Positions 1 to 57,082 of a DNA stretch of 57,082 nt are shown here, piece after piece. Made by a program: the position numbers and the translations under genes. The notes below the pieces were generated by a model that saw only the letters and a list, made by a program, of their open reading frames with translations, was not told the DNA's origin and made no database searches. The stretch spans positions 3,664 to 60,745 of the forward strand of contig DPVD01000106.1 of assembly GCA_003526745.1 (NCBI GenBank), given 5' to 3'. Source of the stretch: Candidatus Latescibacterota bacterium. GTDB taxonomy: Bacteria; Latescibacterota; UBA2968. How positions within the stretch are numbered: position 1 is the first letter of the stretch; every line of letters starts with the position of its first letter.

Positions 1-95
1 TTCAATGTAACAAGCCAGTACGAGTCTACTGAGCCGAAGAGGCCGAGCAGAACCCAGAACATCAACCCCGCTGTCCCGCAACGGAGTGCGTTCAT
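1..95 (-). CDS. hypothetical membrane protein, N-terminal fragment running off the left edge
   Basis: Manual minus-strand read: ATG at 95-93, then MNALRCGTAGLMFWVLLGLFGSVDSYWLVTL..., hydrophobic and TM-like, open to base 1. Not in the ORF track because it is truncated. Weak support. Confidence 0.25.
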   Translation of the reverse strand, partial: MNALRCGTAGLMFWVLLGLFGSVDSYWLVTL

Positions 96-612
96 AAGAC
101 AGGGGGAGACCTTGAAAGATTGAGTCCGCACAACGGTGGCGCTGATAGCCCAGATTAGCGAGCAGGCGACACCAACAAGATCCCCTTCGCTTATCGTGAT
201 CAAGTCTCACCTTTGGACTTGCAGAAAGCGGCGGCCGTCAGCGCGTACGCGCGCGCCACACGGAAAAGCTCCAACACCGACACGAAGGGGTCTTTCTCAT
301 CCACCTGAAAAACGTCGCCCTGCATAGAACATTTGATCCTCGCCTGCATACCGTTTCAACGCGCCACCTTCAATACGATCGCTTCGAGCACATTGGACAC
401 AGCCTCCGCATCCAAGATCGGGCTTGGTGTATCTATCAGCCTCCTAGCCGTCTCCACGATCAGATCCTCACGGACCGCTCGTAGGACAGTCTTGGCTGCA
501 TCAGCCTCGATCGCGGTCTTGCCCTCAGTTGTCCGCAGTTTTCGGAAACCTTATCTTCATTGCACAGAGGGCCATTCAATCCCCGATCATCCATCATCAA
601 TTCTCGATTCCC

Positions 613-1134
613 ATGGCCGACGAAGACGAAGAACTATTAGACGAAGACGAACACGAAGAGTTAAACTGGCCGATGATCATCATCGCGGCTATCGTCGTAA
701 TCGGCCTAATCGGTGGGGCTATCTGGTACTTCCTGATTCGAGAGCCTCCAGTAGAGGTAGACAAAGAGCCTGAGTATGAGGCACCGGAAACGCTCGTCGA
801 GGAATCAATATATCTCGACATGCCGGAAATGATCATCAGTCCTCGTGACGGCAAAGGTCGGTTTTACTTGATCGTGAAATTCGACGTCGCCATGAACGAC
901 AAGGGTGCCGTGTTCGACGAAATGGTGCTCAAACCCTGGAAGTACTCCCAAGCGCTCAATTTCGTCATCGACGTCTACAGCGACTACACGCGAGAAGAAC
1001 TTCGAACGCCGAAGATCAAGGAGATGGCCCGTCAAAGCATACTCGACGAGTGGAACCACATCGTCGGGTGGGAATACGACTTGGAGCCCCCACCAATCAA
1101 GGCGCTCTACTACACCACCTACGTTCTTCAGTGA
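613..1134 (+). CDS. fliL: FliL-like flagellar basal-body-associated protein
   Basis: ORF 529..1134; likely start ATG 613 (MADEDEE...). Acidic N-terminus, one TM helix (WPMIIIAAIVVIGLIGGAIWYF), then a FliL-type domain (YLDMPEMIISPRDGKGRFYLIVKFDVAMND). The C-terminus ALYYTTYVLQ resembles the typical FliL ending. Confidence 0.6.
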   Translation: MADEDEELLDEDEHEELNWPMIIIAAIVVIGLIGGAIWYFLIREPPVEVDKEPEYEAPETLVEESIYLDMPEMIISPRDGKGRFYLIVKFDVAMNDKGAVFDEMVLKPWKYSQALNFVIDVYSDYTREELRTPKIKEMARQSILDEWNHIVGWEYDLEPPPIKALYYTTYVLQ

Positions 1135-1137
1135 TGG

Positions 1138-1896
1138 TCAGTCCGCCGATCGGAAGAACTCGATCGCCTCGTTGGTCGCATCCATGGGATGGGCGCCAGC
1201 CGGGACAATGAACTCGAACTGCTCGTCTGCCAGCTCTCGGTTACCCTGCACCTCCGTGAAGGTTTGGACGAGGATCTCGTTCCCCTTGTCGTCGAATAGA
1301 CGGGCAATGCGAAGGAGCCCGTCCACAGATTGAACGTTCAGTCGGACTATTGCCGGCGGCGAAGGAAGCTGGGCGGCTAGAAGGCTCGGCAGGGGCACCG
1401 CCTCGAAGGCCTCGTGAACGACGCCCCCAACCGTGTCCTGCCCTGTATGCCGGATCGTCTCCCAATCCACTCCCCTGAATGGCCGCAGAGGATCGTAATG
1501 ATGGACATCAGCCTCGAATTTGGTGACTTGATAGACCCGCGCAAGGTTGATCCGAGTCACCATATTCTCTGACTTTTCGAGCATCCAAAGATAGCTCCCG
1601 TCACTCAGGACAAGCTGCCCTTCTCCCTCCGGCAGGTCGTCTTCGATCCGCATCTTTCCGGGACCCTTGTAGAATCCCTTGGCGACGATCGTAATCTCCT
1701 GATCCCCCACACGGATCGTCGTCGAAACGACGGCCCTACAGGTCTTGAGACCTTTCGCCTTCTTCTGAAGCTTCACCATCTCGCGATCGGTCGCATCATC
1801 CCCCGTTGACTTGGTGTTGTCCTTACCCTCCGCAAGCGTTTGCGTAAAACCGAGCAGGAGCAGCACTGCTACAAAAGCAGTCAGTCTGTTCATCAT
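1138..1896 (-). CDS. secreted LolA-like (outer-membrane lipoprotein carrier/sorting fold) protein
   Basis: ORF 1138..1998. The probable start at MMNRL (1896) gives a signal peptide MMNRLTAFVAVLLLLGFTQTLAEG. Size and beta-rich pattern (SDGSYLWMLEKSENMVTRINL) resemble LolA/LppX-fold proteins. Family call is from memory only. Confidence 0.45.
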   Translation of the reverse strand: MMNRLTAFVAVLLLLGFTQTLAEGKDNTKSTGDDATDREMVKLQKKAKGLKTCRAVVSTTIRVGDQEITIVAKGFYKGPGKMRIEDDLPEGEGQLVLSDGSYLWMLEKSENMVTRINLARVYQVTKFEADVHHYDPLRPFRGVDWETIRHTGQDTVGGVVHEAFEAVPLPSLLAAQLPSPPAIVRLNVQSVDGLLRIARLFDDKGNEILVQTFTEVQGNRELADEQFEFIVPAGAHPMDATNEAIEFFRSAD

Positions 1897-1917
1897 CGGG
1901 ACATCCTGAGTATTTGT

Positions 1918-2526
1918 ATGAGAGAGTTCATCCTCAGAGCGCGTAAGACGCCCACATCCGGAGCCTTTTCTCTGGATAGCCTTCCTAAGGCCGGCCATAT
2001 GGAGGTTGTGGCTTCCTGCATTTCGAATGCGATCTTCGTCTCGAATCAGCTGCGAACAGACACGACCATCAGCGTCGTCCTGGAAGGCGGCCCGGAGCCA
2101 CCGAAAACACTTCGCATCTCAGGCGACAACCTCGGATCGCTGGATGGTTTCGATGAGCGAAGCATCGCTCGCACGATCCAGACGTCACTTGAAGCCGGAA
2201 GGGGTCTCGAACTGCACGAAACGCGTGCCGTCGACCGCGGGATCACAATAGCTAAAATCGCCTTCGAACATCTTCTACAGGATCGTCCGCCCGAGTCCCT
2301 CTTCTATCTGGACCGAAGGGGCCAAGACATCCGCCACGTCGACCTGCCCCCCGATCTAACCTTCGTTTTCTCCGACTACCTTTCCATGCCGAAGAAGTCG
2401 GGAAAGTATCTCGCCCGCCTGGGCGCTACCCCGATCTCTCTCGGTCCCAAGACCTTGTTCGCCTCCCACTGCATCGTCCTCGTCCACAATGAAATGGACC
2501 GAAGAGCAAATCCGTGCTCTGCGTGA
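1918..2526 (+). CDS. trmY: TrmY-like SPOUT methyltransferase (tRNA pseudouridine54 N1-methyltransferase family)
   Basis: ORF 1840..2526; start ATG 1918. MREFILRARKTPTSGAFSLDSLPKAGHMEVV..., DERSIA and ISLGPKTLFASHCIVLVHNEMD line up with my memory of archaeal TrmY (Mj1640: MREFIFKANKTITS...DLPG...DERNIA...ISLSP..LHANHCITIIHNVLD). Confidence 0.75.
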   Translation: MREFILRARKTPTSGAFSLDSLPKAGHMEVVASCISNAIFVSNQLRTDTTISVVLEGGPEPPKTLRISGDNLGSLDGFDERSIARTIQTSLEAGRGLELHETRAVDRGITIAKIAFEHLLQDRPPESLFYLDRRGQDIRHVDLPPDLTFVFSDYLSMPKKSGKYLARLGATPISLGPKTLFASHCIVLVHNEMDRRANPCSA

Positions 2527-2594
2527 CGAGTTCGGAGTGCAGAGTTTAGAATGGCACATCGCTATGAAGCCTGCACTCTGAACTCACCCTCGCC

Positions 2595-4382
2595 TCAAAC
2601 TCTGTAATGCACAACCCCCTCCGGCAACTCCGCCTGATTCAACGGACAGTTCTTCGGACATCCTCTCTCGCACGGCGACTCATTGTCCAGCTTTTCCCAC
2701 ACCACACTGAGTGCCCGATACAAAGACCGGTGAAAATGCTCCTCTCCTAGCTCCTCGATGAACCCCGTCCGATCGAGCGAGACGCGAACTTGCTCCTTGA
2801 TCCGGGTGAAGTAGGTCTCCACACCGCCTTCCTTCAGACCGTGCACCACGTGGACCAGCATCGCCTCGCCCGTCGCATCGATATGGTTAATCCCTTCGGC
2901 GTCCACGACCAGATACTTCAGCTCCGGCATCTTCGACACGCGTTCGAGAATCTTACCTTCAAAATATCCCGCACTTCCGAAATAGAGCGACCCGTCAAAG
3001 CGGATCAGAGAGATGTGTTCGCACGTCTGAAGGCCGAACGACTCGGAGTCTCGGAACGTTCCATCTGGATACCGTGACAATGAGACGACTCGCGGCATCA
3101 TTGTTCGATACAGATACGCGAACAGCGAGAGGCTGACGCCGATCAGGATGCCGTAGTCGAGGTGTGGGGCAAAGGACAATGTGAGGAAGAAGGTCGAGGC
3201 GGCCACAACGCCGTCGTGTTTCTGTACTCGCCACGCCCGAACAATCGGATCAACCTGAATTAGACCGGCCACAGCCATCAGGATGATCGCTGCAAGCGTG
3301 GCAAGAGGCAAATGATAGAACAGCGGGGTCAACCAGAGCAGTGTCACCAAAACGAGACAGCCTGCAATGATCGACGAGAATCCTGTCCGTGCACCCGCTC
3401 TAAAGTTCAGAGCTGACCGGACGAAAGAGCCCGATATCGGCATGCTCTGGAAGAAACTACCCACGAGATTAGCAAGCCCCTGTCCGAGCAGCTCGCGGTT
3501 CTCGGCGATCCGCTGCTTCGACTGCGTGGCAATGGCCTTCGCGATCGAAATCGTCTCTACAAAAGCGATAAATGCGATCGTCGCGGCTGCCGTAAACAGC
3601 TCAACGAACAGGCCAATATTGATCTCAGGTACGAGAAACAACGGCATACCCTCTGGGATCTTCCCGACGACCTGTCCGCCGTGCACTGCCTCGAAGTCCG
3701 TATACCACGCCACGGTTGTCGTCAGCACGACTGCCACGAGAACCCAGGGAGATTGAGGTTTCCAGCGTTTGAGCCCAATCATCACGGCGAACGCCAGAAT
3801 CGCGATCCCGATTGTCGGAATATGAGGATGCTGCAGAGACTCCGTTAGTATCGTCCAGACCCGCACGAAATACGAGCCGCCAGAAGCAACCGTTACGCCA
3901 AAAAGCATGTCGATCTGCGAGGTCCCAATGATCACCGCAGCGGCGTTCGTGAACCCAAGAACGACGGGCTGGGACAGAAAATTAACGAGAACACCGAGTC
4001 GGACGATCCCAAGCAGCAGCTGAATGACGCCGACCATCAGAGTCAGCACCACGGCGTAAGTGATGTGCTCAGCGGATCCTGGAACCGCAAACGGCTGCAG
4101 GGCGGCCGCGGTCATGAGGGACACGAGCGCTACGGAGCCGCTTGTCAGGTGTCTCGATGATCCAAAGAGCGCAGCGATGATCGGGGGCAGGAAGGCGGCA
4201 TACAGACCGTAGTAAGGCGGTAGGCTGGCCAACTGAGCGTGTGCCATCGCCTGCGGGATCAGCACGAGCGTGACAGTCACGCCTGCCACGAGATCTGCCC
4301 GCAGGATCTTCGGGTTCTTCAGCTCTCCGATCCACGCCGTAAACGGGAGAAGCTGAAACAGCTTTACGTCCGAAAGCTTCAA
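2595..4382 (-). CDS. SulP family inorganic anion transporter with C-terminal STAS domain
   Basis: 595 aa. N-terminal SulP signature region (ADLVAGVTVTLVLIPQAMAHAQLASLPPYYGLYAAFLPPIIAALFGSSRHL), multiple TM segments and a STAS-like C-terminus (ISLIRFDGSLYFGSAGYFE...VVDAEGINHIDATGEAML). Confidence 0.9.
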   Translation of the reverse strand: MKLSDVKLFQLLPFTAWIGELKNPKILRADLVAGVTVTLVLIPQAMAHAQLASLPPYYGLYAAFLPPIIAALFGSSRHLTSGSVALVSLMTAAALQPFAVPGSAEHITYAVVLTLMVGVIQLLLGIVRLGVLVNFLSQPVVLGFTNAAAVIIGTSQIDMLFGVTVASGGSYFVRVWTILTESLQHPHIPTIGIAILAFAVMIGLKRWKPQSPWVLVAVVLTTTVAWYTDFEAVHGGQVVGKIPEGMPLFLVPEINIGLFVELFTAAATIAFIAFVETISIAKAIATQSKQRIAENRELLGQGLANLVGSFFQSMPISGSFVRSALNFRAGARTGFSSIIAGCLVLVTLLWLTPLFYHLPLATLAAIILMAVAGLIQVDPIVRAWRVQKHDGVVAASTFFLTLSFAPHLDYGILIGVSLSLFAYLYRTMMPRVVSLSRYPDGTFRDSESFGLQTCEHISLIRFDGSLYFGSAGYFEGKILERVSKMPELKYLVVDAEGINHIDATGEAMLVHVVHGLKEGGVETYFTRIKEQVRVSLDRTGFIEELGEEHFHRSLYRALSVVWEKLDNESPCERGCPKNCPLNQAELPEGVVHYRV

Positions 4383-4633
4383 GAAGGCTCCTCCGAACCA
4401 GTTGACAGGAGGCCAGAAATTGATGAATGAACAGGTTGTCTCATCGACGATCCATAATCCTCATCCAGCCCGATCCTGTCAAGGCAAATGAGTCCTAATT
4501 GTGTGTATACGAACGAGTTGCGTCGTTTCTGAATAGGCGGCTTCCTGTTGATTTCGTCACATGGTTGTCGCATATTCAAAAGTCTGCCCCTCCCATATTC
4601 CACTTGGACGGACAAACTCTCAGAAAGGGTCCT

Positions 4634-6163
4634 ATGCCACACGTGCTTCGCCGATCGGTCACGATACTTTACGCGCTCCTGCTGGCGATTTGCCTCTGGC
4701 CCTCAGCCTTGCTTGCGGAGGAGGCATCAGGAAGCTGGATTCAGTCGCAAATCTCCCACCTCAACGAGGTGCTCGGCGAAACAGTCGGCCTCATCTTCGC
4801 TTTCCTCTTCTACGATTTCGGCACTGGATTTCCGCTGATCATAGCCGTCCTCGTACTTGGAGGCATCTACTACACCTTCTTCTTTGGCTGGCTTTCGATC
4901 CGGGGTTTCAGACACGCGATCGACGTGATCCGCGGCCACTACGACAACCCCGACGATCCCGGCGAGATCTCGCATTTCCAGGCTCTCACGAGCGCACTCT
5001 CGGCGACCGTCGGTCTCGGAAATATAGCAGGCGTGGCGATTGCCGTCGGAACGGGTGGTCCGGGAGCCGTCTTCTGGATGGTCCTGACGGCCCTCTTTGG
5101 GATGTCGTCCAAGCTCGCATCCTGCACGCTTGCCGTGATGTATCGGAACGTCAAAGAGAACGGACACGTATCCGGCGGCCCGATGTACTACCTTGAACAC
5201 GGCTTGGCGCGCAAGGGTCTTCGCTCGCTTGGGAGGACGCTTGCGGTCGCATTCGCACTCCTCACAATAGGCGGCTCGTTTGGGGGCGGGAACATGTTCC
5301 AGGCCAACCAGACAATCGAGGCACTCAGCACAATTTCGCCTGCGGTGAAGTCTCTAGACTGGCTGATCGGAAGCATCCTCGCCATTTTCGTCGCGATCGT
5401 CATCATCGGTGGAATCCGTCGGATCGGGAGCGTCACTTCGCGTCTCGTCCCGAGCATGTGCATCCTTTACGTTATGACATCGTTACTAATCATCTTCTAC
5501 AATGCCGCGGAGGTTCCGGCGCTTCTCGCCCGAATCGTCTCTGAAGCGTTCACGGGGTCGGCGATCTACGGTGGTGCCCTAGGCGTCTTGATCATCGGTG
5601 TCCGCCGGGCAGCCTTCTCCAATGAGGCCGGCTTGGGTTCAGCCGCCTTCGCTCACGCAGCCGCCAAGACAGATGAGCCCGCACGCGAGGGCATCGTTGC
5701 AATGATCGGTCCCTTCATCGACACCATCATCATCTGCGTGATGACGGCTCTCGTCTGCATGATCACCGGAGTCTTCGAGGACGCCGAGCTCAAAAACAAG
5801 GGCGTTGCGATGACGGCAGCGGCCTTCGAGTCGTTCATCCCGGGCGCTCGATACGTGCTCGCGGTCGCAGTCGTGCTGTTCGCATACTCGACTATGATCT
5901 CTTGGTCCTACTACGGCGAGCGGGCCTGGGAGTACTTGTTCGGTGACGGTGCAACGCTCATCTACCGATGCATCTTCGTCTGCTTCGTATTCATCGGTTC
6001 GGTCACGGATCTTGAGAACGTCCTAAACTTCTCCGACGCGATGATCCTAGGAATGGCCTTCCCGAACATCCTGGGCGGTATCATACTGAGCCCGCAGATC
6101 AAGCAAGTGCTGAATGAATATTGGGAGCGATACAAATCAGGCGAGATGAAGAAATACAAGTAG
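4634..6163 (+). CDS. alanine/glycine:cation symporter (AGCS) family transporter
   Basis: ORF 4499..6163; likely start ATG 4634 (MPHVLRR...). AGCS hallmarks FQALTSALSATVGLGNIAGVAIAVGTGGPGAVFWM and RRAAFSNEAGLGSAAFAHAAAKT; polytopic membrane protein. Confidence 0.9.
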   Translation: MPHVLRRSVTILYALLLAICLWPSALLAEEASGSWIQSQISHLNEVLGETVGLIFAFLFYDFGTGFPLIIAVLVLGGIYYTFFFGWLSIRGFRHAIDVIRGHYDNPDDPGEISHFQALTSALSATVGLGNIAGVAIAVGTGGPGAVFWMVLTALFGMSSKLASCTLAVMYRNVKENGHVSGGPMYYLEHGLARKGLRSLGRTLAVAFALLTIGGSFGGGNMFQANQTIEALSTISPAVKSLDWLIGSILAIFVAIVIIGGIRRIGSVTSRLVPSMCILYVMTSLLIIFYNAAEVPALLARIVSEAFTGSAIYGGALGVLIIGVRRAAFSNEAGLGSAAFAHAAAKTDEPAREGIVAMIGPFIDTIIICVMTALVCMITGVFEDAELKNKGVAMTAAAFESFIPGARYVLAVAVVLFAYSTMISWSYYGERAWEYLFGDGATLIYRCIFVCFVFIGSVTDLENVLNFSDAMILGMAFPNILGGIILSPQIKQVLNEYWERYKSGEMKKYK

Positions 6164-6618
6164 TATGAAAGTTTTGATCTAGAGTCGCAGAGTTGGATTT
6201 TCGTGCGAAGACGGGTGTTGTCCCGAACCAAGGGCAGCACCCGATTCGCATCCCCCACGAATGAGGACAGAATACTAGGCCAGACAGGGAAGAGCGAGGA
6301 GCACACCTGGTCTTCAGTGGGCTCTTACTGGTGCGGATATCCTTGAGGTTAACCCAAAAGTCTACGGTCACGCGAATTTCGACAAGTCGCGCTGCATGAT
6401 CTACGACTTCGTCTTGGCTTCCGAGATCAAGATATACCTGAATGAGGTGCGTGAGATTTCGCCGTTCAACGGAACAGCCTTAGTGCCGAAACCGAGGCTT
6501 AGTATCGCCGGGTCCATAAACGAAGGAGAGACCGAAGATACCCCAGGAGGAACAGCATTGTTTGGAATGCTGCCCAAGTCACAGGAATGGTCAGGCTCAG
6601 CCTGCGAAGCATCTGCAA

Positions 6619-6668
6619 AAGGAAAACAGAAAAGGGCGACCCACTCGTGGATCGCCCTTTTCATTTCG
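6619..6668. terminator. bidirectional rho-independent terminator
   Basis: AAAGGGCGA-cccactcgtgga-TCGCCCTTT hairpin (6631-6660), flanked by an A-run upstream and TTTTCATTT downstream. It lies 20 nt past the stop of the minus-strand UPF0182 gene. Confidence 0.7.
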
Positions 6669-6682
6669 ACTGTGATGAACTG

Positions 6683-9505
6683 CTACTTCTCCAGCTCCTT
6701 TCGCAGGTCCCGGATCGCCCGTTCCAACGATTGCATCTCACGGCCTGCCTGCGACCAGTTCCAAGACTGCAGAGCTTTTCGAACGTTTTCATAGTGCTTC
6801 TCGGCATCGACCGCAATCGATGCTGCAGACCTAGTTTCGCTAGGATCTGACACCGCCGCCACATCAGCATCTCCAGCCAGAGAACGGTCCCCCGATCCGA
6901 ACAGCTCGACCAGAGCCTCTTCGAACGTATCCCGCATAATAACCTGACCACCAAAGGCAACGATCACCTGTTTCAACTCTGGAATCGACGTGTTCCCTGA
7001 AGAAGGCCCCGGAGGACGTTGCTGTTGCTGACGTCGCTGGGTTGGCTCCTCTTCTTCCTCAGGACCACCGAACTGCTGCGGCTGCTCGACCTCCTGAGTC
7101 GCCTGGAGGTAGATCGGCTCGACATACAGGAACGAGCTCTCGATCGGGATCGCAAGCAGGTTCCCTCGAATCACTTCCGATCCACCTTGTCCCCACAGCG
7201 TCAACTGAGCTGAAATCTCTGGCTGCTGATCGATCCGAGCCTCCAACTGCATAGGGCCGAACACGAGCTTGTCTTTCGGCAGACTGTAAACGACAAGGTC
7301 TCCATATCCAGCTCCATCACAACGCGCCGCAAGCCAACCGATCATGTTATCCTTGTTCGCCGGTGTATACGGCACCATAAGCAGGAACTCTTCGCGTGTC
7401 TCCTCCGGCAGCTTCGTGATGATGTAATACGGCTCCATCCTCTGCGGCCGATCGCTATAGATCTCGTTCGGAATCTCCCAGAGATCCTCTTGATTGTAGA
7501 AGACATTCACGTCCTGCATGTGGTAGGTGCGATACATAAAGGCTTGAACACGGAACAGATCGATGGGATACCGAACGTGAGATCGAAGACCCTCTGGCAT
7601 CTCTGATATATCTGCAAGAAGACCGGGAAAGATATCGCCATACGCATTGATTAAAGGATCTTCTGCATCCGCCTGGTAAAACGTCACGTCACCGTGATAC
7701 GCGTCGACAACGACTTTCACCGAGTTGCGGATATAGTTAATCGCGCTTCGCCCGCCCGTTCGTGCCGAATACGGATACATATCCGTCGTTGTGTAAGCAT
7801 CGATGATCCAGAAGAGACGCCCCTCATGGATCACCATATACGGATCGTTGTCGAAGTGGAGGAACGGCGCGATCTTCCGCGCACGGTCGACAATCTGCCG
7901 ATGATACATCAGACGCGTTTCGCGCATGATGTAGTTACTCAGTAAGAGGTTTATATCCAGAAACTTTATCGTGAACGCGATCCTGTTGAAAAGACTTCCG
8001 ATTTCGACACCTCCATCACCTGCGTATGTCACCTGCTTGTTCGTATTCCCGCTTGGGTAGTCGAACTCCTCTGTTCCCGTCTTCACGGCCACCATCCCGT
8101 ACGTCATCTCACCGTAGTAGAGTTCGGGCCGATCGATTTCGAGATCTTTTTTGCCCTCCGGCGGAATGTCGCGGATGAAGAACTCGGGAAGGCCTTCGGG
8201 TGACACACGATTCACCGGACTCACCGCGACACCGTATCCGTGGGTATAATGCAGCTGCTCGTTCACCCAGGTTTTTGCCTGCTGTGGTAGACGTCGCGTA
8301 TCCATTTCTCGTGCTGACAGCATCACTTGCCGGTAAACACCGTCGACGACGTAGCGATCCACATCCACATCGTTGAACACGTAGTATGGTCGGATCTCTT
8401 GGACCTGCTGATACGTTTGCGCCATCGGACGCTCGTCCCAGATGCGGACGTTCCGGATGGTCAACGCGTTCTCTTCGATATCACTTCGAGTCAGCATCTC
8501 CTCGGCGGGGAATGGACGCTCCTCGATCCGGTCCAGCCCATACGCCTGCCGCGTAGCCTGAATGTTGTGCTCGATATAAGGTGTCTCGCGCGACAACTCT
8601 GTCGGATCCACAATCAGCTTCTGAACGATCGTCCCCGGAATAGCACCGACCACGATTGCGCCACCGACTAGTATCCCCAGGCCAATCAGCGGATACCGAG
8701 CTTCACGCCTGTTGATGTTCAGGAAAAACAGAACCGATGCGGCGATGAACAGGATGACGAGGAACCAGTATGCCCAGATCTGCACGTTTACATCGACGAA
8801 GTTGGCGCCGGTGAAGATTCGACCACGCGACGTGAGCAGTCCATAGACTTTCAGCCTATAGTTCCAAGCAACCAGCAGGAGGAATACGCCCCCGAGACCC
8901 GAGAAATGTGCCATCGGCCTCGGCATTAGCTGAATTCGTTCTTGGATCCGGATGCCGCCGCTCGCAAGGTATGTCAGCCCGCACACGATGGCCGAAACGA
9001 CAAGACCCCCGATAAGGAAGTTCACGAGGAACTGGTAGAACGGAAGCGAGAACACATAGAACCCGACATCGTTACCGAAGATCGGATCGACCGTCCCGAA
9101 CGACTGGGCGTGAAGATATCGCCAGACAACCGGCCACTGGCTCGCCCCAATGCTGCCCATCACGAAGATCAGGGCAGCAGCGGCGAACACGTAACCCCTG
9201 CGTGATCGTAGCAATCCCGCACCAGGTATCTGCCCATCTTCGAACGGCGAACCATCGACTTCAAGTGCAAACCGCGTGAACTTGCCGGCAAAGTACAAGT
9301 TAATCCCCACGATGACCGCGGCCAGAAAACCAAAGAACACACCCGAGGAAAATCGAGCCTGGACAGACTTCCAAAACACGCTGTCATACGCAACAGCCGT
9401 GAACCAGAGCCAGTCTGTGTAATACGAAACCAGCCACCCGATCGCGACCACCGCCCCAAACAGCACCAGCAAGATCCAGAGTCGATTTGGCTGCTCTTCT
9501 TCCAT
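6683..9505 (-). CDS. UPF0182 (COG1615) family large membrane protein
   Basis: 940 aa. N-terminal polytopic region with YYTDWLWFTAVAYDSVFW, typical of UPF0182. Large soluble C-terminal part with a Q/E/P-rich low-complexity stretch (QEVEQPQQFGGPEEEEEPTQRRQQQQRPPGP). Confidence 0.8.
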   Translation of the reverse strand: MEEEQPNRLWILLVLFGAVVAIGWLVSYYTDWLWFTAVAYDSVFWKSVQARFSSGVFFGFLAAVIVGINLYFAGKFTRFALEVDGSPFEDGQIPGAGLLRSRRGYVFAAAALIFVMGSIGASQWPVVWRYLHAQSFGTVDPIFGNDVGFYVFSLPFYQFLVNFLIGGLVVSAIVCGLTYLASGGIRIQERIQLMPRPMAHFSGLGGVFLLLVAWNYRLKVYGLLTSRGRIFTGANFVDVNVQIWAYWFLVILFIAASVLFFLNINRREARYPLIGLGILVGGAIVVGAIPGTIVQKLIVDPTELSRETPYIEHNIQATRQAYGLDRIEERPFPAEEMLTRSDIEENALTIRNVRIWDERPMAQTYQQVQEIRPYYVFNDVDVDRYVVDGVYRQVMLSAREMDTRRLPQQAKTWVNEQLHYTHGYGVAVSPVNRVSPEGLPEFFIRDIPPEGKKDLEIDRPELYYGEMTYGMVAVKTGTEEFDYPSGNTNKQVTYAGDGGVEIGSLFNRIAFTIKFLDINLLLSNYIMRETRLMYHRQIVDRARKIAPFLHFDNDPYMVIHEGRLFWIIDAYTTTDMYPYSARTGGRSAINYIRNSVKVVVDAYHGDVTFYQADAEDPLINAYGDIFPGLLADISEMPEGLRSHVRYPIDLFRVQAFMYRTYHMQDVNVFYNQEDLWEIPNEIYSDRPQRMEPYYIITKLPEETREEFLLMVPYTPANKDNMIGWLAARCDGAGYGDLVVYSLPKDKLVFGPMQLEARIDQQPEISAQLTLWGQGGSEVIRGNLLAIPIESSFLYVEPIYLQATQEVEQPQQFGGPEEEEEPTQRRQQQQRPPGPSSGNTSIPELKQVIVAFGGQVIMRDTFEEALVELFGSGDRSLAGDADVAAVSDPSETRSAASIAVDAEKHYENVRKALQSWNWSQAGREMQSLERAIRDLRKELEK

Positions 9506-9811
9506 GATTCTCTCCTAAAAACCTAGAAGTTATTGCTTTCAAATCACTTACGGCGAGCTTTCAAGTAAACACATTTCCCTACCCCTGTCACCGCAATTCG
9601 ACCGAATTCGGCCCTCAATTGGCCAGCTTGTCACTCGAACCTAAATTCCTGTCAGGCATCACGGTCTTCTACGCGGATATATGGGTGTCCTGCACGAACA
9701 GCCACGACATTCGGCGACTCGACCTGTCTCAGAAGCAAGTCAGCACCGTACAACTCTCGTGACCACTCCGATTCCGTTTGTGATTTAGCACCCGCCGGCT
9801 GTCATTCCTGT

Positions 9812-10261
9812 ATGGACTTTCATCCGCTCTTCGTGCACTTTCCAGTAGTCTGTATCATCCTAGCCGCACTGTTCGACTGGCTGGCGCTGTCGGGTCGGTG
9901 CAGCGGCTTACAATCAACAGGACTCGTCCTGATCGTCATCGGGGCCCTCACGGCGATTCCTGCCGCGTACACGGGCGAATCCGCGGCCGAGGCTGCACAG
10001 CTGATCCCCTCGATCAATGATGCACTCGAACGTCACGAAAACCTTTCCACATTCACCCTATGGTCCGCCCTGATCTTGGCAGTGGCACGGATCCATCTCA
10101 CCGCTCGTGATCTCTACACAGGCTCCCGGCGAATGATCCACACAGTGTTGGTGACAGGATGCGCGATCCTTGTAACGTGGACAGCCTACACAGGCGGGAT
10201 GCTCGTCTACGAGTATGGTGCCGGCACGAAGTCTGCCAAGCAGAGCGTAATGGAGCAGTAG
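9812..10261 (+). CDS. DUF2231-like small membrane protein
   Basis: 149 aa, four predicted TM helices. The N-terminus MDFHPLFVHFPVVCIILAALFDWLAL matches the HPxxVHFP start I associate with DUF2231. Confidence 0.6.
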   Translation: MDFHPLFVHFPVVCIILAALFDWLALSGRCSGLQSTGLVLIVIGALTAIPAAYTGESAAEAAQLIPSINDALERHENLSTFTLWSALILAVARIHLTARDLYTGSRRMIHTVLVTGCAILVTWTAYTGGMLVYEYGAGTKSAKQSVMEQ

Positions 10262-10263
10262 AA

Positions 10264-10989
10264 ATGGCCTCTTCGCTTCGGTTGCGTAACCCTCACAGCG
10301 TGCTCGCCGTCATCGATCGGCGACCACAGGACGTCTACGAGATCGTCGCTTCCGACCAGGACCTCTCGAACACCTGGAAGGACGTTCAAGTGAGAGCAGA
10401 GTCGATGGGGATCCCGGTCAGCGCTCAAGGAAAACCATCACCTAAGCCTGGTGGCAAACAGCGGCGACACGCCGGAGCCGAGGCGGTTGTCAGAGAGCGG
10501 GCTTCCGAGTCGCTAGACACACTTATATCGACAGCGGGTGAGAAGAGTATCTGGGTGGGACTCGACACCGTCCAGGACCCGCACAACGTTGGCTCGATTT
10601 TCAGGTCCTCGGCCTTCTTCGGCGTCTCCGGGCTGATCACCACACAGGACCGAAATGCACCCATCTCTTACACCGTATACGATGTCGCATCCGGAGGTGT
10701 CGAATACGTTCCCTTCGTCGTCGAAACTAACCTTTCTCGCTCCCTCGATCGCATCAAGGAAGCCGGTATCTGGGTGCTCGGCACGTCCGAGCATGCAGAC
10801 AAACCGCTCTACGAGATCGAGCGCGACCGTCCATGGCTCGTCCTGTTCGGAAACGAGGAAAACGGGCTACGTCGCCTGACCACCGAAAAATGCGACGAGC
10901 TCGTATTCATCCCCCGTGCCGGACAAGTCGGATCCCTCAACGTCTCCGTCGCCGCCGGCATCACCCTCAGCCACCTCACCTCTCACTGA
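10264..10989 (+). CDS. TrmH/SpoU family RNA 2'-O-methyltransferase (RlmB-like)
   Basis: ORF 10159..10989; start ATG 10264, 3 nt after the upstream stop. SPOUT motifs DTVQDPHNVGSIFRSSAFFG, LVLFGNEENGL and GSLNVSVAAGITL. Confidence 0.85.
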   Translation: MASSLRLRNPHSVLAVIDRRPQDVYEIVASDQDLSNTWKDVQVRAESMGIPVSAQGKPSPKPGGKQRRHAGAEAVVRERASESLDTLISTAGEKSIWVGLDTVQDPHNVGSIFRSSAFFGVSGLITTQDRNAPISYTVYDVASGGVEYVPFVVETNLSRSLDRIKEAGIWVLGTSEHADKPLYEIERDRPWLVLFGNEENGLRRLTTEKCDELVFIPRAGQVGSLNVSVAAGITLSHLTSH

Positions 10990-11189
10990 CCTCCGTTTGA
11001 TTCCTCCCAACATTGGCGATATCTTGCATGTTCACACATACGTCACTGGTCCGGGTGTACGCCCACTGTGGGGTTTTAGAGTATCCATATCTGCTCCAAG
11101 TGTTGCGCATACTCCTAAATCTGGTGGCGTTCATCCCATCTGTGTCCACCCAGCGAAGCGGGGGGCGCCTCTGACTTTCAGGAAGAAAC

Positions 11190-11813
11190 TTGAACCCCGA
11201 AGACCGCGTAGACCGTCTCAAGCGGACCCAACCTCGTCGTCAGCCTGATGAAGACCCCGAGGGCCGCATCCCACCTGGCCAATACCTGACGAAGAAGTTC
11301 CCGGTCCTTACAAAGGGCCCGACACCAACCGTCGATCTCGATCGCTGGCGACTCCGACTCTTCGGCAATGTCACAGAGGAAGTAGTGTTTTCATGGGAGG
11401 AGTTCTCGGAACTCCCTCGGGTGACAATCACCACCGACTTCCACTGCGTAACTCGCTGGAGCCTACTCGACTGCACATGGGAGGGGGTCCACATCCGCGA
11501 CGTGGTCGCCCGGGTTGAAGTCCTGTCATCCACGAGATACGTAATGGTCCACGGTTACGGCCAGTACACAACAAACCTCCCTGTGGCAGACCTGATCGAT
11601 GAGGATGTCCTCTTCGCGCACTCCTGGAACGGAGAACCCCTCTCGAAGAATCATGGAGGCCCTATTCGCCTCGTAGTCCCCAAGCTCTACGCATGGAAGA
11701 GCACGAAATGGGTTAACGGCCTTGAGTTCCTTACACACAATCAGCGCGGCTACTGGGAGCAAGCTGGCTACCACGATCGCGGCGACCCCTGGAAAGAAGA
11801 ACGCTTCTCCTGA
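11190..11813 (+). CDS. sulfite-oxidase-like molybdopterin-binding oxidoreductase (small, single-domain)
   Basis: 207 aa, TTG start preceded by AGGAAG. IPPGQYLTKKFPVL...TTDFHCVTRWSLLDCTWEGV...HGGPIRLVVPKLYAWKSTKWV match the oxidoreductase molybdopterin-binding domain. No obvious signal peptide. Confidence 0.75.
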   Translation: MNPEDRVDRLKRTQPRRQPDEDPEGRIPPGQYLTKKFPVLTKGPTPTVDLDRWRLRLFGNVTEEVVFSWEEFSELPRVTITTDFHCVTRWSLLDCTWEGVHIRDVVARVEVLSSTRYVMVHGYGQYTTNLPVADLIDEDVLFAHSWNGEPLSKNHGGPIRLVVPKLYAWKSTKWVNGLEFLTHNQRGYWEQAGYHDRGDPWKEERFS

Positions 11814-11912
11814 GACGAATATGACGTCACATCCGTCCCATCTCAATCTCCTTGCGGTGCAAGGTTACCCTCTGATCCCTCCGTGTTCTTCTATGTTCAT
11901 CTGTAACCGCAT

Positions 11913-13727
11913 GTGCCGTTCCGTGGAGGCCGATTGAGCGTCTTCATACGACTCCTTCAGTACGCCCTTCCATATCGCGCGCGGATCGCAGTCGGCATTC
12001 TCTGCACGGTAGCCACGATCGGTATCGAAGCCATCCAACCGCTAGTCATGCGCGAGATCATCGACGAGGTCTTGACCGAGTATGTGTCCGGTGGCAAATA
12101 TATCGGTCACACATTCGCGCCCGAACGTGTCGACCAAGATATCCAGCTTCTCCTCACCTTCGCGCTCGCACTATTCGCTCTATATGTCCTTCGCGGACTG
12201 CTCAACGTTCTGAATCGCTTCCTCCTGCAAAAAACAGGACAGGACATCCTGCTGTCGCTGCGCACCGAGGTCTACAACCACCTGCAACATCTATCGCTTC
12301 GGTTCTTCAACAGCCGAAGTACAGGCGAGTTGATGTCACGTGTCACTGGAGACGTCGAATCACTTCAGAACACGATCACGGATACGGTCGAACGGATCAT
12401 CGTCAACAGCCTCACAATCCTCATCTATGGGGTTGTTCTGTTCGCATTGAACTGGAAACTAGCTATCGTCACGCTGGCGCCATTACCGATCTATAGCCTC
12501 CTGATCGCGCTCTACAATCGGAAGATTCGTCCACTTTACACAGTCGCTCGTGAACGGATCGCTGAGATCAGCGCGACGCTTCAAGACAACCTCTCGGGGA
12601 TCCGCGTCATTCAATGCTTTGCCCACGAGGATCACGAACTGTCGCGATTCAGCGAGCGATGCCTCGAGTTCTGGAAGATCAGCCTACGGATCATCAAGAT
12701 CCGGGCGTCTGTCTTTCCCTTTGCCAGACTCGTCATCACCATCGGCCCTTTGATGATCCTCCTCTTTGGCGGATACCAAATAATTCTCGGGATGCTCAGC
12801 ATCGGAACCCTCTTCGCCTTTCAGAACTTCCTCTGGCGCTTCTACGGACCAGTTGAGAGCCTAACTCGAATCAACGACACCATCGTCAGAGCCTCAGCCT
12901 CCGCACAGCGCATCTTCGAGATACTCGACACAAAAGCGGACATCTCCGACCTACCCAACGCGACTTCGATGGGACGCATCGAAGGCAGAATCGAGTTGAA
13001 GAACGTTCGATTCGCCTACGACGAGAACGTCGATGTATTGAGTGATGTCAACCTGACCGCTAAACCAGGACAGTTGATCGGACTGGTGGGCCCAAGCGGG
13101 GCGGGAAAGACCACCATCATCAACCTGATATGCCGATTCTACGATCCTGATGCGGGAAGAGTTCAGGTCGACGGACACGATCTTCGCGACATCGAGCTGA
13201 GATCGCTCCGAAGCCAGATCGGTATGGTCTTACAGGATCCTTTCCTGTTCAATGGCACCATCAGAGAAAACATCGCCTATGGAAAACTGGATGCCACGGA
13301 GGACGACATCATCTCAGCCGCCATTCAGGCAAACGCACACGACTTTGTATGCGGCTTCCCCGACGCCTACGACTCTCGCATCGGCGAAAGAGGCGTGCGC
13401 CTGTCGGGGGGAGAGAAACAGCGCATCGCGATTGCCAGGGCCATCCTGGGCGATCCCAGAATCCTGATCCTGGACGAAGCCACGTCATCGGTCGACACAG
13501 AGACCGAAGTTCAGATCCAGAAAGCGCTTGAGACACTCGTTCAGGGCCGCACTACGGTCGCAATCGCACACCGACTGTCGACCGTCAGAAAGGCCGACTG
13601 TCTCTTCGTAATAGATGACGGCCACCTTATCGAATCGGGAACCCACTCAGAGCTCTTGGCGATGGGTGGACTCTACGCTCGGTTGTGTGACCTTCAGTTT
13701 GCGCTTCAGGATAGCGACCTTACATAG
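11913..13727 (+). CDS. ABC exporter, fused permease/ATPase (MsbA/type I exporter-like)
   Basis: 604 aa, GTG start. N-terminal 6-TM domain. Walker A GPSGAGKTT, signature LSGGEKQRIAIARA, Walker B ILILDEATS. Confidence 0.9.
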   Translation: MPFRGGRLSVFIRLLQYALPYRARIAVGILCTVATIGIEAIQPLVMREIIDEVLTEYVSGGKYIGHTFAPERVDQDIQLLLTFALALFALYVLRGLLNVLNRFLLQKTGQDILLSLRTEVYNHLQHLSLRFFNSRSTGELMSRVTGDVESLQNTITDTVERIIVNSLTILIYGVVLFALNWKLAIVTLAPLPIYSLLIALYNRKIRPLYTVARERIAEISATLQDNLSGIRVIQCFAHEDHELSRFSERCLEFWKISLRIIKIRASVFPFARLVITIGPLMILLFGGYQIILGMLSIGTLFAFQNFLWRFYGPVESLTRINDTIVRASASAQRIFEILDTKADISDLPNATSMGRIEGRIELKNVRFAYDENVDVLSDVNLTAKPGQLIGLVGPSGAGKTTIINLICRFYDPDAGRVQVDGHDLRDIELRSLRSQIGMVLQDPFLFNGTIRENIAYGKLDATEDDIISAAIQANAHDFVCGFPDAYDSRIGERGVRLSGGEKQRIAIARAILGDPRILILDEATSSVDTETEVQIQKALETLVQGRTTVAIAHRLSTVRKADCLFVIDDGHLIESGTHSELLAMGGLYARLCDLQFALQDSDLT

Positions 13728-13735
13728 GACAGACT

Positions 13736-14242
13736 ATGAACAAGACCGAAGCAAGAGGTCGAGTCGAGAGCCACGGAGAAGATCTTTGGTGGGTGACAGA
13801 GAGTTCGGAAAGGATCGGGAACATCGTCCGATGCTTTCCGGAATCCGCGCCTGACACATGGGTCAGTATCAGGTCGGATCAGGATGTCGAGCTTGTATTG
13901 GTTAGGCGTATTGCGGATCTGGACGAAACCTCAAGGAAGACAGTCGAGCCAGTCTTACGCGAGAAGTATCTTATTCCTGTGATCACACAGATTCTGTCGA
14001 TCGAAGGCTCCTCAGCAGGCAAGATGATTCGCGTCCAGACGACCGAAGTATCCGACACACTCGACGTAAACAGCGAAACTGACGTAGACTTCCGAGCCTA
14101 TCCAAGAATCCTCTTCAACGACCGCACAAAGCGCCGCAAGTACGTGATCGAAGACGCGGATGCCCTTGGCAAAACCAGCCAAGATCTGATCCGCCGCCAC
14201 CTCCGTCGATCGCGGGGCCGCCGCGGCAGAGGATTCCGGTAA
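13736..14242 (+). CDS. DUF1854 family protein (ABC-exporter-associated)
   Basis: 168 aa, 8 nt after the ABC exporter. RCFPESAPDTWVSIRS...ADLDETSRKTVEPVLREKYLIPVITQILSIE...KYVIEDADALGKTSQDLIRRHL fits the DUF1854 pattern, which normally follows this type of ABC gene. Confidence 0.65.
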   Translation: MNKTEARGRVESHGEDLWWVTESSERIGNIVRCFPESAPDTWVSIRSDQDVELVLVRRIADLDETSRKTVEPVLREKYLIPVITQILSIEGSSAGKMIRVQTTEVSDTLDVNSETDVDFRAYPRILFNDRTKRRKYVIEDADALGKTSQDLIRRHLRRSRGRRGRGFR

Positions 14243-14302
14243 ACAAAAGAGCCCGCTCCCCAATGGAAGACGGCCCAATTCCAAATCTTCGATTCTCGGT
14301 TT

Positions 14303-15802
14303 CTATCGCAATGGTCTTCGCATCGTGCCCGGAGCCTGTGCTGACTCGGATGCGCCCTTGATCTCCTCGACAAACGTCTCAACATCATCGTCATACGTAT
14401 CGAATGGGTCCCTGAAGCTCAGGTGATGCTCATTCTCCAAGTAAACGGAATCCCAATCGACGATGTATCTCAGGCGCTTCTCGGCCAGCACTTTTACGAG
14501 CGCGGATCGTCCCTTCGCTCGTGTATCCTGTGGAGGCTCCAAGTTCGCGCGATCGACTTCGTCATCCTTGATCACGCGTTGAATCCCGCCTTTCCGGTCT
14601 AGATCGTGATACAACCCTCTTTCCGGATTGATGTTATGATACTCCAAATCCAGACTCTGCAGCCAAGGATCTGACCAGTCCAATTTCTCTTCCTCGCGAA
14701 ATATGTCTAGCAGCCACTTCTTCGTGACCCAGTCGATCCGGTCCACACACTTCATAGGATCACTCTCTAGGTCATCAAGTATTCGCTCCCACTCGGTCAG
14801 AACCCAATCCGATTCGTCGTCGAGATCGGTCAGGTGCTTCTTGGCCAACTCCAGATAAGACCTCTGAATATCGATCGCCGAGATTGTCCTCCCACCCTTC
14901 CGCTCAAGGATCCACCTGTGCGTCGGATCACGTGAGACCTCCTTCAGTGCCCAAACGGGATCACCAAGACTAACGTCTTTCGGAAAAACCTTTCGCTCCA
15001 GCAGATTCAGAACCATCGCTGTTGTGCCGACTTTCAGTGCGTTCGCATACTCAGACATGTTCGAGTCGCCCAAGAGCAAGTGAAGTCGTCTGAACTTGCT
15101 GTGATCGGCCAGAGGCTCGTCTCGCGTGTTGATGATCGCGCGCGAGAACTGAATCCACTGATAGATCTCCGTCACAATATGGTCTGCGCGCTGTGAGATC
15201 TGGTATCCAACCGAATCCCCACGATGCGCGTCCTCCTGCTCGTCGCGCCCGTAGTAGTAGAAGCTGTCGTCGTAGCTTCCGACACGGCCAGCTCCGCTGA
15301 AGATCTGTCGTGTAACTAGGAACGGAAGTAGTGAAGGAATCACGACCGTAGAAAAAGGAACGTTCCTCCGAACGAGGTAGTTCTCGTGACATCCGAAGGT
15401 AGCACCCGTGAAGTGATCAACATTGTTCTTCAGGAACGCAGCTTCCTTCTCCAGACCGAGCGAATTCAGCGCCCGCTGCAGGATCCGTTCACCGGCACGG
15501 TCGTAAGCCACCACATCGAACAGCCCCATGCATTCGGGAGTCGCGTATTCGATGTGTCCCATGTCTATGTAGACACGGCCTGAGTTGAACAGGAACCCTC
15601 CGTTACCGGGGGGTTCATCGCGACCTCGATAGTGGATATCGACGATCCCGATCCGTTCCGAGTGGAAAATGTGGTCTTTGACCTTGACCGATATGGCATC
15701 CGGGCTAACGAAGCCCTCACGTTCGGGAGCCATACACCCGTATTCGGTCTCGAGGCCAAAAATGCGGCCAATCACATTGAACACCAAAAATGCCAGACCC
15801 AA
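14303..15802 (-). CDS. pafA: Pup/UBact ligase PafA homologue (carboxylate-amine ligase fold)
   Basis: 499 aa from TTG 15802; GTG 15775 (giving MIGRIFGLETEYG) is an alternative start. IFGLETEYG, NSGRVYIDMGHIEYATPEC and RLHLLLGDSNMSEYA are the Pup-ligase family motifs. It lacks the roughly 30-aa insertion seen in the paralogue at 17668..19215. Lies directly downstream of prcA. Confidence 0.85.
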   Translation of the reverse strand: MGLAFLVFNVIGRIFGLETEYGCMAPEREGFVSPDAISVKVKDHIFHSERIGIVDIHYRGRDEPPGNGGFLFNSGRVYIDMGHIEYATPECMGLFDVVAYDRAGERILQRALNSLGLEKEAAFLKNNVDHFTGATFGCHENYLVRRNVPFSTVVIPSLLPFLVTRQIFSGAGRVGSYDDSFYYYGRDEQEDAHRGDSVGYQISQRADHIVTEIYQWIQFSRAIINTRDEPLADHSKFRRLHLLLGDSNMSEYANALKVGTTAMVLNLLERKVFPKDVSLGDPVWALKEVSRDPTHRWILERKGGRTISAIDIQRSYLELAKKHLTDLDDESDWVLTEWERILDDLESDPMKCVDRIDWVTKKWLLDIFREEEKLDWSDPWLQSLDLEYHNINPERGLYHDLDRKGGIQRVIKDDEVDRANLEPPQDTRAKGRSALVKVLAEKRLRYIVDWDSVYLENEHHLSFRDPFDTYDDDVETFVEEIKGASESAQAPGTMRRPLR

Positions 15803-15839
15803 CTGGGCCCGGCATAGAGAGCGATCTGAAGGGGAAACA

Positions 15840-16616
15840 TCAGCCTATCAGCGCATCGATGGCGGCTTGAGTCTCCTCGGTCGGTAGTGTGCGATACTTC
15901 GACTTTGCGTTGCTGTTCCGGTCGAGAACGATAGCCTCGACTTCGAGGTCATCCTCCATAGCTTCTTTAAGGATACGCGTTATTTCTCCTGAAGGGACAC
16001 CATTATCTTCAATAGCCGACTCCTTCTGAAGACCGACATATCGGCCAGCTGCCCACCCTCGAAGAGCGGCTGAAAGGCTCGCCGGAAGGCCGGATTGCAC
16101 ACTATGGTCGCTCTTCAGCATCTGCTGCATCGTTCGATCGGCCTCCAGCGACCCGCCGATAGCTGCGTACGATTCGTGTGTCGCGAAGGACCCGTCGTAG
16201 TCAACGGTATAGAACAGTGATCCTTCGCATCCGTCGAGTTCCGCCAGCAGAATCCGCGCAATATAAGGGGACCGTATTATATCATCAAAGGACGCCTTCA
16301 CGGCAGGCCCGAGCCCAAAGTGTACGATCTGTTGAAGGGTCACGTCGGAATCCGAGTAGTTGAACCCGACGACGCTCGCCAGATCGACTGCAGCCTGTCT
16401 GAGTTTCTCGATATCCGTCGGGTGTCCGACCGATCCCATTGCGATCCGGTCATACGTCTCATACAGCTTTTTCTGACCGCGGCCCATCGTCACGAGCAGC
16501 AGACCCTCCCCATACTCAAGACCGACCACCGGACTCCCCCCTCGGAGCTGATCCTCAATGTAGTCACGTCGGTTCGAGACGGCTTCTGCAAAGCGATAAG
16601 GTTCGTCAAGCATCAT
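15840..16616 (-). CDS. prcA: bacterial 20S proteasome alpha subunit
   Basis: 258 aa. Ntn-hydrolase fold without an N-terminal Thr. GSPVVGLEYGEGLLLVT...LYETYDRIAMGSVGHPTDIEKLRQAAV parallels actinobacterial PrcA. A 15-nt spacer containing GAGG follows the prcB stop. Confidence 0.9.
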   Translation of the reverse strand: MMLDEPYRFAEAVSNRRDYIEDQLRGGSPVVGLEYGEGLLLVTMGRGQKKLYETYDRIAMGSVGHPTDIEKLRQAAVDLASVVGFNYSDSDVTLQQIVHFGLGPAVKASFDDIIRSPYIARILLAELDGCEGSLFYTVDYDGSFATHESYAAIGGSLEADRTMQQMLKSDHSVQSGLPASLSAALRGWAAGRYVGLQKESAIEDNGVPSGEITRILKEAMEDDLEVEAIVLDRNSNAKSKYRTLPTEETQAAIDALIG

Positions 16617-16631
16617 ACGAGAACGGCCTCG

Positions 16632-17468
16632 TTATCCTTCGTCTATGAATCGCGCGTGAAGCGCACGCAGATCATTCGCATCTACATTGGATATCCCGTC
16701 AGCGGTCACTGTTTTGACCGTCGGGAAGACGTCTGCACTTCGTTCGTATCTCCCCGTCGCTGAATCGTATTCGGAGGCCGTAAACAGAAGACGCAGCGAC
16801 AGCCCGATGGCCTCTTCTCTCGGGAGGTCCGAAAACCGGGTCTGCCCCCAGCGATTAAGGTGATACATCACACCCCGGATGGCGGGAGAACCCGAGCCTG
16901 TCGTCGTAAAGTCTGTGACTTCGAACTGTGCTCCAAGCGCATCATAGAAGAAGATCTTCCCGGCCTCGTCGCGACTATCGTAGATCGCAAAGATAGGGAT
17001 CACGGCACCTATCCCCTGGATGGCCATCGGAAGGTTATCGCGAATAAGGATCGAGAGCCGCCTGAGCTTTGCTTCGATGCTCATCTCGGTTAGCTGACGG
17101 CGGCGATGATACTGGAAGGAATGCTCCAGAATTCGGGCAATCTCGTAGGCCATAGCGGGAGAACCCGAGATCGCCATAACAGAGTGATCATCGATCGGCA
17201 GCACCTTGTCAGCTCGATCATAAATCACCGCATTCCCAGCAGTAGCCCGACGATCACCAGCAATAAGTACACCGTCGTCATAGCGAAGCGCTAAGATGGT
17301 TGTGCCTTCGGTCGGCGTAAACGCCGATCCCTGACCGGAGGAGACCTCGGCCACGACCTGGCCGGGAAAGTGATACCCGCCTGCTTTCAGGAGATCAAAG
17401 AAGTCGGCGCCCGGTCCAAGTGTGGGCAGGGCGCCGAAGTTGAATCCGTCACTTGATGAGTCGGGCAT
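16632..17468 (-). CDS. prcB: bacterial 20S proteasome beta subunit with propeptide
   Basis: 278 aa. A 55-aa propeptide ends ...TPTEG, followed by TTILALRYDDGVLIAGDRRATAGNAVIYDRADK. Counting from the predicted mature N-terminus (codon at 17301-17303), Thr1, Asp17 and Lys33 are all present. Confidence 0.92.
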   Translation of the reverse strand: MPDSSSDGFNFGALPTLGPGADFFDLLKAGGYHFPGQVVAEVSSGQGSAFTPTEGTTILALRYDDGVLIAGDRRATAGNAVIYDRADKVLPIDDHSVMAISGSPAMAYEIARILEHSFQYHRRRQLTEMSIEAKLRRLSILIRDNLPMAIQGIGAVIPIFAIYDSRDEAGKIFFYDALGAQFEVTDFTTTGSGSPAIRGVMYHLNRWGQTRFSDLPREEAIGLSLRLLFTASEYDSATGRYERSADVFPTVKTVTADGISNVDANDLRALHARFIDEG

Positions 17469-17650
17469 TATTCCCCGGTCCGCTGACGATACCTTCTGGC
17501 CTGGTTTGGATCGACGCGCCGCATACGTCGCATCAGGTCCTGCGTATCAGGCCTGTCTACCTTCGGACGGCTCGGACCCCCTTCGTCATCTTCAGGACGT
17601 AAGGGTTTGGTTGGACGCTGTTTTCTCTCGAATGAAACAAACCTGTCCAT
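17468..17650 (-). CDS. pup: UBact/Pup-type prokaryotic ubiquitin-like modifier, 60 aa, C-terminal Glu
   Basis: ORF track gives 17468..17671 (GTG). GGAGGA at 17657-17662 sits 6 nt before ATG 17650, giving MDRFVSFERKQRPTKPLRPEDDEGGPSRPKVDRPDTQDLMRRMRRVDPNQARRYRQRTGE. The ORF lies between dop and prcB, and its stop overlaps the prcB ATG (TAATG). Low complexity, no predicted fold. Confidence 0.8.
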   Translation of the reverse strand: MDRFVSFERKQRPTKPLRPEDDEGGPSRPKVDRPDTQDLMRRMRRVDPNQARRYRQRTGE

Positions 17651-17667
17651 AGTCATTCCTCCTATTA

Positions 17668-19215
17668 TCACGCCAGCGCAACCGGCTGGAGATCTGTAGC
17701 TCTCAAAGAATCAATTAATTGTTCAAGTGTACTGGACTCGTCGAGAATCGCGTTACAGGCCCGAGCAAGATCGGTTTCGACCATACCCCGAAGGTCCACC
17801 GCCTCGTATCGACCGTTAATAGAGAAAACAACGCGGTCCCAGTTGATTGACTTCACAGAGTCGCCAAACTTCTCGAGCGACCGTCCCCTGAAATAAGCTC
17901 GCGTTCCGACAGGTGGCGCCGCCATCGCTTCGGCGATCTCCTCATCCTCAACAAGCCTCAGAGTCTGACCCTCTGCTTCTAAAAGATAATAAAGACCACT
18001 CTCCCGGTCGACATTATGATACTCAAGATCCTGACTCTGCAGCCAGGTCATATCATCCGTGTTGTCCCAAGACAGGTCCTCCGCTTCCCGAAAACTGTCG
18101 ATCAGGAACTTCTTCGTAACCCAATCTATGCTCCCGATCAAGGACGCGTAGTCGGATTCAAGGGAATCGAGCGTCTGTTCCCACGCCTGAAGAACCCAGT
18201 CCGTTTCCGGGTCTTCGCCCGTGAAACGCTTCTGCGCCCGTCCAAGATATTCTCGCTGGATATCGACCGCGGGAATGAGACGGTTCGGAGATCCTTCGAC
18301 CTCGGCCAGCCATTGGTAAGTCTGATCCAGTGCGATGTTCCGCATGGCGGACACTGGATTCCGAAGCACGATATCCGGTAAGTCGTCCTGCTCGATCAAT
18401 CCCACGACCAAGGCCGTGGCCCCGACCTTCAGTGCCGTCGCGAACTCCGACATGTTGGAGTCACCGACGATCACGTGAAGCCTGCGGTATCGGTCGGAGT
18501 CGGCGTGCGGCTCGTCCCGCGTGTTCACAAGAGGTCGCTTGTGCATAGTATCGATGCTGGCGATCACTTCGAAGAACTCGGAACGCTGAGCAATCTGGAA
18601 AAGGCCGGCCTTCTTCCCGCGCTCTTCTCCAACCTTGCCCGCTCCCGCATAAATCTGCCGAGTGGCAAAGAACGGCAGCAACCCCTGAACGATCCGATCG
18701 AACGGCGTTATACGGGCCATCAGATAGTTCTCGTGGCATCCGTAGCTGTGGCCCTCGAAGTCCGTGTTGTTCTTGTACATCACAACACGTCCCGATCCGA
18801 GTGCTTCTGTTCGCCGATCAGCGCAGATACTGACGATTCGCTCCCCCGCCTTGTCCTGTGCGACGAGCTCGAACAGCCCGAGACATTCACCCGTCGCGTA
18901 TTCCGGATGGGTGTGATCGTTGTAGAATCGGGCGCCGTTGTAGATGATCAGGTCGCTCTTCAGCTCCTTGAACGGAATCTTTCGCTCCCGATCCTGCTGC
19001 AGATGGACCTTTTCGTCAGTGTCGTTCAGCAGCTCTTTAACTTCAAACCCCCGAGCGTCCTTGCGTGGATTTTCGAGCTTATAGTCCCAGAGCGGCACGA
19101 ATTCGGCATCAGAGTAACATCGAATCAGCTGCATGGACTCTTCGACGACGTCGATCTTGTCGACATCCTCAATCGTAATGCCGTACTCCGTTTCGATCCC
19201 GAAAAGCCTGTTCAT
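17668..19215 (-). CDS. dop: Dop homologue (deamidase/depupylase of Pup)
   Basis: 515 aa. LFGIETEYG, NGARFYNDHTHPEYATGEC and RLHVIVGDSNMSEFA are present. It carries an extra segment WDYKLENPRKDARGFEV..., which matches my memory of the M. tuberculosis Dop loop region (WDYEVESPLRDARGFDL). Sits immediately downstream of mpa and upstream of the modifier, as in actinobacteria. Confidence 0.88.
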   Translation of the reverse strand: MNRLFGIETEYGITIEDVDKIDVVEESMQLIRCYSDAEFVPLWDYKLENPRKDARGFEVKELLNDTDEKVHLQQDRERKIPFKELKSDLIIYNGARFYNDHTHPEYATGECLGLFELVAQDKAGERIVSICADRRTEALGSGRVVMYKNNTDFEGHSYGCHENYLMARITPFDRIVQGLLPFFATRQIYAGAGKVGEERGKKAGLFQIAQRSEFFEVIASIDTMHKRPLVNTRDEPHADSDRYRRLHVIVGDSNMSEFATALKVGATALVVGLIEQDDLPDIVLRNPVSAMRNIALDQTYQWLAEVEGSPNRLIPAVDIQREYLGRAQKRFTGEDPETDWVLQAWEQTLDSLESDYASLIGSIDWVTKKFLIDSFREAEDLSWDNTDDMTWLQSQDLEYHNVDRESGLYYLLEAEGQTLRLVEDEEIAEAMAAPPVGTRAYFRGRSLEKFGDSVKSINWDRVVFSINGRYEAVDLRGMVETDLARACNAILDESSTLEQLIDSLRATDLQPVALA

Positions 19216-19218
19216 CTG

Positions 19219-20862
19219 CTAGATAACGCTCTGCTGACTGCGTCGCTTAGTCGCCTCAGGACGAATCGGCGCAACCTTGACGACGTTCTCGGGTTCGTAA
19301 TCGAGGAGTTTCAACCAGTCTTCCGTGCTATCGTTGGGAGGAAATATCTCGTTCTCCGCATACTCTGTCGCAACAGCGTTCATCAAATCCTCTAGCGATA
19401 TCCCTTCGTCGTTCCCCGACGCAATCGACCTGAGGATCGCATACTCTTTCGCCCTTCGAACGATCGATTCGAGCACGGCGCCGCTGCAGAGATCCGCTCT
19501 GTGCAAAATCTCCTTCCGGCCGCTTTTAAGCGTCACTTCCAGGAAACGTGTGTCGTCTCGTCTGGCAAAAATCTCTTCCACCATCTCGTTGACGCAGTGA
19601 TCAATCGCATTGAGCTCGGATCCACTTTCCTCTAATCCAAGATCGATCGGCAAATCCGGCGTGAGGTAAATCTTCAGGATTTCGCCAGCGTCCGCCTTAC
19701 CTGGACGTGTGACCTTGATCTTTCGATCGATCCGTCCGGGCCGCAGGATGGCTGGATCGATAAGGTCTGGACGATTCGACGCCAGGATCAGAACCACGTC
19801 CTGCAGAGAATCGATCCCATCCATCTCGGCGCAGAACATCGGGACAACGGTATTCGATATGCTGTGTGACCGCATCGCACGACGCGTTCCCAAGATCGAC
19901 TCAGCCTCGTCGATAAACACAACGGGCAAATACCCCTCTTTACGTTTTTCACGAGCCCGACTGAAGATCTCCCGTACTTGGCGCTCGGACTCACCCAGCC
20001 ACATGTTCAGGATCTCGGGACCCTTGATGTGCATGAAGCACTGCTTCATATCCCGATTACCCTCCCGTTGGGCTTGGAGTGCCAAGTTGTAAGCCGTCGC
20101 CTTGCCGATACGTGTTTTCCCGCATCCCGGCGGACCATACAACAAAAAGCCTTTGGGAGTGCTGTACTGAAACCTCTCGAAGAGCTCAGGATGTAGAACG
20201 GGCATTTCGATCGTGTCTTTGATCGCGTGTATGGCTTCTTCTTGGCCTCCAATCCTCTCCCAAGGCAGATCCGGAATCTCCTCGAGGTAGTAGTCGCTAA
20301 CCTCGGGGTTGTCGATCCGCTCAATGGCCACGCGGAAGCTCGGATCTACACGCACGTCCTCGCCCACCTTCAGATCCTCGTCTAGCAGCAGAGTCGACCG
20401 GGACAGGATGGTGGACTGGGCCCCGTGCTCCTGTCCGACACGAATTCGGCCGTCCTTCAGCACATCCGTGATCTTCGCGATGGAGCCCGCGAACTGATAC
20501 CCGAGACAACCGACGACGGCGAACGCTTCGTTCACCCGAACACGACTACCGACCTCCAGATCGTCCGCGTTGATTCGGGCATCGACATTTGCGTAATATT
20601 CCGACCCTCCAACCGAGATACAGGCGACCCCGTTCTTGGGCGGCTCTAGTAGCGTCCCAATCCGGTTCGCAGGACCCGTCACCTTCTCCAGTGCCCCTTC
20701 AAGCTCGACGATCGTTCGGCGCGCCTCTTCAAAGGTGATCTCGTCTTCCTGGAGTTGGCGCCTTAGTTGATACAGCAGGGATCGACGTTTGTCTTTCTCG
20801 TCCATCGACATGAGGATCTGGTCGATGAGCGACAGGGACTGAAACGTATGCTGCATGTCCAC
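19219..20862 (-). CDS. mpa: proteasome-associated AAA+ ATPase (Mpa/ARC)
   Basis: 547 aa (GTG 20862 or ATG 20856). N-terminal coiled-coil-like segment, an OB-type middle region, Walker A GPPGCGKT and Walker B VVFIDEAES. First gene of the operon; its stop lies 3 nt before the dop ATG. Confidence 0.9.
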   Translation of the reverse strand: MDMQHTFQSLSLIDQILMSMDEKDKRRSLLYQLRRQLQEDEITFEEARRTIVELEGALEKVTGPANRIGTLLEPPKNGVACISVGGSEYYANVDARINADDLEVGSRVRVNEAFAVVGCLGYQFAGSIAKITDVLKDGRIRVGQEHGAQSTILSRSTLLLDEDLKVGEDVRVDPSFRVAIERIDNPEVSDYYLEEIPDLPWERIGGQEEAIHAIKDTIEMPVLHPELFERFQYSTPKGFLLYGPPGCGKTRIGKATAYNLALQAQREGNRDMKQCFMHIKGPEILNMWLGESERQVREIFSRAREKRKEGYLPVVFIDEAESILGTRRAMRSHSISNTVVPMFCAEMDGIDSLQDVVLILASNRPDLIDPAILRPGRIDRKIKVTRPGKADAGEILKIYLTPDLPIDLGLEESGSELNAIDHCVNEMVEEIFARRDDTRFLEVTLKSGRKEILHRADLCSGAVLESIVRRAKEYAILRSIASGNDEGISLEDLMNAVATEYAENEIFPPNDSTEDWLKLLDYEPENVVKVAPIRPEATKRRSQQSVI

Positions 20863-21502
20863 ATAGTCTTGTAGGAAGTCGTCGGGCGACTTGCGCTGGC
20901 GGCTATCATCATCTTGAGAGTTGATAGGTCACCCCCATAGGAGTTTAAGTCGGGAAAGGTTGACCAATGGGCTTAGTTTAGCACACCCATACCCGGGTGT
21001 CAAGACGACCCAGAATCATTATTTCAATGTAAAACAATATGTTACAACAAAAAACCGCCTCCTAGCCACGGAGCCGGTGAGGAAAGTAGGTAGCCTTCGT
21101 GGTTCAGGCCAAAAGGTCGATCCCCCCCGAAGATGGCGCGTGCTGCAATCCTGGATCTGGAGACTCCTCGTTGCCTGAGTCCGTTCCCCGTCCTCTTCTT
21201 TGAGCACCGTGGTCACGGGTATTCTGTTCCTCAATTTTTCTGTCGGGGTCCATTCGATCGGAAGGCAAGGGGCGAGAAGTGTCCTCGGCACGCTGGATAG
21301 CCAGCGATGATGCGGCGCCCTGAACAGTATCAGCCCCATCCCTAATTAAGAGGTTATGTTGCCTCGAAGCCTCTAACGTAACGAGACGGAAGTTCTCCTG
21401 AAATTCTACAGCTCGCACCTGCATATCGCGATTACCTGGGTTGGCCAGATGTTGATTACCTACATTAAAAAGTTATCCGGCTCGAAGGCAAAAGTCAACG
21501 GG

Positions 21503-22492
21503 TCACGACTCCACCGCGACTGGGTGGCCACCCTTTTCAGCCGACTCCCAGGCGGCTTCTGTCAATTGTATGACCCGTAGGCCACATATGGCCGGAACCT
21601 GTATCACGTCCCTGCCCAGGATGGCATCGATGAAATTCTGGTCAGGGCTTGTGAAACGAGTTGGCAACGAGTTGATTTCGATTGGCTCTGCGCCATACTT
21701 GCACGTGATCTGGCCGTTGCGAGAGTAGATAGCGCCCTTCTGTCCCCAAATCGTGATATCCTCCCACATGCCGGGTCCAGGCCCGTTTCCGACGACAGAA
21801 AACGTCCCCATCGTCCCGTTCTCGAACAAAACAGACATTGAGGTGTTTATGTCGACTTCAGCGTCAAAGTACTCCATCCGTGCGGAGACCTCTACGGGGG
21901 GCTGATCGATCATCCATAGGACGATGTCAAGTAGGTGGCTGCCCGAGTCATTCAGTTGCCCTCCACCGGAAAGGGATTTGGCCATCCGCCACGTCCCCTG
22001 CTGGTTTCTGTACCAGGCCTGATCCTGGAGAGCATTCACAAACTGGACATCCCCGATCTCTCCAGTGCGGATCTGGTTGCGAATATATCGAAAAGACGCT
22101 GCCAAATGCCGTTGATACGAAACCATTAGGATCTTATCTGCCCGCTCAGATAAAGCTATCACTTCCTTCGCGTGGTCGACTTGACACACCATCGGTTTCT
22201 CTACAAGGACGTGCAGACCGGCCTCAAGTCCGCAGACGATTTGTTCGTAATGCATCGTATGCGGTGAGGAAATAACGATCGCATCAAGCCCACCTTTCTC
22301 GATCAGATCTTTTAGCGAGGCGTGGGTAGTTAACCCTGTGGCGTCTGGCACGCGCTCTTTCATCTTCGAGATATTGGCTGCACTGGGATCCGTCACCCCC
22401 ACAACCTCGACCTCCGGAATCTGGATCAGTCGTTTCAGGTGGCCAGTCATGTTTCCACCACATCCAACGAGTCCAACTCTTATCTCAGACAA
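21503..22492 (-). CDS. Gfo/Idh/MocA family NAD(P)-dependent oxidoreductase
   Basis: 329 aa. N-terminal Rossmann motif IRVGLVGCGGNMTGH; LHVLVEKPM; typical length and C-terminal alpha/beta domain. Confidence 0.85.
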   Translation of the reverse strand: MSEIRVGLVGCGGNMTGHLKRLIQIPEVEVVGVTDPSAANISKMKERVPDATGLTTHASLKDLIEKGGLDAIVISSPHTMHYEQIVCGLEAGLHVLVEKPMVCQVDHAKEVIALSERADKILMVSYQRHLAASFRYIRNQIRTGEIGDVQFVNALQDQAWYRNQQGTWRMAKSLSGGGQLNDSGSHLLDIVLWMIDQPPVEVSARMEYFDAEVDINTSMSVLFENGTMGTFSVVGNGPGPGMWEDITIWGQKGAIYSRNGQITCKYGAEPIEINSLPTRFTSPDQNFIDAILGRDVIQVPAICGLRVIQLTEAAWESAEKGGHPVAVES

Positions 22493-22508
22493 AACGAACT
22501 TCCCTTCG

Positions 22509-22550
22509 GAAAAAAAGAAAAGCCGCAGGCCCTTAATAGGCCCTGCGGCT
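22509..22550 (-). terminator. rho-independent terminator after the 464-aa surface-protein gene
   Basis: On the minus strand: AGCCGCAGG...CCTGCGGCT hairpin (22521-22550) followed by TTTTCTTTTTTT. It lies 25 nt past the stop at 22575. Confidence 0.75.
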
Positions 22551-22574
22551 TTACCTTAATCGCATAGGACTCGA

Positions 22575-23966
22575 TTACTTCAGGAGCAGCATCTTCTGCG
22601 AGGCTGAAAACTGTCCGGCCTCAACCTTTGCGATGTAGACACCGCTACCGACACCACGACCCAAGTTGTCGAGCGCATCCCACTGGACCGTGTAGCGACC
22701 AGCGTTTTTTTGCTCTGTCACCAAGCGACGGACTTCCTGACCCAGGGCATCGTAGATCACGATCGAAACGGCCGACTCACTCGGCAGATCGTAGGCGATC
22801 GTCGTTGCTGGGTTGAAAGGGTTCGGATAAATGTGCGTTCCGAATTCCGTCGGAAGATCGAGAAAACGTGCACCGAGGATCACTTCGATCGGGGCAGAAC
22901 TATGAATGGCTCCGTCGAGATCGAGCTGGTCGAGGCGGTAGAAAACCTTCTCGACACCCGGGACATTCGAATCTTTAAATCCGTAGTTCAGGACTGCATC
23001 AGATGTTCCGGCACCCGGAATAAAGTCGCTCACGACTTCGTAAGTGATTCCGTCCGTGCTCCGCATCACCTGCCAGCCCGCGTTGTTCGTTTGTGAAACC
23101 GTCGTCCAGTTCAGGGCGACGCTTTCTTCTAGGACCGAGCCGCCGAAAGAGGCAAGCTCAGCCGGAACCTGCTCACTGAAAGTGACGCTGACAGCTGCTG
23201 TAGTCGTCGTGCCATCAGATGCTGTGACATCGGCCGTTGCCGCACCGGAGCCGCTAGCGGTCAGTGTGAGCGTGCCGTCACCGTTATCTGTATCACTGAT
23301 CGTAGCCGTACCGCCTGTTGAGGTAACCGTGAAACTGACGACTGCGCCAGCCGGGAAACCCGAGGCTGTGACTGTGATCGCTGGTGAGACTCCACCCCGC
23401 GGGATCTCGACAATGCTTACATCTGCCGCCGCTTTGGGAACGGCATTGAAGGCCATCGTCTGGGAAATTGTTCGTTTGTCGGTCGCAGATGCAGCTAGTT
23501 CTACGCTGACTGTAACCGAAAACTCCACACCTGTTACATCAGCTACCGTAACAAGCGTGATTGCTCCCAAATAACCCGCTGTTGGCGTTACCGGCCCCGT
23601 CAGTGACCCAACTGATTGGGCCGTGGCTGTCCCGGGTAGCTTGATCCCAAAAGGGGTGTCCATATTCGCATTTGCAGCTGAGTCCATCGTTATCTGTGTG
23701 TTATCTGCAGTCAGGCTGAAATTGGCTCCGGAAAGTCCTGTGGTTACTGGATTCGCGAAGACTTCAATAACAACAGCCGTACCTGCACCTGCTACTACAC
23801 CACCCGTCACGCCATCATCCGTCTTGTTACCGGTACTTGCGTCTGCTCCGACATAGTCAAGCGTCAGAACCGCATCTAAGTTGGAGGTCTGACCCAGCAC
23901 CTCCGTTCCGGTGAAGAGCCAAGCAGCCGCGACGAGCCAGAGAACAACCATTCTGGTACTCTTCAT
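22575..23966 (-). CDS. secreted surface protein with T9SS type-A / FlgD-Ig-like C-terminal sorting domain
   Basis: ORF 22575..24050; start ATG 23966 (GAGGA upstream) gives signal peptide MKSTRMVVLWLVAAAWLFTGTEVLGQ. T/A/G/V-rich Ig-like middle region. C-terminus IYPNPFNPATTIAYDLPSESAVSIVIYDALGQEVRRL...SGVYIAKVEAGQFSASQKMLLLK. Confidence 0.85.
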   Translation of the reverse strand: MKSTRMVVLWLVAAAWLFTGTEVLGQTSNLDAVLTLDYVGADASTGNKTDDGVTGGVVAGAGTAVVIEVFANPVTTGLSGANFSLTADNTQITMDSAANANMDTPFGIKLPGTATAQSVGSLTGPVTPTAGYLGAITLVTVADVTGVEFSVTVSVELAASATDKRTISQTMAFNAVPKAAADVSIVEIPRGGVSPAITVTASGFPAGAVVSFTVTSTGGTATISDTDNGDGTLTLTASGSGAATADVTASDGTTTTAAVSVTFSEQVPAELASFGGSVLEESVALNWTTVSQTNNAGWQVMRSTDGITYEVVSDFIPGAGTSDAVLNYGFKDSNVPGVEKVFYRLDQLDLDGAIHSSAPIEVILGARFLDLPTEFGTHIYPNPFNPATTIAYDLPSESAVSIVIYDALGQEVRRLVTEQKNAGRYTVQWDALDNLGRGVGSGVYIAKVEAGQFSASQKMLLLK

Positions 23967-24017
23967 TGGATTTTCCTCATTTACCTTCGAAGATTCGCAA
24001 AAAAAAAGCGGAACCAA

Positions 24018-24041
24018 GGCCCTCATCCGAAGATGAGGGCC
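24018..24041 (-). terminator. stable hairpin between the two surface-protein genes (possible attenuator or partial terminator)
   Basis: GGCCCTCATC-cgaa-GATGAGGGCC, a perfect 10-bp stem. On the minus strand a T9 run follows, but only after an 8-9 nt spacer. Confidence 0.4.
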
Positions 24042-24058
24042 CTGATCCACTCATACGG

Positions 24059-27000
24059 CTACTTCAGCAACATCAGCTTCTTGACGTCTGAGTAGTCGCC
24101 AGCAGCGATCTGGTAAAAGTAGATCCCACTGGAGACCGACACACCCCGATCGTCCGTGCCGTTCCACCGGACCGTGTAGCGACCGGCGTTCTGCTGCTCG
24201 GCAACAAGCGTCCTTACAACCTGGCCAACCACGTTGTAAATCCGCAGCGACACGTTCTTACCATCGGCGAGATTGTACTTAATCGTCGTCTCCGGGTTGA
24301 ACGGGTTCGGGAAGTTCTGCAACAGAGCGAACTCTGTTGGTGTGCTCTCAACGTTCAGGTTTCCAAGGGCCACCACGAAGTTCGTGAGCTTCGAGCCGTC
24401 AAAGACGACACCCTCAGCGATCTCGAACCGTGCGTTGTCCTCGAACTCCGTGAGAACGCGGAACGTCAATGAAACCACATCACCTGTACCGGTAACGGGC
24501 GAACCGTCGACGATAGCGTTAGCGATGCTGAGTTCACCCGGTGCATCCTCATTCATCAGGAATACCGGTGTCTCGGCGCCATCAGCCTTGAGGAGATCCT
24601 CTTCGGCCGGTGTCGCGTTGACGAACTCAAACTTGTCTGTGTCATACGTCAGGCCAAAACCGAATCCTTGGAGCGATGCAGCGTTGTCGACCGAAACGTT
24701 CAGCGTAACCGTCTGACCAACAAGCACCTTGTTGCTCTCCAGATTCAGCGAAAGCTCGACGTTGTCGTTCACACCAGGCTGCAGCGTGCGCGGGATAACC
24801 TTCGTGCTACCTGCAGGCTGTCCGTTGACGGTTGCTGCGACCGAGTTGAAGGAACCAGCGAAGTTCAGGAAGTCAGTGAAGTCCACCGCTCCGTCATCAT
24901 TGGTGTCGGCGTTCGCGATGTAGCCCGGACCGTCAATCACCGTATTGAAAGCGCCCGCGAATGCAATGAAATCACCGAAGTCGACTGTCAACGGCGTACC
25001 GTCGTTCTGGTCGATCAGGTAGATTGCGTTGCCACTGGCGTCGAGCGCAACAACACGTGCCGCAACCGAAACGCTGACTGTCGGCGCCGAAGTGGCGTTG
25101 TCCAGATCAGCTGCATCAACGCGGTAGATAACGTTCGTCAGTGAACCAATGTCTTCAGTGAAGCTCGTCACACCACCGTCAACGCTTCCGACCAGCTCAA
25201 GGCTCGCTTCGTCAGCACCGCGGAGGATATCGTAACGATCGACACCATCGATCGGCATGGAATAGCCCTTATACGATGAGTAGGCTACAACCTTGTCGTC
25301 GACCGAAGCTGTCCACGAAAGTGTGACCACGCTGCCGTCGTTGGCACTCGCGAGCTCCGTGATAGCAGCAGGCGGAATGTTATCGACAGCCTTGACCGCT
25401 GTTTCGATCGCCGTACGGCTAGAGACCGAAACCTTCTCGGCCTGCGTGCGGATGTTCGTCGGAACCGTTGAGGCACCACCGAGCATCGCAGTCAGGTCGG
25501 GATCGATGGCCACGAAGCGGAAGCCCGTGTCACCGATGATCGACTTCACATAGTCATCACCAGGGGTGAAGACCTGCTCGAGCTCTGTCATCGACAGGAC
25601 ACGATTCGGATCCACACCCAAGAACTTCACCATATTCTGGACGATCTGCTTCGTAAAGACGCGCTTTGTGGATGCGCGCTCGGAGGAAGATCCTCCGGAC
25701 TCAGAAGCAACTGCCCATTTCGTCGCGACGTTATCGAGCGTCGGTACGACTGCACGCTGGACATCGTCTGCGGCGATGTTATCGATGACCGTCCAAGACA
25801 CCCAAGCATTCGCGGGTGTCTCGAGGGCAACGAGTTTACCGTCTGCATCGAGGCCTGTAGAGACGCTGACCTCGCGGAAGATCCGGTAACGATCTGCACT
25901 AGCTGCCTTCGGGAAGGCTACGCTAACGAAACCACCGTGGTCACCTTTACCATCCGCTCCCTTCCAATCCTGAACGAGCAGGCTTGCCGGGGCTGCGAGA
26001 GTGGCTGGGGGCGCGGCTACACCTTCAGGTGCGAAGGCAAGCGTGACACTACCAGATGCCAGTGCGTGATCCTTGGTTGCGTCGCCACCGATGCCCAGTG
26101 TGTCGGAATCGGAATTAACCGTCCTTACCGAAATCACCAGATCGCTTCCTGACGCGCTTGCTCCACCAATGGTAAAGGTGGAACCGCCCGCCGCGACGGA
26201 CTGCGGACCCTGCGGAAGTGCAACGTCACCGCGGTTGGACGAGAACTCTGCAAGAATTTCTACAATGCTCTCATCTTTGCCGACCTTAGCATCCGTCAAG
26301 GATGTTGAGTCAGCGCGCGTTGGGGCCGCCTGCATAAACACCTTGGCTGACGGATTACCAAACTCATCAGCGGGCGTTACTGAGACTTTGAAACCACCCG
26401 ATACGCCCGTTGCCGTATCGCCACCATCTGCATCAGCGACCACCGCAACGTTGTATGCAGAGAAGTTAGAAGAATTGACCGAAAGTGAATCGATCATTCC
26501 ACTAAAGTTCACGTCGGTGCCGGTCTTGTCTTCCACGTGGGCATTGAATGCTGTCAAAGCCTTCTGTGAGGTTATGTTGACCGAACGCGCACCAAGTGTC
26601 CAACCATCAGCAGACAATGTTGCCGTTCCATCCTTGTTGTCTGTAACACCAGTACCAGAGAACACCACGGTGCTCAGATCATTGGCGCCATTGGAGATAC
26701 GAATCGTGGCGGCTGTTTGGTGTGTAACAGCAGCACGGTTCGATCCTGCTGAGTTCGTCAATGCTGTGTCGATACCTGTGATGTCAAGAATCAGAGCTTG
26801 TCCAGCGATAACAGTGTCATCGCTACCGTTAGCCTTTACGACGAAAGAGTCGGCTACCGGGTTCTTGAAATCGGCATCAAACGTCAGCGTATCAGCTGCA
26901 GTCGCATTGTGGTTACCCGCTAAATCTCTCATGAGGAACTGAAGCGAGTATTCACTATTGGACTTGAGCGTATCGACGAAGATTACCTTGATCTCAGAAG

Positions 27001-28594
27001 TCGTGTTCGCAAGATCGGCAGTACCTGGTGCCATCTTGTGCTTTATCTGAGTCGCGGTTCCAGCTGTTACCGTTGTATATGTTACCGCCATCGAGTCCGT
27101 GACTTCAAGAAGCTGCAAAATCGGCATCATTGTGTCACGGTTAACCGTTGGCTTGTTCGCATTGGCAGCATCCGTTGGTGCAGAGCTGCTGGTCGGGAAC
27201 AATGAACCAGACTTGATACCAGGAGCAGTCTTGTCATATGTCACGGATGCCTGGCTGCTCTTCGTCTCGTTACCGACACTGTCCTTAAACGCGATTTCCA
27301 GCGTTCCAGACTTACCACCTTGAGCCGCGTTGCCCGCGCCGAAATCGACCGCGAAGTTCGATGACAGGCTGCTGCTCTTAATTTTAGTGGCAATTCCTGT
27401 CAGTGTACGCGTCGAGTCGCCGAACTTGGCGGTTGCCGAGTTCGCACCCTCGCTGGCCGCGAATTTAAGCGGCTGGGCAGCGAACGTTGTGGTTGTAAGA
27501 GTTCCCGACGCGGCCACTATCTTAAGCGAGGTGTCCACCACCGCTGTGAAGTGGGTACTGTCCGTTGCGCCTGACTTCGGGAAGTGAGGCGTTATTGTCG
27601 GAGCAGTTAGGTCGAGGACGTGCATGTCGACGTCCGTCACGCCAACAGGCGTTACGTCTGAGGCGTTTGTCGAACTGAGGTTGCCTGCGGCATCCTTTAG
27701 GAAGCCGACAGCCACGATTCGACGATTGTCACCCTTAACGTCTCCCGCGCTCAGCGTTACGGATGAATCGGTTGCTGATCCAGAGACCAGATCGCTGAAG
27801 GAGAAATTGACCGTCTTCATTGCACTGTCAGGCAGCGCGTCGGCGTTGGCCGTGTCAGCCAAGTGCACGATTCCTGAGGAACCGCCCGGAACGTTCGACA
27901 CAAAGAAAGACACCTTGACCTTCGATCCAACCTTGTAGGCTTTCTTCGGGTTGTCGGATTCGTTCAAACCGTCGCTGCCGGTTCCACCGCCGTCATTCGG
28001 GAAATTACCGATACCCGTCGTATCCAAGCGCACACTGTCGATGTTAGCCGCCGGACGCTGTGCATCGATACCGATTTTTACTCCGTCACCAACATTCCCG
28101 AACGAGGTCGAACCGGTAATGGTTGCTTCTGTGTTCAGGTTTGTCAGGTGCGAAAATGCCGCGCTCCCCGTCGTGCTGACGAGCGCGCTCAGGCTCAGAG
28201 TCTTCGCGGAACTCTCGACTGTCTGGCCTGCTGTGACCTTGAATGTTGCCGTAAAGGTCTTGAATCCAGTTGCGTCCGCAGCGGACGCATTGGCCGCATT
28301 GAACCTATGGACAAAGTCGTCAGCAGAGTCATTGGTCAGGGAGCCGATCGCATCAGAGATCGTCGAACTGGAAGTGTCTTCGACAATCGCCACGACCACA
28401 CTGTCCAAAGCTGCGGTACCTGGAAGATATTGAACTTTAACAACCACCGAATCGCCGATCCCCGACCAAGCATCATTGGCAGGATGGGTAACGCGGAGGC
28501 GAACGCCCTGCGGTGTCGCTGCATCTGCAACGCCGACCATACCGGCGAACAGGAGCAGAACAATGCACAGGCAACTAATTTTCTTGAGGCTCAT
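24059..28594 (-). CDS. giant secreted surface protein: Ig/FN3-like repeats, dockerin-like EF-hand pair, cohesin-like module, T9SS/FlgD-Ig C-terminal domain
   Basis: ORF 24059..28624; start ATG 28594 (AGGAGA upstream), signal peptide MSLKKISCLCIVLLLFAGMVGVADA. About 1200 aa of S/T/A/G/V-rich beta-type sequence. Dockerin-like TVDFGDFIAFAGAFN...DTNDDGAVDFTDFLNFAGSFN (about 24848-24997). Cohesin-like LVGQTVTLNVSVDNAASLQGFGFGLTYDTDKFEFV...GDVVSLTFRV (about 24332-24760). C-terminal domain FPNPFNPETTIKYNL...SGIYFYQIAAGDYSDVKKLMLLK. Confidence 0.88.
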   Translation of the reverse strand: MSLKKISCLCIVLLLFAGMVGVADAATPQGVRLRVTHPANDAWSGIGDSVVVKVQYLPGTAALDSVVVAIVEDTSSSTISDAIGSLTNDSADDFVHRFNAANASAADATGFKTFTATFKVTAGQTVESSAKTLSLSALVSTTGSAAFSHLTNLNTEATITGSTSFGNVGDGVKIGIDAQRPAANIDSVRLDTTGIGNFPNDGGGTGSDGLNESDNPKKAYKVGSKVKVSFFVSNVPGGSSGIVHLADTANADALPDSAMKTVNFSFSDLVSGSATDSSVTLSAGDVKGDNRRIVAVGFLKDAAGNLSSTNASDVTPVGVTDVDMHVLDLTAPTITPHFPKSGATDSTHFTAVVDTSLKIVAASGTLTTTTFAAQPLKFAASEGANSATAKFGDSTRTLTGIATKIKSSSLSSNFAVDFGAGNAAQGGKSGTLEIAFKDSVGNETKSSQASVTYDKTAPGIKSGSLFPTSSSAPTDAANANKPTVNRDTMMPILQLLEVTDSMAVTYTTVTAGTATQIKHKMAPGTADLANTTSEIKVIFVDTLKSNSEYSLQFLMRDLAGNHNATAADTLTFDADFKNPVADSFVVKANGSDDTVIAGQALILDITGIDTALTNSAGSNRAAVTHQTAATIRISNGANDLSTVVFSGTGVTDNKDGTATLSADGWTLGARSVNITSQKALTAFNAHVEDKTGTDVNFSGMIDSLSVNSSNFSAYNVAVVADADGGDTATGVSGGFKVSVTPADEFGNPSAKVFMQAAPTRADSTSLTDAKVGKDESIVEILAEFSSNRGDVALPQGPQSVAAGGSTFTIGGASASGSDLVISVRTVNSDSDTLGIGGDATKDHALASGSVTLAFAPEGVAAPPATLAAPASLLVQDWKGADGKGDHGGFVSVAFPKAASADRYRIFREVSVSTGLDADGKLVALETPANAWVSWTVIDNIAADDVQRAVVPTLDNVATKWAVASESGGSSSERASTKRVFTKQIVQNMVKFLGVDPNRVLSMTELEQVFTPGDDYVKSIIGDTGFRFVAIDPDLTAMLGGASTVPTNIRTQAEKVSVSSRTAIETAVKAVDNIPPAAITELASANDGSVVTLSWTASVDDKVVAYSSYKGYSMPIDGVDRYDILRGADEASLELVGSVDGGVTSFTEDIGSLTNVIYRVDAADLDNATSAPTVSVSVAARVVALDASGNAIYLIDQNDGTPLTVDFGDFIAFAGAFNTVIDGPGYIANADTNDDGAVDFTDFLNFAGSFNSVAATVNGQPAGSTKVIPRTLQPGVNDNVELSLNLESNKVLVGQTVTLNVSVDNAASLQGFGFGLTYDTDKFEFVNATPAEEDLLKADGAETPVFLMNEDAPGELSIANAIVDGSPVTGTGDVVSLTFRVLTEFEDNARFEIAEGVVFDGSKLTNFVVALGNLNVESTPTEFALLQNFPNPFNPETTIKYNLADGKNVSLRIYNVVGQVVRTLVAEQQNAGRYTVRWNGTDDRGVSVSSGIYFYQIAAGDYSDVKKLMLLK

Positions 28595-29089
28595 TACATC
28601 TTCTCCTAAGAAAAACAGACTCAAAGGCAGATGGATGAATCATTCTGTGTTTTCATCTACAAAAAATCTTCTTGCCTTCGGAAATTAACTTCTCGTTTCC
28701 CCGAACTTCCAGCCCAAGTCAGAGATTTCTGGGGTGATGGGCGGAATGAAAAACGAGCTGCGGCACTTAGCCTATATGGATCCCTCCCTTCCTTGCGTCT
28801 GAATTTTTCGCTGCATTGACTCTAATTTATGTTTTGCTTTTCAAGATGGGCCCAGCCCTTTATTTCGACCAGAACCAGGCTGTTGTGCACCTAAAATAGG
28901 AAAACACAAAGATGCGGCCACCCCCCAGGGGGCCCGCAACTTCATTAAAAACAACTACTTAGATTTCAGTTACGTGCTTTTCACCCTAAAGCAACGGCCT
29001 TATTATACAGATACAAAAATGGGCTGTCAAGCGTTTTCTCGGTGATTAAAATGCACCAAAAGCCTCAGAAAATACGGCACTTTCGTGCA

Positions 29090-29731
29090 CTATTCGGTGT
29101 CAATTCGACCCAGTTCGTCTCTGATCTTCGCGGCCTCCTCATACTCCTCTTTTGAGACCGCGTCCTTAAGTCTTTCCCTCAAAGTTACGACACGAGTATC
29201 GACGTCTTCAAACGTAACTTTGTCAATCTCCGAACTGGATGATGGTTGACCGAGGGATTCTATCTCCTCCTCCCAAATCATCGGAGAATCTTCACTCTCA
29301 ACCTCTAAACCAGCCTCTTGAAGCACGCTGTCAGCGGCGTAAATCGGGGCCTTTGTCCTTAGAGCTATGGCTATAGCATCACTGGGTCGGGAATCGATCG
29401 TGAACACGCCCTTCTCACCCCGGACTACTATCTCCGCGTAGAATGTGTCATCCTTTAGATCACTGATCAGGATCTGATCAACTGCGGCTTGCATTTCGCT
29501 GAGCACCATACGAACTAAATCGTAGCAGATCGGTCGAGGTGGCGGCTCGTCATATAGCTCCATATATATAGCGGTCGCCTCGAAGTTTCCGATCGAAATC
29601 GGAAGGAAGACCTTCTGATCCTTATCCTTTAGCCAAACCAGCGGTTTGTTGCTGTTGGGCTCTGGTGCAACCCCTACTACTTCCATCTCAACCATGCTCG
29701 GTGCCTCGCAGAACTCATTGATTAAACTCAT
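29090..29731 (-). CDS. bifunctional nuclease (BFN/DUF151) family protein with C-terminal UVR motif
   Basis: ORF 29090..29794; start at M22 (29731) or M34 (29695). VEMEVVGVAPEPNSNKPLVWLKD...FLPISIGNFEATAIY...DSRPSDAIAIALR is the BFN domain; the C-terminus has EEYEEAAKIRDEL (UvrB/C-type motif). Confidence 0.8.
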   Translation of the reverse strand: MSLINEFCEAPSMVEMEVVGVAPEPNSNKPLVWLKDKDQKVFLPISIGNFEATAIYMELYDEPPPRPICYDLVRMVLSEMQAAVDQILISDLKDDTFYAEIVVRGEKGVFTIDSRPSDAIAIALRTKAPIYAADSVLQEAGLEVESEDSPMIWEEEIESLGQPSSSSEIDKVTFEDVDTRVVTLRERLKDAVSKEEYEEAAKIRDELGRIDTE

Positions 29732-29887
29732 CTTGACACAGCCTGACGAGTAACCGGAAATATAAACCGGTCCGAACTGGGCCCGCAAGTCCAAAGACGG
29801 TGCCTTGCGGGGGCTGGCTCACCGGGGTATTTTGGCTCTGACGCCGGCCAGGAATAGGCCAGACCGACGATAACCACCAACCTCGAG

Positions 29888-30826
29888 ATGCAAAGTGCAA
29901 CCATGATTCATTCACTCGTAATCTTGTTTTGTCTCTATCTGCCTTTGGGCGCATCGCCTCTTCTCCTGAACTACACAGGCAGCATCGCGGGAACGGATAC
30001 TAGCGCAACTGTCATTTTCAGCATATGCCCGGATGCAAACTACTCAGAAGCATTGTGGACCGAGACCCACTCTGTCACAATAGCAGGTAACCGGTTCAGC
30101 GTCCTACTCGGAAGCATCACGCCACTGCCTTCTGATCTGTTCCGAGCAGACACACGATACCTGTCTGTTAGCGTTGACGGCACGGTCCTCAGTCCACGCC
30201 AGCAGATTGTCAGTGTGGCTTACGCCATCGAGGCGGCCAATGCCAGAAATGTTGACAGGCACGATATCACACCTTTAAGTGTCACCTTGGCCAACGGATC
30301 CGCCACGTGGGATTCCACCGGCCAAGTGACAACACCGATCGTCAGAACCGATAGCCTTGTGGCCGGCAACACACCCATCGTGGACAGCCAGGGTAACTGG
30401 ATCGGCCCGACCCAGTCAGGCAGTGATGGCCTGACCCTTCGCACATTCACCACCACCACGGTTGACGAGGAAGAGGTCTTCTTCTTCCGTTCGAAATGGC
30501 TACCCTTCCCCCAGTTCGACACATTTGTCGAGGTCGAAAATGACGGCATGCTCGACATCTCCTTTGTCGGTCAGATACAATGCAACAATTCGTTTAACAC
30601 GAGGATTAACCTAAAGCAGGTATCTCCCTCAAACCAGTTCCTCGGACAATTTGGCAACACTTCTGGCGGCGAAGGGACAACCGGGACACACGGTTCGGCG
30701 GTCAAGAATCAAGCAATCATAGGTGTTACGGCAGGTACATACAGGGTCTTCATCGAGCACCAAAGCATTTCAACTATCGAGGGCACCTTGAAGAGCGGAA
30801 GCCTCATTGTCCGCCATTACGACTAA
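29888..30826 (+). CDS. hypothetical secreted protein
   Basis: 312 aa with an N-terminal hydrophobic signal (MIHSLVILFCLYLPLGA). The segment ALWTETHSVTIAGNRFSVLLGSITPLPSDLFRADTRYLSVSVDGTVLSPRQQIVSVAYAIEA resembles a module I have seen at the N-termini of many uncharacterised surface proteins. No family name can be assigned. Confidence 0.55.
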   Translation: MQSATMIHSLVILFCLYLPLGASPLLLNYTGSIAGTDTSATVIFSICPDANYSEALWTETHSVTIAGNRFSVLLGSITPLPSDLFRADTRYLSVSVDGTVLSPRQQIVSVAYAIEAANARNVDRHDITPLSVTLANGSATWDSTGQVTTPIVRTDSLVAGNTPIVDSQGNWIGPTQSGSDGLTLRTFTTTTVDEEEVFFFRSKWLPFPQFDTFVEVENDGMLDISFVGQIQCNNSFNTRINLKQVSPSNQFLGQFGNTSGGEGTTGTHGSAVKNQAIIGVTAGTYRVFIEHQSISTIEGTLKSGSLIVRHYD

Positions 30827-30848
30827 CTCCTGAATTTAAGGCATTGTG

Positions 30849-31820
30849 ATGAACACACCGTGCTGTTCTGCTAGCCGTTCACCAAACCAGAGGCCTGGCG
30901 GGAACAAGGGCAGTGGGCTGAAGCGGTCGAAGAGCCGAAAGAGTAAGAGAGCCAGAAAACAATCCCTCGCCGACTCGATACTGATCGGTGCCACAACGTT
31001 CGCCATGGGAACGGATGACGATAAAGGGTTCCCCGAGGATGGCGAGGGACCTATCCGTGAAATAACAGTCGATGCGTTCAGAATCGACACAACAGCCGTG
31101 ACGAACGCGCAGTTCTCGCGGTTCGTGAAGGACACTGGCTACAAGACCGAGGCTGAGGGATTCGGCTGGTCCTTCGTGTTCCACAGCTTTGTTGACGAGA
31201 AGACTGCGTCGTCCGTGGAGCAGACCGTCGAGATCACACCCTGGTGGTGGCCCGTAGACGGGGCACACTGGGCAAGTCCTGAGGGACCGAACAGCTCTCT
31301 GGCAGGTCGATGGGATCATCCAGTTGCGCACGTCTCGTGGAACGACGCAACCGCCTACTGCGATTGGGCGACCAAGCGTCTTCCGTCAGAGGCCGAGTGG
31401 GAATGCGCCGCTCGTGGAGGAATTCAGGGCGCGCGATACCCTTGGGGTGACGACCTGACCCCTGAAGGAGGTCACCTCTGTAACATCTGGCAGGGCGCCT
31501 TCCCGGATGAGAATACCCAAGAGGATGGGTTTGCCGGAACAGCCCCGGTCAAATCCTACCCGCCCAACGGTTACGGGCTTTACAATGTGTCGGGCAACGT
31601 CTGGGAGTGGTGTCAGGATTGGTTTTCACCGAGCTACCATCTCGAGGGCTCGACAGACAACCCACAGGGGCCTGACCATGGAGACGCGCGATCTATGCGC
31701 GGCGGATCGTATCTTTGTCACGAGTCCTACTGCAATCGGTACCGTATAGCCGCACGTAGCGCGAACACCCCGGACAGCTCCACCGGCAACTTGGGATTCA
31801 GATGTGCACAGGATGCGTGA
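30849..31820 (+). CDS. formylglycine-generating enzyme (FGE/SUMF1 family)
   Basis: ORF from GTG 30846, ATG at 30849. FAMGTDDDKGFPEDGEGPIREITVDAFRIDTTAVTNAQF and the C-terminal RGGSYLCHESYCNRYRIAARSANTPDSSTGNLGFRC closely parallel human SUMF1, including the catalytic Cys pair. Confidence 0.9.
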   Translation: MNTPCCSASRSPNQRPGGNKGSGLKRSKSRKSKRARKQSLADSILIGATTFAMGTDDDKGFPEDGEGPIREITVDAFRIDTTAVTNAQFSRFVKDTGYKTEAEGFGWSFVFHSFVDEKTASSVEQTVEITPWWWPVDGAHWASPEGPNSSLAGRWDHPVAHVSWNDATAYCDWATKRLPSEAEWECAARGGIQGARYPWGDDLTPEGGHLCNIWQGAFPDENTQEDGFAGTAPVKSYPPNGYGLYNVSGNVWEWCQDWFSPSYHLEGSTDNPQGPDHGDARSMRGGSYLCHESYCNRYRIAARSANTPDSSTGNLGFRCAQDA

Positions 31821-32083
31821 TAGCATTCAGGAGGTTGCACGAGTAGGTCAGCGATTCTGACCGCGTGTCTGTTAAGCATTTTGGGGATTGGGGTCTGGCT
31901 CGTTCGGCCAACCCAAAACATTAAAAAAACGGTGGGATTAAACAGTCTGTAGATACAGCCCTTACACGAGGCAAAGCGACAGCGCTCTCAAGAAACCTCA
32001 CCGCTTGGGCGAAGAAAGTCGAGAAGTGGCTTCCTCACACCGAGCCGGTGTTGAAGTCGTGGTTACATCCTGCAGCACCGTCG

Positions 32084-33781
32084 CTAGCGGCTCTGTTCTG
32101 CCACAATTCTACGAGCACGATTCAGCGCTCCAGCAATTTCATGAGCACGGATCATTACAAGTCGGCCAGTGGGACGGTCTGTTAATGAATCGAGCCCTTG
32201 ATCGTAGACCTTCCCCACGGCCTTTGTCACCACCTCCTTGAGCACCGTTCCCGATCCGATCTCGTCTGCGCAATGCTTCAGGAAGTGACCCAAACTCGTC
32301 ATTTGCCCCTCTATACAGAGTTGCTCCAAAGCTGAACAGTCTATTCGGTCCTCACCGACCTGAAGCTCTCGACCGCGATGTCTGACTCTGATTCCTTGAG
32401 TGCTCCTGCCTACGACCCACTGAGCTATCTGCCTAGACCGACGCCATTCCTGAAACGAATTACACTCCTCTCCTGATCGAGGCACCTCCTCTGCGATGCG
32501 CTTGGCCTCGCGGGTCACGTCCTTTATTTCATAGTTGGTTATTCGGAGAACCGCGTCTGCTGTCTCGAAGAAGGCGCCCGACCCGCCCATCACCAGAATC
32601 GTCGAAACTCCGAAGGTAGCAAGCGACCTGACGTATAATACATAGGGACGCAGGGGCTCGTTCCTGTTTTCGATCAGGCGAGTCATCCGCTCATCGCGAA
32701 TCAAAAAGTTCGTCGCAGAGGTATCTTCATCCATAAGAAGAACAGACCCCCCCATCTCGATCACTTCGTTCACACTTGCTGCTTGAGACGTACTCCCGCT
32801 TGCGTCATCAGTCGAGAACACGTCAGATGAAAGACCTGTCGGAAGTTCACCCACGAACGGACTGAGATCCACACAACCGACGCTTCGCCCCTCTTCGGCC
32901 CTAACCTTCACCGCATCCCGGTCCGTGACGACGTATTCCCGACCGTCTCCCGGAACGTGGTTGTAAATCCCCCGCTCAATCGCCTTCAACAGGGTCGACT
33001 TGCCATGGTAGCCGCCGCCCGTGATTAGCGTGACACCCTGCCGGATCCCCATGCCTCCCACCCGGCCCTTATTAGGTGTATCAAGCTCGACACGTAGCGT
33101 TTGCGGGGAGCAAAACGGGATCGCCGCATCGCCCGACATTGGCCGATCGTCTTCCCCGGATCGACGTGGCAGTATGGCGCCATCGGCGATGAAGGCAACC
33201 AGGCCGGCTTTTTTAAGCTGATACCGGATGACATCTTGGTCCTCATGCGTCTCTAAGTGTCTGCGTAGATGATCTTCAAGATCCTCCAGATCGAGTGCCT
33301 CTCGAATCGCTTCTGGAAGATCCCGGGTCAGCAATCGACAGGCGGCTTGGCCTGAAACTCTTCGACCTTGAGCCGGAAGGCCTGCATAAGCCCTGATCTC
33401 GAACCGTTCTCTATCTAGCTGAACAGAAGTTCGTTCAACGATCTCCTGACCAGGTATTGCGATCTCTAGCCTTCCGCTGCTACCAGAACCGGATCGCCTA
33501 CTGCGGGTAGAAAGGGCATCAACCAGTCGTCGCGTCAGATAGTCACAGATCGCGATGCGCCGGGAATCGCTTGACCAGATATCCGAATCCAGTCCCGTTT
33601 CTCTGGAGTCGACAAATACGCGTATTAGCGTCGGAGGGGCGAACGGATCTCGCTGAACGCGATCGATCTGTAGCTTGAACAAGGGGAAAGCGTAGCTTCC
33701 CTCTAAGTCTCGATACGCTGGGTAGCCCCGACCATCGATCTGTTCGAGACGGCTGGTCAGTGATTCGGGTGTTCTATACAT
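32084..33781 (-). CDS. ABC-class ATPase domain protein (COG3044-type)
   Basis: 565 aa. N-terminus LEQIDGRGYPAYRDLEGSY and P-loop region GVTLITGGGYHGKSTLLKAIERGIYNHVPGDGRE match my memory of the predicted-ABC-class-ATPase family. Confidence 0.7.
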   Translation of the reverse strand: MYRTPESLTSRLEQIDGRGYPAYRDLEGSYAFPLFKLQIDRVQRDPFAPPTLIRVFVDSRETGLDSDIWSSDSRRIAICDYLTRRLVDALSTRSRRSGSGSSGRLEIAIPGQEIVERTSVQLDRERFEIRAYAGLPAQGRRVSGQAACRLLTRDLPEAIREALDLEDLEDHLRRHLETHEDQDVIRYQLKKAGLVAFIADGAILPRRSGEDDRPMSGDAAIPFCSPQTLRVELDTPNKGRVGGMGIRQGVTLITGGGYHGKSTLLKAIERGIYNHVPGDGREYVVTDRDAVKVRAEEGRSVGCVDLSPFVGELPTGLSSDVFSTDDASGSTSQAASVNEVIEMGGSVLLMDEDTSATNFLIRDERMTRLIENRNEPLRPYVLYVRSLATFGVSTILVMGGSGAFFETADAVLRITNYEIKDVTREAKRIAEEVPRSGEECNSFQEWRRSRQIAQWVVGRSTQGIRVRHRGRELQVGEDRIDCSALEQLCIEGQMTSLGHFLKHCADEIGSGTVLKEVVTKAVGKVYDQGLDSLTDRPTGRLVMIRAHEIAGALNRARRIVAEQSR

Positions 33782-33791
33782 TTCCCGGCCC

Positions 33792-33827
33792 CAACAGAAA
33801 GAGGGGGACTCAGAACCTGAGTCCCCC
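33792..33827 (-). terminator. rho-independent terminator of the rpsF-rpsR-rplI operon
   Basis: GGGGGACTCAG-aac-CTGAGTCCCCC, a perfect 11-bp stem (33803-33827). On the minus strand it is followed by TCTTTCTGTT. It lies 30 nt past the rplI stop. Confidence 0.8.
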
Positions 33828-33856
33828 TACGCACCACCCTTGCGGGTCGGTAACGA

Positions 33857-34300
33857 TTACTCCTTGACCACCCACACCTTTACGGTCGTTTCCACCTCAG
33901 AATGCAGCTTGATCGGAATGTCGTAGACCCCGAGCGCACGGATCGGCTCATCTAGCTGAATCGTTCGCCGATCAACCTCGAAGCCCTGTTCATTCAATTG
34001 TTCACCAATCTGTTGGTTCGTCACAGAACCAAAGATCCGATCTTCCTCACCCACTGCAACGGCGATCGTCACAGACGCTTTGCTCAGGGCCTTGGCCTTC
34101 TCCTCAGCCTCACGCTTGTCTTTCGCCAGCTGTGCGCCGTGCTGCTTCTTAACCGACTCATATACCGCCATGTTTCCACTGTTGGCAATCAGCGCAAGCT
34201 CCCTCGGAAGCAGGTAATTCCTTGCGTAGCCGGGCTTGACCTCGACGATCTCACCCGCGTCACCCACGTGCTCGAGAGTCTTTGTTAAGATAACCTTCAT
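33857..34300 (-). CDS. rplI: 50S ribosomal protein L9
   Basis: 147 aa; MKVILTKTLEHVGDAGEIVEVKPGYARNYLLPRELA is the L9 N-terminal signature. Confidence 0.95.
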   Translation of the reverse strand: MKVILTKTLEHVGDAGEIVEVKPGYARNYLLPRELALIANSGNMAVYESVKKQHGAQLAKDKREAEEKAKALSKASVTIAVAVGEEDRIFGSVTNQQIGEQLNEQGFEVDRRTIQLDEPIRALGVYDIPIKLHSEVETTVKVWVVKE

Positions 34301-34309
34301 TGATCCCTC

Positions 34310-34537
34310 CTACTTTGCCGATTCTGCGGCGTAAGGCAGGACGGCGATGTTCCGAGCCCGCTTGATGGCGGTCGTCAATTCACGTTGATGACGTGCGCAC
34401 GTGCCGGTCATCCTCCTAGGGATCACCTTGCCACGCTCCGTCACAAAACGTCTAAGCTGTCTGTCGTCTTTGTAGTTGATCGTAACAGCCTTGTCTTCGC
34501 AGAAGCGGCATACCTTTACTCGGCCACGGACGTTCAT
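34310..34537 (-). CDS. rpsR: 30S ribosomal protein S18
   Basis: 75 aa; [53 protein letters not shown]. Confidence 0.95.
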
Positions 34538-34923
34538 TCCTTGCTCTCCTCGCTACTGTCCGACTGTTCCTCGCCTGAGAGCTCATCACCATTCTCAGAA
34601 TCTGTCTCCGGCTCCTCGTTCGGAACGATCGGTGCCTGGTCCATCTTGATGAATAGATGTCGCAACACGCTCTGATCCAGCCTGAGCTGTCGATCCATTT
34701 CCTGGACCATTGGGCTCTCACCCGTGAACTGAAAGTAGGTGTAGTCTGCCTGGACCTGTTTCTTGATCTCGTAAGCCAGCTTCCGAACGCCCCGCCGGTC
34801 CGCAACCACCGGATCGGCGCCGTTGTCGTTCAGGAACGACTCGTACTTCTCTACGACCTGGCTGACCGCCTCATCGCCCGATTGTGAATCGACGATCAAG
34901 GTCAACTCATAGTGTCTTGACAT
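34534..34923 (-). CDS. rpsF: 30S ribosomal protein S6 (with acidic C-terminal tail)
   Basis: 129 aa; [13 protein letters not shown]...[23 protein letters not shown]. 4-nt overlap with rpsR. No ssb/priB gene lies between S6 and S18. Confidence 0.93.
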
Positions 34924-35006
34924 ACAACCTCCCTTGGACTGTTTGGCTCAGCTTTTCGTCTGAGCGGGAGTTGGGGGTGACTTCGGGGCGGTCCCGAAGT
35001 CTAGTA

Positions 35007-37019
35007 TTACCAAGCTTTTAGGATGGGCGCGAGTACGAGTGATACAACGGACATCAGTTTGATCAGAATGTTCAACGCAGGGCCCGACGTATCCTTGAGC
35101 GGATCCCCGACAGTATCGCCTACAACGGACGCCTTGTGGGCCTCCGATCCCTTCCCACCAAGATTGCCATCCTCGATCCACTTTTTTCCGTTGTCAAGGG
35201 CGCCACCGGTGTTCGCCATCATCAGGGCAACAAGGACACCGCTCAACGTCGCGCCTCCCAGCATCCCTCCCAACGCTTCCGGACCCAAAAGGGTACCGAC
35301 GAGCACAGGGCTGAGCACGGCAACCAAGCCAGGCATAATCATTTCGCGTAAAGCTGCTACCGTGCTGATGTCGACGCACCGACGTGTGTCCGGCTTTCCC
35401 GTCCCCTCCATCAGCCCGGGGATCTCTCTGAACTGACGCCGCACCTCCTCGACCATCTTGAAAGCAGCCTTCCCGACGGACGTCATCGTCAGAGCGGCCA
35501 CAAAGAACGGAACCGCACCACCAACAAACAACCCGATCACGACAATCGGTTTGGTGAGATCTATCGACTCAAGACCGACCGCAGCAGTGTAAGCTGAGAA
35601 CAGGGCGAGTGCCGTCAGAGCAGCCGATCCAATTGCGAAACCCTTACCGATCGCCGCCGTGGTGTTCCCGATCGAGTCCAAACCGTCCGTGATCTTCCGA
35701 GTGTCTGGCCCGAGTTCGGCCATCTCGGAGATACCGCCGGCATTGTCTGCGATCGGACCGTACGCATCGACGGCCATCGTCACACCGACAGTTGAAAGCA
35801 TCCCGACGGACGCGATGCCGATCCCATACAGACCGGCGAAGTGGTAGCCAAAACCGATCGCCGCGCAGATCGCCAAGATCGGGAGCATCGTGCTCTCCAT
35901 TCCAACGGCGAGGCCCGCGATCATGTTGGTTGCAGGACCCGTCTCTGAAGCGGTGGCGATCCGGCGGATTGGTGCACCACCAGTGTAATATTCCGTCATC
36001 AGGCCGATCGCGATACCCGTGACACCACCGAAACACACGGCGTAAAAGATCTGCTGCGACAGACCGACTGAATTGATAAAATAGTAGCTTCCGGCGAACA
36101 TCAGAACTGCCGATATGAGCGGCACATTACGAAGCGCTGCAGCCGGACCTATATTTCGCAAAAACCGCATCGAAAGGACACCGAGCAGCGAGGAAACGAG
36201 ACCAATCATCGCTATTGCAATCGGCAGCTGCATAGCCAGGATCTGAATAAGTGATGCATCCTGAGCCCGTCCGCCGAGCAGATCGAGCAATCCTGAGTTT
36301 GCTGTCGCCGCGATCGCGATGGTTGCGATGATCGAGCCGACATACGACTCGAAGATATCGGCGCCCATCCCGGCAACATCTCCAACATTGTCACCGACGT
36401 TGTCTGCGATACTGGCCGGGTTACGCGGGTCGTCTTCCGGAATCCCCGCTTCGACTTTGCCGACCAAATCCGCGCCCACGTCTGCCGCCTTGGTGTAGAT
36501 ACCACCACCCACACGAGCGAACAATGCGATCGAGCTCGCACCCATCGCGAAGCCGTTGATGATCTTCGCCTGATCGGGTGAACCGTAGTAGGAGAAGAGG
36601 ATTCCAACACCAAGGAGGCCCAGACTTGCGACCGCAAGCCCCATGACCGTACCGCCAGAAAAAGCGATGGCCAGCGCTTGAGGCTGGCCATCCTGGTTTG
36701 CCGCATATGTCGTGCGCACGTTCGCTCGTGTCGCTGCCTTCATCCCGAGGAATCCGGCAAGGATCGAGCAGACAGATCCGAGGATGAAGGCGCCGGCCGT
36801 ATCCGTACCGATACCCTTAGCAAGGGCGAGGGTCACGAGTGCAACGAAAACAGCGAGAACAACGTATTCTCGCTTGATGAATGCCATCGCACCTTCGTGT
36901 ATGGCGTCAGAAATCTCCTTCATCCGCTCGGTGCCGACCGGCTTCTTGAGAATGCGCAGATAGATAACGAGCGCACAACCCAGACCAACCACGCCGAACG
37001 ACGGTGCCCATTCGATCAT
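35007..37019 (-). CDS. hppA: membrane-integral ion-translocating pyrophosphatase
   Basis: 670 aa. [55 protein letters not shown] and [12 protein letters not shown] are present. [16 protein letters not shown] has Ala at the position used by the published A/K rule, which suggests the K+-dependent type. Confidence 0.93.
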
Positions 37020-37067
37020 CTTAAACTCCGGGGGTAACCCCTAATATCTGGAAAAGACACTGGGCTG

Positions 37068-37706
37068 TTACCTCCCATTGAAGAGGTTCATGGTGATGCC
37101 CACACCGTCACTGCACCAGCTGCGGACCGCATCCGCAGCGTTCTGGAACATAGTCGACACCTGACTGAATTCATTTTTCTCGAACTGGCCCAGCACGAAA
37201 TCGATCTGTGACGAGTCGTCGGGAACAGTTCCCACACCGAGGCGAACTCGAACGTAATCATCACTTCTCATGAGCGAGGAGATTGAGGCGAGACCATTGT
37301 GGCCTCCATCGGACCCCGACCCTCTAATCCGGATACGACCCACATCAAGATTGATGTCGTCCACGAGCACGATCAGATCGCTGACCGAACAACCGAATCG
37401 CTTGAGCACATCACGAACGGCAACGCCCGAGTCGTTCATGTAGGTAGTAGGCCGCGTCAGGTGCACAGGTCTAGATCGCACCGTCACGTGCGCTACATCA
37501 AATGTTGATGTGCTCACCCAGCTGCGCGAGTTCGCCAGCCTTTTGACAACCTCGAAGCCGGCGTTGTGGCGAGAACCGTCGTAGCGCGGTCCCGGATTCC
37601 CGAGGCCGACAACAACCCTAGCCAGCCTACTCCTCGCCCGCTTCTTCTTCGTCGTCCTTTTTCCCTCGCTCGATGAGCTCAGGTTCTGTTGCACCCTCTT
37701 CGACAT
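37068..37706 (-). CDS. pth: peptidyl-tRNA hydrolase
   Basis: ORF 37068..37832. The conserved core starts at VVVGLGNPGPRYDGSRHNAGF (about 37610). In-frame standard starts are ATG 37706 and GTG 37694, both inside rplY; otherwise only CTG 37625. The start is uncertain. Confidence 0.85.
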   Translation of the reverse strand: MSKRVQQNLSSSSEGKRTTKKKRARSRLARVVVGLGNPGPRYDGSRHNAGFEVVKRLANSRSWVSTSTFDVAHVTVRSRPVHLTRPTTYMNDSGVAVRDVLKRFGCSVSDLIVLVDDINLDVGRIRIRGSGSDGGHNGLASISSLMRSDDYVRVRLGVGTVPDDSSQIDFVLGQFEKNEFSQVSTMFQNAADAVRSWCSDGVGITMNLFNGR

Positions 37707-38304
37707 CCTCAAGCTCGCCCTCTTCCTCCTGCTCGTCCTCCTGGCGGACTGTCGGCGGAGCAACAGCAAATACGGACCGATCACTTTCAGTGACGAAAAC
37801 AGTTCCTTCAGGGGCGACGAGATCTGAAACATGGATCGTATCCCCGATGACCATTTCGCTCACATCGTAGGTCAGCTCGTCGGGGATGTTCGTCGGAAGA
37901 CAGTCAAGTTCGATCTCATGGAGCATGTGCTCGAGAATGCCGCCATCGTTGCGGACACCGACTGGAGTCCCTTCGCTGTGGACAGCGACCTCAACCACGA
38001 TCCGCTGGGTCATCGAGATCCGGTGGAAATCGATGTGCAGGATCTCACCGGAGACCGGATGGTTCTGGATCTCTTTCACGATTGTCGAATAGTCAGAGCC
38101 TTCAACCTTGAGCGAAACGATCGCGTTTCGACCAAAGTTACTGATCAGGGTTCTGAACTCACGTTGGTCGACGGAGAATTTGACCGAATCGATCTCCGAG
38201 CCATAGACCACGGCCGGGACGGCCCCCTCACGACGGAATCGCCGGGAAACGCCCTTGCCGGCGCCAGCCCTCAGCTTGCCCTCCAGAACGGCTGTATCTG
38301 ACAT
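37627..38304 (-). CDS. rplY: 50S ribosomal protein L25/Ctc (long form) with acidic tail
   Basis: ORF 37627..38376; start ATG 38304 preceded by GGAGGAG. RRFRREGAVPAVVYG and the two-domain Ctc length are present. The C-terminus is QEDEQEEEGELEDVEEG...DDEEEAGEE. Confidence 0.9.
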   Translation of the reverse strand: MSDTAVLEGKLRAGAGKGVSRRFRREGAVPAVVYGSEIDSVKFSVDQREFRTLISNFGRNAIVSLKVEGSDYSTIVKEIQNHPVSGEILHIDFHRISMTQRIVVEVAVHSEGTPVGVRNDGGILEHMLHEIELDCLPTNIPDELTYDVSEMVIGDTIHVSDLVAPEGTVFVTESDRSVFAVAPPTVRQEDEQEEEGELEDVEEGATEPELIERGKKDDEEEAGEE

Positions 38305-38334
38305 TCTCTCCTCCAACTCTGACCCCGGGCGTGT

Positions 38335-38408
38335 TGGCTGCCGGGCAGGGATTCGAACCCCGATAGGCGGCTCCAAAAGCCGCTGTCTTACCCTTAGACG
38401 ACCCGGCA
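38335..38408 (-). tRNA. tRNA-Gln (anticodon UUG), CCA encoded
   Basis: Minus-strand read: TGCCGGG TC GTCT AAGGGTA AGAC A GCGGC TTTTGGA GCCGC CTAT CGGGG TTCGAAT CCCTG CCCGGCA G CCA. Clean cloverleaf with a U1-A72 pair and G73, as in bacterial tRNA-Gln. Confidence 0.9.
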
Positions 38409-38427
38409 GCCCTGATCCCCAGTAGAT

Positions 38428-39291
38428 TTATTGAACCTGACGACGCACGGGCCTGCAGAAACGAGCAGAATAGCCCAGGCTTCGCAGGTGCTCAATGGTT
38501 GACAGCGCATCCGATTCTAGCGCAAAACCACCGTATAGGGTCGATCCCGTTCCACTCATCGAGGCAACTTTTGCGCCTCCCCCGCGAAGAACGGAAAGGA
38601 TTCGTTCCGTGCTTGGATACCGCGCCTCGACAACAGGCAAAAAATCATTTTTGATCAACCCGAACAGCTCGTAAATATCGACTTTACCCGAGCCGCGCGC
38701 AGAATTTAAAAATCTAATATATGGGCTATCAATTGTCAATTTCATATTAAGTTTTCCAAATGCCCAAGGCGTGGCCACCCGATAACCAGGATCGACCAAA
38801 ACAAACCATACATCCCCTTCACAATCAATAGGTTGCACGATATCGCCCTTCCCTGAAACGCAGGCTGTCCCCCCCGTCATAAAGAAAGGAACGTCGGCCC
38901 CGACCGTCTCGCCAATCTTTGCCATTCGGGCTCTTTGTAGGTCAAGATCCCAGAAGGATGTCAGGCCAAGCATGGACGATGCAGCATTTGAGCTCCCGCC
39001 GCCGAGCCCTCCTCCCGCAGGGATGTGTTTCTCGATCTTGATATTGGCGCTCAGCTCGGGCCTCCTCAGCGCATCTCGGAGAGCCGCAGCAGCTCGATAG
39101 GCGAGGTTCTCCTCGCCATCCGGAACCGAAGGATCGTCTGATGTTACTGAAAGGCTCTCACTATTGCTAATCGTGATCCGATCCGCAAGATCGACCTCTT
39201 GGAAGACCGACTGGATGTCATGGTAACCGTCCTCTCGTCTGCCCACGACTACAAGACCGAGGTTCAGCTTAGCGTACGAATCTATCTTCAT
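38428..39291 (-). CDS. ispE: 4-diphosphocytidyl-2-C-methyl-D-erythritol kinase
   Basis: ORF 38428..39330; likely start ATG 39291 (MKIDSYAKLNLGLVVVGRREDGYHDIQSVF). GHMP-kinase motif PAGGGLGGGSSNAAS. Confidence 0.9.
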   Translation of the reverse strand: MKIDSYAKLNLGLVVVGRREDGYHDIQSVFQEVDLADRITISNSESLSVTSDDPSVPDGEENLAYRAAAALRDALRRPELSANIKIEKHIPAGGGLGGGSSNAASSMLGLTSFWDLDLQRARMAKIGETVGADVPFFMTGGTACVSGKGDIVQPIDCEGDVWFVLVDPGYRVATPWAFGKLNMKLTIDSPYIRFLNSARGSGKVDIYELFGLIKNDFLPVVEARYPSTERILSVLRGGGAKVASMSGTGSTLYGGFALESDALSTIEHLRSLGYSARFCRPVRRQVQ

Positions 39292-39430
39292 AGGATCTGC
39301 CAAAGTTGCAGATGGTGCAGAGATTGACAATTACTCTTCCCCAGTCTGAGACACATCGTTGACTGGTCCCGAAATATAGAGTAAATTTGCATATGTAACC
39401 ATTTTCTGCCCACAGACAATTGGGGAATCC

Positions 39431-42400
39431 TTGATCGAGAAACGCAATCTTGTACGGCTGAGTAGATCGGCCATTTTGACTGTTTTGCTCTTGCTCCTCT
39501 TCGGTCCAGTCTACGGACAGCTTCAGGACGAACGCGAAGCCTTCGAGTATTCACAGGTTCTCTATTCTGACGGACTATACGAGACCGCCGCAGAGGAGTT
39601 CAGGCGTTTCATCCTGAACTACCCGACAAGCGAGCGGCTGGCTCACGCCCGGCTTCGCCTTGCGGAGGCCTACTACCAAGCAGAGTCTCTGACTGAGGCG
39701 GTCGACGCTTACCAGATCTTTGTCGACAGACACCCCGACAACATAGAAGTAATAGGCGCACTCCGGAATCGCGCCACAGCTCTGGAACGACTTGGCGAGC
39801 ATATTCGCGCTGCGGCAGCCTTCAGCGACCTATATGAACGCTTCAGGACTGGCGAGTACGCTGTCCAAGACCTTCTCTCCGCTGGCAGCAACTCAAGAAG
39901 GGCTTACGATTATCCAGCTGCGGAGCAATCCTTGAGGACGATCATCACGAACCATCCATCCTCTCCGCTACTCAGAGAAGCGGCGTTCAACCTCGGCCTC
40001 ACTCTGAGTGATCAGGAGCGACAATCCGAAGCTTTGCAGCAGTTCGAATCGATCGAGAACTCTGAACGCGAACCCGACGCTCTCTTAGAGATTGGCCGAA
40101 TCTCTTTAGAACAGGACAATATCACCAAGGCCGAACGCACCTTCACAGAGCTGCGTAAGAGGTTCCCGCGAAACCGCTCTGCTCATCGGTCATACCTCAT
40201 CCTCGGCGAGTGGTACGAGAATCAGGCGGAATGGTCGAAGGCAATCAAGACATATGAAGCGGCAAGATCTGCGCGACTTGGAACTGCCCAGCAGCAGCTG
40301 GCAATCCTCGGGCTCGCACGCGTCTATCGGAAGACGAATCGAGATGGGCTCCAGCTCTACGCGCAATTCCTGAAGGTCTACCCAACGAGCGAATTCCTAC
40401 CCGATGCTCGTCTGGGCCTCGGTCGCGCCTTCGTCGACAAGAAGCAATATCGCCAGGCGATCAATGCATTCAAGCGTCTCCAGGAAAGCTTCCCGGACCA
40501 CCCATTTAGCATTACAGCACATCGCGACATCGGTGATGTCTACGCCGCGCTAGGGTCGCCTCGCCCTGCGCTTGCGGCATACCAGCGGCATCTCGATCGC
40601 GAAACGGACGCTCAGGAGTCGTCAGCCACAAGGCTGAGCATGGGCCGCGTCTACAGAGAGCAGCTCGGCTGGACCGACCTCGCGATCGAGACCTTCTCGC
40701 AACTCACGATTACCGCCCGGCCTAAAATCGCCGCTTCGGCTCAGTTTCAGCTGGGGCTCGTTCACGAGTCGACCGGCGTTTCGCACCTCGCCATACGTGA
40801 ATATCGGAATTTCCTAGAGCGCTTTGCAGGTGAACCGCAGGCAGGCGAAGCCGAACGCAGGATCCGCTACCTGTCATCGCACGCACCGACTGACCCTATA
40901 GACCAAGAGCTCATTGACCTGCTCGACGACCTAACTTCCGAGTCGATGCCCGCTCGGCTGAAGCTTGGCAAGTTCCTCTTCAGCAAGCGGCACTACGACC
41001 GATCGATCCCTTTCCTTGAAGCTGCCAGTGCGGACACAGCCGGCACTAACTTCGCCGAGGCGTTGTATGTGCTCGGTCACGCGCTCAACGCGATCGACCG
41101 AAGAGAGGAGCTCCTCGATCCAGACGCGCCGGGCAACCGTGGTCGTATTCTGTCGATCTTCAGCAAACTCACCGATACAGAGAGCTCTTGGTCTGACGAC
41201 GCAGCACTCGTCGCAATCGAGCTCAAGCACCCCGGTGCGGACACAGCATCAGCTCAACGGAGAGCGGACGCTTACGACGCTTTCCTCAAGACGCATCCGC
41301 AGTCTGACCGAATCGACGATGCTCGACTAAAGAAAGCCGACACGAACCTTTTTCTCGGCAGGACCAAACCCGGACTCATCGATCTCGCGCTCGCTGACTA
41401 CAGCAAGGTCGCAAAATCAGGCTCTAGCAAACTCGTGGAAAAGGCTGCATACGGTACGGGTAGATGTTTGGCTCTTAAAAAAGACTTCGCTGCAGCCGAG
41501 GATGCACTTCGAGACTTTTTATTCAAGTATCCAAACAGCTCGCTCGGTGATGAAGCGCGCTTCCAGCTCGGGTTGATTCTCCTGGAACGCGGCTACCTCC
41601 AGAGCGCAGCAGCCGAGTTTGCCGATCTCCTGAGAGCACCCACCTCCGTAGACCTCGAAAAATCGAGTCGTGTCCTGCTCGCCGAGTGCTATTACCGGCT
41701 GGAAGACTTCGCATCGGCGATCGAGATCGACGAGACGCTGCTTAGTCGTGGCGCGGAATCCTCAATCCTCAAGCGGCTCGGTGAATCCTACTCCCGGACC
41801 GGAGAGAGCGAGAAGGCCTTGTCAGTCCTCGGACTCTACGTTCGCAAATTCTCGAATACACCCGGTGCCGACTCGCTCGCATTCAGGAGAGCCGAGCTGC
41901 TCGCGCAACTAGGTCGCACCAACCAGGCGATCGAGGCATTCGACAACGTCTCCACGCGGTATCCGAAAAGCGCACTCACATCACCCGCCCTTGCATCGGT
42001 GTCTCGGCTCTACTTCGAGAAACAGAACTACGAAGCAGCACTTAAGGCGGTGACCGGAGCAGGAGTTGCGGCCAACGAGGCAGCGGCAGAACTCAAGATC
42101 GTAACCCTCCTCCGTTTGGACAGAGCCAAACAAGCCCGAAAAGAAATCAAGACATTCAAAAAAAACCACCCAGAAGCGACGGAATCTCTCGCCCGGTTTG
42201 AGGTCGAGCAGGCACGGATACAGCTCCGTTACGGGAATCCCAAAGGTGCGCAAAAGACACTCGAAGGGGTCGCCAAGAAATATGCGGCCACACGGTCGGC
42301 AGCTGATGCGGAGTTCCACCTGATAGAGGCTCTTGAAAAGATCGGCAAGCCGGAGGAGCACTTTGCCGCTCTTCTGTCATTCGTAAAAAACAGGAAGAAC

Positions 42401-43012
42401 AACGCCAACTGGGCGTTGGCCAATCTGGAACTCGCCTCGATCTATACTAAAGACCAGGATTACGTAGGTGCCTCGCGCGCCTACCTCAACGCGTTGACAG
42501 GGCAGCTTGAGGAAAGTCGGCGACCTGAAGTCCTCGAAAAATTGTACGAGTCACACGTCAATCTGCGGCTCTACGACTCGGCCATATCCTACGCACGTGA
42601 TCTGATAGAACAGCATCCGCTCGACTCCAGAGCACAGGATGCGCGCATTAGTGTTGGCGAGATCTACAGCGAGAAGGGTGAGTATGAGAAATCGATCGCT
42701 GAGCTACGACCGCTGCTGACAAAGCTCAGCGGAGACAAGTGGTCGAGTGCTCAGTACGTCATCGCTATGGCCTACCAGAAGATGGACGAGTATGAAAACG
42801 CTCTAAGAGAGCATCTCAAGCTGGTCTACACACCTCAGGGCAGCGTCAACTGGGTGGCCAACTCACTTATGGGTCGCGCCCAGTGCTTCACCGCGCTCGG
42901 TCGGTCACGTGAGGCGATCGAAGAGCTCGAGAAAATTCGGACGCGTTTCAGCGGCACATCCTTTATTCTGCAAGCAGACCAGATGATCGCAGAACTGAGA
43001 CAGAATCAATGA
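39431..43012 (+). CDS. large secreted tetratricopeptide-repeat (TPR) protein
   Basis: 1193 aa, TTG start, signal-like N-terminus (AILTVLLLLLFGPVYGQ). Repeated 34-aa TPR-type units throughout (…A.Y..G..Y....Y..A...F..F...YP.S…), YbgF-like. Confidence 0.8.
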   Translation: MIEKRNLVRLSRSAILTVLLLLLFGPVYGQLQDEREAFEYSQVLYSDGLYETAAEEFRRFILNYPTSERLAHARLRLAEAYYQAESLTEAVDAYQIFVDRHPDNIEVIGALRNRATALERLGEHIRAAAAFSDLYERFRTGEYAVQDLLSAGSNSRRAYDYPAAEQSLRTIITNHPSSPLLREAAFNLGLTLSDQERQSEALQQFESIENSEREPDALLEIGRISLEQDNITKAERTFTELRKRFPRNRSAHRSYLILGEWYENQAEWSKAIKTYEAARSARLGTAQQQLAILGLARVYRKTNRDGLQLYAQFLKVYPTSEFLPDARLGLGRAFVDKKQYRQAINAFKRLQESFPDHPFSITAHRDIGDVYAALGSPRPALAAYQRHLDRETDAQESSATRLSMGRVYREQLGWTDLAIETFSQLTITARPKIAASAQFQLGLVHESTGVSHLAIREYRNFLERFAGEPQAGEAERRIRYLSSHAPTDPIDQELIDLLDDLTSESMPARLKLGKFLFSKRHYDRSIPFLEAASADTAGTNFAEALYVLGHALNAIDRREELLDPDAPGNRGRILSIFSKLTDTESSWSDDAALVAIELKHPGADTASAQRRADAYDAFLKTHPQSDRIDDARLKKADTNLFLGRTKPGLIDLALADYSKVAKSGSSKLVEKAAYGTGRCLALKKDFAAAEDALRDFLFKYPNSSLGDEARFQLGLILLERGYLQSAAAEFADLLRAPTSVDLEKSSRVLLAECYYRLEDFASAIEIDETLLSRGAESSILKRLGESYSRTGESEKALSVLGLYVRKFSNTPGADSLAFRRAELLAQLGRTNQAIEAFDNVSTRYPKSALTSPALASVSRLYFEKQNYEAALKAVTGAGVAANEAAAELKIVTLLRLDRAKQARKEIKTFKKNHPEATESLARFEVEQARIQLRYGNPKGAQKTLEGVAKKYAATRSAADAEFHLIEALEKIGKPEEHFAALLSFVKNRKNNANWALANLELASIYTKDQDYVGASRAYLNALTGQLEESRRPEVLEKLYESHVNLRLYDSAISYARDLIEQHPLDSRAQDARISVGEIYSEKGEYEKSIAELRPLLTKLSGDKWSSAQYVIAMAYQKMDEYENALREHLKLVYTPQGSVNWVANSLMGRAQCFTALGRSREAIEELEKIRTRFSGTSFILQADQMIAELRQNQ

Positions 43013-43062
43013 TCGCTCCTGCCCCAAGCACGGGCACACATTCACCTTTGGAGGGCTGGGAA

Positions 43063-43740
43063 ATGCACGGTGAACTCCTCAAACGAGTACCATTGTTCGA
43101 GGGACTCTCTAACAACGAGCTAACCGCGCTCTCTGACGTCGCAACGCTCAGGGTCTTCCCGAAGGATCGTGTTGTCATCATGGCAGCAGAGGAAGGTGAC
43201 AGTCTCTTCGTGATCCATCAGGGACAGGTCAAAGTCAGTATCGTCAGCGAGGACGGACGCGAGGTGATCCTGTCCATCCTCGACGAGGGCAACTTCTTTG
43301 GCGAAATGTCACTCCTGGATGGACATCCGCGATCAGCAAATGTGACCACCACGACGGAGACAGAACTCCTGATGGTCAGGCGTGCGGACTTCCTACATTT
43401 CATCCAGAAATCTCCCCAGACAGCGATCAAACTGCTCTCTGTGCTCGCAAATCGACTCAGGAAGACGGACAGAAAGATTGAGGGACTCGCTCTGTCCGAT
43501 GTGACAGGCAGGATCACACAGACGCTGCTGCAGCTGGCAGAGGAACAGGGATCCCCCACCCTTGATGGCGTGCTGATTAAAGACCGGCCGACACATCAGG
43601 ACTTGGCGAACATGTCCGGCACCACAAGAGAAACTGTCTCAAGGATCCTGAAGCGTCTGGAGAGCCAGGGCTACATCGTCCCAGAGGGCAAAGACCTCTT
43701 GATCGTCGGAACCGAAATACAGCAGGGCGAAGACACTTAA
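43063..43740 (+). CDS. Crp/Fnr family transcriptional regulator
   Basis: ORF 43009..43740; start ATG 43063 after GGAGGG. cNMP-binding domain (LFEGLSNNELTAL...GNFFGEMSLLDGHPRSANV) plus C-terminal HTH (TTRETVSRILKRLESQGYI). Confidence 0.9.
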   Translation: MHGELLKRVPLFEGLSNNELTALSDVATLRVFPKDRVVIMAAEEGDSLFVIHQGQVKVSIVSEDGREVILSILDEGNFFGEMSLLDGHPRSANVTTTTETELLMVRRADFLHFIQKSPQTAIKLLSVLANRLRKTDRKIEGLALSDVTGRITQTLLQLAEEQGSPTLDGVLIKDRPTHQDLANMSGTTRETVSRILKRLESQGYIVPEGKDLLIVGTEIQQGEDT

Positions 43741-43743
43741 TAG

Positions 43744-45273
43744 ATGGGCGACTCGGACGACATCCTCACAGAGGCGCTTGCCATTCTGCGGAACCCCGAT
43801 CGGTTTGGTAACATCAGGGTCATACTAGAGGAAATGGGGTGGCGCGCGATCGTCACCAATACGGTAGGACCTGCACGCAAGCTCTTGGAGCAGGATCGGT
43901 TCGGTATCATCATCATAGATGCCGACAATTTGGTAGAAGCGGATGATCCGATCGGCCAAGCTGTTGCCAAGGCATCAGAACCCCCAGGCGTGATCGTCCT
44001 AGGGTCGCTGGCGGACTCACCGGATCTCCTGACGCTTTCACCGAACGCCTTCGTCGACAGCCCCGTCAATCGCGGCGAGTTGGAGACGGCTATCCGCAAA
44101 GTCACGCTCTCGAATCGGACAGACTCGGAAATTCTGGGTCGATCTCCTGCGATCCAGCAGGTCCTTCAGACCGTCGACCAGATCGCCCCGACCCCTGTCA
44201 ATGTCCTGATCACGGGCGAAAGTGGAACTGGAAAGAGCCTTATCGCTCGGGTCATACACGACCGCAGTACGCGCGCACGGAGTCCATTCCTCACACTCAA
44301 CTGCGGATCGCTTCCTGAAACGCTCCTGGAGAGTGAACTCTTTGGCCACGAGAAGGGCGCCTTTACTGATGCGCGGTCTCAGCGAAGGGGTTTGTTCGAA
44401 ACAGCCGAGGGGGGTACCGTATTCCTCGACGAGATCGGTGAGATGTCTCTTTCTGCTCAAGTCAGGCTTCTCCACGTGCTCGACCAGAGAGAGATCACAC
44501 GTTTGGGCAGCAGCAATCCGATCGGGGTAAACGTCCGCGTCATCGCCGCCACGAACCGAGAGCTCCACCAGGCCGTGGCCGAGGGAACATTCCGCCGGGA
44601 TCTTTACTACCGACTCCGAGTTGTTGAAATCGAAGCACCTTCGCTGCGAAGCATCTCGCAAGACATCCCTCTGTTCTCAACCCATTTCATCTCGAAGATC
44701 AGCAAAGACCATGGCGTCCCCCTGATCCAGTTTGATCCGGGAGCGCTTTCTGTCCTGCAGTCCTACGCTTGGCCAGGCAACATCCGTGAGCTGCGCAACC
44801 TGATCGAGCGGTTGATGGTACTTTCGATCGATCGATCCATATCTGCCGAGGTCCTCGCTACCTACTTGGAAGACCTCGACGGACCGCTCACCGATGGGTC
44901 TCAGGCTTTACCTGTCCATCTGGGCAAGACTCCGGAGGAGTCTTCACGTGACCTTCTCTACTGGGCAATCCTAGAAGTCGCCAAAGACATCAAAGAGCTC
45001 AAAGCATTCCTGATCGATAGGGAAGGCCAAACACAAGCCAGACCGCTGCCCGTCTACCAACCCGACGAGACACCGATCGAACAGGGTACAGAAGTCGAGT
45101 TCTCCGAAACAGGTGTCGTTTCTCGGAATCAAGTCAAGACCATGGATGAAATCGAGCGCGACGCGATCCTGAATGCTCTGCAGGTAACGGACGGACACCG
45201 GAAGCAAGCCGCAAGGCTCCTAGGGATGGCTGAGCGCACACTCTACCGCAAGATCCGCCAATACGGCCTGTGA
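43744..45273 (+). CDS. sigma-54-dependent enhancer-binding protein with degenerate receiver domain and Fis-type HTH
   Basis: 509 aa. AAA+ core GESGTGKSLIARVIHDRS, ELFGHEKGAFTDA (a GAFTGA-loop variant), VRVIAATNREL, and C-terminal HTH QAARLLGMAERTLYRKIRQYGL. The N-terminal roughly 120 aa are receiver-like but lack the DD pocket and the conserved Lys. Confidence 0.88.
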   Translation: MGDSDDILTEALAILRNPDRFGNIRVILEEMGWRAIVTNTVGPARKLLEQDRFGIIIIDADNLVEADDPIGQAVAKASEPPGVIVLGSLADSPDLLTLSPNAFVDSPVNRGELETAIRKVTLSNRTDSEILGRSPAIQQVLQTVDQIAPTPVNVLITGESGTGKSLIARVIHDRSTRARSPFLTLNCGSLPETLLESELFGHEKGAFTDARSQRRGLFETAEGGTVFLDEIGEMSLSAQVRLLHVLDQREITRLGSSNPIGVNVRVIAATNRELHQAVAEGTFRRDLYYRLRVVEIEAPSLRSISQDIPLFSTHFISKISKDHGVPLIQFDPGALSVLQSYAWPGNIRELRNLIERLMVLSIDRSISAEVLATYLEDLDGPLTDGSQALPVHLGKTPEESSRDLLYWAILEVAKDIKELKAFLIDREGQTQARPLPVYQPDETPIEQGTEVEFSETGVVSRNQVKTMDEIERDAILNALQVTDGHRKQAARLLGMAERTLYRKIRQYGL

Positions 45274-45293
45274 GGTTGCTTCCCACCAATTTT

Positions 45294-45309
45294 TGGGAAC
45301 CTTTTCGCA
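45294..45309 (+). promoter_or_regulatory. candidate sigma-54 (-24/-12) promoter upstream of htrA
   Basis: TGGGAACCTTTTCGCA versus consensus TGGCAC-N5-TTGCA. The GG and GC dinucleotides are at the correct 12-nt register. It lies 21 nt after the EBP stop and about 92 nt before the htrA ATG. Confidence 0.35.
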
Positions 45310-45400
45310 GACAATCGGTCATAATCGGCGAGACGAATACCCCTCTCCGCATCTGCAGAAATGAATCAACCTTTCCCGAAACATAGGAGTAGATGGTTTT

Positions 45401-46846
45401 ATGACACGCAAGCTCATCATACTCATTGCCCTTTTGGCGGGGTCGGCGCTTCAAATCCCGGATGTGGCGGCGATGACCGACGATCAGGCGATCGCCCAGC
45501 TCAAGACGTTCAACCAGGCTTACACGGCCATCGCCGAACGAGTCACCAGAAGTGTGGTAACTATCACGACAAAGCGGACAAAGGATCCGGTCGAACGCGG
45601 TAGGCGGATACCCAGATTTCATCAGTTCCAGCTTCCTCAGCCCGAAGAGCGGGAAAACTCGGGTCTCGGGTCCGGCATTATCATGTCCCAAAGTGGCTAC
45701 GTCCTCACGAACAACCATGTCATCGAGAATGCGGATGAAATAACCGTCGTAATGAACGACAACCGTGAGTATGTGGCCGAGCTCGTGGGACGCGACGAAC
45801 TCACCGACGTTGCCGTCGTCAAGATTGACGCGAAAGACCTAAAACCCATCTCTATAGGTAACTCCGACGGTGTTCAGATAGGTGAGTGGGTCCTCGCGGT
45901 CGGCGCACCTCTGGACCTTCGGTCGACGGTGACATCGGGCATAGTCAGCGCAATCGGCCGAAGCCTCGATATCATTCGCAACGAACTGTCCGTGGAAGAT
46001 TTCATACAGGTCGACGCTGCGATCAACCCGGGGAACTCGGGCGGTGCGCTCGTCAACCTCGATGGTGAGCTGATCGGTGTGAACACGGCGATCGCCACAC
46101 GCAACCGCGGCTTCGTCGGATACGGGTTTGCAATCCCGATCGACCTCGCGAAGAAAGTGATGGATGACATTATCGCTCACGGTGAGGTTCGTCGAGCCTA
46201 CCTTGGAGTCGGTCTACGAATGGTCACAGCCGCAGAGGCTGATGCATTCGGCCTTGATCGACCGAAGGGTGTCCTGATCGACCTAGTGATGGAAGGCACG
46301 CCGGCGGATAGGGCGAACTTTAAGCGTGGAGATATCGTCCTAGAGGTGAATGGCGAGACAGTGAACCGGCCAAACCACCTTCAGAGCATCATCGCAAGGA
46401 AGCATCCGGGTGATATGGCGGAGTTCACGGTTCGCAGAAACGACCGCGACCTGACGCTCGAGACAACTCTCGGTGCGATCCCGAAGGACAACGACCAGCT
46501 TGCTGCTGAGGGAGACGAGTACGGCGCCGAAACTTCGAGTCTCGGGCTGACCGTCACTGACCTGACACCTCAGGTCATCGAATCTTTTGGCCTTTCTAAA
46601 GACACCAAAGGTGTCGTCGTCACTCAGGTCTCGCGAGGTCCCGGACGCAGGGCCGGATTCCTCCAAGGCGACGTCATATTCGCCGTCCGACAGCAGGGCC
46701 TAGATGTCTCGATCGAAAGCGTCCAGGATTTCAAGTCGGTCCTGTCCGATCTTCAACCCGATCGCAACGCGGCGTTCTCGGTCATTCGCAAGAGCCGTTC
46801 GGGCGCTGAGCGTTACTTGTTCCTAACCCCCAGAATTCCGAGCTGA
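45401..46846 (+). CDS. htrA: HtrA/DegP family periplasmic serine protease with two PDZ domains
   Basis: 481 aa with a signal peptide (LIILIALLAGSALQIPDVAA). Catalytic His/Asp/Ser context (LTNNHVI, DVAVVKI, GNSGGALVNLDGELIGVNTAI). Two PDZ-like C-terminal modules. Confidence 0.92.
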   Translation: MTRKLIILIALLAGSALQIPDVAAMTDDQAIAQLKTFNQAYTAIAERVTRSVVTITTKRTKDPVERGRRIPRFHQFQLPQPEERENSGLGSGIIMSQSGYVLTNNHVIENADEITVVMNDNREYVAELVGRDELTDVAVVKIDAKDLKPISIGNSDGVQIGEWVLAVGAPLDLRSTVTSGIVSAIGRSLDIIRNELSVEDFIQVDAAINPGNSGGALVNLDGELIGVNTAIATRNRGFVGYGFAIPIDLAKKVMDDIIAHGEVRRAYLGVGLRMVTAAEADAFGLDRPKGVLIDLVMEGTPADRANFKRGDIVLEVNGETVNRPNHLQSIIARKHPGDMAEFTVRRNDRDLTLETTLGAIPKDNDQLAAEGDEYGAETSSLGLTVTDLTPQVIESFGLSKDTKGVVVTQVSRGPGRRAGFLQGDVIFAVRQQGLDVSIESVQDFKSVLSDLQPDRNAAFSVIRKSRSGAERYLFLTPRIPS

Positions 46847-46868
46847 CACGTCAACCGATCCGAATACT

Positions 46869-46912
46869 AAAGGGCCCCGTTCTCTGATTCGAGAACGGGG
46901 CCCTTCTTGTTT
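46869..46912. terminator. rho-independent terminator between convergent htrA and xerD
   Basis: GGGCCCCGTTCTC-tgattc-GAGAACGGGGCCC, a perfect 13-bp stem (46872-46903) followed by TTCTTGTTT. Confidence 0.8.
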
Positions 46913-46929
46913 CCTGCGTCATTCGGAAC

Positions 46930-47865
46930 TTACGCGCGCGGATGGAAAGTCTTGTGGACCTCCTTCAGATATTCCCGATCGATGTGCGTATAGATCTGTG
47001 TCGTCGAAATATCCGCGTGGCCGAGCATCTCCTGTACTGCACGCAGATCTGCTCCGCCCTCAAGTAGATGTGTCGCGAAAGAATGTCGCATCGTATGAGG
47101 GCTGACGGTCTTCCCGATCCCGGCAGCGAGCACGTACTTCCTAAGTAGCTTATGGATTCCCATCCTCGAAAGTCTTCCCCCCCTAAAATTCAGGAAGAGG
47201 TTCGGTGGCGAATCCGGCTTCACCAAATTGGCACGCCCTGATGACGTATACCGGGTGACCCAACTCTGGGCCTGCGAGCCAACAGGAACAATCCGCTCCT
47301 TGCTGCCTTTCCCGAACACGCGCACCACACCCACGTAGAACACGAGTTGGCTCGGTTTCAGATCGACCGCCTCGGACACCCGCAACCCGACGCCATACAT
47401 CATCTCTAAAAGGGCACGATCGCGCAGCCCAAGGTCGGTCTCCACATCGGGCATATCGAGCAGCGTCTGAACTTCGTCGACCGACAGTACCTCGGGCAGC
47501 TTCCTCCCAACCTTCGGCGGGCGCTGATTCTCTGTAGGATCCGAATCGCGAATCCCTTCGGTCACGAGAAATTTGTGGAACACCCTCACCGCCGTCAGAT
47601 TTCGTGCTACGCTTGACGGGGCCAGACCGACGTCATCGAGTTGACGCACGAACTCGGAAACATCCTTTGCCTGAATCGATATCACCGAATCGAGTCTACG
47701 CTCGAACATGATCTGGAGATACCGGACCAGATCTCGCTCATAGGCCTCGACGGAGTGATCAGATAGGCCCTTCTCAAGACGCACATAGTCCAGAAACTGG
47801 CATAGAGGCCAGCTCAGGGACTCTGGTATTTCGAGCTGGGTCAAACCTGAGCGCACGCCGTCCAC
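46930..47865 (-). CDS. xerD: tyrosine recombinase XerD/XerC-type
   Basis: 311 aa, GTG start. N-terminal SAM-like core-binding domain (FLDYVRLEKGLSDHSVEAYERDL). Catalytic region GLRVSE...HTMRHSFATHLLEGGADLRAVQEMLGHADISTTQIYTH. Confidence 0.88.
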   Translation of the reverse strand: MDGVRSGLTQLEIPESLSWPLCQFLDYVRLEKGLSDHSVEAYERDLVRYLQIMFERRLDSVISIQAKDVSEFVRQLDDVGLAPSSVARNLTAVRVFHKFLVTEGIRDSDPTENQRPPKVGRKLPEVLSVDEVQTLLDMPDVETDLGLRDRALLEMMYGVGLRVSEAVDLKPSQLVFYVGVVRVFGKGSKERIVPVGSQAQSWVTRYTSSGRANLVKPDSPPNLFLNFRGGRLSRMGIHKLLRKYVLAAGIGKTVSPHTMRHSFATHLLEGGADLRAVQEMLGHADISTTQIYTHIDREYLKEVHKTFHPRA

Positions 47866-47870
47866 GACGG

Positions 47871-48353
47871 CTACAGGACCAGCGAGAGCTGCGGCATCTC
47901 AAGACCAAGCAAAGCTCGCTTCCACGCCAGCCCGCCTCTGAACCCTGTCAAGTCGCCCGACGATCCGACGACTCGGTGACACGGAACAATCAGCGGCAGC
48001 GGATTCTTATTGAGCGCCATACCAACGGCACGCGACGCGGTCACATCCTGCCCAATCCTCTCTGCGATTTCACCGTAGCTGACGGTCTCGCCATACGGAA
48101 CAACAAGAGTTGTCCGCCAGACGTTCATCTGGAAAGCGCTCCCTTCAGGTATCCGTTCGAAAGGCGTAAGCACTTGGCGGTCGCCATCCAAATACGCCGC
48201 CAAACCTTTCGCAACATCTCTTGCAAACGGAGGCACTTCTCTGACCTTGTGTTCACGCTCGCTGTATCGCCCGAACACGATCCGGTCGAGTATCGAGCCA
48301 TTCCACACGGTCTTTAGCTCCCCAAACCGGGTATGTATAATCACCTCACTCAT
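47871..48353 (-). CDS. ogt: methylated-DNA--protein-cysteine methyltransferase
   Basis: ORF 47871..48380; likely start ATG 48353 (MSEVIIHT...). Active site IVPCHRVVGSSGDLTGFRGG; VSYGEIAERIG helix. Confidence 0.9.
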   Translation of the reverse strand: MSEVIIHTRFGELKTVWNGSILDRIVFGRYSEREHKVREVPPFARDVAKGLAAYLDGDRQVLTPFERIPEGSAFQMNVWRTTLVVPYGETVSYGEIAERIGQDVTASRAVGMALNKNPLPLIVPCHRVVGSSGDLTGFRGGLAWKRALLGLEMPQLSLVL

Positions 48354-50397
48354 CCGGGGCTCCTGCCAGAGTGTGCACAATCTGTTCGGCCAGCTTTAGC
48401 CCTAGGCCCTCAACGGCCTGGACATCTTCAAGTGACGCTTCCCGAAGTCGCTTCATCGATCCGAAATGGCGAAGCAGCAGCTTCCGTCTCGCAGGCCCAA
48501 CACCTTCTATCTCCTCGAGCGTGGAGTGCAGCGTCCGCTTCGCTCGAACCTGGCGATGGAAAGAAACGGCAAACCGATGTGACTCGTCCCGGAGCGCCTG
48601 AAGGAGCTTCAACGAACTCGACACTTTCGGGATGTTCTGCGGATACGAATGGCCGGGGATGAAGACCTCTTCAAGCCTTTTGGCCAGACCAATCGCGGGC
48701 TGGTCCTTGATACCCAACGAACTCAACGCACTGATCGCGCTCGACAACTGACCTTTTCCACCATCGATCAGAAGCAGATCTGGAAATGCCCTACCTTCCT
48801 GCTGCAGCCGTCTGAACCGACGCGTCACTACCTGGTGCATCATGGCGAAGTCATTCGGTCCCTCGATCCCCGTGATCTTGTAGTGACGGTAGTTCTTCTT
48901 TGAAGGCCTGCCGTCGATGAAACAGACAACCGACGCGACCGGATCCTGTCCCTGAATGTTCGAAATATCCATAGCTTCGATCCTACGAGGTGGAGCATCG
49001 AGATTCAGATCACGCTGCAGCGAACTGACCAACGCCGGGACCTGCTTCCTCCTGTTTTCCCTCTTGAGACGTCGTTCGGTCAAAAGAAGACCGGCGTTGC
49101 TTTCCGCCATCTTCATCAACTGAGCCTTATCGCCTCGCTGGGGTACCTTGATCGTCACCGGGCCTCCCGCTCGGTCGTCAAGCCACTCGCGAATCGTCTC
49201 CTCGTCGTCCACATCCACGGAGACGTAGATTTCGCGCGGCACAAACGAAGCCGTCAGGTAGAACAATCGCAGGAATGACGATCGTATCTCGGCCTCTGGT
49301 GCATCCAAGACGCCTCCGATGAAATAGTGCTGTCTCCCGATCAGTCGGCCTTCACGGATCTCCATGACAACGCCGCAGGCTTCTTCATCCTCTCGGAAGA
49401 TCGCGATCAGATCCCAATCGGCATGATCTGTCGACATCATCTTCTGGCGGTTGGTCACGCGCTTGAGCGCGTCCAGCCGATCCCTGAAGATCGCAGCCTC
49501 TTCGAAGCGAAGCTCCTCGGAGGCTCTGTCCATCTCTCCCCGCATGATCCTCGCAACCTCCCTACGTCGCCCGCTCAGGAAGAGAACGGCCTCATCGATC
49601 AGCTTCTTGTAGTTCTCGGACGTAATCAGATCTTCGCACGGGCCGTCACAGCGTCCGATCTCGTAGTCGATGCAGAGACGCACATTCTTGTTCGGCAGAG
49701 CGTAGTCGCAACTTCTGACGCGGAACAGCTTGTGCATAAGATTCAGCATGTTCCGCATAGCCTTGACGTCCGTGTATGGACCAAGATACCGGCCTCCGTC
49801 CTTCTCGACATCGCGTGTCACGATGATCCGGGGGAACGGTTCAGCCGTCACTTTGATATACGGGTACTTCTTGTCATCCTTCAGCGTGATGTTGTAGCGC
49901 GGCTTGTGCTCCTTAACCAGATTCGATTCGAGAATCAGGGCCTCTCGATCCGAATCGGTCACGATATATTCGACTTCCCTAACGTTCCCGACGAGTGCCA
50001 GGAATTGTCCGCGACCGTCGAATGCGCGCGGCGTGAAGTAGGAACGGACGCGGCTTCGCAGCGACTTCGCCTTGCCTATGTATATGAGCTTACCTCCGGC
50101 GTCACGCATCAGGTACACACCCGGCGCACGAGGCAGATGGTCGAGTGCCTCTCTCAGTGCCGACTGCGCCTGGCGGCGGTCGACCTTAAAGTAGGACGAT
50201 ATATGACCTTGCGATAGACTGTCCAAGATCCGTTCTCGCGCTTCTTGGGAGAGGGTTGGTAAGAGAACTGGAAGTGCTGGCCTTGGGACGCGAGCACTGA
50301 GTAGAAGATTCTGCCGGATGTCTTCCTTGTATTTCGCGCCCGCCAAAACGCCGCAGTGTCGACAACGCAATATCACTGTCCGCCGCACTCGAACCAC
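48346..50397 (-). CDS. uvrC: excinuclease ABC subunit C
   Basis: GIY-YIG domain (PGVYLMRDAGGKLIYIGKAKSLRSRVRSYF), UVR motif (EELRFEEAAIFRDRL), RNase-H-like endonuclease domain and a C-terminal (HhH)2 (IEGVGPARRKLLLRHFGS). The annotated start gives an unusual 80-aa leader; in-frame TTG at 50226 is a more typical start. Confidence 0.92.
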   Translation of the reverse strand: MVRVRRTVILRCRHCGVLAGAKYKEDIRQNLLLSARVPRPALPVLLPTLSQEARERILDSLSQGHISSYFKVDRRQAQSALREALDHLPRAPGVYLMRDAGGKLIYIGKAKSLRSRVRSYFTPRAFDGRGQFLALVGNVREVEYIVTDSDREALILESNLVKEHKPRYNITLKDDKKYPYIKVTAEPFPRIIVTRDVEKDGGRYLGPYTDVKAMRNMLNLMHKLFRVRSCDYALPNKNVRLCIDYEIGRCDGPCEDLITSENYKKLIDEAVLFLSGRRREVARIMRGEMDRASEELRFEEAAIFRDRLDALKRVTNRQKMMSTDHADWDLIAIFREDEEACGVVMEIREGRLIGRQHYFIGGVLDAPEAEIRSSFLRLFYLTASFVPREIYVSVDVDDEETIREWLDDRAGGPVTIKVPQRGDKAQLMKMAESNAGLLLTERRLKRENRRKQVPALVSSLQRDLNLDAPPRRIEAMDISNIQGQDPVASVVCFIDGRPSKKNYRHYKITGIEGPNDFAMMHQVVTRRFRRLQQEGRAFPDLLLIDGGKGQLSSAISALSSLGIKDQPAIGLAKRLEEVFIPGHSYPQNIPKVSSSLKLLQALRDESHRFAVSFHRQVRAKRTLHSTLEEIEGVGPARRKLLLRHFGSMKRLREASLEDVQAVEGLGLKLAEQIVHTLAGAPDE

Positions 50398-50581
50398 GTC
50401 GGGACGCGTTCTGCCGTCAGGACACGAGACTCGCAGGCCGGGACGCTAGCCGATTCGTTCGGGAACGACGAGATCCACCCGACGGTGAATCCCAAAGTCG
50501 CTTCATAGGACTTGAGACATGCACTCCGCCTAACGCGACGTCTCACGCCCGACGGGTGCAGCCTCAACCCCGGGAGGAACT

Positions 50582-51082
50582 TCACACACAGAGATCCACG
50601 ATCTCGACACCCATCGAATCCAGGTCTAGAAGGGCGACGGTCCCGCGCCCCGTCGTCCATCCTCCCGTCTCGCCTGGATTGATTACGACCGTCTTGTCTT
50701 CCCTGACATCGATCTCGTGTGTATGTCCATAGACAATCACGTCGTAGTGCCCGCTTGCCTGCAGAGCATCAACCTCATCCGGCTCGTGAAGCATCAGAAA
50801 TCGCTTACCTGCGTAATCGAAGGGATGCGGGGCTCGGTGTATGTCGCCCAACTCTGCGAATCGAGATTTCAGTCCGAACTTCTCGCCATCGTTGTTCCCG
50901 AAAACACCGACCATAGTCACACCGATGTCCTTCATCCAACCCGCGTTGAACGGCGCAATATAGTCTCCGGCGTGGAGAAGTAGGCCGATCTGCCGATCTT
51001 TAAAAATTCGGATCGCGGCCTCTACCCCCACCTTGTTGTCGTGACTGTCAGCCATAATGCCAACGAGATGGCTATTTGTCAT
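50582..51082 (-). CDS. YfcE/MJ0936-type metallophosphoesterase
   Basis: 166 aa; motifs IMADSHD, HAGDY, GNNDG, MLHEPD, YGHTHE. Confidence 0.85.
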   Translation of the reverse strand: MTNSHLVGIMADSHDNKVGVEAAIRIFKDRQIGLLLHAGDYIAPFNAGWMKDIGVTMVGVFGNNDGEKFGLKSRFAELGDIHRAPHPFDYAGKRFLMLHEPDEVDALQASGHYDVIVYGHTHEIDVREDKTVVINPGETGGWTTGRGTVALLDLDSMGVEIVDLCV

Positions 51083-51757
51083 AAAATATTGTTTTTAATG
51101 GCCTTTTTGGCTTAGGACGTCTGGGACACACAAGGCACGTTTGCCGAACTTTAATCTTACACATCCCTTGGGGCAAGAAGACCTTGGAAAGTGCACAAAA
51201 ATTTAGGTTTGAGCCATGGGGTTGTCAACCGGACGACACGCCCAGTTATATTGTGTTTGATGAACGATTTTCATTTCATTGCAGTCTTCTGGCTATATCC
51301 TAAGTTTCATAAATATATGGCATTTAGACTTTTTTACAGAGGTCTGTCACACTGGTCCGAATATTCAATCCATTCAAAAAGGTAGCGGTAATCGCAGGAG
51401 AAACACCATCGAGAAAATCCTTACAGATTTTGCTCAGATGGGGTCGAATTTCGTCAATTGGAGCTAGCAAACGGTGAGAAGGCTGACGAGGATATGGATC
51501 GTGAGTTTCAAGCACGGTGACGATGTCCTCCTTCAGAACAAGCATTGCCGCGAGATCCATAACTCCCTGAACGGCCTGATCACCCATGTCGAAAGTCAGA
51601 CAAGATAGACCACTCGGGCCAGTCAGTAGTCAGCCCATTAAATCTACAAGTAAGAAATAAAATCTGTATCTTTTCAGTCTCTGGAGTTTGATCCGCCGGA
51701 TCGCACCGACCGTTGGCCTACATCCGGTATTCATCAAACTCGGAATTGGAGATCGCA

Positions 51758-52636
51758 ATGTCTAGACTGAAGATGGGGCTTCCGTCAGGAAGCCTGCAGG
51801 AATCCACGATCAGCCTTTTCGCACGAGCTGGTTACAAAATCAGAGTCAGCCCTCGATCCTACACGCCTTCCATCGACGACCCTGAGCTCGAAGGACTGCT
51901 TCTACGTGCCCAGGAGATGGCACGGTACGTCGAGCGAGGTGTATTGGATGTAGGACTAACAGGGCTCGATTGGATCCAGGAAAACGACGCTGATGTCGTT
52001 GAGATTGCCGAACTCGCTTACAGCAAGACCACTGCAATGCCCGCCCGATGGGTGGTTGCTGTGCCTGAGGACTCGCCGATCAAGACGGTCTCCGACCTGA
52101 ACGGCAAGCGCATTGCGACAGAGCTCGTCAACGTTACACAAAAATGGCTGGCTTCTAAAGGCGTTGAAGCGGAGGTCGAGTACTCATTCGGATCCACGGA
52201 AGCGAAGGTCAAGCAAGAGGGCATGGTCCACGCGATCGTAGAGATCACGGAAACAGGATCATCGATCCGTGCTAATAAGCTGCGAATCGTCGATACCATG
52301 ATGCAGACGACCACCCGATTCATCATGAACAAGCAAGCGTGGGATAATCCGTGGAAGCGTGAGAAGACCAAAAGGATCGCAAATCTTCTCGTCGGAGCTT
52401 TCCAGGCTGAGGACAAAGTCGGCCTGAAGATGAACCTTCGACGAGACAACGTCGACAAGGTTGTCGGTCAGCTTCCGGCACTCAACAACCCCACCATCTC
52501 GAACCTGCTGGACGACGAATGGGTGGCGATCGAAGTGATCGTCGACGAGAGCACGGTCCGTGACATCATTCCCAATCTCTTGGACGCAGGCGCCGAAGGG
52601 ATCATCGAGTATCCGCTGAACAAGGTCATCTACTAG
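51758..52636 (+). CDS. hisG: ATP phosphoribosyltransferase, long form
   Basis: ORF 51713..52636; start ATG 51758 after GGAG ([28 protein letters not shown]). 292 aa including a C-terminal regulatory domain. Confidence 0.92.
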
Positions 52637-52640
52637 TCCC

Positions 52641-53945
52641 GTGCTCGACCCAATCCCCTATAACCCTTCCTCTCTGGACTCGAAACTCCGCGACATCCTC
52701 GCGCGACAGATCGAATTCACACCCGAGCTCGAAGCCTCGGTCAACCACATCGTCAGTGAAGTCGAATCGCACGGCGACAGCGCCGTGCTGGCCTTCACAA
52801 AGGAATTCGACAGGGTCGACCTGACCGCCGACCAGCTGGTCGTCAGCAATACGGAACTGGACGCCGCGGCCCGGAAAGCCGACCCGGCGCTTGTCAGGGT
52901 GATCGAGGAAGCCGCCGAGAACATCCACAGGTTTCACGGCAACCAGAAACGCAAATCTTGGCAAGTCGATGACGGAGACGGGGTTGTGTTGGGCAAAAAA
53001 ATCGTCCCGATTGAACGAGTCGGCCTTCTTGTGCCAGGAGCAAGCGCACCTCTCTTTTCTACGCTCCTGATGGCTGCCATACCGGCAAAGATCGCCGGAT
53101 GCGATCACATCGCCGTGGCCACACCCCCGCAGCCGGATGGAGACATTCACCCGTCCGTCCTAGCTGCTGCAAAGATCGCCGATGTTGACCGAGTCTACAG
53201 GGCCTTCGGCGCGCAGGCCGTGGCTGCCCTGGCTTATGGGACCGAGTCATTCACGCCCGTCGACAAGCTCGTAGGACCGGGACATCCCGTCGTCCAGATC
53301 GCCAAGAAACGCGTCTTCGGCCGCGTAGACATCGACATGGTCGCCGGTCCTAGCGAAATCGTGGTCGTCGCAGACAGCTCGGCGAACGCAAAGCACGTTG
53401 CAGCGGACATGCTCTCGCAAGCAGAGCATGGTAGTGGCTACGAGGCTGCCGTTTGCGTCACACCCGATCCCGACCTTGCTGCGGCCGTTGCCGAGGAGCT
53501 CGACCGCCAACTGGCCGACCTCTCGCACAGAGAAGCAGCACAAACCGCTCTCTCCCGGTATGGCGCGATCGTAACGGTCGACGATCTGGGCCAGGCCTCG
53601 GAGCTGGTCAACCGCATCGCCCCCGAGCACGTCGAACTGATCGTCGAGGATCCATGGGAAATCCAGTCCGGGATCAGACACGCCGGTGCCATCTTCCTGG
53701 GAGCAGCTTCGAGCGAACCCGTCGGCGACTACTACGCGGGAACGAACCACATCCTGCCGACAGCCGGTGCTGCACGATACGCCTCTTCTGTCGGGGTTGA
53801 CACCTTCCTCAAGGACATCAGCCTCATCTCGTACACGAGCCATCGACTAAAGAGGGTCGCCGGATCGATCGTACAGATGGCAGAGGCAGAGGGTTTGGAC
53901 GGACACGCCAACGCCATCAGAGTCAGACTACAGTCTCCGGAATGA
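52641..53945 (+). CDS. hisD: histidinol dehydrogenase
   Basis: 434 aa, GTG start 4 nt after the hisG stop. GPGHPVVQIAKKRVFGRVDIDMVAGPSEIVVVAD, SQAEHG, APEHVEL. Confidence 0.93.
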   Translation: MLDPIPYNPSSLDSKLRDILARQIEFTPELEASVNHIVSEVESHGDSAVLAFTKEFDRVDLTADQLVVSNTELDAAARKADPALVRVIEEAAENIHRFHGNQKRKSWQVDDGDGVVLGKKIVPIERVGLLVPGASAPLFSTLLMAAIPAKIAGCDHIAVATPPQPDGDIHPSVLAAAKIADVDRVYRAFGAQAVAALAYGTESFTPVDKLVGPGHPVVQIAKKRVFGRVDIDMVAGPSEIVVVADSSANAKHVAADMLSQAEHGSGYEAAVCVTPDPDLAAAVAEELDRQLADLSHREAAQTALSRYGAIVTVDDLGQASELVNRIAPEHVELIVEDPWEIQSGIRHAGAIFLGAASSEPVGDYYAGTNHILPTAGAARYASSVGVDTFLKDISLISYTSHRLKRVAGSIVQMAEAEGLDGHANAIRVRLQSPE

Positions 53946-55012
53946 GTGTGAAAGCGATTAAACGTATTCGTCCCGAGGTCCGGGCGATCGATGGGTATCA
54001 CTTGGTCGCTTATGACTGCGCGGTCAAGCTCAACCAGAACGAGAGCCCATTCGACGTCCCACCTCACGTCAAGGACCGGATCCTTGCCCGGATCCGCAAT
54101 CTCCAGTGGTCTCGATATCCCGAGCCTATGCCACAGGATCTAGTCCAGGCGGCAGCGTCTTATGTCGGTTTTGCGCCAGAGCAGGTCATGGTAGCCAATG
54201 GATCGAACTCGATCATTCAACACATCCTGAACGCTATCGTGGCGCCAGGCGTTTCCGTCGCCATTCCTTCTCCGAGCTTCTCTCTCTATGGCCAGTTCAC
54301 CGAGATCCTCGGTGGCACACCGATCTACGTAGGGCTCGACGAAAGCTTCGGCTACGATACGGTTGCCCTAAACGAAGCGGCAGCATCGGGTGTATCCGCA
54401 GTCATTATCTGTTCGCCCAACAACCCAACGGGATGCGACATATCGAACGACGATCTTGCAGTGCTCCTCGAGGCAACGGATGCGCTTGTCGTCGTCGACG
54501 AAGCCTACGCCGAATTCAACGACCACTCCGCCCTCGATCTCCTGAGCGCTCACGACAACCTGATCATCCTGAAGACGCTCTCTAAGGCGTTCGGCGCTGC
54601 GGCGATCCGAATTGGCTGTCTGATCGCGCATCCCGACATCGTGGACGAAATCCACAAGATCAAGCTGCCATTCGATATCAACCTCTTCTCCCGGGTCGCA
54701 GCCATCGAGCTGTTGAGCGATCGAGAACAAATCGAGCAGAACGTAGCTTACGTCGTTGAGGAGCGGGATCGAGTCTTTGATCAATTGAGCGGGATACGCG
54801 GGATCACAGCTTACCCCTCGAAGGCGAATCTCATCCTGTTCGAAGTTGAAGACCCCGGATCAGTGTTCGAACAACTGGCCGAGAAGGGCGTGTTGATCCG
54901 AAACGTATCCGGCTATCCGGGACTCGCGAACGGTCTTAGAACGTGCATCGGGACGCGTGAAGAGAACGACGCCTTCCTAAGTGCCCTGGAATCGATCATG
55001 GAGCTGGCTTGA
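53942..55012 (+). CDS. hisC: histidinol-phosphate aminotransferase
   Basis: 356 aa with an ATGA overlap with hisD. KLNQNESPFDVP, CSPNNPTG, and the PLP-lysine context LKTLSKAFGAAAIRIG. Confidence 0.92.
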   Translation: MSVKAIKRIRPEVRAIDGYHLVAYDCAVKLNQNESPFDVPPHVKDRILARIRNLQWSRYPEPMPQDLVQAAASYVGFAPEQVMVANGSNSIIQHILNAIVAPGVSVAIPSPSFSLYGQFTEILGGTPIYVGLDESFGYDTVALNEAAASGVSAVIICSPNNPTGCDISNDDLAVLLEATDALVVVDEAYAEFNDHSALDLLSAHDNLIILKTLSKAFGAAAIRIGCLIAHPDIVDEIHKIKLPFDINLFSRVAAIELLSDREQIEQNVAYVVEERDRVFDQLSGIRGITAYPSKANLILFEVEDPGSVFEQLAEKGVLIRNVSGYPGLANGLRTCIGTREENDAFLSALESIMELA

Positions 55013-56406
55013 GCAAGCCGACTGACATCCGACCTGTGTTCACGACCGTTTACTTTCTGCCGGTCGACACACGTATCCCCTACCGCTTCGGCACGGAGGA
55101 GCTCAAGAGCGTAGTGTGCATTAGGGCGCGAATCGAGGCGGAGTCAGCCTCGGGCGACCGCACAGTAGGATGGGGTGAAGCGCCTCTGAGCGCACAATGG
55201 GCCTGGCCGAGCAAGTCGAGCTTCCTGGATCGCCAAGAGGCGATGACGGCACTCTGCCTCGAGCTTGGACGGCAGTGGTCATCGCTGCAGGAATCCGGTC
55301 ACCCGATAGAGGTAGGTCACACTTTCCTGAGAGACGTTCTCCCTGGTCTGCTCGAAACCTTCAACCGAGATCGCGAGGAGATAATGCCCTGGCTTGCGGC
55401 CCTCGTCTGCAACTCGGCTTTCGATCTCGCCTTCCACGATGCCTATGGCCGTTGCCACGGCCTGCCCATCTACGACACATATGGCCCCGAGCACCTGAAC
55501 CGTGACCTTTCTCACTACCTGACACCGGGAAGAGACACTGACGCAACCTTCGAAGGTCGATACCCTTCGGACTTCCTGATTTCGTCTCGCCCAGAGATAG
55601 TCCCTGCGTGGCACGCCATAGGTGGCAATGACCTGCTTTCGGCCGACGAGCGCACTGGAGAAGAGCCAGACGACGAATATCCCGTCGTCCTCGATGATTG
55701 GATTCGACGCGATGGACTCAACTGTCTTAAGATTAAGCTGACTGGACAGGAAGACGGCTGGGACTACAACCGGATTGTCCGCATCGGGAAGATCGCTGAC
55801 GAATACGATGTCGATTGGCTGTGCACGGACTTCAACTGTACGGTTGAAACCGTCGAATATGTGAACGATATCCTCGACCGATTGCTAGCTGATCATCCGA
55901 AGACTTACCAGAAGATCCTGTATGTCGAGCAGCCCTTTCCATACGATCTCGAGCAGAACGAGATTGATGCACACAGCGTGTCGGCTCGGAAGCCCCTTTT
56001 TATGGACGAGAGCGCGCACGACTGGCGGCTCCTTGACATCGGTCGGGACAGAGGCTGGACAGGGGTCGCACTCAAGACCTGCAAGACGCAGACAGTCGCT
56101 ATCCTGTCCATGTGCTGGGCTCGTGCCCACGGAATGGGTCTGATGGTCCAAGACCTAACCAACCCGATGCTCGCTCAGATTCCCCATGTCCTTTTGGCAG
56201 CGCATTCGGGCACGGTCATGGGGCTCGAAACCAACAGCATGCAGTTCTATCCGAACGCCTCACGACTCGAGGCTGCCGTTCACCCCGGCGTCTACACTCG
56301 CTCGGACGGCGTGCTTAATCTATCGACTGTTACGGGTAGTGGTTTCGGATACGAAGTCGAACAAATCGGGCGGGAGCTGCCCGAACCTGCAGCAACATTC
56401 GAATAG
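55009..56406 (+). CDS. enolase-superfamily protein (mandelate racemase / muconate lactonizing enzyme-like)
   Basis: 465 aa; the TTG start overlaps the hisC stop (TTGA). Barrel motifs occur in order: KIKL (KxK), TDFN, VEQP, MDES, LKTCKT. These correspond to the acid/base residues and three metal ligands of the MR/MLE fold. Confidence 0.75.
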   Translation: MSKPTDIRPVFTTVYFLPVDTRIPYRFGTEELKSVVCIRARIEAESASGDRTVGWGEAPLSAQWAWPSKSSFLDRQEAMTALCLELGRQWSSLQESGHPIEVGHTFLRDVLPGLLETFNRDREEIMPWLAALVCNSAFDLAFHDAYGRCHGLPIYDTYGPEHLNRDLSHYLTPGRDTDATFEGRYPSDFLISSRPEIVPAWHAIGGNDLLSADERTGEEPDDEYPVVLDDWIRRDGLNCLKIKLTGQEDGWDYNRIVRIGKIADEYDVDWLCTDFNCTVETVEYVNDILDRLLADHPKTYQKILYVEQPFPYDLEQNEIDAHSVSARKPLFMDESAHDWRLLDIGRDRGWTGVALKTCKTQTVAILSMCWARAHGMGLMVQDLTNPMLAQIPHVLLAAHSGTVMGLETNSMQFYPNASRLEAAVHPGVYTRSDGVLNLSTVTGSGFGYEVEQIGRELPEPAATFE

Positions 56407-56413
56407 GATCAGG

Positions 56414-57001
56414 ATGTCACGGCAAGCTACAATCACGAGAAAGACGACCGAGACGGATATTCGTCTCGACTTGAAGATCGACGGATCGGGCAACTGCGAG
56501 ACCTCGACAGGGATCGGGTTCTTCGACCACATGCTCACCGCACTCGCCCGGCACGGTCAGCTCGACCTGAAGGTAGACTGCAGCGGGGACCTGGATGTCG
56601 ATGCACACCACACCGTCGAGGATGTCGGAATCTGTTTAGGCCAGGCCTTCGATGAAGCGCTGGGCGACAAAGCGGGCATTACCCGTTTCGCATCTGCCTA
56701 CGTAACAATGGATGAGGCTCTAGCGCGTGCTGCCGTCGACTTCTCTGGGCGCCCTTATCTGTTTATCGACGCCGCCTTCGACGAGGAAATGATCGGAGCC
56801 TTCCCTTCTGCACTGACCGAGGAGTTCCTCAGAAGCCTCTCGGACCACGCAAGAATCAACCTGCACATCGACCTGATCCGGGGATCGAACGCACACCACA
56901 GCGTTGAAGCGATTTTCAAAGCTGCGGCCCGAGCCATCCGAACGGCCGTCGCTCCGGACCCTGGTGTCAAGGACATCCCGTCCACAAAGGGTGTCCTCTA
57001 G
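56414..57001 (+). CDS. hisB: imidazoleglycerol-phosphate dehydratase (monofunctional)
   Basis: ORF 56186..57001; start ATG 56414, 7 nt after the previous stop. RKTTETDIRLDLKIDGSG, GIGFFDHML, DAHHTVEDVGI, GSNAHHSVEAIFKA. No N-terminal phosphatase domain. Confidence 0.93.
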   Translation: MSRQATITRKTTETDIRLDLKIDGSGNCETSTGIGFFDHMLTALARHGQLDLKVDCSGDLDVDAHHTVEDVGICLGQAFDEALGDKAGITRFASAYVTMDEALARAAVDFSGRPYLFIDAAFDEEMIGAFPSALTEEFLRSLSDHARINLHIDLIRGSNAHHSVEAIFKAAARAIRTAVAPDPGVKDIPSTKGVL

Positions 57002-57082
57002 CCCTCTACAGCCGCCCTCCAAGTGCATCAGCCGGGCGGATCTCCTTGAGAAAAAACAGGAGTGGTCTGCGTCCGGCAGGAC

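What the first reader, a model, noticed from the sequence alone, without database searches (positions are those of the whole stretch)
14303..20862. Complete, tightly coupled ubiquitin-like tagging plus 20S proteasome operon (mpa-dop-modifier-prcB-prcA-pafA) in a diderm-looking genome
Seen: six co-directional minus-strand genes with spacers of 3 nt, 17 nt, a 1-nt overlap (TAATG), 15 nt and at most 37 nt. PrcB keeps Thr1/Asp17/Lys33 behind a 55-aa propeptide. Both ligase-fold paralogues keep the ETEYG, HxEY and GDSNMSE motifs, and Mpa has intact Walker A and B. Established: the Pup-proteasome system is a hallmark of Actinobacteria (also Nitrospirae). A divergent UBact version has been reported by comparative genomics in several Gram-negative and candidate phyla, and to my knowledge has not been characterised biochemically. 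Inference: the neighbours (T9SS-type sorting-domain proteins, a sigma-54 EBP, a LolA-like protein, a periplasmic HtrA) argue for a diderm, FCB-like uncultivated lineage. Here pafA is fused into the same operon directly after prcA, whereas in actinobacteria as I recall it pafA is separated from prcA by other genes. That makes this a self-contained six-gene tagging-and-degradation module in an unexpected host.
Basis: partly seen in the sequence, partly recalled or inferred. Interest (0 to 1): 0.85.

Follow-up and report, generated by a model that had tools for sequence, protein, structure and literature searches.

The report
UBact tagging and proteasome operon
This is an intact six-gene operon for a bacterial ubiquitin-like tag (UBact), its ligase and remover, an unfoldase and a 20S proteasome in a marine Latescibacterota genome. 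It is a typical member of a system already catalogued in hundreds of Gram-negative genomes, though none has been studied biochemically.

Summary
Six co-directional minus-strand genes (14303-20925) encode an Mpa-type AAA ATPase, a Dop-type depupylase, a 60-aa modifier, PrcB, PrcA and a PafA-type ligase.

- **Modifier:** it scores above the curated cut-offs of Pfam PF20513 and NCBIfam NF033388, so it is a true UBact. It ends in RTGE.
- **Host:** a marine Latescibacterota lineage (FCB group), not an actinobacterium. The locus recurs in independent assemblies, so it is not chimeric.
- **Novelty is low.** A scan of species-representative genomes found at least 536 UBact loci. All 79 complete loci that I analysed have the same gene order, so pafA directly after prcA is the family norm. 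NCBI already labels UBact proteins from Latescibacteria.
- **Literature:** I found no biochemical study of UBact in the searchable papers.

Some details were new to me:
- mpa probably starts at a conserved non-canonical ATC/ATT codon, 21 codons upstream of the first canonical start (GTG 20862), 23 upstream of the public calls' ATG.
- A terminator-like hairpin sits between prcA and pafA.
- UBact-type Mpa ends in V-I instead of the actinobacterial GQYL.
- The PafA-type paralogue has its own alpha-loop sequence.

Verdict: an ordinary new member of a known kind.

The parts
19219..20925 (-). mpa: proteasomal AAA+ ATPase with an N-terminal coiled-coil, two OB domains and an AAA domain. It would be 568 aa if translation starts at ATC 20925. 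The first canonical start is GTG 20862, and public gene calls use ATG 20856 (545 aa).
   Evidence: - Pfam hits: Prot_ATP_ID_OB_N, Prot_ATP_ID_OB_C and AAA.
- TIGR03689 scores 461 bits, below its 505 cut-off.
- The best solved relative is Mtb Mpa, E 1e-99.
- Walker A/B, pore loop and Arg fingers are conserved in 78 of 78 orthologues.
17668..19215 (-). dop: Dop-type depupylase (de-UBactylase), 515 aa, with the Dop loop.
   Evidence: - PF03136 scores 514 bits. TIGR03688 (Dop) scores 439 against 359 for TIGR03686 (PafA).
- A. cellulolyticus Dop is the best solved relative, E 2e-113, aligned from residue 1 to 471.
- It carries the Dop-specific residues S27, I31, I84, H95, F208, V211 and K220, plus a 59-residue Dop-loop region.
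17468..17650 (-). ubact: 60-aa modifier ending in RTGE. The AGGAGG Shine-Dalgarno sequence lies at 17663-17658.
   Evidence: - PF20513 scores 76.7 bits (cut-off 27.8). NF033388 scores 78.4 bits (cut-off 35).
- The C-terminal half is nearly invariant across 32 homologues.
- 109 of 120 homologues end in RTGE and 10 in RTGQ.
16632..17468 (-). prcB: 20S beta subunit with a 55-aa propeptide. Its ATG overlaps the ubact stop codon by 1 nt.
   Evidence: - PF00227 E 1e-28; TIGR03690 scores 175 bits (cut-off 192).
- The best solved relatives are the Rhodococcus and Mtb beta subunits, E 4e-30.
- Thr1, Asp17 and Lys33 are invariant.
15840..16616 (-). prcA: divergent 20S alpha subunit, 258 aa.
   Evidence: - PF00227 E 4e-7; TIGR03691 scores 70 bits (cut-off 139).
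- The best solved relatives are the Rhodococcus and Mtb alpha subunits, E 3e-13.
14303..15775 (-). pafA: PafA-type ligase paralogue, 490 aa from GTG 15775. The open frame runs up to TTG 15802.
   Evidence: - PF03136 scores 482 bits. TIGR03686 (PafA) scores 378 and TIGR03688 (Dop) 371, nearly tied.
- It has no Dop loop.
- It carries the PafA-specific F41, F54, D-M-G, H188, S200 and D439, and a PafA-type C-terminal DPF helix.
- In a 121-sequence NJ tree it falls on the PafA side, with 56% bootstrap.
- Foldseek's top hits are PafA 4b0t and 4bjr.
20975..21003 (-). Promoter-like site: TTGACA, 17 nt, then TG-extended TAAACT, upstream of mpa.
   Evidence: - It matches 10 of 12 consensus positions.
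- The same TTGAC...TGCTAAACT is found upstream of mpa in the distant Latescibacterota loci L010 and L017.
- The number of promoter-like sites in the whole scanned region is not above chance.
20929..20936 (-). Shine-Dalgarno-like GGGGGTGA, 3 nt before the proposed ATC start of mpa.
   Evidence: A GGAGGTGA-like element followed by AT[C/T/A] occurs in 15 of 16 distinct Latescibacterota loci. The remaining locus (L011) has ATG at that position.
21048..21078 (-). Terminator-like hairpin plus T-run. It ends the upstream transcription unit, just before the operon's promoter.
   Evidence: Seen in the sequence and in the fold. The energy z-score is only -0.75, so the assignment rests on its shape and position.
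15780..15815 (-). 11-bp hairpin (15790-15815) followed by TTTTTGGTGTT, lying between the prcA stop and the pafA start. It could be an attenuator or partial terminator, or an mRNA 3'-end stabiliser.
   Evidence: - Found by the terminator scan.
- Folding energy -25.9 kcal/mol, z-score -2.4.
- The hairpin and T-run are kept, with changed stem bases, in the closest relatives L007 and L008. They are absent from more distant loci.
14241..14276 (-). Terminator-like hairpin plus UUUUGUUU after the pafA stop, at the convergent end of the operon.
   Evidence: Seen in the fold. It is not energetically exceptional (z-score +0.7), so the assignment rests on shape and position only.

Best explanation
This is a UBact-type ubiquitin-like tagging and proteasomal degradation operon in a marine Latescibacterota bacterium.

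**Inferred mechanism, by homology with the actinobacterial Pup-proteasome system**
1. The 60-aa, largely disordered UBact ends in Glu (RTGE), so it needs no deamidation before use.
2. The PafA-type enzyme uses ATP to phosphorylate the side-chain carboxylate of that terminal Glu. It then joins it to a lysine of a target protein.
3. The N-terminal coiled-coil of the hexameric Mpa-type ATPase binds the tag. The ATPase unfolds the substrate through its MWLG pore loops.
4. The unfolded chain is fed into an alpha7-beta7-beta7-alpha7 20S particle. The beta subunits of that particle activate themselves by cutting off a 55-aa propeptide to expose Thr1.
5. The Dop-type enzyme reverses the tagging.

**Transcription:** the six genes probably form one unit. 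It would run from a TTGACA/TGnTAAACT promoter at about 21000 to a terminator-like hairpin at about 14250. An internal hairpin before pafA may lower ligase expression relative to the upstream genes.

**Shown here:** gene content, order and intactness; family membership of every part; catalytic residues; host lineage; conservation of the layout.

**Inferred only:** all enzymatic steps, the substrates, the physiological role and the transcript structure.
For: - **Family membership:** the modifier scores above the curated cut-offs for UBact. For all five other proteins, the best solved relatives are the actinobacterial Pup-proteasome components.
- **Catalytic and ATPase residues:** Thr1, Asp17 and Lys33, Walker A/B, the pore loop, the Arg fingers and the catalytic Asp of both ligase-fold enzymes are conserved.
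- **Dop versus PafA:** the assignment rests on the Dop loop and the diagnostic residues of Hecht et al. 2020 (PMC7947786). A 121-sequence NJ tree and Foldseek agree.
- **Conserved layout:** 79 of 79 complete loci in Latescibacterota, Poribacteria and Verrucomicrobia have the identical gene order. The flanking genes are not conserved across phyla, so the six genes are the functional unit.
- **Real locus:** the same arrangement occurs on 14 contigs from four data sources.
- **Prior descriptions:** non-actinobacterial Pup/PafA/proteasome neighbourhoods were described by Iyer et al. 2008 (PMC2588565).
Against: - **No experiments:** no UBact system has been tested in any paper I could search.
- **Below equivalog cut-offs:** all five non-modifier proteins score below the NCBIfam equivalog cut-offs.
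- **Ambiguous ligase paralogue:**
  - By overall similarity it is no closer to actinobacterial PafA than to Dop: phmmer gives 238 against 294 bits, and profile scores are 321 against 339 bits.
  - It lacks the two conserved alpha-loop threonines.
  - Its orthology split has only 56% bootstrap.
- **Missing docking motif:** Mpa lacks the GQYL tail that actinobacterial Mpa needs to open the 20S gate (PMC8142254).
- **Opposite charge:** UBact is basic (net +6). From my own recollection, not checked here, Pup is acidic. If so, binding cannot be identical in detail.
- **Weak regulatory evidence:** the promoter and terminator calls are pattern matches only.
Confidence: 0.85

Rival explanations
1. The two ligase-fold paralogues arose by a duplication independent of the actinobacterial Dop/PafA split. 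In that case the division of labour (which one ligates, which one removes, or whether both do both) cannot be read from the actinobacterial names.
For: - A small NJ tree of 28 sequences grouped the two UBact-locus paralogues together against the actinobacterial pair, with 72% bootstrap.
- The PafA-like paralogue is 47% identical to its neighbouring Dop-like gene but only 39% identical to C. glutamicum PafA.
- C. glutamicum PafA scores higher against the UBact-locus Dop profile (347 bits) than against the PafA-like profile (321 bits).
- The alpha-loop of the PafA-like paralogue resembles neither enzyme.
Against: - With 121 sequences, the best NJ tree separates (PafA-like + actinobacterial PafA) from (both Dop groups). 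That split has 56% bootstrap, against 25.5% for the rival split.
- The PafA-like paralogue shares derived PafA characters: loss of the Dop loop, F41, F54, D-hydrophobic-G after the catalytic Asp, H188, S200, D439 and the C-terminal DPF helix.
- The ML tree of Hecht et al. 2020 places Nitrospirae Dop and PafA in the respective actinobacterial clusters.
Confidence: 0.12
2. The cluster is an assembly chimera, contamination, or a very recent transfer from an actinobacterium. It would then not be a native system of a diderm host.
For: NCBI records for the same contig carry conflicting phylum labels, Gemmatimonadetes and Candidatus Latescibacteria. Nothing else points this way.
Against: - GC stays at 0.54-0.56 across 13-23 kb, with no break.
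- The same genes and flanks are found on contigs from ENA, NCBI, JGI and Logan assemblies of different samples.
- The proteins are 75-85% identical to those of other Latescibacterota, but only 31-48% identical to actinobacterial ones.
- UvrC from the far side of the window finds Latescibacterota as its nearest named relatives.
- The modifier is of UBact type, not Pup type.
Confidence: 0.01
3. The tag has mainly a non-degradative, regulatory role, and the proteasome works largely without it. Pupylation persists in actinobacteria that have lost the proteasome genes, which shows that the two can be separated.
For: - Mpa lacks the GQYL or penultimate-Tyr docking motif.
- A terminator-like hairpin partly uncouples pafA from the other five genes.
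- Reviews note that pupylation and proteasomal degradation are separable in actinobacteria (PMC8223512; PMC6466877).
Against: - The tag, ligase, remover, unfoldase and protease are strictly linked in 79 of 79 loci. This argues for one coupled pathway.
- The conserved ...V-I tail, present in 70 of 78 orthologues, is itself under selection and could be an alternative docking motif.
Confidence: 0.1

Closest known systems
UBact loci of Gram-negative phyla
   Same: - The modifier belongs to the same family, scoring above the curated cut-offs of PF20513 and NF033388, and has the R-T-G-[E/Q] end.
- The six genes are the same and in the same order, Mpa-Dop-UBact-PrcB-PrcA-PafA, in every complete locus I fetched.
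- Key references are Lehmann et al. 2017 (BBRC 483:946), the earlier neighbourhood description by Iyer et al. 2008 (PMC2588565) and De Mot 2007.
   Different: - Nothing differs at the level of the system.
- The host phylum, Latescibacterota, is not among the phyla I recall from the 2017 paper, which I could not read. NCBI does already annotate UBact in Latescibacteria.
- Three details are specific to this clade or phylum: the ATC start of mpa, a 2-nt shorter spacer between the Shine-Dalgarno sequence and that start, and the prcA-pafA hairpin.
Actinobacterial Pup-proteasome system (M. tuberculosis Rv2115c mpa, Rv2112c dop, Rv2111c pup, Rv2110c prcB, Rv2109c prcA, Rv2097c pafA)
   Same: - All six components are homologous.
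- The catalytic residues are shared.
- The order mpa-dop-modifier-prcB-prcA is the same.
- The modifier ends in G-[E/Q], ready for ligation through the Glu side chain.
   Different: - The modifier ends in RTGE and is basic, and it matches UBact rather than Pup.
- pafA is adjacent to prcA, and there is no pafBC.
- Mpa ends in QSVI instead of GQYL.
- The alpha-loop of the ligase is HIVTEIYQWIQFSR, not H-x-W-E-G-x-SSATTRSR.
- All five non-modifier proteins fall below the NCBIfam equivalog cut-offs.
- The host is a diderm.
Archaeal PAN-20S proteasome
   Same: Both have an AAA+ unfoldase with a coiled-coil and OB domains, and a Thr1 20S particle. The weaker family hits are to PAN and to the archaeal alpha and beta subunits.
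   Different: - Archaea tag proteins with beta-grasp SAMP/ubiquitin-like proteins through E1-type chemistry (established knowledge, not tested here).
- This system uses a disordered tag and a glutamine-synthetase-fold ligase.
- PAN docks with a hydrophobic-Tyr-X tail (PMC8142254). This Mpa has no penultimate Tyr.

Membership tests
UBact-type tagging/proteasome locus | A small modifier that matches the curated UBact models above their cut-offs | tested here: met
   PF20513 scores 76.7 bits (cut-off 27.8). NF033388 scores 78.4 bits (cut-off 35).
UBact-type tagging/proteasome locus | A conserved C-terminal ...RRYRQRTG[E/Q] that ends in a Glu or Gln available for conjugation | tested here: met
   The window protein ends in RRYRQRTGE. 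Positions R53 to G59 are invariant in 32 homologues. 109 of 120 homologues end in RTGE and 10 in RTGQ.
UBact-type tagging/proteasome locus | Two Pup_ligase-fold paralogues flanking the modifier and 20S genes, in the order Mpa-Dop-UBact-PrcB-PrcA-PafA | tested here: met
   PF03136 scores 514 and 482 bits. The order is identical in 79 of 79 complete loci.
UBact-type tagging/proteasome locus | An active-type 20S beta subunit (Thr1, Asp17, Lys33 behind a propeptide) together with an alpha subunit | tested here: met
UBact-type tagging/proteasome locus | Covalent attachment of UBact to lysines, followed by Mpa/20S-dependent degradation | not testable with these tools
   This needs biochemistry. I found no published test for any UBact system.
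Actinobacterial Pup-proteasome system in the strict sense | A Pup-family modifier with a GG[E/Q] C-terminus | tested here: not met
   Only the UBact models hit at E up to 0.01, and no Pup model does. The C-terminus is RTGE.
Actinobacterial Pup-proteasome system in the strict sense | Each component reaches its NCBIfam equivalog cut-off (TIGR03689, 03688, 03686, 03690, 03691) | tested here: not met
   The scores are 461 against a cut-off of 505, 439 against 492, 378 against 551, 175 against 192, and 70 against 139.
Actinobacterial Pup-proteasome system in the strict sense | An Mpa C-terminal GQYL motif (penultimate Tyr) for opening the 20S gate | tested here: not met
   The window Mpa ends in QSVI. 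None of the 78 UBact-locus orthologues has a penultimate Tyr, and 70 of 78 end in V-I. The motif definition is from PMC8142254.
Dop (depupylase) subfamily, for the gene at 17668-19215 | A Dop loop, D-H-A/T-H after the catalytic Asp, and the Dop-specific residues of Hecht et al. 2020 | tested here: met
   The Dop-loop region is 59 residues long and carries a WDY..ENP..DARGF motif aligned to that of A. cellulolyticus Dop. Residues S27, I31, I84, H95, F208, V211 and K220 are present.
PafA (ligase) subfamily, for the gene at 14303-15775 | No Dop loop, D-V-G-S-H after the catalytic Asp, a PafA-type alpha-loop (H-x-W-E-G-x-SSATT-R-S), Asp439, and clustering with PafA | tested here: inconclusive
   - Met: no Dop loop, F41, F54, D-M-G (with the Ser missing), H188, S200, D439 and the C-terminal DPF helix.
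- Not met: the rest of the alpha-loop, including the two Thr, and A74 (which is Pro).
- The tree places it on the PafA side with only 56% bootstrap.
- The HMM scores are nearly tied.

The most novel reading that the evidence does not exclude
UBact-type systems may differ mechanistically from the actinobacterial model, in ways this locus would make testable:
- The unfoldase may dock on the 20S particle through a conserved ...V-I tail that lacks the penultimate Tyr.
- The ligase may use a different alpha-loop, without the two conserved Thr, to handle a basic tag rather than an acidic one.
- In Latescibacterota, the unfoldase gene starts at a conserved AUC/AUU codon behind a perfect Shine-Dalgarno sequence. 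This would place the amount of proteasomal ATPase under initiation-factor-dependent translational control, as for infC in E. coli.
Probability: 0.3. Interest if true: 0.5.

Novelty: new member of a known kind. Interest (0 to 1): 0.25.

Why it matters
- It adds one more intact example to a system that is widespread in Gram-negative and candidate phyla but, as far as I could find, has never been reconstituted.
- Any such locus could serve as a template for the first biochemical test of UBact. This one has no special advantage over the hundreds of others, and its host is uncultivated.
- The comparative details found here are cheap to test:
  - the non-canonical mpa start, which public gene calls miss, so they truncate the protein by 23 residues;
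  - the V-I tail of Mpa;
  - the distinct alpha-loop of the ligase.
- These details would sharpen the comparison between UBact and Pup systems.

Tried and rejected
- **Small tree:** a 28-sequence NJ tree with only three actinobacterial references grouped the two UBact-locus paralogues together with 72% bootstrap. I set it aside as under-sampled after a 121-sequence tree gave the opposite best topology. Neither tree is strongly supported.
- **Reciprocal profile scoring** did not separate PafA from Dop for the second paralogue.
- **AlphaFold model of the PafA-type protein:**
  - Mean pLDDT is 65, and the alpha-loop region is below 50. The predicted helix there is not usable evidence.
  - Foldseek puts PafA only marginally ahead of Dop.
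- **Lehmann et al. 2017** could not be read, so its phylum list and gene-order statement are from my memory only.
- **Literature searches** for UBact biochemistry found only passing citations.
- **Flanking genes:** clustering the flanks of 73 loci found no accessory gene shared across phyla.
- **Rfam** found nothing in or around the operon. The only hit in the window is a tRNA at 38338-38408.
- **Promoter and terminator scans** are not enriched over shuffled sequence. Individual sites are proposed only where position and conservation support them.
- **First Python tree attempt** timed out.

Full report
**1. The observation**

The spacers match: 3 nt, 17 nt (counting from the ATG at 17650, which lies 7 nt after an AGGAGG), a 1-nt TAATG overlap, and 15 nt.

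The last spacer is 37 nt only for the longest ORF. The two closest relatives start pafA three codons before the conserved RIFG. That corresponds to GTG 15775 in the window, giving a 490-aa protein (the NCBI call) and a 64-nt spacer.

- Thr1 is residue 56 of PrcB, behind a 55-aa propeptide. Thr1, Asp17 and Lys33 are invariant in 86 of 86 family sequences.
- Both ligase-fold proteins have GxETEYG, HxEY and GDSNMSE.
- Mpa has GPPGCGKT, VVFIDE, an MWLG pore loop and RPGRID. All four are conserved in 78 of 78 orthologues.

**2. What the genes are**

- **Modifier.** Pfam and NCBIfam place it in UBact above the curated cut-offs: PF20513 at 76.7 bits against 27.8, and NF033388 at 78.4 against 35.
- **Large paralogues.** Both belong to Pup_ligase (514 and 482 bits).
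- **Remaining three.** They fall in the proteasomal ATPase OB/AAA family and the proteasome subunit family.
- **Solved relatives.** In every case the nearest solved structure is the actinobacterial counterpart:
  - A. cellulolyticus Dop, E 2e-113;
  - Mtb Mpa, E 1e-99;
  - Rhodococcus or Mtb beta subunit, E 4e-30, and alpha subunit, E 3e-13.
- **Divergence.** None of the five non-modifier proteins reaches its NCBIfam equivalog cut-off. They are relatives of the actinobacterial proteins, not members of those families in the strict sense.

**3. Host and integrity**

- The identical Dop protein is encoded on 14 contigs from ENA (Tara Oceans), NCBI (GCA_002714465.1), JGI and Logan assemblies. The neighbours are the same on all of them.
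- GC is flat across the region. The locus is therefore not a chimera.
- NCBI labels the same proteins both 'Gemmatimonadetes bacterium' and 'Candidatus Latescibacteria bacterium'.
- The nearest named relatives of PafA are Latescibacterota at 75-81% identity. For UvrC, 30 kb away, they are Latescibacterota at 81-85%. Latescibacterota belongs to the FCB group.
They are two T9SS sorting-domain proteins, a sigma-54 activator, an HtrA-type protease, a TPR protein with a BamD/YfiO-like domain, L9, S6, UvrC and HisD.

**4. How common the arrangement is**

- I scanned one genome per species with an alignment of UBact homologues. The best 80 came from Latescibacterota, Poribacteria and Verrucomicrobia.
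- Among those 80 and the six contigs carrying the window's own locus, 79 show Mpa-Dop-UBact-PrcB-PrcA-PafA. The other seven are truncated or have split matches, and are consistent with the same order.
- The flanking genes are lineage-specific.
- In M. tuberculosis, by contrast, pafA (Rv2097c) lies about a dozen genes from prcA (Rv2109c) and shares an operon with pafBC (PMC8223512).
It is a property of the whole UBact family, not of this window.
- Pup/PafA/proteasome neighbourhoods in verrucomicrobia and nitrospirae were described in 2008 (PMC2588565). NCBI's pipeline already names 'ubiquitin-like protein UBact' in Latescibacteria and Poribacteria.

**5. Which paralogue does what**

I used the diagnostic positions of Hecht et al. 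2020 (PMC7947786).

*The gene next to mpa (17668-19215) is an unambiguous Dop.*
- It has the Dop loop, with a conserved WDY..ENP..DARGF.
- It has D-H-T-H after the catalytic Asp.
- It has S27, I31, I84, F208, V211 and K220.
- Its TIGR score for Dop exceeds that for PafA by 80 bits.

*The last gene (14303-15775) is less clear.*
- Its TIGR scores for PafA and Dop are nearly tied, at 378 and 371 bits.
- phmmer and profile scores even favour Dop.
- A small tree grouped it with its own neighbour.

*Evidence that the last gene is a PafA:*
- It has lost the Dop loop.
- It has F41, F54, D-M-G after the catalytic Asp, H188, S200, D439 and a PafA-type C-terminal DPF helix. These are conserved in 75-77 of 77 family members.
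- With 121 sequences drawn from representatives of 50%-identity clusters, the best NJ tree puts it on the PafA side. That split has 56% bootstrap, against 25.5% for the alternative.
- Foldseek ranks PafA structures first, though from a low-confidence model.

I read this gene as the ligase with about 0.8 confidence. Its alpha-loop, HIVTEIYQWIQFSR, lacks the two threonines conserved in both actinobacterial enzymes. Hecht et al. identify the alpha-loop as the main discriminator between ligase and hydrolase.

**6. Mechanism**

By homology, the pathway would run as follows:
- UBact ends in Glu and can be used without deamidation.
- The PafA-type enzyme ligates it to target lysines.
- The Mpa-type hexamer recognises the tag and unfolds the substrate into the 20S particle.
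- Dop removes the tag.

Only the gene content, the residues and the conservation are shown here. The chemistry is inferred.

Two points caution against assuming identity with the Pup system:
- UBact is basic (net +6).
- Mpa ends in QSVI. Across 78 orthologues, 70 end in V-I and none has the penultimate Tyr of the GQYL motif.

**7. Regulatory anatomy**

- A hairpin plus T-run at 21048-21078 follows the upstream ORF.
- A TTGACA-17-TG-TAAACT site at 20975-21003 follows that hairpin. The same site is shared with distant Latescibacterota loci.
- The conserved peptide PINSQDDDSRQRKSPDDFLQDY lies in frame upstream of the annotated mpa start.
  - It shows 12 synonymous against 3 non-synonymous codon changes between the window and L008.
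  - In the window, a TGA stop lies one codon before an ATC, and there is no canonical start between that stop and GTG 20862.
  - In 15 of 16 distinct Latescibacterota loci, an AT[C/T/A] codon follows a GGAGGTGA-like Shine-Dalgarno sequence by 3-9 nt. In the sixteenth locus that codon is ATG.
  - I conclude that mpa starts at ATC 20925 and that public calls truncate the protein by 23 residues.
- Between prcA and pafA there is an 11-bp hairpin followed by TTTTTGGTGTT (folding energy -25.9 kcal/mol, z-score -2.4). It is kept with changed stem bases in the two nearest relatives only.
- A further hairpin plus U-run follows the pafA stop.

**8. Verdict**

The finding is real and correctly interpreted. 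It is an ordinary member of a catalogued system. The interest lies in the family being uncharacterised, not in this locus.

Noticed in passing
window 20863-20936 (-); also L008, L010-L017, L033, L040, L044, L054, L059, L063: mpa appears to start at a conserved non-canonical ATC/ATT/ATA codon (ATG in one locus). The codon lies 3-9 nt after a GGAGGTGA-like Shine-Dalgarno sequence, 21 codons upstream of the first canonical start. The region between is conserved as protein. Public gene calls (545 aa) miss it.
   Followed up: yes
window 15780-15815 (-); L007, L008: An 11-bp hairpin plus T-run lies in the prcA-pafA spacer, just before the likely pafA start. It is kept with changed stem bases in the two nearest relatives and is absent from more distant loci. 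This spacer is the most variable one in the family, ranging from overlap to more than 300 nt.
   Followed up: partly
window 19219-19230 (-), the Mpa C-terminus; 78 orthologues in L001-L086: UBact-locus Mpa proteins end in a basic linker followed by x-V-I (70 of 78). None has the penultimate Tyr of the actinobacterial GQYL gate-opening motif.
   Followed up: partly
window about 15130-15180 (-), residues 199-212 of the 490-aa PafA-type protein: The alpha-loop of the PafA-type paralogue is a family-specific HIVTEIY[QE]WIQFSR. It is nearly invariant in 77 sequences and lacks the Thr-Thr pair conserved in both actinobacterial PafA and Dop.
   Followed up: partly
window 21104-21424 (-): A 106-aa ORF with no Pfam match lies directly upstream of the operon. 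Its N-terminal half is conserved (29-48% identity) near mpa in eight other Latescibacterota loci, sometimes with another gene in between. Its function is unknown.
   Followed up: partly
window 14303-20862; NCBI records HCK09220-HCK09225 and MBE83379-MBE83383: The public annotation of this locus is poor. Mpa and Dop are called 'peptidase', PrcB is called 'proteasome subunit alpha', and PrcA and PafA are 'hypothetical protein'. The same contig is labelled Gemmatimonadetes in one record and Candidatus Latescibacteria in another.
   Followed up: partly
representatives P0288-P0436: The Pup_ligase family is far larger and more varied than Dop plus PafA. There are 5822 clusters at 50% identity with E up to 1e-3. 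Several classes have motifs after the catalytic Asp that match neither enzyme, such as YYDTGHAEW, or YVDMGHPEY combined with long loops.
   Followed up: no
L054, about 359 nt between prcA and pafA: One Latescibacterota locus has a C/T-rich tandem-repeat array (units such as CGTCTTCTCGCGCTTTT and TCGTTCTCTCG) filling the prcA-pafA spacer.
   Followed up: no
window 46930-48380 (-) and 38338-38408 (-): A tyrosine recombinase (Phage_integrase fold, XerC/D-like) sits next to an O6-methylguanine methyltransferase and uvrC. A single tRNA gene lies at 38338-38408. Neither is connected to the operon.
   Followed up: no

What the first reader, a model, noticed from the sequence alone, without database searches (positions are those of the whole stretch)
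17468..17671. The modifier is a basic 60-aa disordered peptide ending ...RRYRQRTGE: UBact-type, not canonical Pup
Seen: a GGAGGA Shine-Dalgarno at 17657-17662 sits 6 nt before ATG 17650. The product is MDRFVSFERKQRPTKPLRPEDDEGGPSRPKVDRPDTQDLMRRMRRVDPNQARRYRQRTGE. By my count it has 17 Lys/Arg against 11 Asp/Glu, so it is net positive. It ends in Gly-Glu, and its stop overlaps the prcB start. Established: actinobacterial Pup is acidic, ends GGQ or GGE, and is coupled through the terminal Glu side chain. My recollection of the UBact description is a conserved ...RYRQRxGE-like C-terminus, which this matches. Inference: a ligation-ready terminal Glu, and charge properties opposite to Pup. Recognition by the Mpa coiled coil may therefore work differently. 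Trypsin would leave a Thr-Gly-Glu remnant on target lysines (sum of residue masses about 287.1 Da), giving a direct proteomic handle.
Basis: partly seen in the sequence, partly recalled or inferred. Interest (0 to 1): 0.75.

Follow-up and report, generated by a model that had tools for sequence, protein, structure and literature searches.

The report
UBact tag gene in proteasome operon
This 60-residue gene is a textbook member of the already described UBact family, the Pup-like protein tag of non-actinobacterial bacteria, and it sits in its usual place inside a bacterial proteasome operon, so the call is correct but ordinary.

Summary

The peptide matches both curated UBact models over their full length. 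These are Pfam PF20513 (77 bits) and NCBIfam NF033388 (79 bits, cut-off 35). It gives no hit to the Pfam Pup model.

It lies in the canonical order Mpa-like ATPase, Dop-like enzyme, UBact, PrcB, PrcA, PafA-like enzyme. That order is complete in 80 of 87 related loci. At least 536 species genomes carry the gene, and the identical protein is already in public marine MAG assemblies.

Codon changes in the last nine codons are 484 synonymous to 7 non-synonymous, so the peptide is translated.

The basic charge and the RYRQR[TS]G[EQ] end are features of the whole family. They are not special to this window.

[quoted passage not shown] This is inferred by analogy with Pup; I found no UBact experiment.

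The idea that receptor recognition differs from Pup has only weak support.

Verdict: a correct call of an already known family; low interest.

The parts
17468..17650 (-). UBact gene: a 60-aa basic modifier ending ...RRYRQRTGE. The stop TAA is at 17470-17468.
   Evidence: Translation. Pfam PF20513 at 77.2 bits, profile 1-43/43. NCBIfam NF033388 equivalog at 78.9 bits against a cut-off of 35. Purifying selection on the codons.
17657..17662 (-). GGAGGA Shine-Dalgarno site, 6 nt upstream of ATG 17650.
   Evidence: Read directly from the sequence.
19219..20862 (-). Mpa/ARC-like proteasomal AAA ATPase with an N-terminal coiled coil, two OB domains and an AAA domain. It ends in ...SQQSVI, not GQYL. 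Gene callers start it at ATG 20856.
   Evidence: Pfam Prot_ATP_ID_OB_N, Prot_ATP_ID_OB_C and AAA. TIGR03689 at 461 bits. PDB Mpa chains at about 338 bits. C-termini compared.
17668..19215 (-). Dop-like paralogue, the probable de-conjugase (and deamidase where UBact ends in Gln). It has the long Dop-loop insertion.
   Evidence: TIGR03688 Dop 439 bits against PafA 359. PDB Dop 382 bits against PafA 245. The distance from the ETEY motif to the catalytic Asp is 92 residues; active-site motif YNDHTHPEY.
16632..17468 (-). Proteasome beta subunit PrcB, with a propeptide of about 55 aa followed by TTILAL... Thr1, Asp17 and Lys33 are present. Its start overlaps the UBact stop (TAATG).
   Evidence: Pfam Proteasome at 100 bits. 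TIGR03690 at 175 bits. Sequence read.
15840..16616 (-). Divergent proteasome alpha subunit PrcA.
   Evidence: Pfam Proteasome at 30 bits. TIGR03691 at 70 bits, below its cut-off. Conserved position in 80 of 87 loci.
14303..15802 (-). PafA-like paralogue, the probable UBact ligase. It has no Dop loop. The true start is probably GTG at 15775, which gives MIGRIFGLETEYG.
   Evidence: TIGR03686 PafA 378 bits against Dop 371. ETEY-to-Asp distance of 62 residues; motif YIDMGHIEY, conserved across the UBact loci. Sequence. Some gene callers give 490 aa.
20975..21003 (-). Promoter-like site TTGACA-17-TAAACT with an extended-10 TG, about 110 nt upstream of the ATPase gene. It is a candidate operon promoter.
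   Evidence: Consensus scan, 10 of 12 matches. This is a pattern match only.
15790..15815 (-). Terminator-like hairpin of 11 bp with a T-rich tail, between prcA and the PafA-like gene. It covers the mechanical TTG start at 15802.
   Evidence: Consensus scan. This is a pattern match only.

Best explanation
The ORF encodes UBact, the Pup-like small protein modifier of non-actinobacterial bacteria. It is expressed from a six-gene operon: Mpa-like ATPase, Dop-like enzyme, UBact, PrcB, PrcA and PafA-like enzyme.

Proposed mechanism, by analogy with pupylation:
1. The free peptide is largely disordered.
2. Its C-terminal two-helix module (residues 37-45 and 50-58) docks on the PafA-like carboxylate-amine ligase.
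3. The ligase phosphorylates the side-chain carboxylate of the terminal Glu60 with ATP and joins it to a lysine of a target protein.
4. Because this UBact already ends in Glu, no deamidation step is needed.
5. The tagged protein is bound by the coiled-coil/OB end of the Mpa-like ATPase. The ATPase threads the disordered N-terminal part of the tag and unfolds the substrate into the PrcA/PrcB 20S proteasome.
6. The Dop-like paralogue removes the tag.

What is shown here: family membership, operon context, conservation and coding selection, the predicted two-helix tail, and intact catalytic residues in PrcB and both ligase-family paralogues.

What is inferred: conjugation itself, which paralogue ligates, the binding partners, and degradation as the outcome.
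For: - Both curated UBact HMMs are matched full-length.
- R53-Y-R-Q-R-T-G59 is invariant, and the terminal residue is always Glu or Gln.
- The last nine codons show 484 synonymous against 7 non-synonymous codon changes.
- All five partner genes are present and syntenic. The order is complete in 80 of 87 loci from Latescibacterota, Poribacteria, Verrucomicrobia and others.
- The upstream paralogue has the Dop loop and scores as Dop. The downstream paralogue lacks the loop.
- PrcB keeps Thr1, Asp17 and Lys33 after a propeptide.
- The ATPase keeps its Walker motifs and an aromatic-hydrophobic-Gly pore loop.
- AlphaFold2 predicts coil for residues 1-36 and two helices at the C-terminus. This matches the two-helix unit plus extended tail predicted for Pup by Iyer et al. 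(PMC2588565).
- The profile-profile alignment to Pup is colinear: T.DLL...V...R.Y.Q..G.
- The TAATG or TGATG junction with prcB recurs in many loci, which suggests translational coupling.
- Pup biology used for the analogy comes from PMC3511204 and PMC7947786.
Against: - I found no experimental paper on UBact conjugation in the held library. Every functional step is therefore by analogy.
- Sequence similarity to Pup is not statistically significant (hhalign E 0.05, probability 1%).
- By overall similarity the presumed ligase is no closer to actinobacterial PafA than to Dop (PDB Dop 295 bits against PafA 239). It also has its own active-site motif, YIDMGH[LI]EY.
- The ATPase lacks the actinobacterial GQYL docking end, so its coupling to the 20S particle is not assured.
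Confidence: 0.85

Rival explanations
1. It is simply a divergent Pup orthologue. On this view UBact is a second name for one family and there is no mechanistic difference from actinobacterial pupylation.
For: - Same size, same operon slot, same terminal G-[EQ] and the same two-helix tail.
- Iyer et al. 2008 already listed such non-actinobacterial peptides as Pup orthologues with a G[EQ] signature (PMC2588565).
- The hhalign alignment is colinear.
- One family member ends RYRQKGGQ, a hybrid of the two C-termini (P0386).
Against: - The Pfam Pup model gives no hit.
- The UBact profile reaches no Pup in the PDB or among 1.84 billion proteins.
- The charge is inverted (pI 11 against 4).
- The ligase motif and the ATPase C-terminus also differ from the actinobacterial ones.
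- This is mainly a question of naming. It does not change what the gene does.
Confidence: 0.1
2. The peptide is not covalently attached to anything. It acts as a non-covalent regulator, adaptor or assembly factor of the ATPase-proteasome complex, or its arginine-rich helices bind nucleic acid or polyphosphate.
For: - It is very basic and arginine-rich.
- The proline-rich middle (GP.RP.V.RPDT) and the N-terminal ER[RK].[RK]P motif are conserved more strongly than a mere threading tail would need.
- No conjugation has been demonstrated.
Against: - The invariant terminal G-[EQ] directly before the stop codon, with near-absolute selection on the last nine codons, fits a C-terminal ligation handle.
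- Two carboxylate-amine-ligase paralogues with intact catalytic Asp motifs always flank it.
- Variants ending in Gln co-exist with variants ending in Glu, as for Pup.
Confidence: 0.04
3. It is a spurious short ORF in an intergenic spacer between the Dop-like gene and prcB.
For: It is short (60 aa), of low complexity and arginine-rich, and an antisense ORF of 76 aa also overlaps it (17422..17652 on the + strand).
Against: - Matches to curated HMMs.
- More than 536 genomes with the same reading frame.
- 1250 synonymous against 443 non-synonymous codon differences.
- A strong Shine-Dalgarno site.
Confidence: 0.01

Closest known systems
[quoted passage not shown]
   Same: - Full-length HMM match.
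- Length of about 60 aa.
- Invariant RYRQRTG-E end and basic charge.
- Position between the Dop-like gene and prcB in an ATPase-Dop-UBact-PrcB-PrcA-PafA cluster, in a non-actinobacterial lineage.
- Relatives 68-72% identical carry the name 'ubiquitin-like protein UBact' in NCBI records (Latescibacteria P0034 and P0056, Poribacteria P0070).
   Different: Nothing of substance. The N-terminal 20 residues vary as they do across the family. This lineage of marine MAGs is labelled Gemmatimonadetes or Latescibacteria. From my memory of the 2017 paper, which I could not read here, that lineage is not among the phyla it listed.
Pup, the prokaryotic ubiquitin-like protein of Actinobacteria (Pfam PF05639)
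   Same: - Small and largely disordered, with a two-helix C-terminal module.
- Terminal Gly-Glu or Gly-Gln.
- Encoded between dop and prcB.
- Accompanied by a PafA/Dop pair, an Mpa-type ATPase and a 20S proteasome.
- Colinear motif T.DL[LM]...V...R.Y.Q[KR].G[EQ].
   Different: - No significant sequence or profile match.
- TGE instead of GGE/GGQ.
- pI 11 instead of about 4.
- Four residues fewer between the two helices.
- Proline-rich middle part.
- The partner ATPase ends in -VI, not GQYL.
- The partner ligase has YIDMGH[LI]EY, not YLDVGSHPEY.
Ubiquitin and archaeal SAMPs (beta-grasp modifiers)
   Same: A small protein tag that is proposed to mark lysines for proteasomal degradation.
   Different: There is no beta-grasp fold and no E1/E2/E3 chemistry. 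Attachment would go through a Glu side-chain carboxylate made reactive by a glutamine-synthetase-fold ligase (PMC2588565, PMC3511204).

Membership tests
UBact (PF20513 / NF033388) | Scores above the curated cut-off of the family HMMs over their full length. | tested here: met
   PF20513: 77.2 bits against a cut-off of 27.8, profile 1-43/43. NF033388 equivalog: 78.9 bits against a cut-off of 35, profile 1-54/54.
UBact (PF20513 / NF033388) | C-terminus R-Y-R-Q-R-[TS]-G-[EQ] directly before the stop codon. | tested here: met
   The window peptide ends RRYRQRTGE*. R53 to G59 are invariant in 40 homologues. 119 of 120 relatives end TGE or TGQ.
UBact (PF20513 / NF033388) | Encoded in a cluster with Dop/PafA homologues, an Mpa-like ATPase and 20S proteasome subunits. 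| tested here: met
   All five partners were identified. The order is conserved in 80 of 87 related loci.
UBact (PF20513 / NF033388) | Found in a non-actinobacterial (Gram-negative type) lineage. | tested here: met
   The nearest genomes are labelled Gemmatimonadetes, Latescibacterota, Poribacteria and Verrucomicrobia. Neighbouring genes carry type IX secretion sorting domains.
UBact (PF20513 / NF033388) | Covalent attachment to lysines of target proteins through the terminal Glu. | not testable with these tools
   This needs biochemistry or proteomics. I found no published demonstration for any UBact in the held library.
Pup (PF05639) | Match to the Pup family HMM. | tested here: not met
   No PF05639 hit even at E<=10. 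The UBact profile finds no Pup chain in the PDB at E<=10.
Pup (PF05639) | Gly-Gly-[Gln/Glu] C-terminus. | tested here: not met
   The window peptide ends Thr-Gly-Glu. All 30 aligned Pup sequences end GGQ or GGE.
Pup (PF05639) | Acidic composition. | tested here: not met
   Net +6 and pI 11.0, against pI 4.05 for M. tuberculosis Pup.
Pup (PF05639) | Detectable homology at the profile-profile level. | tested here: inconclusive
   hhalign gives E 0.05 and probability 1.1%, but the alignment is colinear over 32 columns up to the penultimate Gly.
Pup (PF05639) | Disordered N-terminal part with a helical C-terminal binding module. | tested here: met
   AlphaFold2 gives no secondary structure for residues 1-36, helices at 37-45 and 50-58, and pTM 0.26. 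This is a prediction only.

The most novel reading that the evidence does not exclude
The UBact system may be more than Pup under another name. It may be a branch with rewired recognition.

Three observations point this way:
- The tag is basic and arginine-rich. It has a strongly conserved proline-rich middle (GP.RP.V.RPDT) that cannot form the long Mpa-binding helix of Pup.
- The ATPase ends in -Val-Ile instead of the Gln-Tyr-Leu docking motif.
- The ligase has its own active-site motif.

If this holds, the tag-receptor and ATPase-20S contacts would differ in kind from the mycobacterial ones. The conserved middle of the tag would be a second, so far undescribed, recognition element.
Probability: 0.25. 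Interest if true: 0.5.

Novelty: already known. Interest (0 to 1): 0.2.

Why it matters
UBact has been known from sequence since 2017, and as 'Pup orthologues outside actinobacteria' since 2008. As far as I could find, it has never been shown to be conjugated.

This window adds no new kind of element. It does give a clean, complete six-gene operon with a ligation-ready Glu end that could be used for reconstitution.

That handle is a Lys +287.1117 Da Thr-Gly-Glu remnant after trypsin; for members ending SGE it would be +273.096 Da. Searching existing marine or sponge metaproteomes for it would be the cheapest first test of whether the modification exists in nature.

Tried and rejected
- **Structure of the complex.** I tried to model a PafA-like/UBact fusion, after the fusion construct of PDB 4BJR. 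The tool refuses any sequence not found verbatim in the window, so no complex model was possible.
- **Charge co-inversion.** I asked whether the partners are more acidic, to match a basic tag. The last 45 residues of the ATPase coiled coil have median net charge -3 in 84 UBact loci, against +1 in two Tsukamurella loci. The PafA-like pI is 5.2 against 6.0-6.3. Both go in the expected direction. The actinobacterial sample covers only one or two genera and the effect is small, so I do not count this as support.
- **Proline as helix breaker.** I thought Pro48 (VDPNQ) forces two separate helices. Sponge Poribacteria have VDKDQ at that place, so the proline is not universal.
- **Papers not held.** The UBact paper of 2017 and the Pup-Mpa structure paper (PMC2988878) are not in the library. 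What I say about their content is from memory.
- **Exact look-up of the protein.** The cluster look-up returned 'not in the collection'. The contig look-up nevertheless finds the identical protein: the index lists it in 60 blocks of the collection and 23 contigs were read. The two indexes evidently differ.
- **Second copy.** I searched the window for a second UBact or a Pup-like gene and found none.
- **Recent transfer.** The operon G+C (0.552) equals the window G+C (0.555), so there is no compositional sign of recent transfer.
- **RNA genes.** Rfam and tRNA scans found only one tRNA-Gln.
Full report
**1. The observation**

On the minus strand the sequence reads ...GGCGTGATAATAGGAGGAATGACTATGGACAGG....
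- The stop of the upstream gene is TGA at 17670-17668.
- GGAGGA lies at 17662-17657, followed by a six-base spacer and then ATG at 17650.
- The ORF ends GGGGAATAATGCCC. Its TAA (17470-17468) shares one base with the ATG of the next gene (17468).

It has 14 Arg, 3 Lys, 7 Asp and 4 Glu, and a pI of 11.0.

The finding's upper coordinate, 17671, is the GTG of the longest mechanical ORF (67 aa). The ATG start is the better choice for three reasons: it has the ribosome-binding site, gene callers on public contigs use it, and homologues start at the aligned position.

**2. What it is**

The peptide matches Pfam PF20513 (UBact) at 77.2 bits over the whole 43-position profile. It matches NCBIfam NF033388 ('ubiquitin-like protein UBact', an equivalog model) at 78.9 bits against a cut-off of 35. 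The Pfam Pup model gives nothing even at E<=10.

The flanking genes on the same strand are, in order:
- an Mpa/ARC-type AAA ATPase (19219-20862);
- a Pup-ligase-family protein that scores best as Dop (17668-19215);
- UBact;
- a proteasome beta subunit (16632-17468);
- a divergent proteasome alpha subunit (15840-16616);
- a second Pup-ligase-family protein (14303-15802).

The beta subunit has a propeptide of about 55 residues. This is followed by TTILALRYDDGVLIAGDRRATAGNAVIYDRADK, which contains Thr1, Asp17 and Lys33.

A promoter-like site lies upstream of the ATPase gene.

**3. Relatives**

- A search of 5.8 billion proteins gave 161 homologues, all carrying PF20513. Several are named UBact by NCBI in Latescibacteria and Poribacteria.
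- Of the best 120, 109 end QRTGE and 10 end QRTGQ. Their median net charge is +4; none is below zero and one is exactly zero. The basic character is therefore a family trait.
- In a 40-sequence alignment, R9, G25, P29, V31, P34, T36, R42-R44, V46, D47, Q50 and R53-G59 are invariant.
- A profile of that alignment, run against 1.84 billion representative proteins, found 188 proteins (E<=0.001). Among the 147 retrieved, 117 end R[TS]G[EQ] and most of the rest still carry the RYRQR motif upstream of a read-through or truncated tail. None examined is an acidic Pup. One ends RYRQKGGQ, a hybrid of the two C-termini.
- The identical 60-aa protein is encoded on public marine contigs, including NCBI assemblies GCA_002714465.1 and GCA_022451785.1, with the same neighbours. 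Those loci are at least 99% identical to the window in the five partner proteins.
- A scan of one genome per species found at least 536 genomes with the gene. The nearest are labelled 'Gemmatimonadetes bacterium' and 'uncultured bacterium'. After them come Latescibacterota, Poribacteria and Verrucomicrobia.
- In 80 of 87 loci the complete order ATPase-Dop-[UBact]-PrcB-PrcA-PafA is present. The remaining loci are cut by contig ends.

**4. Is it translated?**

I compared 76 distinct DNA versions of the last 30 codons with the window. There are 1250 synonymous and 443 non-synonymous codon differences. For the last nine codons (RRYRQRTGE) the numbers are 484 and 7. This is strong purifying selection on the protein.

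The TAATG or TGATG junction with prcB recurs in many loci. That suggests translational coupling.

**5. Relation to Pup**

The best hits were 94-98% identical and carry PF05639.

Profile-profile comparison with the UBact alignment gives E 0.05 and probability 1%, which is not significant. The alignment is nevertheless colinear up to the penultimate Gly. It pairs T.DLL...V with T.DLL...V and R.Y.Q..G with R.Y.Q..G, and UBact has four residues fewer between them. A UBact profile finds no PDB chain at all.

AlphaFold2 predicts coil for residues 1-36 and two short helices at 37-45 and 50-58, with pTM 0.26. This is the same architecture that Iyer et al. predicted for Pup: a two-helix unit with an extended tail (PMC2588565). 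That 2008 paper already reported 'Pup orthologs' with a G[EQ] end in nitrospirae, verrucomicrobia, planctomycetes and a deltaproteobacterium. The name UBact dates from Lehmann et al. 2017 (reference seen in PMC12751074; the paper itself is not held).

**6. The two ligase-family paralogues**

*Upstream paralogue.* It aligns end to end with Dop structures (382 bits, against 245 for PafA). It has 92 residues between the ETEY motif and the catalytic Asp (YNDHTHPEY), so it has the Dop loop.

*Downstream paralogue.* It has only 62 residues between those motifs. That is the short spacing, without the roughly 30-residue loop segment. Its motif YIDMGH[LI]EY is conserved across the UBact loci and differs from actinobacterial PafA (YLDVGSHPEY, spacing 48). 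By overall score it is no closer to PafA than to Dop: TIGR03686 378 against TIGR03688 371 bits, and PDB Dop 295 against PafA 239 bits.

In a neighbour-joining tree the UBact-system Dop proteins group with actinobacterial Dop. The UBact-system PafA-like proteins and actinobacterial PafA are two separate long branches.

[quoted passage not shown] On that basis, and from its operon position, the downstream paralogue is the likely ligase. This is an inference.

Its real start is probably the GTG at 15775, which gives MIGRIFGLETEYG. The mechanical TTG at 15802 sits inside a terminator-like hairpin.

**7. Does recognition differ from Pup?**

In UBact loci the ATPase coiled-coil segment has a median net charge of -3 (range -5 to +2, n=84). 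In Tsukamurella it is +1. The PafA-like proteins have pI 5.2, against 6.0-6.3 in Nocardia and Tsukamurella. Both differences go in the direction expected for a basic tag. They are small, and the comparison set is narrow.

A clearer difference lies elsewhere. Nearly all of the UBact-system ATPases end in -Val-Ile (74 of 84, from the counts; the window has ...SQQSVI). The actinobacterial ones end GQYL. The tag also has a strongly conserved proline-rich middle, which Pup lacks.

I could not model complexes.

**8. Verdict**

The peptide is a standard member of a family with curated models in Pfam and NCBIfam. It sits in its standard operon, it is present verbatim in public assemblies, and NCBI records name relatives 68-72% identical as UBact. 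That makes it already known.

What remains open is true of the whole family, not of this window. I found no demonstration of conjugation in the library. The Lys +287.1117 Da Thr-Gly-Glu remnant is a sound way to look for it.

The rest of the window is ordinary chromosome. It encodes transporters, UvrC, HisD, HtrA, a Crp-family regulator, a sigma-54 activator, a proton pyrophosphatase and one tRNA-Gln.

Noticed in passing
window 19219-19236 (minus strand: C-terminal codons and stop of the ATPase gene); also L001-L088: The Mpa-like ATPase ends ...SQQSVI. Nearly all of the ATPases in the UBact loci end in -Val-Ile (74 of 84, from the counts). Actinobacterial Mpa ends GQYL, the proteasome-docking motif with a penultimate Tyr. 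The proteasome genes are present here, so docking may use a different C-terminal motif.
   Followed up: partly
window 14303-15802 (minus strand): The presumed ligase lacks the Dop loop, yet it scores higher against Dop structures (295 bits) than against PafA (239 bits). It has its own conserved active-site motif, YIDMGH[LI]EY, against YLDVGSHPEY in actinobacterial PafA. In a quick tree it does not clearly join actinobacterial PafA.
   Followed up: partly
window 15790-15815 (minus strand): An 11-bp terminator-like hairpin with a T-rich tail lies between prcA and the PafA-like gene. It covers the TTG at 15802, so the gene more likely starts at GTG 15775. It could also lower read-through into the ligase gene.
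   Followed up: no
window 17543-17581 and 17612-17632 (minus strand; UBact residues 24-36 and 7-13): The part of UBact predicted to be disordered contains invariant or nearly invariant residues (R9, P16, G25, P26, R28, P29, V31, P34, T36). These form the motifs ER[RK].[RK]P and GP.RP.V.RPDT. That is more conservation than a mere threading tail would need, and nothing explains it yet.
   Followed up: no
P0386 (representative library hit): One distant family member ends ...MRRVDPTISKRYRQKGGQ. It has a UBact body with the Pup-type KGGQ end, so it is a possible intermediate between the two families.
   Followed up: no
L020-L088 (Poribacteria loci): Sponge-associated Poribacteria carry VDKDQS where most other members have VDPNQA. 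The proline between the two predicted helices is therefore not universal.
   Followed up: partly
window 21104-21424 (minus strand): A 106-aa ORF with no Pfam match lies directly upstream of the operon's promoter-like site. It is called as a gene at the same place in close relatives (L001, L002, L005). Its function is unknown.
   Followed up: no
window 22575-24050 and 24059-28624 (minus strand): Two large proteins carry FlgD-Ig and type IX secretion C-terminal sorting domains. This points to the Fibrobacteres-Chlorobi-Bacteroidetes group. Depositors label the nearest genomes 'Gemmatimonadetes', whereas other sources name the same protein clusters 'Latescibacteria'. The taxonomic labels conflict.
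   Followed up: no
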